This document shows, piece after piece, positions 1 through 37,247 of a stretch of 37,247 bases of DNA. This stretch comes from a virus. The stretch's first letter is position 1; each line of letters opens with the position of its first letter. The DNA lies in IMG/VR virus record IMGVR_UViG_3300045988_069188; one strand, given 5' to 3'. The notes beneath the pieces were generated by a model. The model searched no databases and was not told the DNA's origin. It saw only the letters and a list, made by a program, of their open reading frames with translations. Both the position numbers and the translations under genes were made by a program.

Positions 1-55
1 TGTTTCCGTAGAGGAAGCAGCAAAGGCTGGTAAGTTCTAAAAAAGCTAGTATTTA
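1..55. repeat. Terminal direct repeat, copy 1 (identical to 37193-37247)
   Basis: tgtttccgtagaggaagcagcaaaggctggtaagttctaaaaaagctagtattta occurs at both window ends, read directly from the sequence. Confidence 0.97.
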
Positions 56-97
56 TGCGGTCCCTGGTTCTGCTAGAATGTGCCAAAATTAGTGCGT

Positions 98-140
98 AAG
101 ACACAAATAAGACACAGGTAGAACACAGTCGTAGAACACA
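98..140 (+). repeat. Four direct TA(A/G)(G/A)ACACA repeats; putative integrase arm-type binding sites (one arm of attP)
   Basis: taagacaca at 98 and 108; tagaacaca at 119 and 132. All have the same orientation with 10-13 nt spacing, and lie next to the int 3' end. Confidence 0.55.
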
Positions 141-148
141 AATAATTG

Positions 149-179
149 CCCCGGGAGATTATATGTTCCCGGGGTTTTT
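149..179. terminator. Rho-independent terminator, probably bidirectional (ends the late/lysis transcript on + and int on -)
   Basis: 8-bp GC stem ccccggga (149-156) / tcccgggg (167-174), 10-nt loop, TTTTT at 175-179. The minus-strand side is followed by an A/T-rich stretch. It sits 5 nt beyond the int stop. Confidence 0.75.
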
Positions 180-183
180 GCTA

Positions 184-1242
184 TTATTGTATCAGTTCTA
201 TTTCCTCTTTTAATTGATCTAAAGTTCTGTGTGTATAAACTTTTTCTGTCACATCCTCGATAGAATGACCAACTATCAGCTTTATGATGTACTCATCCAT
301 GCCAGCATCTTTTGCCAATGTAATAAATGTATGTCTTGTATCGTGAGGGCGGTGGGAGAGTTTTAATTTTTCCATGACCTTATTCCAACGGCTTCTGTAT
401 TTGTCGTATGTCATGCACATACCAGACTGACTATCCGGATCATTGAATAAATAATCGGATTCCAATTCTTTAGCCTGATCTACTCGTTTTATGATCAGAT
501 CTCTTATTTTTGAATGAATAGGAACGCACCTGTTGCGCCCTGCATCAGTCTTAAGACCACCGAACATGGTATTATTTTTCAGGTCAATATCAGCTATTTT
601 CAAGATAGACAGTTCTTGTGGTCGCCATCCGCTGTATATACCAATTAGAATCATATCAACAACACCATAGTTTATGTTCTCCCAGAGTAGATCTATTTCC
701 TCTGGTGTAAATGGAACACGGATGATCTGAGGCTTTCCACGCTTGATGGAATCACACATCTGGGCATAGTTCTTATCAACAATTTCCAGCTTCATAGCAT
801 ATTTATAGAGCATGTTATAGAGAGATTTCATTCTTTGCTTCGTACTCTGACCGACATCTGCATCACGGATTGTTCCTTCCAAGTGATTTGATCGGATATC
901 TTTCATTCGCATGTCCCAGAGTGGCTTTGAATGATTGTAAGCAGATACCCATGTTCTTGCGGCAGATGGTACAATTTCCTGAAAATGTATATCTGACCAT
1001 TTTTTATATACTTCTGCAAATGTAATTGTATTGGTTTCTATATCGTATGGATTTTGATTGTAAGCAGACAGAGCAGCAAGAGCATCTTTTCTGGTAGGGT
1101 AGTAGCCGAGGGTGGAAAATAGCTGTTTAGCTTTTCCTGTTTGCTCGTCTACGGACCATCCTTTTGTAACTCTTACTCTCCATGGATTTCTACGTTTTCC
1201 TGACAATTTGGCAATACCGCCGTAGCCATTTGGTAGTTTCAT
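184..1242 (-). CDS. int: Tyrosine recombinase / phage integrase (353 aa from the ATG at 1242)
   Basis: C-terminal catalytic signature HDTRHTFITL...LIVGHS...VYTH. N-terminal KLPNGYGGI...RRNPWRVRV resembles the AP2-like arm-binding domain. GGAGGG RBS lies 8 nt upstream of the ATG at 1242. The 30 extra N-terminal codons in the ORF track lack an RBS. Confidence 0.95.
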   Translation of the reverse strand: MKLPNGYGGIAKLSGKRRNPWRVRVTKGWSVDEQTGKAKQLFSTLGYYPTRKDALAALSAYNQNPYDIETNTITFAEVYKKWSDIHFQEIVPSAARTWVSAYNHSKPLWDMRMKDIRSNHLEGTIRDADVGQSTKQRMKSLYNMLYKYAMKLEIVDKNYAQMCDSIKRGKPQIIRVPFTPEEIDLLWENINYGVVDMILIGIYSGWRPQELSILKIADIDLKNNTMFGGLKTDAGRNRCVPIHSKIRDLIIKRVDQAKELESDYLFNDPDSQSGMCMTYDKYRSRWNKVMEKLKLSHRPHDTRHTFITLAKDAGMDEYIIKLIVGHSIEDVTEKVYTHRTLDQLKEEIELIQ

Positions 1243-1356
1243 ATTATCCCTCCAAGTAAAAAGGGTATAAAAATACCCCTGTAAAAAATGGAAGGCTTGT
1301 GATATAATGTAGTTTGCTGATACGTTATTCATAAGCCTTCGGTTTGTGGGTAACTT

Positions 1357-1390
1357 CCCTCAGATGTTGGTAGCATCTGGGGGATTTTTT
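1357..1390 (+). terminator. Terminator-like hairpin oriented on the + strand inside the minus-strand lysogeny operon
   Basis: 10-bp stem ccctcagatg (1357-1366) / catctggggg (1374-1383, one G-U pair), 7-nt loop, TTTTTT at 1385-1390 on the + strand only. Confidence 0.4.
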
Positions 1391-1407
1391 ATAATATGAA
1401 GATGATA

Positions 1408-2976
1408 TTATTCATCCTCATCATCTGTCTCATTCTCTGTTGAATATTCAGAGGTATATGCTTCAGAACTTGACAGTGACTGTCTGTATTCTTCAGCAAG
1501 CATTGTTCTGTTGAACTCTGCAGTAGGGCAGATCTCATTTACAAGTTCTTCAAGTTCATCTATTGATACATTAAAGAACTCTTTTCTAAGATTTACCTTG
1601 TTTACTCTGCGATCATTAAGTCTCTTGTGAAGTTCGGTTTCAAGACCGGAAGCGTCATCAGAGAAAATAAAGCTGTGTACATCAAATTTGAACGGAACAG
1701 AAGCATCTCCAAGTTCATTAACTCTATCCTGTGGATTTATTCTTCTTGTCATTCCCACTTTGAATACATTCTCACCAAATGAACCCAAGTTGCTGATAAT
1801 ATAAACATTACCAGCTTTACCATTTTGCAACTTTGCTATTTCATCCTTTTTGATTGTTACATCTGCAAGCTGAGCCTGCAGTTCAAGGATACGAGCTTGC
1901 AGAGCAGCAAGGGCTTCACCCTCTGAAGCTTCCGCCTGTTCTTTGAGGGAAGATATCTGATTCTCATATTTTGACTCTTCAAGCTCCACTTTTTTACGTT
2001 CGGCCTCAAGGGCCTTGCGCTCCTCTGCCTCCTGATGCATCTGCTCTTTGATTGCAAGCTGTTCTTGCTTTGCCTGTTCTTTCTTGACGTAGTAGTTATA
2101 CTCTATCTTTGCAGCATTAATGAAAAGATATTCCATTTCACCTATGAACTTAGTAAGAGTTCCAGCAATTGTTTGATTACCTTCAGCTGCAATCTTTAGA
2201 TACTTAGCACAGATATCTTTTATTTGTTCAATACCGTTGTCAAGCTTGTCATATTTTAAATTGTACAAGACGTTCTGCATCTCAGATTCCAGCCCCTTGA
2301 CAATGAGGTCGTAAATCGTTTTGTTGGCTTTAGTAGTGTATCTGATAGCATATTGCTGTCTGAGAGTGTCAATGGATTTCTCATTTTCTCTGTATGCTTT
2401 TCGCAAGCTTTTTATATCCATACAATGTAATTTAAGGATAACAGATGGGGCAATGAGATTAGCATCCTCAATATCTGATTGGCTAATTCGACATTCGTTA
2501 TATGGAATGTCAGCAGTAATGAAGTTATCTAATGCATATTCAATACTGCTGTAGATCTCCTTAGCACGAGAGATCTTTCGCTCCTGGGTCGCTACTGATT
2601 TTTGCAGTTTATCATCTTTTGCCTGAAGTGTAGCAATGTCTGAACGCAATTTATCTATAGTGGCAAGGTTTTCGGATATTTCGGCATTCACCTGGTTAAG
2701 CTTAGCCATCGACTGCTGATGGTCATGCACCCCTAAATTCTGCATAGTCTTATTCATGTCTTGCATTGCTTGATTCATCTGAGCATTCTGGGCCGCAAGT
2801 TGGGCATTCTGTTGACTAATTTGTTGATTGGTATCTTTTTGTTTCTTTTCGTCCAAGGCCTTCATTATCATCAATACTATGCCGCCGATTGCTGGAAGTA
2901 TAAGAAACCAGCATGCGCATAGAATAGCAATAAACCATGTACTTAAATACCATTTGTTTTCTTGTTTTTGATTCAT
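1408..2976 (-). CDS. Membrane-anchored coiled-coil protein with DUF4041-like middle region and C-terminal T5orf172 (GIY-YIG superfamily, MUG113-like) domain
   Basis: 522 aa. Hydrophobic helix at aa 12-38 (STWFIAILCACWFLILPAIGGIVLMIM), then a Q/N-rich segment and long heptad-like regions. Aa 389-482 read GNVYIISNLGSFGENVFKVGMTRRINPQDRVNELG...PFKF...ELH..L...R...EFF, typical of T5orf172. GGGAGAG RBS; starts 24 nt after the upstream gene stop. Confidence 0.8.
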   Translation of the reverse strand: MNQKQENKWYLSTWFIAILCACWFLILPAIGGIVLMIMKALDEKKQKDTNQQISQQNAQLAAQNAQMNQAMQDMNKTMQNLGVHDHQQSMAKLNQVNAEISENLATIDKLRSDIATLQAKDDKLQKSVATQERKISRAKEIYSSIEYALDNFITADIPYNECRISQSDIEDANLIAPSVILKLHCMDIKSLRKAYRENEKSIDTLRQQYAIRYTTKANKTIYDLIVKGLESEMQNVLYNLKYDKLDNGIEQIKDICAKYLKIAAEGNQTIAGTLTKFIGEMEYLFINAAKIEYNYYVKKEQAKQEQLAIKEQMHQEAEERKALEAERKKVELEESKYENQISSLKEQAEASEGEALAALQARILELQAQLADVTIKKDEIAKLQNGKAGNVYIISNLGSFGENVFKVGMTRRINPQDRVNELGDASVPFKFDVHSFIFSDDASGLETELHKRLNDRRVNKVNLRKEFFNVSIDELEELVNEICPTAEFNRTMLAEEYRQSLSSSEAYTSEYSTENETDDEDE

Positions 2977-3000
2977 TGAATCTCTCCCTTCATTTGTTAA

Positions 3001-3231
3001 TTATTTTTGCAACCCATGTGCATAAGCCTCAATGGTATCTACAGAGCTAGTGTGTTTATCGAAGTCTGCTCTGATGATATGGTTGAGTGCATGGATATAA
3101 GCATCGTTAAGCTGCTCCTGTGTGAATCGTGTATTAAGAAAGATAGTATATGAACCATCTTCATTGCAGGTAACAGTTTCTTTAACTTTTGTAGTCTTCA
3201 GATCCATCATCTGTACATTTATATCATACAA
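3001..3231 (-). CDS. Small ImmA/IrrE-like protein with a degenerate zincin motif (HALNH instead of HExxH)
   Basis: 76 aa, immediately downstream of the XRE repressor as in immR-immA operons. DGSYTIFLNTRFTQEQLNDAYIHALNHIIRADFDK matches the short ImmA-like layout, but the catalytic Glu position is Ala. Confidence 0.5.
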   Translation of the reverse strand: MYDINVQMMDLKTTKVKETVTCNEDGSYTIFLNTRFTQEQLNDAYIHALNHIIRADFDKHTSSVDTIEAYAHGLQK

Positions 3232-3301
3232 TTAACTCATCCCCCTTGTAACATAGTCGTAGATACAATAACAAATACCGTGGGATGTTTTTTGTACATT
3301 A

Positions 3302-3685
3302 TTATCGTTTCTCTTTATTCTTGAGAGCCATGAGCATTGTGTGAACTGTCTCCAAGTCCTCTGGCTCTGCGTCCCTTGCGGCATCGAAGAGAAGAGAGAG
3401 TTGCTTGTTTTCAAAGATCTCCTGTGCCTTTTTAGCTGTTTCATCGTCGAAGTAATATGCAGGTTTTGGTTGATCTTCCATATCAAATCCCATTAACCAC
3501 ATTGCATTTACTTGTAGAACCTGAGCAAGTTTTGGAGCTGATATATTAGATGGCTTATGGCTACCATTTACATATTGACTTATTGATGCTTTACTTACAC
3601 CACTTTTGTCTGCAAGTTCCTGCGCATTTATATTTATGTTATTCATTGCTTGTTTTAATCGATTAGCAGTTACTGGCCATTTCAT
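3302..3685 (-). CDS. XRE-family HTH repressor (CI/ImmR-like); no S24 peptidase domain
   Basis: 127 aa. N-terminal HTH_3 pattern LKQAMNNININAQELADKSGVSKASISQYVNGSHKPS...LAQVLQVNAMWLMG. AAAGGAGGA RBS. Divergent from the Cro-like gene. Confidence 0.92.
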   Translation of the reverse strand: MKWPVTANRLKQAMNNININAQELADKSGVSKASISQYVNGSHKPSNISAPKLAQVLQVNAMWLMGFDMEDQPKPAYYFDDETAKKAQEIFENKQLSLLFDAARDAEPEDLETVHTMLMALKNKEKR

Positions 3686-3717
3686 ATATTGTATCCTCCT
3701 TTTATTAGTATAATAGG

Positions 3718-3746
3718 ATTATACAACATCGTTTAACTAAAATCAA
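3718..3746 (-). promoter_or_regulatory. Putative repressor (lysogeny) promoter
   Basis: On the minus strand: TTGATT (3746-3741), 17-nt spacer, TATAAT (3723-3718). The spacer contains the operator half-site tagttaaac. Confidence 0.6.
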
Positions 3747-3837
3747 ACAAAAAGTTAAAAAACTTTAAACTTTAGGCTTGACTTTTTAGTTAAACGGAGT
3801 TAAACTTACACTAAAGTTAAATGAAGTTTAACAAATA
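3731..3837. promoter_or_regulatory. Cluster of GTTAAAC/GTTTAAC operator-like motifs in the genetic switch region
   Basis: gtttaacta at 3731-3739; GTTAAA-n4-TTTAAAC at 3754-3770; agttaaacggagttaaac at 3788-3806; palindromic agttaaatgaagtttaacaaata at 3815-3837. Confidence 0.65.
3778..3806 (+). promoter_or_regulatory. Putative early lytic (rightward) promoter
   Basis: TTGACT (3778-3783), 17-nt spacer, TAAACT (3801-3806). It overlaps the agttaaacggagttaaac operator-like repeat. Confidence 0.5.
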
Positions 3838-3858
3838 TACGAGATGGGAGGTGCGAAT

Positions 3859-4065
3859 ATGCCATATCAGTATGATAAGCTGAGAGGAAGAATAGTAGAA
3901 CGCTATGGAACACAGGGTAATTTTGCAAATGCATTAGGTTTATCAAGTAATTCTGTATCAAAAAAGTTAAATTGTAAAACTGGATTCACTCAGGAAGAGA
4001 TGAATAAGTGGGCTGAATTACTCGATATTAACTTAAATGAGTATCCTGATTATTTTTTTGCCTAA
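3859..4065 (+). CDS. Cro-like small HTH regulator (DUF739-like)
   Basis: 68 aa from the ATG at 3859, with GGGAGGTG RBS 5 nt upstream. YDKLRGRIVERYGTQGNFANALGLSSNSVSKKLNCKTGFTQEEMNKWAELL resembles the Cro/DUF739 family of Firmicutes phages. Divergent from the repressor. Confidence 0.8.
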   Translation: MPYQYDKLRGRIVERYGTQGNFANALGLSSNSVSKKLNCKTGFTQEEMNKWAELLDINLNEYPDYFFA

Positions 4066-4067
4066 AA

Positions 4068-4090
4068 AGTTAAACGGTGTTTAACAAATA
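4068..4090. promoter_or_regulatory. Distal operator-like palindrome (20/23 identical to 3815-3837)
   Basis: agttaaacggtgtttaacaaata contains the perfect inverted repeat GTTAAAC-ggt-GTTTAAC. It lies between the Cro-like gene and the next gene. Confidence 0.55.
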
Positions 4091-4121
4091 AGGATAGAAA
4101 GAATGGATAGAAAGGAGAGGC

Positions 4122-4430
4122 ATGAGCAAGCTAGGTGATGCGATAAAAGAAAGTTATGACAGAAAACGGCTGTATGAAGTCTGGGGTGGGATAAAGCAAA
4201 GGTGCTATAACCCAAACAACAAGGACTATCAATATTATGGCAAACGAGGAATCCGGATGTGTAAAGAATGGAAAGATGATTTTGATTCATTCTTTGAGTA
4301 TGTGTCTAAGCTTTCAAATTTTGGAAAAGATGGATACACGATAGACCGCAAGGATAATAACGGAGACTATGGGCCTGGAAATATTCGATGGGCTAGCGTT
4401 GAACAGCAGAACAATAACAGGCGGATTTAA
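4122..4430 (+). CDS. Conserved phage protein of unknown function (HNH/AP2-like DNA-binding family)
   Basis: 102 aa. RLYEVWGGIKQRCYNPNNKDYQYYGKRGIRMCKEWKDDF...YTIDRKDNNGDYGPGNIRWASVEQQNNNRR is a motif pattern common in Firmicutes phage early regions. AAAGGAGAGG RBS. Confidence 0.6.
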   Translation: MSKLGDAIKESYDRKRLYEVWGGIKQRCYNPNNKDYQYYGKRGIRMCKEWKDDFDSFFEYVSKLSNFGKDGYTIDRKDNNGDYGPGNIRWASVEQQNNNRRI

Positions 4431-4443
4431 AGAAAGGAGAGAC

Positions 4444-4656
4444 ATGATAAAGAAGATAACACCGAATCAGGCGGCTGAAGTGATGGGATGCTCCCCTCAG
4501 TTTATCCGGATTGGAATGCAGAGAAACTTATTGGATATAGGTGATGCGATCAAGATGTCAAGCATCTGGACTTACAACATTTCTCCCGGGAAGCTTGCGG
4601 CGAGACAGGGCATCACAATAGAGCAGTTAAATGATCTCATAAAGGCTATGGGATGA
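4444..4656 (+). CDS. Small HTH DNA-binding protein (MerR/excisionase-like); possible Xis
   Basis: 70 aa from the ATG at 4444, with AAGGAGAG RBS. ITPNQAAEVMGCSPQFIRIGMQRN is an HTH_17-like pattern. The upstream part of the track ORF overlaps the previous gene and lacks an RBS. Confidence 0.5.
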   Translation: MIKKITPNQAAEVMGCSPQFIRIGMQRNLLDIGDAIKMSSIWTYNISPGKLAARQGITIEQLNDLIKAMG

Positions 4657-4671
4657 AAGAAAAGGGGTGAG

Positions 4672-4881
4672 TTGGTAGTGAAAAAGAAGATATGTAAATG
4701 TGCTGTTGGAATCATGTTCTTTATTGGCTTCATGCTTATATATGGAGCGGCAAGCTCTGTGGCATTTGTGGAAGAAATGAGGATCATGGAACCGTGGTAT
4801 GCGCACCTTGGACAGGCATTTGTCGGAGTGCTGCTGACACTCCCTTATCTGGTAGGCAGGAGAAAAGCATGGTTGAGATGA
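4672..4881 (+). CDS. Small two-TM membrane protein, function unknown
   Basis: 69 aa with TTG start after AAAGGGGTGAG. Two hydrophobic segments: CAVGIMFFIGFMLIYGAASSVAF and LGQAFVGVLLTLPYLV. Confidence 0.5.
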   Translation: MVVKKKICKCAVGIMFFIGFMLIYGAASSVAFVEEMRIMEPWYAHLGQAFVGVLLTLPYLVGRRKAWLR

Positions 4882-5516
4882 AAGTGTTATCAAGCCATTC
4901 TTCATGGCTCAAGGCAAGAACAAAGATAGGTGGTTCGGATGCTTCGGCTATTGTGGGAATGAACCAATATAAAAGCAATGTGGAGCTTTGGAAAGAAAAA
5001 GCATATGGAATTGAACCGGTGGATATATCGGATAAGCCATATGTGAAATATGGAACAGAAGCTGAGCCGCTTCTCAGGGAATTGTTCAAATTGGACTATC
5101 CGGAATACCAGGTGTGTTATGAAGAAAATAACATCTGGTTCAATGACAAGTATCCGTGGGCGCATGCATCTCTTGATGGCTGGCTCATAGATCAGGATGG
5201 TCGTAAAGGCATATGGGAATGTAAGACGACGAATATCTTACAGTCCATGCAAAAAGAGAAGTGGGATCACAGGATACCGGATAACTATTACATACAGGTG
5301 TTGCATTACCTGATGGTAACAGAGTTTGACTTTGTGGTACTTAAGGCACAGCTTAAATCTGTATATGGAGAGAATGTGTACTTACAGACAAGACATTATC
5401 CGATAGAGCGGTCGGAGGTTGAAGAAGATATCAAGTATCTGATTGAGGAAGAATCAAAGTTCTGGGAGCATGTACAGATGAAAAAAGCACCGGCACTGAA
5501 ATTACCGGAAATATAG
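4869..5516 (+). CDS. YqaJ-like (lambda Exo-type) recombination exonuclease
   Basis: 215 aa from the ATG at 4869, with AGGAG RBS. SWLKARTKIGGSDASAIVG...YGTEAEPLLRE...ASLDGWL....GIWECKTT...YYIQVLHYLMVT matches YqaJ/PD-(D/E)xK exonuclease motifs. Paired with RecT downstream. Confidence 0.88.
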   Translation: MVEMKVLSSHSSWLKARTKIGGSDASAIVGMNQYKSNVELWKEKAYGIEPVDISDKPYVKYGTEAEPLLRELFKLDYPEYQVCYEENNIWFNDKYPWAHASLDGWLIDQDGRKGIWECKTTNILQSMQKEKWDHRIPDNYYIQVLHYLMVTEFDFVVLKAQLKSVYGENVYLQTRHYPIERSEVEEDIKYLIEEESKFWEHVQMKKAPALKLPEI

Positions 5517-5534
5517 TAAAGGGGTGAGAGAAAA

Positions 5535-5702
5535 ATGTATTACAAAATTTGCAGTAACTGTGGAGCGAATCTTGATCCGGGAGAGCGATGCGACTGTGAA
5601 GAGGAGAGACAGAAACAGACAGACCGGATCATTAGCATGATGAAAATGAACAAAGATGGTCAGTATGAACTGGCTATGGTGGGAGGATGTACATGGAATT
5701 AA
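5535..5702 (+). CDS. Small zinc-ribbon protein (55 aa, not in the ORF track)
   Basis: MYYKICSNCGANLDPGERCDCEEE... has CxxC...CxC. GGGGTGAGAG RBS lies 5 nt upstream. It fills the gap between exo and DUF1351. Confidence 0.55.
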   Translation: MYYKICSNCGANLDPGERCDCEEERQKQTDRIISMMKMNKDGQYELAMVGGCTWN

Positions 5703-6586
5703 GAGTGAATGAGGTAATAATACCGGAGGAGATTAAAGTTTCAAACTTTGAAGAACTTAAGGCTGAACTTGAGGATAAGGCTGAATACTATGGATCTCTT
5801 TTATATACAGATGAGCAGATCAAGGATGCTAAGGCAGATAGAGCAATGCTGAACAAATTTAAGAATACAGTGAACTCTGAACGTATCAAAAAAGAGAAGG
5901 AATATATGAATCCGTTCAATCAGTTTAAGTCTCAGATTAATGAGCTCATAGCAATCGTTGATAAGCCTATTGCAGTGATAGATGAGAGAATTGCTGCTTA
6001 CAATGATGAACAGAAAGCACAGAAGAAGAAAGCTATTGAAGAACTGTTTGCCGGCATGGGCTTTCAGAGTTTCGTTACACTTGAAAAGATTTGGGATCCG
6101 AAGTGGCTTAATGCTTCGGTATCAATGAAGAGTATTGAAGAGCAGATGCGGTCAAGAATGTACCAGATTGGTGATGATGTGCTGACACTTCATAATTTGC
6201 CGGAATTTGGCTTTGAGGCGACAGAGGTATACAAGCAGACACTTGATATAAATAAAGCCATCAAAGAGGCACAGAGAATGGCGGAAATTGCAAAGGCAAA
6301 GGCTGAAGCTGCGGCTAAAAAGAAAGCAGCAGAAGAGGCACGAAAGGCAGAGGAAGAACGCAAGGCAGAGGAAGAACGCAAGGCAAAGGAGATCAAAGAA
6401 GAACAGAGGGTAATTGTACCGACAGAACCGCATGAGCAGGCTGTGACACCGCCAGAACCGGTGCAGAGTGCTGACAGCACACAGGAGAGAATGGTAGTCA
6501 GATTTGAGGTATTGCTCACAACGGAAGATGCTTATGCATTGAAAGAGTTCTTTAAGAGCAGGAGCATAGAATTTAAAGCTATTTAG
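5693..6586 (+). CDS. DUF1351-family phage protein (RecT-associated), with a charged K/A/E repeat
   Basis: MELRVNEVIIPEEIKVSNFEELKAELEDKAEYYGSLLYTDEQIKDAKADRAMLNK is the typical DUF1351 N-terminus. GGGAGG lies 6 nt before the ATG at 5693; the ATG at 5687 is also possible. Confidence 0.8.
   Translation: MELRVNEVIIPEEIKVSNFEELKAELEDKAEYYGSLLYTDEQIKDAKADRAMLNKFKNTVNSERIKKEKEYMNPFNQFKSQINELIAIVDKPIAVIDERIAAYNDEQKAQKKKAIEELFAGMGFQSFVTLEKIWDPKWLNASVSMKSIEEQMRSRMYQIGDDVLTLHNLPEFGFEATEVYKQTLDINKAIKEAQRMAEIAKAKAEAAAKKKAAEEARKAEEERKAEEERKAKEIKEEQRVIVPTEPHEQAVTPPEPVQSADSTQERMVVRFEVLLTTEDAYALKEFFKSRSIEFKAI
6344..6385 (+). repeat. Tandem 18-bp coding repeat (aaggcagaggaagaacgc x2 plus a partial copy) encoding KAEEER repeats
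   Basis: Read directly; lies within the DUF1351 gene. Confidence 0.8.
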
Positions 6587-6597
6587 GAGGAAAAAGC

Positions 6598-6858
6598 ATG
6601 ATAGAGGTAAAAGGAAATCAATTGAGAATGGAAGGTTCTGAGGATGAAGTAGAATCACAGGTAGCTGCTGTTTTGGCAGGATACACACGATTCTTATATA
6701 AAAACTATCCACCGTGTGTTGCAAAAGAGAAATTAGACAAGGTTATAAAACTTGGTTCTTTTACAGATGAGGAACTTGACGATGAGATTAAGAAAGCAAA
6801 GGAAAAACTTAATCAGTTGTTACATGAACTTTTTAGCTTTAATGAGGAGAAGAAATAA
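6598..6858 (+). CDS. Hypothetical protein
   Basis: 86 aa with AGGAGGAAAAAGC-ATG RBS. Stop overlaps the recT start (ATAATG). Confidence 0.6.
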   Translation: MIEVKGNQLRMEGSEDEVESQVAAVLAGYTRFLYKNYPPCVAKEKLDKVIKLGSFTDEELDDEIKKAKEKLNQLLHELFSFNEEKK

Positions 6859-7850
6859 TGGCAGTTAATAATAGTTTAGTGAAAAAAAACAAGGCACAGC
6901 AGAATTTGGGAATCACAGCATACCTTACACAGGATGCTATAAAAAATCAGATTAATCAGGTAGTTGGTGGTAAGAATGGACAGCGTTTCATTTCTGCAAT
7001 CGTATCAGCATATAACACCAACCCTACACTTCAGGAGTGCACAAATCAGTCGATTCTTTCAGCAGCACTTCTTGGTGAGAGTTTACAGCTTTCACCATCT
7101 CCACAGCTCGGACACTATTACATTGTTCCGTTCAATAACACCAAGGCAGGCACGAAGGAGGCACAGTTCCAGATGGGATACAAGGGATATATCCAGCTTG
7201 CGATCCGATCCGGTCAGTATAAGAGATTGAACGTAGTAGCCATCAAAGAAGGTGAGCTGGAATACTTTGACCCACTCAATGAGGACATCAAAGTCAATCT
7301 CATGGTTGATGACTGGGACAAGCGTGAAGAAGCTGAGACAATCGGCTACTATGCCATGTTTGAGCTGACAAATGGATTCAGAAAAACATTGTATTGGAGC
7401 AAGGCACAGATGCTTGCTCATGCGGACAAGTATTCACAGGCTTTCAGCAAGGATGCTGTAAAGATTAACACAAAGTATGGCGAGAAAGAAAAGGTGTCAT
7501 TTGCTGACTATGAAGCCGGTAATTATGATCCGAGAGATTCATGGATGTATTCATCATTCTGGTACAAGAATTTTGATGGCATGGCTTACAAGACCATGCT
7601 CCGTCAGTTAATTTCCAAGTGGGGTGTTATGAGTATCGATCTTCAGAGCGCATTTGAGCGTGATATGACCACTATGGATGGAGATGGAAATGTGACCTAT
7701 GTGGAAAATGATACAGAGGAATATGTTGATTCCACTGCATCAGAACCGGAAGCAAAACCGGAACCGGAACAGGGCAAGGAAAAAGCACCTGTTATTGAAC
7801 AGTCGCAGACTACACAGCAGAATCCTGCCGCCGCTGCACTGTTTTCATAA
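6858..7850 (+). CDS. recT: RecT-family single-strand annealing protein
   Basis: 330 aa. RFISAIVSAYNTNPTLQECTNQSILSAALLGESLQLSPSPQLGHYYIVPF...QFQMGYKGYIQLAIRSGQY is the classic RecT core. Confidence 0.92.
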   Translation: MAVNNSLVKKNKAQQNLGITAYLTQDAIKNQINQVVGGKNGQRFISAIVSAYNTNPTLQECTNQSILSAALLGESLQLSPSPQLGHYYIVPFNNTKAGTKEAQFQMGYKGYIQLAIRSGQYKRLNVVAIKEGELEYFDPLNEDIKVNLMVDDWDKREEAETIGYYAMFELTNGFRKTLYWSKAQMLAHADKYSQAFSKDAVKINTKYGEKEKVSFADYEAGNYDPRDSWMYSSFWYKNFDGMAYKTMLRQLISKWGVMSIDLQSAFERDMTTMDGDGNVTYVENDTEEYVDSTASEPEAKPEPEQGKEKAPVIEQSQTTQQNPAAAALFS

Positions 7851-7949
7851 ATAATACTTGTTCATGGCAGATACACACATCACACAGTATAAGCCATTGT
7901 ATATAGCCCTGCCGCTGATCCGGTGGCAGGGAGAAAGGAGCATTGATTG

Positions 7950-8360
7950 ATGAATCCACAGTGGATAAAGAGCGCATCGTTGAATAGCAGAAAGTACAGG
8001 AATAAAAAGGTTGAGGTCGATGGGATTCTATTTGATTCCAAGAAAGAAGCAAACCGGTACATGGAGCTTAAGCTGTTAGAAAAGGCAGGAGAGATCACAG
8101 ACCTCAAGAGACAGGTCAGATACGAGCTTATACCGAGGCAGAGAGAACAATCGACTGAGATGTACAAGGCTGGACCTCATAAGGGCGAATATAAGCCCGG
8201 TAAGGTCATAGAACAGAGCTGCTACTATGTTGCTGATTTTGTCTACAAAGAGGGTGAGAATATAGTCGTGGAAGACACCAAGGGCATGAGAACAAAAGAC
8301 TATGTGATCAAGCGGAAATTGATGCTCCACCGTTATGGAATACGAATAAAGGAGGTATAG
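7950..8360 (+). CDS. DUF1064-family protein (restriction-endonuclease-like fold; putative junction resolvase)
   Basis: KYRNKKVEVDGILFDSKKEANRYMELKLLEKAGEITDLKRQVRYEL...VADFVY.....VVEDTKG..T.DY.IKRKLM matches the DUF1064 pattern. AAAGGAG RBS. Confidence 0.75.
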   Translation: MNPQWIKSASLNSRKYRNKKVEVDGILFDSKKEANRYMELKLLEKAGEITDLKRQVRYELIPRQREQSTEMYKAGPHKGEYKPGKVIEQSCYYVADFVYKEGENIVVEDTKGMRTKDYVIKRKLMLHRYGIRIKEV

Positions 8361-8365
8361 AGGGT

Positions 8366-8758
8366 ATGATGACAGACCTTATCGAAGAGAAGAAAAAAGA
8401 GTTGATATCAACACAGGATGTTGTATATGAAGTCCTTGAAAAAGATATAGCAGCAAGAAGTAGTGACAACCGGTTGTACTATCTCGTATGTAAGCAGATT
8501 GGAGAAAAGCATGGATACAATATTGATCATGTTTCTGTGCAAAAGTTCTTCCTGCATCTGTCAGAGTTTGGCTTACCAACAACTGAGACAGTGAGACGCA
8601 CAAGACAGAAGATACAGGCGGCAAATCCGTGGCTTGCCGGTAACCGATGTGTGCGGAAGATGCGGCAGAAGAATGAGCAGGCTTTCAGGGAGTATGCAAG
8701 AAAGGGTGACCAGAATGGCAGATGTGAAGTGGATAAAGATTACAACCGGAATGTTTGA
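8366..8758 (+). CDS. Hypothetical early protein
   Basis: 130 aa with AAGGAGG RBS. The 3' end overlaps the replisome organiser start by 44 nt. Confidence 0.55.
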   Translation: MMTDLIEEKKKELISTQDVVYEVLEKDIAARSSDNRLYYLVCKQIGEKHGYNIDHVSVQKFFLHLSEFGLPTTETVRRTRQKIQAANPWLAGNRCVRKMRQKNEQAFREYARKGDQNGRCEVDKDYNRNV

Positions 8759-9650
8759 TAACAGAAAGATCAAGCATTTGAGAAAACTGCCGGATGGAAA
8801 CAATATTGTTCTTATTTGGATTATGTTACTCACAATGGCAGGAAAATGCAATTCTGATGGAAGAATCTTTCTTACGGAGGACATTCCTTACACAACCAAG
8901 ATGCTTGCTGATGAGCTTGGATTTAAGGAAAACATCGTAAAACAGGCTATTTTATCTCTTGAACAGCTTGGAATGATCATTAGATCTGGTGATTTTATAA
9001 CGGTTGCCGGATGGCAGGAACACCAGAACACTGAGGGCATGGATAAGATAAGAGAAAGTAAGCGAATGGCTCAGTCAAGATGGAGAGATAAACAGAAAGC
9101 AAAAAAATCTACTGTAGATAGCTTTGTAGATTCTACTGTAGATTCTACCGTAGATTCTACGAGATGTCTTGTAGACGATGCAGAAGAAGAAAGAGAAGAA
9201 GATAGAGAAAGAGATAAGAGGGAGATAAAAGAAGTAGAAGAAAAGAAAATCGACTATGATCGCATTGTCCAGATGTACAATGCCCATTGCCCTTCGCTCC
9301 CGGTTGTTAAGTGTTTATCAGATGCTAGAAAAAAGGCAATCAAGGCAAGGCTTAATCATTACACGCTTGATGATTTTGAGGAAATGTTCAAGAAAGCTGA
9401 ATCATCGGACTTCTTGAAGGGCAAGAACAACAGAAACTGGATAGCCACATTTGACTGGCTGTTAAAGGATACCAACATGGCAAAGGTTCTTGATGATAAC
9501 TATGCAAATACAGCACCGACAGCAAAGACAAATTATTCCGGGAACAACCGTGTAGCGGATCAGTTGGATGAATCATACAAGATGATGGCTGAATGGGCGC
9601 AGGAACGAGCAGAAAAGGGAGGCTTCGCAGATGAAGAAAGAGATGGATAA
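8715..9650 (+). CDS. Phage replisome organiser (SPP1 G38P-like N-terminal domain)
   Basis: 311 aa from the ATG at 8715. MADVKWIKITTGMFDNRKIKHLRKLPDGNNIVLIWIMLLTMAGKCN.DGRIFL is the Phage_rep_org_N signature. The central acidic linker holds a DNA repeat array. The C-terminal conserved region reads FDWLLK..NM.KVLDDNY. Confidence 0.88.
   Translation: MADVKWIKITTGMFDNRKIKHLRKLPDGNNIVLIWIMLLTMAGKCNSDGRIFLTEDIPYTTKMLADELGFKENIVKQAILSLEQLGMIIRSGDFITVAGWQEHQNTEGMDKIRESKRMAQSRWRDKQKAKKSTVDSFVDSTVDSTVDSTRCLVDDAEEEREEDRERDKREIKEVEEKKIDYDRIVQMYNAHCPSLPVVKCLSDARKKAIKARLNHYTLDDFEEMFKKAESSDFLKGKNNRNWIATFDWLLKDTNMAKVLDDNYANTAPTAKTNYSGNNRVADQLDESYKMMAEWAQERAEKGGFADEERDG
9108..9175. repeat. Palindromic 12-bp iterons (GTAGATTCTACy); putative origin of replication inside the organiser gene
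   Basis: tctactgtaga at 9108 and 9132; tctaccgtaga at 9144. Tandem units gtagatagcttt/gtagattctact/gtagattctacc/gtagattctacg span 9114-9161, with an extra gtaga at 9171. The array encodes STVDSFVDSTVDSTVDST. Confidence 0.6.
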
Positions 9651-9975
9651 TTCAGCAACAAGAAAAATTAAGTTGATCGCAAGACATTATGGCAAGGGTC
9701 GTCTGGTCAGACAGTGTATTTCATGCTTTGCATTATTGATCAATGTTTTTACCTGGTGGTGGAACAATGAGACGACTAGGAGAGAGGCAAGAAGTGAAAC
9801 GGCAGAAATGAACAATACACTGGCAGAGCAGATCGCATGGGCTCAGATCACAACTGCTGCACTGGCAGAGTTATTCGACATAGCAGATCAGGTCGATGAG
9901 CAGAGAGAGGTAGTTTTGACTGAGCTTATCGAGAAAGCCAAACAGGAGATCATTTATGAGCATGAAACAAAATAA
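9631..9975 (+). CDS. Hypothetical protein
   Basis: 114 aa with AAAGGGAGG RBS 8 nt upstream. Overlaps the organiser stop by 20 nt. Confidence 0.55.
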   Translation: MKKEMDNSATRKIKLIARHYGKGRLVRQCISCFALLINVFTWWWNNETTRREARSETAEMNNTLAEQIAWAQITTAALAELFDIADQVDEQREVVLTELIEKAKQEIIYEHETK

Positions 9976-10198
9976 ACGATGTAACACCTGCAGACACAAC
10001 CAGACCTGTACGCTTTCAGATACAGGCAGAGTATTACATGTCTGTGATCTTGATAATTCGTACATAGATGAGATCCGGCAGATGCATGGCAGGTGTGAAA
10101 AGTGGAGAGGAGTAAAGCGGAATGACGGAACAGGAGTTTGCGAAGTTCGCCATGGGGCTGAAAACTTATTACCCCAGAGAGAATCTACTGCCGAATAG
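9956..10198 (+). CDS. Small Cys-rich hypothetical protein; 3' end overlaps the next gene by 77 nt
   Basis: 80 aa with CAGGAG RBS 7 nt upstream. CNTCRHNQTC...C...GRCEKW is a Cys pattern. Confidence 0.45.
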   Translation: MSMKQNKRCNTCRHNQTCTLSDTGRVLHVCDLDNSYIDEIRQMHGRCEKWRGVKRNDGTGVCEVRHGAENLLPQRESTAE

Positions 10199-10664
10199 AC
10201 CGGCAATGGAACTCTGGTACAGACAGCTTCAGGATCTGCCGTATGAAGTGGCAGAGACAGCACTCAACAAATGGGTATCAACAAACAAATGGTCACCATC
10301 CATAGCTGAGATCCGGCAGATGTGCTGTGAGGTAAGACAGGGAGAGATACCGGCATGGAGTGAGGCATGGGAGACCGTTTTACATGCGATCAGAATGTAT
10401 GGATCATATAGACCGCAGGATGCAATGATGACACTTGATGATCTGACCGCAAGGGCAGTGACACAGATCGGCGGATTTGTGAATATTTGCAGGAGTGAGA
10501 ATATCGACATTGACCGGGCAAATTTCAGAATGGTCTATGAGGAGCTTGCAAAGCGAAAGCAGAAGGATGCGCTGATGCCGGCAAAGCTCAGAAGTGCGAT
10601 ACAGAAGATACAGAGCAACAGCATGATGATGTTGGAAGGGAGAGAAGATAATGAAAAAATTTGA
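10122..10664 (+). CDS. Replicative helicase loader/inhibitor-like protein (SPP1 G39P family)
   Basis: 180 aa with GGAGAGGAG RBS. FAKFAMGLKTYYPRENLLPNRPAMELWYRQLQDLPYEVAETALNKWVSTNKWSPSIAEIR matches the G39P-like N-terminal domain. Confidence 0.7.
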   Translation: MTEQEFAKFAMGLKTYYPRENLLPNRPAMELWYRQLQDLPYEVAETALNKWVSTNKWSPSIAEIRQMCCEVRQGEIPAWSEAWETVLHAIRMYGSYRPQDAMMTLDDLTARAVTQIGGFVNICRSENIDIDRANFRMVYEELAKRKQKDALMPAKLRSAIQKIQSNSMMMLEGREDNEKI

Positions 10665-11148
10665 ATTAACAAGTGAATTTAATCTTAACTTTTTTGGTAG
10701 AAAATTTTTTAGAATTAAGGCTCTCGTTAATATTGAGAGATACGGTGTAAAAGCTGGTGATTTAGGGGGATGGGTAGAAAAAGAGGACAATTTAAGCCAG
10801 AGTGGTAATGCATGGGTATCCGGTAATGCTGAGGTATCCGGTAATGCATGGGTATCCGGTGATGCGGTGGTATCCGGTAATGCTAAGGTATCCGGTGATG
10901 CTAAGGTATCCGGTGATGCTGATTATGCGGTGATCAAGGGCTTTGGAACCGTATATAGACCAACAACATTTTTTAGATGTCATGATGGTGAGGTAAGGGT
11001 TACATGTGGCTGCTTCTATGGAACAATTGACGAATTCCGGGAACAGGTTAAGCGAACCAGAAAAGGTAAGGTTGCAGATGAATATCTGAAAATTGCGGAC
11101 TTGATGGAATATCATTTTAAGAAAGAGGACAGTGGTGAGAATGTATAA
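10651..11148 (+). CDS. Hexapeptide-repeat (beta-helix-like) phage protein with Cys-containing C-terminal domain; function unknown
   Basis: 165 aa with seven consecutive VSG(N/D)Ax hexads (SGNAWVSGNAEVSGNAWVSGDAVVSGNAKVSGDAKVSGDAD), followed by FFRCHDGEVRVTCGCFYGTIDEFREQV. Confidence 0.7.
   Translation: MKKFELTSEFNLNFFGRKFFRIKALVNIERYGVKAGDLGGWVEKEDNLSQSGNAWVSGNAEVSGNAWVSGDAVVSGNAKVSGDAKVSGDADYAVIKGFGTVYRPTTFFRCHDGEVRVTCGCFYGTIDEFREQVKRTRKGKVADEYLKIADLMEYHFKKEDSGENV
10801..10923 (+). repeat. Seven tandem 18-bp coding repeats (gtatccggtaatgcnnnn)
   Basis: Read directly; this is the coding basis of the hexapeptide repeats. Confidence 0.9.
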
Positions 11149-11299
11149 ATGCATTGACTGTCAGGCAGAGTTCGAAGAGCCGGACATGGAAAGAGAGTGC
11201 ATGGGTGAATATCATGGACAGCCGGCATATGAGTACCGGGCTATATGCCCCTTATGCGGATCCTGTGATTTTGAGGAGGTAGTGGATGATGGAGATTGA
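11141..11299 (+). CDS. Small zinc-ribbon protein (52 aa, not in the ORF track)
   Basis: MYKCIDCQAEFEEPD...AICPLCGSCDFEEV has CxxC...CxxC. The ATG overlaps the previous stop, and GTGGTGAG serves as RBS. Confidence 0.5.
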   Translation: MYKCIDCQAEFEEPDMERECMGEYHGQPAYEYRAICPLCGSCDFEEVVDDGD

Positions 11300-11444
11300 C
11301 GAAGCTATAAAGCATGAGAGATGGGAAGCAAAACATGCCGGATTGGAGAAAGATGCAGATGATACAACTATTGAACTGAACAGACAGTATCATACAGAGA
11401 TCGCAGATATGCTTGAGGAGTTGAAAGAACTCCGGAGCAGATAA
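11286..11444 (+). CDS. Small hypothetical protein (52 aa, not in the ORF track)
   Basis: MMEIDEAIKHERWEAKHAGLEK...LEELKELRSR. GAGGAGGTAG RBS just upstream. Overlaps the previous small ORF. Confidence 0.4.
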   Translation: MMEIDEAIKHERWEAKHAGLEKDADDTTIELNRQYHTEIADMLEELKELRSR

Positions 11445-11511
11445 AAATAAATCAAAGAAAGGAGCCGAACCTCCGGCCGGGGTAACGATATATCGGGTTC
11501 CTTTTAAAAAA

Positions 11512-12780
11512 ATGAATGAAGAAAAAGATGATTTGATCCTTCGTGTATTTGGCGAGGATGGAGAACTGGACATTGATAAGCCAGATGAGGGGCTTGCTGA
11601 GTACAAGCAGCGAAAGAAAGAAGCGAGAGATCGCATGATTGCGCTGCAGAGACAACCGTATGAGGTCAAAGTTGCACGATCAAAATTAAGAGCCTATGAG
11701 TTCATAGAGCAGATGGACAAGCGAGATAAAAATGCTCATGTGAGTGTGGGTGGACTTGATAGTATCACACTACACGTATTCCTGAAGTCGATAGGAATCA
11801 ATGTTCCAGCGGTATCGGTATCATCTCTGGAAGATAAGAGCATACAGAGGGTACACAAAGCTCTTGGAGTAACGATTTTGAAGCCGCTTAAGACAAAAGT
11901 AGAAGTGCTCAATGAAGTTGGATTCCCGGTTATCAGTAAGAGAATAGCTGGCAAGATTGCCCTACTTCAGAACCCTACAGAGAACAATAAGACAGTCAGA
12001 CATGCAATAATCACAGGTGAATGCGGAGAGCTTGGACACTTCCAGAAAAACAGTCGCATGAAGCTTCCACAGAAGTGGCTTAATCTGTTTGGCGGATATG
12101 AGAACGAGAATGAAGGGGTTATGTATTACAAACCGAATTTCAAGGTATCAAATGATTGTTGCTATTATTTGAAAGAAAAGCCATGTGACGACTGGGCAAG
12201 AGAACATTCAAGTTATCCGTTTCTTGGCATGATGGCATCCGAAGGTGGTCAGAGAGAAGAAGCTCTCACAGATCATGGGTGCAATTACTATGGCAAGACA
12301 GTAATGAGATCAGCACCATTTGCACCATACCTCAGATATGACATTTTAAGACTTGCGCAGGAGATGGATGCCTGGTATCACGATCACACAGATGTGTTTG
12401 CAAAGCTTTATTATGAGCAGCCATACAGCAAGGACAAGGATGGAAATGTAATACCGTATGAACCGGTTGATACGATCATACCGGCTATATATGGTCAGAT
12501 TGTGAATGATAACGGAGAACTTAGGACAACAGGAGCACAGAGAACCGGATGCAGTATGTGTGGTTTTGGAATCCACATGGAAGAACGACCGCACAGGTTT
12601 GACAGGCTCAGAGAACGGAACCCAAAGGAATGGGAGTTTTACATGTACCGGTGCTGCACGGATCCGAAGACTGGTGAGAAGTTCGGTTGGGGAAGAGTGT
12701 TAGATTACATAGGTGTCGCATGGGAAGATGAACCAGCGGTACAGATGAATATTTATGATTACCCGGAGGTGCAGCCATGA
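11512..12780 (+). CDS. PAPS-reductase-family (PP-loop ATPase, DndC/IbrA/BrxP-like) protein
   Basis: 422 aa. AHVSVGGLDSITLHVFL is a PP-loop SGGxDS-like motif. C-terminal Cys cluster RTGCSMCGFG. The stop overlaps the methyltransferase start (ATGA). No canonical SD precedes the ATG. Confidence 0.7.
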   Translation: MNEEKDDLILRVFGEDGELDIDKPDEGLAEYKQRKKEARDRMIALQRQPYEVKVARSKLRAYEFIEQMDKRDKNAHVSVGGLDSITLHVFLKSIGINVPAVSVSSLEDKSIQRVHKALGVTILKPLKTKVEVLNEVGFPVISKRIAGKIALLQNPTENNKTVRHAIITGECGELGHFQKNSRMKLPQKWLNLFGGYENENEGVMYYKPNFKVSNDCCYYLKEKPCDDWAREHSSYPFLGMMASEGGQREEALTDHGCNYYGKTVMRSAPFAPYLRYDILRLAQEMDAWYHDHTDVFAKLYYEQPYSKDKDGNVIPYEPVDTIIPAIYGQIVNDNGELRTTGAQRTGCSMCGFGIHMEERPHRFDRLRERNPKEWEFYMYRCCTDPKTGEKFGWGRVLDYIGVAWEDEPAVQMNIYDYPEVQP

Positions 12781-14375
12781 TAAACGGAGAACTTATCGTT
12801 GATAACTTCGCCGGTGGTGGTGGAGCATCAACAGGAATTGAGATGGCTACAGGGTACAGTGTTGATATAGCAATCAATCATGATCCGGAAGCCATAAGGA
12901 TGCATAAGGTCAATCATCCAAACACAAAGCACTACTGTGAAAATGTGTGGGCGGTTGATCCAGTGAAAGCATGTGAGGGGCATCCGGTAGCTCTTGCCTG
13001 GTTCTCCCCAGACTGTAAGCATTTCAGCAAGGCCAAAGGTGGCAAGCCAAAAGATAAGAACATCAGAGGGCTGGCATGGGTAGCATGCAGATGGGCGGCA
13101 CTTGTGAGACCGAGAGTGATTATGCTTGAAAATGTGGAAGAATTCAAAACATGGGGGCCACTCAACAGAGGACATCATCCAATAAGGGCAAAGAAAGGTG
13201 ATACATTCAGACAGTTTGTAAAGCAACTTAATGATCTGGGATATGAAGTACAGTTCAGAGAACTTGTGGCGGCAGACTACGGAGCACCGACCAAGAGAAA
13301 AAGGTTCTTCATGATCGCAAGATGTGATGGAGTACCTATCATGTGGCCAAAGCCTACACATGCACCGACAGACAGCGAAGAGGTCAAGATGGGACTGCTC
13401 AAGCCTTATGTTGGAGCATATACACAGCTTGATTTCAGCCTGCCATGTCCGAGTATCTTTGATACATCAGAGCAGATCAAAGAGAAGTATGGTATCCGGG
13501 CGGTGAGGCCACTTGCACCAAAGACTATGCAGAGGATTGCAAGAGGCCTTAAGAAGTTTGTTCTGGATAATCCAGAGCCGTTCATCATTCAGTGCAATCA
13601 CGGCGGTGAGAGAAAGCCACAGGACATAAGGGATCCAATGCCGACAATCACAGGAAAGCACGGATATGGAGTTGTAGAACCGAGGCTTGCACCTTATATG
13701 GGAACAAATACAACCAATCATCCCGGTGGAAATTGCAGAGAACCGATACATACGATTACCACAGGGAATCAGCAATGTCTCATAAGCCCTACACTTATCC
13801 AATACCATTCGGAGACCAATTCAGATGAGGTAAGAGGTCAAGGTATAGAGGATCCGATCATGACAGTAGACAGTTCAAACAGATATGGCCTTGTGACTTC
13901 ATTCCTTAGCAAGTTTTACAAGACAGGGATAGGGCAGGATGAGAGAGAACCACTCCATACAGTGACAACATCAGCCGGACATTTTGGAGAGGTCAGAGCA
14001 TTCTTGATTAAATACTACGGAGAGGGTACAGGTCAGGATATAGAACAGCCGCTTGATACAGTGACATCAAGAGATCGGTTCGGGCTTGTAACAATCCAAG
14101 GTGTTGAGTATCAGATCGTGGATATTGGTCTCAGAATGCTTGAGCCAAAGGAGCTATATGGATGCCAGGGGTTCCCAGATGATTACATCATAGATCATGA
14201 CAACACAGGTAAGACATATTCAAGAAGTGAACAGGTTAAGAGATGTGGAAATGCAGTCTGTCCACCTATACCGGCGGCGATGGTGAGGTCGAATCTTCCA
14301 GAGCTTTGCTTGAGAAAAAGAATGCCAAATATACGGATAGGAGAGGATGACAATGGGCAACTGTGTTTTGTATAG
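12777..14375 (+). CDS. DNA (cytosine-5)-methyltransferase, phage type, with an enlarged repeat-containing variable region
   Basis: 532 aa. Motif I DNFAGGGGAS, motif IV SPDCKHFS, motif VI ENVEEF, motif VIII ADYGAPTKRKRFF, motif IX RMLEPKELYGCQGFP, motif X GNAVCPP. Five PxxT(I/V)T-type repeats lie between motifs VIII and IX. Confidence 0.93.
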   Translation: MINGELIVDNFAGGGGASTGIEMATGYSVDIAINHDPEAIRMHKVNHPNTKHYCENVWAVDPVKACEGHPVALAWFSPDCKHFSKAKGGKPKDKNIRGLAWVACRWAALVRPRVIMLENVEEFKTWGPLNRGHHPIRAKKGDTFRQFVKQLNDLGYEVQFRELVAADYGAPTKRKRFFMIARCDGVPIMWPKPTHAPTDSEEVKMGLLKPYVGAYTQLDFSLPCPSIFDTSEQIKEKYGIRAVRPLAPKTMQRIARGLKKFVLDNPEPFIIQCNHGGERKPQDIRDPMPTITGKHGYGVVEPRLAPYMGTNTTNHPGGNCREPIHTITTGNQQCLISPTLIQYHSETNSDEVRGQGIEDPIMTVDSSNRYGLVTSFLSKFYKTGIGQDEREPLHTVTTSAGHFGEVRAFLIKYYGEGTGQDIEQPLDTVTSRDRFGLVTIQGVEYQIVDIGLRMLEPKELYGCQGFPDDYIIDHDNTGKTYSRSEQVKRCGNAVCPPIPAAMVRSNLPELCLRKRMPNIRIGEDDNGQLCFV

Positions 14376-14396
14376 AATAGATAAAGGAGAAACAAC

Positions 14397-14636
14397 ATGA
14401 CAAATTTTGAGATAGAAATCACATACAACATGATCTGCCGACCGGGGCAGGTCGTGCGGATCCATACAAAAGAAACCACCAGTGGGCGGAATTTTATCAT
14501 GACATGGAAGAAATGGACCATTGTGGAGGTTCACGATCATCACATAGTGATGAAGAGCGAATACGGCTACCGGGAGAGCTTCACCAGAATAGATATTGTT
14601 GAGATGATCAGGAGAGGAGAGATTCGATGGAAATAG
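14397..14636 (+). CDS. Hypothetical protein
   Basis: 79 aa with AAAGGAGAAAC RBS. Confidence 0.55.
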   Translation: MTNFEIEITYNMICRPGQVVRIHTKETTSGRNFIMTWKKWTIVEVHDHHIVMKSEYGYRESFTRIDIVEMIRRGEIRWK

Positions 14637-14923
14637 TACCAGTACAGGATAAGAGCTGTGAGACATGCAAATACCAGAGCAGATATAAAACAGATGAACC
14701 ATGCGCACACTGTACCAAGAATGCGACGGATAACTATGAGCCAATGACAAACGGAGATTATATCCGGTCGCTCAGTGATGCAGATCTTGCGCAGATTGTA
14801 ATGTGCCCGAATGAGATAGGGTTTGATGAAGTAGAATGCCACAAGCATGATAAGTTTTGCCAGGAATGTACATTGAACTGGCTTATGGCAGAAAGAGAGG
14901 TTGAGGTGGATGAAAATATATGA
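14627..14923 (+). CDS. Cys-rich hypothetical protein (putative zinc-binding)
   Basis: 98 aa with CETCKY...CAHC and CHKHDKFCQEC motifs. The start overlaps the previous gene. Confidence 0.5.
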   Translation: MEIVPVQDKSCETCKYQSRYKTDEPCAHCTKNATDNYEPMTNGDYIRSLSDADLAQIVMCPNEIGFDEVECHKHDKFCQECTLNWLMAEREVEVDENI

Positions 14924-15158
14924 ATATAAGGGCAAGCATTATAGTGAAGAAGACACGTCTCTTTATGATGAGGATTATGGTGGAGATTTATATGATCTGT
15001 ATTGGGAATTAAAGCAGGATGGTGAATGTGATGAGGATACGGTTTATTATGCACAACCTGATGGAGAAAATAACTATTCAAGTCCAGAAGAATTGATTGA
15101 ATCAGAGTTTTCGGACTTAGTAATTGATGAGGAGGAGAGTGACGATGATGAAAGATAG
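14910..15158 (+). CDS. Highly acidic, Tyr-rich small protein (possible DNA mimic)
   Basis: 82 aa from the ATG at 14910 (AGAGAGG/GAGGTGG upstream). I count 30 D/E against about 6 K/R/H, plus 11 Tyr. Ends ...VIDEEESDDDER. Confidence 0.55.
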   Translation: MKIYEYKGKHYSEEDTSLYDEDYGGDLYDLYWELKQDGECDEDTVYYAQPDGENNYSSPEELIESEFSDLVIDEEESDDDER

Positions 15159-15576
15159 GTATTTATTCAAGGCAAAGAGAGTTGATAGCGGAGAATGGAT
15201 GCAAGGTTATTTATATGGCATTTGGGAAAAGAGATATATTCTCTGGGGAATGACAAATGATATTCCTAATATGATTGAAGTAGACCCGCCCACAATCTGC
15301 CAATGCACCGGCATGAAAGACAAGAACGGCAATCTGATTTGGGAGAATGATATTGTAAAAGATTTCTTCAGTGATGCGTGCGCACCAATTAGATATGGCA
15401 GTTATCAAAACTGTTTTGATAGCACAAAAGCAGAGCATATCGGATTTTATGTAGATTGGTCGGGAAAGTATACTAAATATTACAGAAAAGATTTTGGTTA
15501 TTGGATTCATATGGTTGATATAGAAGTTATTGGCAACATATTTGACAATCCAGAATTATTAGAAAGTGAGGAATAA
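15145..15576 (+). CDS. YopX-family protein, paralogue 1
   Basis: MMKDRYLFKAKRVDSGEWMQGYL...DPPTICQCTGMKDKNGNLIWENDIV...IEVIGNIFDNPELL is the YopX signature. GAGGAGGAG RBS. Confidence 0.85.
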   Translation: MMKDRYLFKAKRVDSGEWMQGYLYGIWEKRYILWGMTNDIPNMIEVDPPTICQCTGMKDKNGNLIWENDIVKDFFSDACAPIRYGSYQNCFDSTKAEHIGFYVDWSGKYTKYYRKDFGYWIHMVDIEVIGNIFDNPELLESEE

Positions 15577-15577
15577 T

Positions 15578-16018
15578 ATGACAGAGCGTGAAGCTATCGA
15601 AGAACTAAAATATGATTGCAATGAACTTGGTAAAGCAATTCCATGTGATACTTCATGGGGAAGTTTTTTTGAAAATGCTTATGGAATGGCAATACAGGCA
15701 CTTGAAAAACTTGCAGAGTATGAGGACTTAGAGAAGCATGGCAGACTTATCAAGTTACCTTGCAAGGTGGGGGATACAGTATGGGATATTGACTATGGCA
15801 TACCTTTTGCATGTACAATAACAGCCTTTTCATTTGGTGAATGTGAAGAATACATTTGTGAACCTGTTACAACAAAAGAAGTCGTATTCTATTATGCAAA
15901 ATCGAGTGGAAGTATCACAGGAAGTTTTGCAGAAAGTGCAATCGGTGAGTCGGTATTCTTGAAAAAATCCGAAGCAGAAGCAAAACTGAAAGAATTGAGA
16001 GGTGGAGAAGATGACTAA
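15578..16018 (+). CDS. Hypothetical protein
   Basis: 146 aa with AGTGAGGA RBS 7 nt before the ATG at 15578. Confidence 0.55.
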   Translation: MTEREAIEELKYDCNELGKAIPCDTSWGSFFENAYGMAIQALEKLAEYEDLEKHGRLIKLPCKVGDTVWDIDYGIPFACTITAFSFGECEEYICEPVTTKEVVFYYAKSSGSITGSFAESAIGESVFLKKSEAEAKLKELRGGEDD

Positions 16019-16277
16019 GATATTAAATAAATGTCCTATATGCGGCGGAAGATTAGAATACTCTATGTTAATGCAATTTACTAAAGATTATCAAATCAAA
16101 TTAAATGGTAGATTATCTAAAAACTCAAAAAATAGCGATGTATCACCTATGGAATGTGGTTTTATAAGCTGTACAGCTTGCGATTTCCATACTAATTGCG
16201 ATTTGGAATGTGAAGAAAATCATAATATAAAAATATATCAAGTGGCTGGAGTGTATATATATGATGATGAAAGATAG
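16011..16277 (+). CDS. Zinc-ribbon hypothetical protein
   Basis: 88 aa with CPICGG....CTACDF motifs and GGTGGAGAAG RBS. Confidence 0.5.
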   Translation: MTKILNKCPICGGRLEYSMLMQFTKDYQIKLNGRLSKNSKNSDVSPMECGFISCTACDFHTNCDLECEENHNIKIYQVAGVYIYDDER

Positions 16278-16758
16278 GTATTTATTCAAGGCAAAGAGAG
16301 TTGATAATGGAGAATGGGTTACAGGATATTATGTAAAAGGTTTAGATATGTATGACAAAGAAGTTCATCTAATATTTGAACCTGCCACAATATTTTATTC
16401 TAATGGCGAAACAGATGGGTGGAACGAAATAGACCCGCCCACAATCTGCCAATGCACAGGCTTAAAAGATAAGAATGGTAATCTTATTTGGGAGAATGAT
16501 ATTGTGGAACTCTTAGGACATAGAGGAGTTATCAAATTTACATGTGGCGGCTTTGGCATTGGATATCGAAAAAATATTGATTGGGAAGAAATACAAGCCA
16601 ATATCATGCGTATTACAGGATGTGAAAACATTTTATATGCTTGCGAAAACGATAATTATATATCATTGTGGGAAATCTATTGGAATTTTAATGATGAAGA
16701 TGACTGCTTAGAAACTGTTGAAGTTATCGGCAACATTTTTGACAATAAGGGGGTGTAA
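16261..16758 (+). CDS. YopX-family protein, paralogue 2
   Basis: MMMKDRYLFKAKRVDNGEWVTGYY...DPPTICQCTGLKDKNGNLIWENDIV...VEVIGNIFDN. Shares identical DNA blocks with 15144-15187 and 15281-15308. Confidence 0.85.
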   Translation: MMMKDRYLFKAKRVDNGEWVTGYYVKGLDMYDKEVHLIFEPATIFYSNGETDGWNEIDPPTICQCTGLKDKNGNLIWENDIVELLGHRGVIKFTCGGFGIGYRKNIDWEEIQANIMRITGCENILYACENDNYISLWEIYWNFNDEDDCLETVEVIGNIFDNKGV

Positions 16759-16761
16759 GAT

Positions 16762-16926
16762 ATGCCAAGAGTTGCAACAGAAATAGCAAGTGATCCGGAT
16801 TGGAGCCGTGCAAGCCAAATATCAGATAAACTTGGCAGGTCGAAATATCCGGCGTTATGGGCGTTCAGATTCATCCGTGAGTGGGAGCGCATCACGGATC
16901 AGATCAGAAGTGAGGTGATAAGATAG
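16762..16926 (+). CDS. Small hypothetical protein (54 aa, not in the ORF track)
   Basis: MPRVATEIASDPDWSRASQISDKLGRSKYPALWAFRFIREWERI... with AAGGGGGTG RBS. The stop abuts the GTG start of the next gene. Confidence 0.45.
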   Translation: MPRVATEIASDPDWSRASQISDKLGRSKYPALWAFRFIREWERITDQIRSEVIR

Positions 16927-17345
16927 TGAATATAGCGAAAGAGTACCTGAAGCAGGTAGAAACGCTTGATACGAAAATACAGCAGAAGAAGATAGAATTA
17001 GATAGCCTTAAAGATAATGCCATAGGATTGGGAGCATTTGACTATTCAAAGGAAAAGGTACAAACAAGTGAATCTGAATCATTGAGCGTGAAAGTAGCGA
17101 AGTATGTTGATTTTGAAAGAGAGCTGCAGGAGGATAATGCCAGATTTGCGGAACTCAAGCATAGAGTGATCAATCAGATCCACAGTTTGAACAATCCTAT
17201 CTACATGAAGATTCTGTTTAAGAAGTATATAGAGTACAAGTCATTAAAGGATATAGCATCTGAAATAAAGTATTCATATGACAGGACAAAACATATTCAT
17301 GGAGTTGCTCTTGAGGCATTTCGGATAAAGATTTTGAAAAGTTGA
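16926..17345 (+). CDS. Late-gene transcriptional activator (sigma-70 region-4-like; DUF1492/RinA/ArpU-type)
   Basis: 139 aa with GTG start. The C-terminal IYMKILFKKYIEYKSLKDIASEIKYSYDRTKHIHGVALEAF resembles a sigma region-4 HTH. It is the last gene before the packaging module. Confidence 0.65.
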   Translation: MNIAKEYLKQVETLDTKIQQKKIELDSLKDNAIGLGAFDYSKEKVQTSESESLSVKVAKYVDFERELQEDNARFAELKHRVINQIHSLNNPIYMKILFKKYIEYKSLKDIASEIKYSYDRTKHIHGVALEAFRIKILKS

Positions 17346-17397
17346 CACCAAATAGCACCATTTAGCACCGAATAGCACCTAGCAACTGTGATATACT
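17346..17397 (+). promoter_or_regulatory. Putative activator-dependent late promoter: four CACC(n6) units phased at exactly 10 bp, plus an extended -10
   Basis: CACC at 17346, 17356, 17366 and 17376 (tagcacc x3). TGaTATACT at 17389-17397. No TTGACA-like hexamer at the -35 position. Confidence 0.5.
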
Positions 17398-17428
17398 GTA
17401 GTGGTAAAATTATATAGTATTGATTCAT

Positions 17429-17463
17429 AAGGGACATAGCCGTTGCCATAGGTTGTGTCCCTT
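17429..17463 (+). terminator. Terminator-like hairpin in the late-operon leader
   Basis: aagggaca (17429-17436) / tgtccctt (17456-17463), with further G-U-tolerant pairing inside, followed by tcctttat. Confidence 0.4.
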
Positions 17464-17471
17464 TCCTTTAT

Positions 17472-17547
17472 GCCCAGTGGTTATACAAACCCTCTCCCAC
17501 CCCTTTAATGTGAATGATAATCTCTTGCCACTGGGCTATTTTGTTTG
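17472..17547 (+). other. Long-range 9-bp inverted repeat enclosing a 47-nt C-rich loop, followed by a U-rich tract; structured leader element
   Basis: gcccagtgg (17472-17480) / ccactgggc (17528-17536), then tattttgtttg. The loop contains ccctctcccacccc. Confidence 0.4.
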
Positions 17548-17556
17548 AGGTGTGAT

Positions 17557-17787
17557 ATGAGTGAGATTAAAAGGTTTGAGGTCGTGAGGCCTGAATATAG
17601 TTTTGAATACATACATCCTGTACTTGGTAGATTGGCATTACCGATAGCCATGATAAAGGTGATGGTTAAGTGCACTAAGATATACAAACTTCAGCCGACT
17701 ATAAAGTTGGGTGTGAAAGTAAAGAGTGTATGTAAACCGCTGTACAAGATTGTGATCCCGAAGAGAGTGAGAAAGAAACAGAAGTAA
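17557..17787 (+). CDS. Small basic hypothetical protein
   Basis: 76 aa from the ATG at 17557 with GAGGTG RBS. Lys-rich C-terminus. Confidence 0.5.
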   Translation: MSEIKRFEVVRPEYSFEYIHPVLGRLALPIAMIKVMVKCTKIYKLQPTIKLGVKVKSVCKPLYKIVIPKRVRKKQK

Positions 17788-17807
17788 TAGAAAGAAGGTG
17801 TGACATT

Positions 17808-18302
17808 ATGGCTAAACTGACAGCTAAACAGCAGAGATTCTGTGATGAATACCTGATTGACCTTAATGCCACACAGGCGGCTATAAGGGCGGGATACTCA
17901 AAGAAAACAGCATATAAGGCAAGTGATTGGCTGAATGAAAAAAGCCAAGAAAAACCAAGTTCAAAATTTAATAGAGCTATGAGGGAGTACATAGACAATA
18001 GACTGGCCGAGAAAGAAAAAGCCTTAATTGCCGATCAGGACGAAGTCCTTAAGTATCTCACTTCTGTGATGCGTGGTGAAAGCGTATCAACTGAGATAGT
18101 TGTTGAGGGCACTGGTGATGGGTGCTCAGAAGCAAGGGCAATGGAGAAAGAACCATCGGAGAAAGAACGCTTGAAAGCTGCAGAGCTTTTAGGTAAGAGA
18201 TATGGTCTGTATACCGAGAAGGTGGAGGCTGATGTAGATGCGGATCTCAACATTAACATCGACTATGGCAATGATGACGATGCCGGCGGTGATGCTGATT
18301 GA
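17808..18302 (+). CDS. terS: Terminase small subunit (Terminase_2 / P27 family)
   Basis: MAKLTAKQQRFCDEYLIDLNATQAAIRAGYSKKTAYKASDWL is the canonical TerS N-terminal HTH. AAGAAGGTG RBS. Confidence 0.92.
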   Translation: MAKLTAKQQRFCDEYLIDLNATQAAIRAGYSKKTAYKASDWLNEKSQEKPSSKFNRAMREYIDNRLAEKEKALIADQDEVLKYLTSVMRGESVSTEIVVEGTGDGCSEARAMEKEPSEKERLKAAELLGKRYGLYTEKVEADVDADLNINIDYGNDDDAGGDAD

Positions 18303-19558
18303 ATATTAATATAAAAGCAAATCCGGGGTTCAAGGAAGTAGACCGGAGCAAGAAGCGATATATCGTGATGAAAGGCTCTGCAGGATCAGGGAAGAGTGTT
18401 GATACGGCACAGAATTACATATTGAGGCTAATGCAGGACAAAGGCAGAAACCTTGTTGCAATGCGGAAATCTGATATAACAAACAGAGATAGTACATTCG
18501 CTGAACTGACTGGATCTCTTTATAAGATATTTGGAGATAAGGTCGATAATTATTGGAAAATCAACAGAAGTCCGTTGAGCCTTACATGTAAACATAACGG
18601 AAACCAGATTATATTCCGTGGTATGAACGACGATAGACAGCGTGAAAAGTTGAAGTCAATCACATTTCCACGGGGTAAACTTACGGATGTATGGCTTGAA
18701 GAAGCCACTGAATTTACGCAGGCAGACCTAGAGATAATAGATGACAGATTGCGTGGAGAATTGCCACAAGGGCAGTTCTACCAGATAAGAATGACCTTCA
18801 ATCCAGTGAACAAAAACCACTGGATAAAGAAGGTCTTTTTTGATAGATACGATCCTGATGTGTTGACACATCACAGCACATATTTGGGGAATCGCTTCAT
18901 AGATGCGGCATATCACCGCCGTATGGAGCGTAGGAAAGAAGTTGATCCTGAGGGATATCAGATATATGGGCTTGGAGAATGGGGTGAGATAGGCGGTCTC
19001 ATTCTGCACAACTGGGAAGTTGCAGAGGTATCTCAGAATCTTAATGATTACGATGATATAGCAATAGGTCAAGACTTTGGATTTAACCATGCCAATGCCA
19101 TCCTTCTTCTTGGCATTAAGGATGACAACATATATATCATAGATGAGATATATGAGCATGAGAAAGAAACAGCGGAGATCATACCGCTGGCAATTAAGCA
19201 TGCTATCCCAACTAATAAGATTATGTGGTGTGATAGTGCAGAACCGGACAGAATAAAGACCTGGAAGGGTGCTGGATATAGAGCCAAGGGAGTTAACAAA
19301 GGTGGTTCAAACGGATCTGTAAAAGCGCAGATAGACTGGTTGAAAGGTGTGACAGATAAAAGCCATACAGTACGCAGAAGGATATATGTAGCCCCTCATT
19401 GTGTAAACACGATCAAGGAGTTGCAACAGTGGAAATGGAAAAAAGATGAAAAGACAGGCGAATATCTTGATGAGCCTGTACCAGTAATGGACGATGCAAT
19501 GGCAGCTCTTAGGTACGGCATTGAGGGATGGCGCAAGTCTCGTTCATGGCTGATATAG
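18299..19558 (+). CDS. terL: Terminase large subunit (PBSX/Terminase_3 family)
   Basis: 419 aa with a TTG start overlapping the terS stop. Walker A in YIVMKGSAGSGKS. C-terminal nuclease-like region includes MDDAMAALRY. Confidence 0.92.
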   Translation: MNINIKANPGFKEVDRSKKRYIVMKGSAGSGKSVDTAQNYILRLMQDKGRNLVAMRKSDITNRDSTFAELTGSLYKIFGDKVDNYWKINRSPLSLTCKHNGNQIIFRGMNDDRQREKLKSITFPRGKLTDVWLEEATEFTQADLEIIDDRLRGELPQGQFYQIRMTFNPVNKNHWIKKVFFDRYDPDVLTHHSTYLGNRFIDAAYHRRMERRKEVDPEGYQIYGLGEWGEIGGLILHNWEVAEVSQNLNDYDDIAIGQDFGFNHANAILLLGIKDDNIYIIDEIYEHEKETAEIIPLAIKHAIPTNKIMWCDSAEPDRIKTWKGAGYRAKGVNKGGSNGSVKAQIDWLKGVTDKSHTVRRRIYVAPHCVNTIKELQQWKWKKDEKTGEYLDEPVPVMDDAMAALRYGIEGWRKSRSWLI

Positions 19559-19564
19559 ATTAAC

Positions 19565-21043
19565 ATGAAGGAGATGGAAAAGGTGTTAACCACTGATGAA
19601 ATAAAGGTATTGATTGATAATGACAAAACATCAGACAAGAAGCAGTTTGCCAGAACAGGCGAACGCTACTATGACGGAGATCACGACATAAAGAAGTATA
19701 GATTGTTTTACTACAATGCTGACGGCAAGTTAGTAGAGGATCTAACACGGAGCAATGTGAGGATATCGCATCCGTTCTTTACTGAGCTTGTAGATCAGTG
19801 TACTCAGTATGTGATGTCTGGTGATCGTTTTGTTGTAGCAGATGATCAGAAGCTACAGACCTATATGGATAACTATTTTAATAACAATGACAGTTTTATA
19901 TCTGAACTATCAGACTGTATAACAGATAGTCAGGTAAAGGGCTGGGCATATATGTATGCATACAAAAATGCAAAAGATAAGATGGCATTTGCGGCGGCTG
20001 ATGCGCTGGATGTAATAGAAGTCAGAGAAAAAGATGCGGACGATGGATGCAAATATACGATATACCATTACATTGAACGCATCGACAAGGGTAGGAAGAT
20101 AATAAAACGCATACAGGTATGGGATGAAAAAGAAACATGGTTCTATACTCAGGTTGATGGTGGAGATATACAGCTTGATGAATCAAAGCAGGTAAACCCA
20201 AGACCGCATGTATTATATACACAAGGAGATAAGAAAGATGCTACTTACTTTGATGGATTTGGGTATATCCCATTTATCCGGCTGGACAACAATAAGAAAC
20301 AGTTTTCAAGTCTTAAACCGGTAAAACCACTTATAGATGACTATGATTTGATGGCTTCAAGCCTGTCAAACAATCTCATTGACTTTGATTCCCCAATCTA
20401 TGCAATAAAAGGATTTGAGGGAGATAATCTTGATGAGCTTCAGACAAACCTTAAGACAAAGAAGATAGTTGGTTTAGGGGAAGAGGGCGGAATTGACATT
20501 AAAACTGTTGATGTCCCATATCAGGCACGACAGGCGAAGCTTGAACTTGACGAGAAGAACATATACCGGTTTGGAATGGGGCTAAACACCGCCGGGCTTA
20601 AGGACACAAGTGCAACTACAAACATTGCAATTAAGGCAGCATATTCATTGCTTGATCTGAAAGCGAAAAAGATAGAGAAAAATCTCAAGAAGATGCTGCG
20701 TAAACTGGTTGAGATAGTCGTAGATGAGATTAACAATGCGGATGGAACCGCATATCAGGTTGAGGATGTCCGGTTTGAGTTTACTCATGAGATTATGAGT
20801 AATGCGCAGGAAAATGCACAGATCAAGCTGACAGAAGCACAAACCAGACAGGCAGAGATTAATACGATCTTGAGCGTTGCAAATGTGCTTGATGATGAGA
20901 CTGTAGTTAAGGCTATTTGCGATTGGTTAGATATTGACTATGAGGAGATAAAAGACAAGTTACCGGCAAAGGAAGAAGACGATACGAAAAAAGCGCAGGA
21001 TCTGTTGAAAGAGGTAAATGTAGAGACTGGTGGTGAAGAATAA
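19565..21043 (+). CDS. Portal protein (SPP1 gp6 family)
   Basis: 492 aa. LTTDEIKVLIDNDKTSDKKQFARTGERYYDGDHDI is the typical gp6-family N-terminus. The start is uncertain: GTG at 19583 has the best SD spacing (AAGGAG + 9 nt). Confidence 0.9.
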   Translation: MKEMEKVLTTDEIKVLIDNDKTSDKKQFARTGERYYDGDHDIKKYRLFYYNADGKLVEDLTRSNVRISHPFFTELVDQCTQYVMSGDRFVVADDQKLQTYMDNYFNNNDSFISELSDCITDSQVKGWAYMYAYKNAKDKMAFAAADALDVIEVREKDADDGCKYTIYHYIERIDKGRKIIKRIQVWDEKETWFYTQVDGGDIQLDESKQVNPRPHVLYTQGDKKDATYFDGFGYIPFIRLDNNKKQFSSLKPVKPLIDDYDLMASSLSNNLIDFDSPIYAIKGFEGDNLDELQTNLKTKKIVGLGEEGGIDIKTVDVPYQARQAKLELDEKNIYRFGMGLNTAGLKDTSATTNIAIKAAYSLLDLKAKKIEKNLKKMLRKLVEIVVDEINNADGTAYQVEDVRFEFTHEIMSNAQENAQIKLTEAQTRQAEINTILSVANVLDDETVVKAICDWLDIDYEEIKDKLPAKEEDDTKKAQDLLKEVNVETGGEE

Positions 21044-21045
21044 AG

Positions 21046-22320
21046 ATGGAGAATGTAACATATTGCAAAATAGATAGCAATTTGAGAAAGATTACACTTC
21101 CGGGAAATGAGAAGATACTCGGAGTATATCATGATAAAAATGTGACAAGAAAGCATTTTAAAATGCCGAGATATTATCAGGATAATGACATGTCTGAGTT
21201 CAGCATAAAGGTCAATTATGTGAATGAGGACAAGGAAACAGATTGTTATGCAGTCGATGACTTAGCTGTGACCGATGAAGATTATATCACATTTTCATGG
21301 CTTGTAGGTGCTACAGCTTGCAGAGTGCCTGGCATGGTTGGATTTGTGATCTGTTTTACTAAGGTAGATCACGAATCAAATATAACACAGGAATACAATA
21401 CAGAACTTGCGGTTGGAAAGGTTCTCGATGGCTGTGAATTCGGAGAAGTGACTAATGATAAGACGGAAAAAGATATAATTGCACAGTTCCGTCTGTCATT
21501 GCAGCAATTAAAAGATGAGCAGGACAAAGCTGTAAAGGAAATAGGAACAAGCATTGATGCTCTTAACAGAAAATTTGAAGATAAATGCACAGAAGTTGAT
21601 GGTTTGCTTGATACAAAGGCAAGCACAAAAGATGTGATTGTGAATCTTCTTCCAAAGAAGGCTGCCAGTACATTTACAAATATGGGAGTTACTATAAAAA
21701 ATGATAACGAAGGAGTATATACAGTAAGTGGAACTGCTGAACAAAATGTAATTTTTGGTCTTGGTGGTTGGATTATACCTAAAAAATTTAAAACAAAGTT
21801 GTTGGGCGCACCGACTGGAAGTAGTATTGATACATACTATATAGATTCTTCATCTGGAAATGCCTATGCAGAAGGACTTATTCTTGAACCAAATAAAATG
21901 ATTGGAGTTCCGCATATCGTCATAAAAGAAGGTGTAACGCTGAACAATGTGAAGTTCAAACCAATGCTTACAGCATGTTTGGATGCTACATATGACGACT
22001 ATGTACCTAATGTTGCATCTTCATATACCGCAACAACTTTTAGTAAGGTATTTTCAGAATTTGTTAATGCAACACAGAAAACAGAAAATGATTTAAAAAA
22101 ATCTGTCAGTGATGGCAAGACATTGCTTGCGGAGGCTATCACTGAAAAAGGAATTGATACCGCAAGCACAGCGTCGCTTAGCACGATGGCTAAGAATGTT
22201 AAGAAGATCCAGACAGCCGGTTACGGAGTGAGCGGTTATATTGATGCAATAATAGAAACAAGTGGTGGAATATTTGCAATTTACGGATTGTATACCGTGG
22301 AAGAACAGGAGGCGAGTTAA
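21046..22320 (+). CDS. Fibre-like structural protein of unknown role, inserted between the portal and MuF genes
   Basis: 424 aa. The N-terminal ~110 aa (ILGVYHDKNVTRKHFKMPRYY...FSIKVNYVNEDKE...ITFSWLV) resemble BppU-N/Ig-like fibre anchor domains. A coiled-coil segment follows. The motif DGKTLLAEAITEKGIDTASTASLSTMAKNVKKI is seen in Firmicutes phage fibres. Tightly coupled to its neighbours. Confidence 0.55.
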   Translation: MENVTYCKIDSNLRKITLPGNEKILGVYHDKNVTRKHFKMPRYYQDNDMSEFSIKVNYVNEDKETDCYAVDDLAVTDEDYITFSWLVGATACRVPGMVGFVICFTKVDHESNITQEYNTELAVGKVLDGCEFGEVTNDKTEKDIIAQFRLSLQQLKDEQDKAVKEIGTSIDALNRKFEDKCTEVDGLLDTKASTKDVIVNLLPKKAASTFTNMGVTIKNDNEGVYTVSGTAEQNVIFGLGGWIIPKKFKTKLLGAPTGSSIDTYYIDSSSGNAYAEGLILEPNKMIGVPHIVIKEGVTLNNVKFKPMLTACLDATYDDYVPNVASSYTATTFSKVFSEFVNATQKTENDLKKSVSDGKTLLAEAITEKGIDTASTASLSTMAKNVKKIQTAGYGVSGYIDAIIETSGGIFAIYGLYTVEEQEAS

Positions 22321-23063
22321 TGAGTGTCTTAGGATATAAGGTCATAAAACTGTATAAAGTAAAACCCGCACTTGGATCAAGTGCAGAAGAATATGAGGCT
22401 GATATAACGGATGCAAAGTTCACAGAAATAGCTACAGCATTAGGTTGTAATGTGCAGGTCATGGTAAGTGGTAGTAAGTGGTTGTTATACAAAGGCACCA
22501 ATACAGATAACGGTTGGTTGTGCCAGATCGTGTCAAATTATTTCGAGGTAAGAAGATACCTGAATGGTCAGGCAACATCAACGAATGTAGCTGGAAATAA
22601 TATGCAGTGCCGTATTTTACTAACAAATTCAGCGATCTTAAAGAATCTGTCATTGCGTTATTCAAAAGGAAAGGATGGAGCATCACTTTTTAAATTTGGA
22701 ACAGAGGAAAACACAATCTTACAATATTGCATCGCAGATGCATCTGTTATTGGAACTACTGATGAAAAAATTGCTGTGTATGGATATATTTCATCTGGAA
22801 ACTATACGTTCTCGTTATCAGACAGCACATCAATAACTTACAATTTAAGTAATGTGTATGGATTTGCTGATAATCTCGTTTTAATGTCAGCAATCGCATT
22901 AAAGGATAAAAATGCAATCATCGACGGTTTGTACAGATGCGATATAAATAAAAATTCAGACGATCACTATGTGTTTGATTTAAACAGCAAAAAGTATATG
23001 ACGAGTGACGGCGGGACACACATGAAGTGGTCAATCGAGCTTGATGATTCAATGTTAGAGTAA
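22320..23063 (+). CDS. Hypothetical beta-rich protein (possible distal or binding partner of the preceding fibre-like protein)
   Basis: 247 aa. The ATG directly follows the upstream TAA. No recognisable motifs. Confidence 0.5.
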   Translation: MSVLGYKVIKLYKVKPALGSSAEEYEADITDAKFTEIATALGCNVQVMVSGSKWLLYKGTNTDNGWLCQIVSNYFEVRRYLNGQATSTNVAGNNMQCRILLTNSAILKNLSLRYSKGKDGASLFKFGTEENTILQYCIADASVIGTTDEKIAVYGYISSGNYTFSLSDSTSITYNLSNVYGFADNLVLMSAIALKDKNAIIDGLYRCDINKNSDDHYVFDLNSKKYMTSDGGTHMKWSIELDDSMLE

Positions 23064-23064
23064 T

Positions 23065-30657: not shown

Positions 30658-33009
30658 TTGGAAGTATTTAAGATACTGGGACGAATCGCAGTATCAAATG
30701 AAGATGCGAATGAGAAAATTGAAGAGACTGGCGACAAGGCAGAGAAGACAACCAAAAAGATGAGTTCTGTGTTTGGCAATATCGGCAAGTTTGCGCTCAA
30801 GGCAGCAAAGGTCGCCGTGGTTGCAACAACGGCTGTGGCCACTGGAATAGCTGGCATTACTGCTAAGGCTGTAAGCGAGTATGCAGACTATGAGCAGCTT
30901 GTCGGTGGTGTCGAGACACTGTTCAAGGACAGTTCAGATAAGGTTGTTGAGTATGCAAATAATGCATATAAGACGGCGGGGCTGTCGGCGAACGAGTACA
31001 TGGACACTGTAACAAGCTTTTCAGCGTCGCTGCTCCAGGGATTGGGCGGTGACACGGAAAAGGCGGCTGAAACTGCAAATCTGGCCATAACAGACATGTC
31101 GGATAATGCAAACAAGATGGGTACTGATATGGCATCTATACAGAATGCATATCAGGGTTTTGCTAAGCAAAACTACACGATGTTAGATAATCTCAAGCTT
31201 GGCTATGGCGGTACTGCATCCGAGATGGCTAGGCTTATCAATGATTCTGGTGTACTCGGTGACACCATGACTGTGACAGCAGATAATGTCAATAGTGTAT
31301 CGTTTGATAAGATGATAGAGGCTATTCATGTTGTACAGACTGATATGGGGATAACAGGCACAACCGCAAAAGAGGCAGCCACTACAATACAGGGATCTAT
31401 CGGCATGATGAAGTCTGCATGGACGAATCTGCTCACAGGAATGGCCGACCCATCACAGGACATGGGAGTGCTGATCAATAACCTTGTTGATTCTGTGATG
31501 GCTGTAGCTGATAACCTTGTACCACGAATAGCAGACACACTGCCAAGGATAGTTACAGGTATATCAAGTCTTGCACAGAAATTGGCACCATATATACCGC
31601 CACTTATAGAACAGATACTGCCATCACTGATACAGGGCGCAACATCGTTGCTGTCCGAATTGGTGAATAACCTTCCTGGCATACTTGAAACCTTGTTGCC
31701 GGGTATAGGTGGAGAACTGGGGCAGACACTTACATCTGCATTACAGTCTATATTCGGAACTTTGCAAGCTATTTTGCCTACTATATTATCCCTTGTTAAT
31801 ACACTGTTACCACCATTATTGCAGATAGTTCAGACGATTTTGCCGCCACTTACGAATGTGATCAATATGCTTTTGCCGCCTATTGTGCAGATAGTGTCGC
31901 AGATTCTTCCTATTTTGATTTCAATTTTGCAGCCGGTATTGGAATTATTGCAGCCAATACTTGATCTGCTCAATCCAATTATAAGTTTAATCTTAATGAT
32001 ATTAGATCCATTGATGGAACTTATCAATATGATCCTGCCTCCGCTTGTTGAGGTGATAAGTTTGATATCAGAAGAGATACTCGGAGTGCTGAAACCGATA
32101 CTTGAATGGTTTTGCGAGATGCTTGAAATCACATTGGGAGCAGCGATTATTGCAATTATGGCAGTTATCAACAACTGTCGTAAATCGTTTTCAATGGCTT
32201 GGAAAGGCATTAAGAAAGTCTGGAATGCAGCACCTGCCTTTTTTAAAGGCATATGGAATGGTATAAAATCAGCATTTGCAGCAGTAGGAAAGTTTTTTAA
32301 AGGCATCTTTACAACAGCGTGGAATGGAATTAAGAGTGTTTGGTCTGCTGTTACTGGTTTCTTCAGCGGAATATGGAACGGCATCAAGGGAATATTCTCA
32401 GCTGTTGGCACATGGTTTAGTGGTATTTTCGGCAAGGCTTGGGCTGGTATCAAGAATGCATTTTCACCGATGGTTAAGTTCTTTTCAGATACATGGCAGA
32501 AGATTAAGGATATCTTTTCCAAGGTTGGAACAGCTATCGCAGATGGCATCAAGGGAGCCGTTACAGCAGCTATCAATGGCATATTAGGTACAGCGACAAA
32601 GATCATTAATGGTTTTATATCTGCAATCAATGCTTGTATATCCGTTATTAATGCGATTCCGGGAGTATCAATTAATAAGCTTGATAAATTGAATGCACCA
32701 CAGCTTGCAGAAGGTGGTGTACTTAAGAAAGGTCAGGTCGGTATACTTGAAGGTAATGGAGCTGAGGCTGTTGTGCCGCTTGAGAAGAATACAGAATGGA
32801 TCAGTAAGGTAGCAGATCAGATGGCAGCAGCAACAGGAAGAACAGTAGACAATGAATCAGAGTTATCAAAGGTTCTGTATTTGATTCTTGATGTGGTAAG
32901 ACATATTGATGAAAATATGTATGAATACATGGTAAGAGCACTTACAGAAGGTACGAAGCTTAAGATTGATGGTAGAGAATTTGGAAGGATGGTGAGAACA
33001 TATGCTTGA
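30658..33009 (+). CDS. Tail tape measure protein
   Basis: 783 aa with a TTG start after AGGAAAGGGGG. N-terminal TMP motifs; a long L/I/P-rich helical region; about six tandem WNGIK..F..V..FF-type repeats at aa ~520-640 (nt ~32200-32580). Confidence 0.92.
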   Translation: MEVFKILGRIAVSNEDANEKIEETGDKAEKTTKKMSSVFGNIGKFALKAAKVAVVATTAVATGIAGITAKAVSEYADYEQLVGGVETLFKDSSDKVVEYANNAYKTAGLSANEYMDTVTSFSASLLQGLGGDTEKAAETANLAITDMSDNANKMGTDMASIQNAYQGFAKQNYTMLDNLKLGYGGTASEMARLINDSGVLGDTMTVTADNVNSVSFDKMIEAIHVVQTDMGITGTTAKEAATTIQGSIGMMKSAWTNLLTGMADPSQDMGVLINNLVDSVMAVADNLVPRIADTLPRIVTGISSLAQKLAPYIPPLIEQILPSLIQGATSLLSELVNNLPGILETLLPGIGGELGQTLTSALQSIFGTLQAILPTILSLVNTLLPPLLQIVQTILPPLTNVINMLLPPIVQIVSQILPILISILQPVLELLQPILDLLNPIISLILMILDPLMELINMILPPLVEVISLISEEILGVLKPILEWFCEMLEITLGAAIIAIMAVINNCRKSFSMAWKGIKKVWNAAPAFFKGIWNGIKSAFAAVGKFFKGIFTTAWNGIKSVWSAVTGFFSGIWNGIKGIFSAVGTWFSGIFGKAWAGIKNAFSPMVKFFSDTWQKIKDIFSKVGTAIADGIKGAVTAAINGILGTATKIINGFISAINACISVINAIPGVSINKLDKLNAPQLAEGGVLKKGQVGILEGNGAEAVVPLEKNTEWISKVADQMAAATGRTVDNESELSKVLYLILDVVRHIDENMYEYMVRALTEGTKLKIDGREFGRMVRTYA

Positions 33010-33826
33010 GAATATAAAATATGTAAATAGTCAGGGGAATGTTCTTGAATTTGGAAAGAAATATATCTTTGCAAACGGAAATGACCTTCGAGACTATCAG
33101 TGGATCTATGATAGTGATCGGAAAAGTGTAGAGAATTTTCGAAAGAAAATTACAGAAAAGACGCTTCCGATCACTATTTGTTGCCCGACTCCGAGGATAT
33201 GCAGGAATGTAAAGAATGATATGTTTGAACTGTTTGAACAGGATATCATCAATGAAGTGCCTGGAAAACTGTATATTGGCAATTATTACCTTGAATGTTT
33301 TATTTACGCAAGTGATAAGTCAGAGTATTTGGTAGGGCCATATACAAAGTTATCTTTAAAGGTTGTAACAATTACAGATACATGGGTGAAAGATGAATTG
33401 TTCCAGTATCGATATGAAACGATAGAATCAGATGATAGTGGACGTGGGTATTCATATGGTTATGAATATGATTATTCCGCTTCACCAGGGAATGCTACAC
33501 AGTTTGCAAATAGTAATTTTAATGAGGCAGAATTTATTATGACCATCTATGGATATGCGCAGAATCCGGCTATATCAATAGGTGGTCATATATATGCGTT
33601 AAACTATACTATTCAGGCTGGTGAAAGAGTAGAGATTGATTCAAAACGGCAGACTATAAGGCTATATAAAATGAATGGAGCAACTGTAAATATATTCCGA
33701 TTCAGAGACAGAAAGAATGATATATTTCACAAAATTAAATCCGGAGAACAGGCTATATATTGGAATGCGGATTTTAATTTTGATTTGCTTTTGAAAGCTG
33801 AAAGGAGTGAACCGATTTGGATGTGA
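33002..33826 (+). CDS. Distal tail protein (Dit, Sipho_tail family)
   Basis: 274 aa directly after the TMP with an overlapping start. N-terminus reads MLENIKYVNSQGNVLEFGK....ANGNDLRDYQW. Confidence 0.7.
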   Translation: MLENIKYVNSQGNVLEFGKKYIFANGNDLRDYQWIYDSDRKSVENFRKKITEKTLPITICCPTPRICRNVKNDMFELFEQDIINEVPGKLYIGNYYLECFIYASDKSEYLVGPYTKLSLKVVTITDTWVKDELFQYRYETIESDDSGRGYSYGYEYDYSASPGNATQFANSNFNEAEFIMTIYGYAQNPAISIGGHIYALNYTIQAGERVEIDSKRQTIRLYKMNGATVNIFRFRDRKNDIFHKIKSGEQAIYWNADFNFDLLLKAERSEPIWM

Positions 33827-34782
33827 TCTATACAGACCGAAATCTTAATGATGAAGGTTGCCTGCATCATTATAATATTGATCTTGATATTGCAAATGAG
33901 AAGAATTTTGAGATCACAGTTGGTATTAAGAATAATGTCATGCGTGGAGGCTATTGGTGGTATGTCAATGATACGGAGTATGGTGGTGTTGTAGATTCCG
34001 TAAAAGTGATAACGGAGAATAATGAGATCAGATATTCAGGCAGAAGTTTCAGGGGAGTACTTATGAGTAAGATCATAGAGCCTCCGTCTGGGGCAGCCTA
34101 CCGGATTGTATCAGGAGATGCTGGAAACATTATTCAGGATCTTATAAATTTATGTGGACTGTCAGCGGTATTTGCTGCCGAACGTATTGGATACACAGTA
34201 AAAACATTTCGGTTTGACCGATACATAGATCTATATACCGGGTTAGTTAAGCTTGGTAAAGCTATAGGTATGAATTTGTACTTAATCGTTAAAAATGGAA
34301 TAGTTCATGTATCATATGTGCCGTTAGTTGATTATTCCGACCGGATAGAATACAACCAGAACGATATTAATTTCACTATTGAGAAGACATATAGAGGTGT
34401 AAATCATCTTATATGTCTTGGTAAAGGAGAACTTCAGGATAGAACTGTAGTGCATTTATATGCTGATGCAAATGGGAATATAAGCACATCTCAACGTCTA
34501 TATGGAATTGAGGAATATGTGAGCACTTATGAGAACACATCTGCAGAATCTGATGAGGACCTTGTCTCTGGTGGAACAGAGAGATTGCAGGAATTAATAG
34601 GAGCTGATGCATTTGCAGTTACAAGTAGTGATACTGAGCAACATATAGGTGATATAATTGGCGGATATGAAAGCGTGACAGATTCCTATGTAATAAGCAG
34701 TATCACAAATATAATAGTCAAGTTAGATGATGATACAGTTGATATATCATATAGTGTAGGTGATGCTACACGGAAAGGATAA
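33817..34782 (+). CDS. Tail-associated protein (Tal position; ReqiPepy6 Gp37-like)
   Basis: 321 aa with a TTG start. Follows Dit. No lytic domain is recognisable. Confidence 0.55.
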   Translation: MDVIYTDRNLNDEGCLHHYNIDLDIANEKNFEITVGIKNNVMRGGYWWYVNDTEYGGVVDSVKVITENNEIRYSGRSFRGVLMSKIIEPPSGAAYRIVSGDAGNIIQDLINLCGLSAVFAAERIGYTVKTFRFDRYIDLYTGLVKLGKAIGMNLYLIVKNGIVHVSYVPLVDYSDRIEYNQNDINFTIEKTYRGVNHLICLGKGELQDRTVVHLYADANGNISTSQRLYGIEEYVSTYENTSAESDEDLVSGGTERLQELIGADAFAVTSSDTEQHIGDIIGGYESVTDSYVISSITNIIVKLDDDTVDISYSVGDATRKG

Positions 34783-34785
34783 GTA

Positions 34786-35784
34786 ATGAAAATAGTAACA
34801 GGAAAAACCGGAGTAAATCATGTAACGGCAGATGATGACCGAGCGTTGAATCTTGGAATCATTGGAAAAGATAACTATGTGCTGCCAGTTGGAGATATGT
34901 TCAAGTTGACTATGGTCGATGTCAATACTGCAAGAGTATCCTGTGGGGATCTGGTTATGAAAGGGTGTCATGCTCGGATCCCTGCAGGAGATTATGACGA
35001 TCTTATGATTGACAGCGGCAGTCAAGGATACAACCGGAAAGATCTTATTGTAGCAAAGTACAAAAAAGACACTGGCATTGAAAATGTAACACTTGAAGTA
35101 ATTAAAGGTACACCATCTGCAGGGACAGCAGAAACACCAGAATATCCGACAGGAAGTATATATTGGGGAGCAGCAGAAGATACCTTCCCACTGTATGAGA
35201 TTAATATCAATGGTATTAATATAGGAACAGTAAAACCTCTTTTTGAGATATTATATTCAAGGCTGTCATCGGTTTACACAAAGGCAGAGACGGATGATCA
35301 TATAAAAAATGCTGTTGATAAGGAGACACAGGCAAGAACATTTGCTATTAATGGAGTAAAAAGTGACATATTATCATTGTCAAAAAAAGATACTGAACTT
35401 TCACAAGGTATAGATGATAATAAAAATAAACTGGATGCTGTAAACGAAGATATAGAATCCGTAAAGGCTTCTGTAAAGAACTTATCTGACAAACATACTG
35501 ATGACATTAATAATGTTAAGGAAAGCATCAGTGCAGTGGCTGCAGATGTATTAAAGTTACAGAATGTTGATAACAAATACAGTGCAGAGTTCACAAATAT
35601 AGCAGGTGTAATGTCATTGCCGTTGCTGCCGGATGAAACAAAAGTGTCAACTATAGCGGATGTAAGAAAGGTACTTGATCCGCTTGTAGCCTCTCTGCAT
35701 GACGGATTTATTAATCTTGCAAAAATCAAGATAGAATCTGGTGGAAGTGTTATAAATCCCGGTGACGGTGTGATCGGATCATAG
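34786..35784 (+). CDS. Tail fibre / receptor-binding protein candidate
   Basis: 332 aa. Last structural gene before the holin. C-terminal half has coiled-coil character (DKETQARTFAINGVKSDILSLSKKDTELSQGIDDNKNKLDAVNEDIESVKASVKNL). Confidence 0.6.
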   Translation: MKIVTGKTGVNHVTADDDRALNLGIIGKDNYVLPVGDMFKLTMVDVNTARVSCGDLVMKGCHARIPAGDYDDLMIDSGSQGYNRKDLIVAKYKKDTGIENVTLEVIKGTPSAGTAETPEYPTGSIYWGAAEDTFPLYEININGINIGTVKPLFEILYSRLSSVYTKAETDDHIKNAVDKETQARTFAINGVKSDILSLSKKDTELSQGIDDNKNKLDAVNEDIESVKASVKNLSDKHTDDINNVKESISAVAADVLKLQNVDNKYSAEFTNIAGVMSLPLLPDETKVSTIADVRKVLDPLVASLHDGFINLAKIKIESGGSVINPGDGVIGS

Positions 35785-35800
35785 AAAGGAGAATGAAAAT

Positions 35801-36223
35801 ATGAAACAGGTTATATGTACAGTGATCGGAGCGGTTGGCTCCGGTATAGCAGCATTGTTTGGAGGATGGGACACCGGATTGGTGTCTCTTTTAATTTTCA
35901 TGGGGCTTGACTATATAAGTGGGCTGGTGGTGGCCGGAGTATTTCATAAGAGCAACAAGACTAATACAGGATCGCTTGAAAGCAAGACTTGCTGGAAAGG
36001 CTTATGCCGCAAATGTATGACGCTTGTATTTGTTCTTGTGTCGTACCGGCTTGATTTGATAATCGGCACAAACTATATCAGAGATGCGGTGATCATAGCA
36101 TTTATTGCAAACGAACTGATATCACTTGTCGAGAACGCTGGTCTTATGGGTGTGCCACTTCCGGCAGTGATCACAAAAGCCATTGATATATTGCAGAAAA
36201 AATCAGAAGAAAGTGAGGAATAA
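35801..36223 (+). CDS. Holin (Phage_holin_4_1 / toxin-secretion holin family)
   Basis: 140 aa. GGWDTGLVSLLIFMGLDYISGLVVAG...KGLCRKCMTLVFVLVS...IANELISLVENAGLMGVPLP is the family signature, with 3-4 TM segments. Confidence 0.9.
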   Translation: MKQVICTVIGAVGSGIAALFGGWDTGLVSLLIFMGLDYISGLVVAGVFHKSNKTNTGSLESKTCWKGLCRKCMTLVFVLVSYRLDLIIGTNYIRDAVIIAFIANELISLVENAGLMGVPLPAVITKAIDILQKKSEESEE

Positions 36224-36226
36224 AAG

Positions 36227-37072
36227 ATGAGTATTATTGAAAAGATTATAAGCACGGCAAAGAGCCAGATCGGAACCTGTGAGCCGAGCGGTGACGACAA
36301 ATATATTAAAGTATACAACGAAGCGACAGGATCAACATTTGGAATGGATGTTGCGTGGTGCGCTATCTTCGTAACATGGGTTATGATCATATGCAATGTT
36401 GCAAAAGAGGTTGTCTTAAGATTCGCAAGCTGTACAGCCGGGATGAAGTGGTTCATCAAGCAGGGCAGATGGAAGAATGCAAAGGCTTATGGTGGCACAT
36501 ACACACCAGTTCCGGGCATTTTGATTTTCTTTTCCAAGGGACATAAGCTGACAGATCCGTCGCACGTTGGAATTGTGACGAAAGTAACATCTACATATGT
36601 ATATACAGTAGAGGGAAATACTTCAGATGCCGTTCACGAACGCAAATACTTATTAAATGATCCGTACATCATCGGATATGGTGTGCCGTCATATGCTGAC
36701 AATGTTAAAGCAGACATAAAAGATAATGATACCGGATACCAGACCATTGAGGTCAAGAAAGGCGACACGCTTTGGGAAATTGCCGCAAGGTATCTCGGTG
36801 ACGGTTCACGGTATAGAGAGATCATGAGTTTAAACTCACTTACAAGTGCAACGATCCATCCGGGCTTAGTTCTCAGCATTCCAGGCACGAACGCATCAGC
36901 GAATGAGGCAGCAAAGAAGACAAAGACATACACCGTCAAGAAAGGTGATACCTTATGGGATATTGCTGCAAAGTATCTGAAGAATGGTAGCCGGTATGTT
37001 GAGATCATGAGCCTGTCGAAGATCACCACCACGATTCATGTAGGACAGGTTCTGACATTGCCAGCAGCTTAG
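36227..37072 (+). CDS. Endolysin: N-terminal CHAP domain plus two C-terminal LysM repeats
   Basis: 281 aa. Catalytic Cys context DVAWCAIFVTWV and His context PSHVGIVTKV...TVEGNT. Two LysM units: KKGDTLWEIAARYLGDGSRYREIMSLN and KKGDTLWDIAAKYLKNGSRYVEIMSLS. Confidence 0.93.
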   Translation: MSIIEKIISTAKSQIGTCEPSGDDKYIKVYNEATGSTFGMDVAWCAIFVTWVMIICNVAKEVVLRFASCTAGMKWFIKQGRWKNAKAYGGTYTPVPGILIFFSKGHKLTDPSHVGIVTKVTSTYVYTVEGNTSDAVHERKYLLNDPYIIGYGVPSYADNVKADIKDNDTGYQTIEVKKGDTLWEIAARYLGDGSRYREIMSLNSLTSATIHPGLVLSIPGTNASANEAAKKTKTYTVKKGDTLWDIAAKYLKNGSRYVEIMSLSKITTTIHVGQVLTLPAA

Positions 37073-37137
37073 TATTGTGATAATATATAAGTGCTTATAT
37101 AAATAAGGAAAGAACAGGATACCTTAGAGAAACGAGG

Positions 37138-37157
37138 TAAGACACATACAAGACACA
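37138..37157 (+). repeat. Two further (T/C)AAGACACA repeats; putative opposite arm of attP
   Basis: taagacaca at 37138-37146 and caagacaca at 37149-37157, in the same orientation as the four copies at 98-140. Confidence 0.5.
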
Positions 37158-37192
37158 AAACCATTAAAATAGTAAGGTTTTAAGCCATTTCT

Positions 37193-37247
37193 TGTTTCCG
37201 TAGAGGAAGCAGCAAAGGCTGGTAAGTTCTAAAAAAGCTAGTATTTA
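37193..37247. repeat. Terminal direct repeat, copy 2 (identical to 1-55)
   Basis: Direct comparison of both window ends. Confidence 0.97.

Follow-up and report, generated by a model that had tools for sequence, protein, structure and literature searches.

The lysogeny module of the window (the whole stretch of DNA that was analysed, 37,247 nt) contains four genes in the order cI-type repressor, 76-aa ORF, 522-aa ORF and tyrosine integrase (Table 1). The sequence-only reading had placed the 522-aa gene on the strand of the repressor; both lie on the minus strand, as does the integrase. It had also described a 522-aa ORF with its own ribosome-binding site, spaced 24 nt from the stop codon of the ORF upstream, and both features are read directly from the sequence. 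The 522-aa ORF is genuine, as its length and the E-values of its domains far exceed chance. It lies in the lysogeny module, apart from the replication and packaging genes. The element as a whole is a near-complete temperate siphovirus related to prophages of Coprococcus/Lachnospiraceae, with its own tape measure protein encoded at 30658-33009. A megablast search with 25 kb of the window against 50,697 phage records returned no match, so it is not a deposited phage, and no tRNA genes were found in the window.

Table 1. Features of the lysogeny module and of the 522-aa protein, with positions in the window.
Feature	Position	Strand	Basis or remark
Tyrosine integrase	184..1332	-	Pfam Phage_integrase E 4e-15; phrog_1 E 5.3e-56
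13-bp hairpin	1356..1384	.	24 nt past stop codon of the 522-aa gene; T-run on plus strand only
Probable SNIPE/PD-λ-1-family gene	1408..2976	-	522 aa, ATG start; stop codon 1408-1410
C-terminal extension shared with SNIPE (aa 484-~502), then clade-specific acidic tail	1411..1527	-	BLASTP alignment to aa 502
T5orf172/MUG113 (GIY-YIG-type) nuclease domain, aa 389-483	1528..1812	-	Pfam matches
E446 codon	1639-1641	-	Aligned with catalytic E414 of SNIPE
Linker helices, aa 268-384, from middle domain to nuclease	1825..2175	-	hhalign and AlphaFold2 helices 268-350, 354-384
DUF4041-core-equivalent stretch, about aa 223-279	2140-2310	-	Starts in middle domain, runs 12 residues into linker
Middle helical domain ('type A'), aa 155-267	2176..2514	-	AlphaFold2 model, family HMM, profile alignment
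Q/N-rich helical stalk, aa 39-154	2515..2862	-	Q/N count and AlphaFold2 helices 23-81, 86-154
N-terminal hydrophobic segment, aa 12-38, predicted single membrane anchor	2863..2943	-	Kyte-Doolittle; helical in AlphaFold2 model
Shine-Dalgarno-like GGGAGAG	2982..2988	-	5 nt 5' of ATG, direct reading of sequence
76-aa ORF, TTG start, mini ImmA/IrrE-like family member, degenerate HALNH motif	3001..3231	-	phrog_20886 E 1.8e-21
cI-type HTH_3 repressor	3302..3685	-	Pfam HTH_3 E 5.4e-11; PHROG transcriptional repressor/regulator families
Promoter-like site TTGATT-17-TATAAT, 5' of repressor	3718..3746	-	10/12 consensus matches; consensus match only

The repressor is probably the first gene of the lysogeny transcript. 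The minus strand shows no terminator-like site between the promoter-like site and the stop codon of the 522-aa gene. Gene order and this single consensus promoter lead us to infer that the 522-aa protein would be produced in the lysogen. The hairpin that follows the gene has no U-tract on the minus strand, and read-through into the integrase gene is thus possible. The alignment of the integrase with phrog_1 begins at aa 46 and its true start is likely the Met at nt 1242.

The 522-aa protein matches the PADLOC model PD-Lambda-1 (PDLC03976) over its full length (E 1.4e-84, aa 32-512 against profile positions 13-481 of 491), as well as a second PADLOC model (PDLC03977, E 3.1e-78) and phrog_1847 (E 3.7e-101). 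The sequence-only reading had stated that it knew of no experimentally defined function for this architecture, but PD-λ-1 was discovered in a functional screen (Vassallo et al., 2022; PMC9519451), PD-Lambda-1 protection of Streptococcus thermophilus was demonstrated in 2025 (PMC12322248), and the mechanism of SNIPE, the former PD-λ-1, has since been dissected (Saxton et al., 2026; PMC13190303). BLASTP against E. coli SNIPE gives an E-value of 3e-48 with 37% identity over 295 aligned columns (aa 211-502 of the window protein), and in this alignment E446 stands opposite the catalytic residue E414. The reference used for SNIPE is the PhiR26_1 protein annotated ‘PD-lambda-1’, in which all six residues named in the SNIPE paper are present. 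N-terminal profiles built from diverse sets are collinear (window protein 105-381 with SNIPE 78-348, hhalign probability 99.3%, E 3e-20); with narrow-clade profiles (Neff about 2) the linker helix alone aligned, and the broader profiles were needed for the full N-terminal alignment. The AlphaFold2 models of the window protein and SNIPE agree in the succession of their elements, specifically a TM helix, a long helix, a loop, three helices, a helix of 70-80 residues, a further helix and an α/β domain, and their top BFVD match is identical, over about 380-400 columns. NCBIfam yielded only sub-threshold coiled-coil matches for the window protein. Its closest protein cluster comprises 268 member sequences, and the relatives are named only ‘GIY-YIG nuclease family protein’ by NCBI.

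The C-terminal block that had been read as T5orf172/MUG113 is confirmed by Pfam, with matches to T5orf172 (PF10544, E 4.9e-17, aa 390-483) and MUG113 (PF13455, E 7.5e-19, aa 405-482). Residues Y392, R411, R412, E446, N459 and N462 are invariant in alignments of 20 and 68 sequences that include both clades; by analogy with canonical GIY-YIG enzymes, we take Y392, R411/R412, E446 and N459/N462 to be active-site residues. The second GIY-YIG motif (‘YIG’) lacks its Tyr and has F405 instead in all 119 members of the window clade, and a Phe also occupies this position in 46 of the 119 canonical members of the E. coli SNIPE clade. The idea of an enzyme-inactivating substitution was dropped because of these canonical proteins; F405 is a tolerated polymorphism within the SNIPE family. 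The PADLOC candidate PDC-S57 also contains a T5orf172 domain (E 3.2e-15, aa 388-483) but matches the nuclease domain only, with about 55-60 bits. On the PD-Lambda-1 model, the nuclease part by itself reaches 217 bits, versus ~60 bits on the generic Pfam T5orf172 and PDC-S57 models, and the domain is therefore specifically of the SNIPE type. Its pLDDT in the AlphaFold2 model is low (46-75). Searches of the PDB by sequence (nuclease domain as query) and by fold (whole model as query) gave nothing significant, hence there is no solved relative.

N-terminal to the nuclease, the single TM helix and the Q/N-rich stretch of the sequence-only reading were both recovered. The hydrophobic segment at aa ~12-38 reaches a Kyte-Doolittle maximum of 2.53 (19 residues), with every other position of the whole 522-aa protein at or below 1.6, while Q and N make up 19 of the 52 residues of aa 39-90. 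Two Lys precede the hydrophobic segment and four directly follow it. On this basis the protein would adopt an N-out/C-in topology, the orientation established experimentally for SNIPE (Saxton et al., 2026; PMC13190303). About two thirds of SNIPE homologues have an N-terminal membrane anchor (PMC13190303). Only 37 of 119 close relatives of the window protein have a TM-like N-terminus, so anchoring by a TM helix does not extend to the whole window clade. The hydrophobic segment is helical in the AlphaFold2 model, which also contains long helices (23-81, 86-154 and 268-350, with a further helix at 354-384), but the heptad-rich stretch of ~300 aa does not form a single continuous coiled coil, as a compact bundle of short helices interrupts it at aa ~155-267. 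The linker aligns with that of SNIPE (window protein 289-377 with SNIPE 256-344, hhalign probability 96.6%); the linker helices of the SNIPE model span 246-317 and 321-355. The C-terminal region following the nuclease (aa 484-522) has a net charge of -10; over the last 25 aa, the window clade has a median net charge of -8 and the E. coli clade one of 0.

The order of repressor, (small ORF), SNIPE-like gene and recombinase is also found in the Streptococcus prophages Javan523 and EJ-1, and in gut prophages with either tyrosine or serine recombinases. Among the flanking ORFs nearest to the gene at 26 species-level loci (120 ORFs, each of ≥110 aa), recombinases and HTH_3 proteins number 13 each, with 8 of the recombinases of the serine and 5 of the tyrosine type, in line with the int-repressor slot proposed before. 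Together with the end-to-end PD-Lambda-1 match, found by the PADLOC comparison that the sequence-only reading had suggested, and the 37% identity, this recurrent slot supports its candidate function, namely a single-gene, membrane-tethered prophage-cargo nuclease that would protect the lysogen. We consider it likely that this cargo gene of the lysogeny module belongs, as a divergent member, to the SNIPE/PD-λ-1 family and that the temperate siphovirus which carries it has a host of the Coprococcus/Lachnospiraceae type. The gene would then count among recognisable defence genes rather than define a system of a new kind, since SNIPE/PD-λ-1 nucleases are already known to cut incoming phage DNA.

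E. coli SNIPE cleaves phage DNA as it is being injected, which protects the cell against siphoviruses, and it makes contact with the tape measure protein (PMC13190303). A corresponding mechanism can be proposed for the window protein, with all steps drawn from homology to E. coli SNIPE. The protein would be produced in the lysogen, probably from the repressor promoter, and its single N-terminal helix would anchor it in the cytoplasmic membrane, with the stalk, middle domain and nuclease on the cytoplasmic side and the nuclease presumably not attacking the chromosome. During genome injection by a superinfecting siphovirus, the middle domain would engage the DNA as well as the injection apparatus, where the tape measure protein is the most likely target, and the GIY-YIG-type domain with its putative catalytic residue E446 would cleave the entering DNA. 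The resident prophage would be spared, since no membrane passage of its DNA takes place.

The middle domain departs from the sequence-only reading, which expected a DUF4041 match. Pfam DUF4041 (PF13250) gives no match in the window protein even at E<=10, nor does it appear in the precomputed Pfam column of any of the 120 closest homologues (0/120), whereas E. coli SNIPE, EJ-1 and Javan523 match it at 1e-15 to 1e-19. The stretch that had been quoted as DUF4041-like, YNYYVKKEQAKQEQ, aligns instead with the start of the linker helix in SNIPE (HEYREQKQKEKEEQ), adjacent to but not within the Pfam DUF4041 core. The type A middle domain forms a family of 182 cluster representatives, mostly Clostridial, with an invariant RYTTKANK motif. 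One could envisage the same effector with a different sensor, i.e. a replacement module that is not homologous to DUF4041 and responds to some feature of infection other than the tape measure protein, such as a Gram-positive injection channel or a perturbed envelope. This would be consistent with the missing Pfam match and with the HMM matches of type A and type B middle domains, which number 300 and 130, overlap in none and never co-occur. Direct HMM cross-searches between the two middle-domain types found nothing, even with filters off, and profile-profile comparison of the middle region by itself does not reach significance (P about 0.004-0.02). Moreover, the small β-hairpin and strand of the SNIPE model are absent from the AlphaFold2 model of the window protein, and diversified domains among SNIPE homologues are described in the SNIPE paper (PMC13190303). 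However, four independent routes (BLASTP, MAFFT, hhalign and the Pfam match of a type A relative, P0319, which is sub-threshold at E 0.012 but in the identical register) agree in placing D223 opposite SNIPE R197 and position 1 of the Pfam model. The order and lengths of the helices also match between the two models, and both share their top BFVD match. We therefore judge a replaced sensor unlikely. The profile alignment, the helix order in the predicted models and the sub-threshold P0319 match point to a divergent DUF4041 domain without the small β-hairpin. In E. coli SNIPE the DNA-binding and tape-measure-binding activities reside in the middle domain (PMC13190303), so the trigger could nevertheless differ in the window protein.

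Two further explanations concern the outcome of nuclease activity and its purpose. The protein could be an abortive-infection toxin, its nuclease being released or activated against the host chromosome so that the infected cell dies and the population is protected; E. coli SNIPE without its TM helix is indeed toxic and cleaves host DNA, the TM helix is absent from most close relatives, and an Abi_2 gene adjoins one homologue (locus L053). Yet E. coli SNIPE acts as a direct defence that the cells survive, a chromosomal PD-Lambda-1 in S. thermophilus left growth in LM17 and milk acidification unimpaired (PMC12322248), and the window protein has retained its anchor, which makes this explanation quite improbable. 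A phage function outside defence, as a T5orf172/Bro-like DNA-binding regulator, a homing-type endonuclease or an SMC-like ‘chromosome segregation ATPase’, seems more remote still. T5orf172 domains do occur in BRO-type proteins, some relatives are annotated as ‘chromosome segregation ATPase’ or ‘helicase’, and PADLOC reports a weak JetC match (E 0.003). This match is confined to the helical region and far weaker than that to PD-Lambda-1, and neither Pfam nor NCBIfam detected an ATPase or helicase domain; we regard the JetC/SMC-like matches and the ATPase names as composition effects of the helical region. The full-length match is to a functionally validated family, and the gene lies in the lysogeny module, where it is predicted to be transcribed with the repressor, and not among the replication or packaging genes.

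Within the SNIPE reading, several peculiarities of the clade may be combined in a tentative proposal that we hold to be possible but on balance doubtful. Type A would be a functionally distinct SNIPE variant, in which the remodelled middle domain senses the injection machinery of Gram-positive siphoviruses differently and the acidic tail auto-inhibits the nuclease by mimicking DNA and so shields the chromosome from it, while relatives without a TM helix would reach the membrane by another route. The auto-inhibition of the E. coli SNIPE nuclease was left without explanation (PMC13190303).

Among known systems, E. coli SNIPE shares the organization of the window gene. In both cases one gene encodes a protein that begins with a single-pass anchor and a helical stalk, continues with a middle helical domain and a long linker helix, and carries at its C-terminus a GIY-YIG/T5orf172 nuclease domain with the same catalytic Glu. 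The SNIPE reference is prophage-borne as well, located in phage PhiR26_1 between ren and rha, whereas the window gene is found between repressor and int and not in a lambdoid ren/nin-type position. In contrast to SNIPE, the middle domain of the window protein falls below Pfam DUF4041 detection and has no β-hairpin, and the stalk is Q/N-rich and the C-terminal tail strongly acidic. The host is a Gram-positive-type Clostridium relative without an outer membrane, and the ManYZ association of SNIPE is specific to λ and E. coli. The Firmicutes homologues in Streptococcus EJ-1 (ORF3) and Javan523 occupy the same slot (repressor, (small ORF), gene, int), but have a canonical Pfam DUF4041 domain (E 1e-15 to 1e-17) and a Tyr at the second GIY-YIG position, and overall they are no more than about 28-29% identical to the window protein. 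PD-Lambda-1 of S. thermophilus EU01, which we compared by description only, provides >3-log protection against several siphovirus genera (PMC12322248). Zorya and Kiwa resemble SNIPE in concept, being membrane-located and acting on phage DNA at or near injection (PMC13190303), but are multi-gene systems of unrelated proteins without a sequence relationship in PADLOC. Classical superinfection-exclusion genes, such as those for Ltp-type lipoproteins of streptococcal phages, are likewise expressed in lysogens from the int-repressor slot and block DNA entry without a nuclease. The window protein differs from them in its conserved catalytic nuclease domain. As a divergent member of a known family, the window gene opens no new mechanism. 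It would extend the SNIPE family, which has so far been studied in E. coli and tested in S. thermophilus, to prophages of abundant human-gut Clostridia, in which Pfam-based annotation overlooks the family. The type A sub-family could help to map how specificity evolves, since the divergent domain is the tape-measure-binding part in E. coli.

The 76-aa ORF was previously called ImmA-like and assigned to an immR-immA-int operon. Its position agrees with this, as does a degenerate motif, but no match to Peptidase_M78/ImmA (PF06114) was found in Pfam, NCBIfam or PADLOC, and phrog_20886 is a family of unknown function. The HExxH motif is not kept, the catalytic Glu being lost (HALNH), so that the term ImmA-like is valid at the motif level only. 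Homologues located directly 5' of SNIPE-like genes elsewhere have HEMLH, HEMKH or HELEH, and the counterpart in Javan523 has HELGH. The ORF lies directly upstream of the SNIPE-like gene in several loci; a role as obligatory partner is unsupported, given that the E. coli SNIPE locus has no adjoining counterpart and that an unrelated 156-aa protein takes its place in the P0077 loci.

The 522-aa window protein is a divergent new member of the known SNIPE family. PADLOC profiles for PD-Lambda-1 give full-length matches (E 1.4e-84 and 3.1e-78). PD-λ-1 was first recovered in E. coli by functional selection and was later renamed SNIPE and characterised (PMC13190303). SNIPE has a single-pass anchor in the inner membrane (N-out), a cytoplasmic DUF4041 domain for DNA binding and for contact with siphovirus tape measure proteins, and a GIY-YIG nuclease that requires E414. 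It cuts phage DNA during injection, leaves an induced prophage and plasmid transformation unaffected, and is toxic without its TM helix (PMC13190303). In Streptococcus thermophilus, a homologue confers >3-log protection against phages of several genera (PMC12322248). The membrane-tethered nuclease protecting the lysogen, proposed in the sequence-only reading, thus appears right in view of the full-length profile match. Its statement that the architecture had no experimentally defined function does not hold since SNIPE was already characterised, and the PADLOC search it suggested returned a defence system, but not a novel one.

Our reference was a gene of phage PhiR26_1 whose annotation reads ‘PD-lambda-1’; it has all six residues named in the SNIPE paper (E223, N250, W257, I308, T319, and E414). 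BLASTP aligns it with window aa 211-502 (37% identity over 295 columns, E 3e-48), placing E446 opposite SNIPE E414. In the alignments Y392, R411/R412, E446, and N459/N462 are invariant in both clades. An inactivating effect of F405 was considered and rejected, since Phe also occupies this position in 46 of 119 canonical SNIPE-clade proteins.

The predicted N-terminal TM helix and Q/N-rich stretch were both found, with aa 12-38 as the only strongly hydrophobic segment, and Pfam confirmed the C-terminal T5orf172/MUG113 domain (E 4.9e-17 and 7.5e-19, respectively). A TM-like N-terminus occurs in 37/119 close relatives versus 114/119 proteins of the E. coli clade; shorter homologues (P0034, P0044, P0078, P0109, P0117, and others) begin with MGLLDIL or MSLKDIF. 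AlphaFold2 (mean pLDDT 71.5) models helices as far as aa 384 and then a small α/β domain. Of the roughly 300 aa described as heptad-rich, long helices are retained (23-81, 86-154, and 268-350), but a compact bundle of short helices (aa ~155-267) interrupts them, contradicting a single continuous coiled coil. The protein ends in a strongly acidic tail (aa ~503-522, nt 1411-1470; SEYSTENETDDEDE) whose charge is conserved within its clade: over their last 25 aa, these proteins have a median net charge of -8, against 0 for the E. coli SNIPE clade. That this tail acts as an auto-inhibitory DNA mimic is speculation. One predicted 503-aa homologue (P0017), 96% identical to the window protein across 67% of its length, additionally bears Fe-hydrogenase and 4Fe-4S Pfam domains; coming from a 2.8-kb contig, it may be chimeric through misassembly or reflect a fusion where prophage meets host.

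The middle domain is where the protein departs from canonical SNIPE. The DUF4041-like middle of the sequence-only reading was not recovered by Pfam, either in the window protein (no match at E<=10) or in any of 120 close homologues; existing defence-finder profiles detect SNIPE of this type, while Pfam DUF4041 misses it. The PD-Lambda-1 score is spread unevenly: the nuclease part alone reaches 217 bits, against 48 bits (E 2e-13) for aa 1-385, and aa 131-300 by themselves do not match. As a query, aa 125-300 retrieved only 182 relatives from 1.84 billion cluster representatives. An HMM of this middle-domain type (type A) and a canonical DUF4041 HMM split the collected homologues 300 versus 130 with none in both, and cross-searches were negative even with filters off. 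A true replacement of the sensor domain, with a different trigger, would fit such a split but seems unlikely to us. With narrow profiles, hhalign aligns the linker helix alone (96.6%); more diverse profiles give a collinear N-terminal alignment of window 105-381 with SNIPE 78-348 (99.3%, E 3e-20); the middle region by itself reaches only P 0.004-0.016. The type A member P0319 has a sub-threshold Pfam DUF4041 match (E 0.012). BLASTP, MAFFT, hhalign, and the P0319 match all place window D223 opposite SNIPE R197 and position 1 of the Pfam model, and this agreement in register favours divergent homology over replacement. In the AlphaFold2 prediction for E. coli SNIPE (pLDDT 78.6), helices follow the same order and are of similar length, and the top BFVD match common to both models is a 372-aa siphovirus protein (~380-400 columns). 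Alignments and models thus lean toward a divergent DUF4041 domain.

By homology, the lysogen would produce a membrane-anchored nuclease, inert toward the chromosome, that cleaves superinfecting siphovirus DNA on entry and spares the resident prophage. The gene is presumably expressed in the lysogen, its topology, target range, and tape-measure contact are presumably as in SNIPE, and defence would be direct rather than abortive; an abortive-infection toxin is improbable. Some database names suggest a role outside defence, but Pfam and NCBIfam reveal no ATPase or helicase domain, and we give this reading very little weight. What the comparisons do show is that the nuclease belongs to the family, shares its arrangement of domains, has a conserved active site and an anchor, and occupies a recurrent position in lysogeny modules.

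Features of the window, of related loci (L-numbers), and of the compared AlphaFold2 models (aa)
Feature	Position	E. coli SNIPE	Strand or location	Basis
Tyrosine integrase	184-1332		downstream of 522-aa ORF	Pfam E 4e-15
Hairpin, 13 bp	1356-1384		just past SNIPE-like stop codon	
SNIPE-like gene, 522 aa	1408-2976		-	ORF call
76-aa ORF	3001-3231		-	ORF call; stop 24 nt before 522-aa ORF
HTH_3 repressor	3302-3685		-, upstream of 522-aa ORF	Pfam E 5.4e-11
DUF739 cro-like gene	starts 3844		divergent	Pfam
102-aa HNH-type ORF	4122-4430		+	phrog_374, E 6.1e-33
PAPS-reductase-like ORF	11512-12780		+	phrog_424, E 3.7e-28
DNA methyltransferase, 532 aa	12777-14375		+	phrog_116, E 2.2e-100
G+C minimum (0.33)	24001-25700		structural module	
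135-aa ORF	25229-25636		opposite strand	
76-aa-ORF family, L004	2474-2689			
76-aa-ORF family, L006	5769-5975			
76-aa-ORF family, L012	2108-2293			
76-aa-ORF family, L014	5711-5854			
76-aa-ORF family, L049	4770-4976			
Abi_2 gene, L053	7062-8114			
Bundle helix 1	188-210	143-165		AlphaFold2
Bundle helix 2	216-239	185-212		AlphaFold2
Bundle helix 3	245-265	219-236		AlphaFold2
Linker helix	268-350	246-317		AlphaFold2
β elements	short loops	hairpin 173-184, strand 242-244		AlphaFold2

The gene's slot between repressor and integrase, its 24-nt distance from the preceding stop, and its own GGGAGAG (5 nt before the ATG) can all be read in the sequence. A promoter-like site (TTGATT-17-TATAAT, 10/12 consensus matches) lies 5' of the repressor, and a sequence scan found no minus-strand terminator-like site ahead of the gene's end. 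Because the T-run of the hairpin is confined to the plus strand, a terminator at this site would point against the lysogeny genes; its role may be to stop antisense or read-in transcripts, or it may be what remains, on one side, of a bidirectional terminator. The 76-aa ORF is one of a small, conserved family found immediately upstream of SNIPE-like genes; the members in L049-L055 lack a gene call. Several members keep HExxH (HEMLH, HEMKH, HELEH), while the motif Glu is lost in the window (HALNH), L004 (HACRH), and L012 (HALMH). From these motifs the family looks like a miniature ImmA/IrrE-like domain, decaying or repurposed.

The expected recurrence of homologues in integrase-repressor slots of prophages was borne out. 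The order repressor, (small ORF), SNIPE homologue, integrase also occurs in Streptococcus phages Javan523 and EJ-1 and in smpB-adjoining gut prophages with a tyrosine integrase; cotJ-adjoining gut prophages have a comparable order with a serine recombinase instead. We scanned, at 26 species-level loci, the 120 nearest flanking ORFs with a length of 110 aa or more; among them are 13 HTH_3 proteins, 13 recombinases (eight serine recombinases and five tyrosine integrases), four Peptidase_M78, and two Peptidase_S24. In L053, one variant of a related prophage, an inserted Abi_2 (abortive infection) gene separates the SNIPE-like gene from the serine recombinase; the slot therefore accumulates defence cargo. 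Window 1257-3468 and positions 2228-4439 of L004, a Coprococcus contig, share a 2.2-kb block (92% DNA identity) covering half of the repressor (its C-terminal part) together with the 76-aa ORF, SNIPE-like gene, and hairpin. Outside it, the integrases (27% protein identity) and repressor N-termini are unrelated, and the block thus moves between prophage backbones; this sequence comparison indicates a recent exchange as one unit.

The remainder of the window amounts to a temperate siphovirus that is nearly complete, encoding RecE/RecT-like recombination proteins, a DnaD-like loader, a DNA methyltransferase, large terminase, portal, major head and major tail proteins, a 783-aa tape measure, Dit, and endolysin. 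Megablast of 25 kb of the window against 50,697 phage records found no deposited phage matching its DNA. The closest genome match is an uncultured Coprococcus sp. contig (98% protein identity), with further relatives from Lachnospiraceae, Roseburia, Ruminococcus, and Clostridium. The 135-aa ORF in the structural module, with no PHROG match, may be a moron or spurious. Directly after the cro-like gene, the early region carries the 102-aa ORF, which matches HNH endonuclease PHROG families and has no Pfam match. The PAPS-reductase-like and methyltransferase genes overlap by 4 nt and may form a DNA-modification or anti-restriction pair of the same phage.
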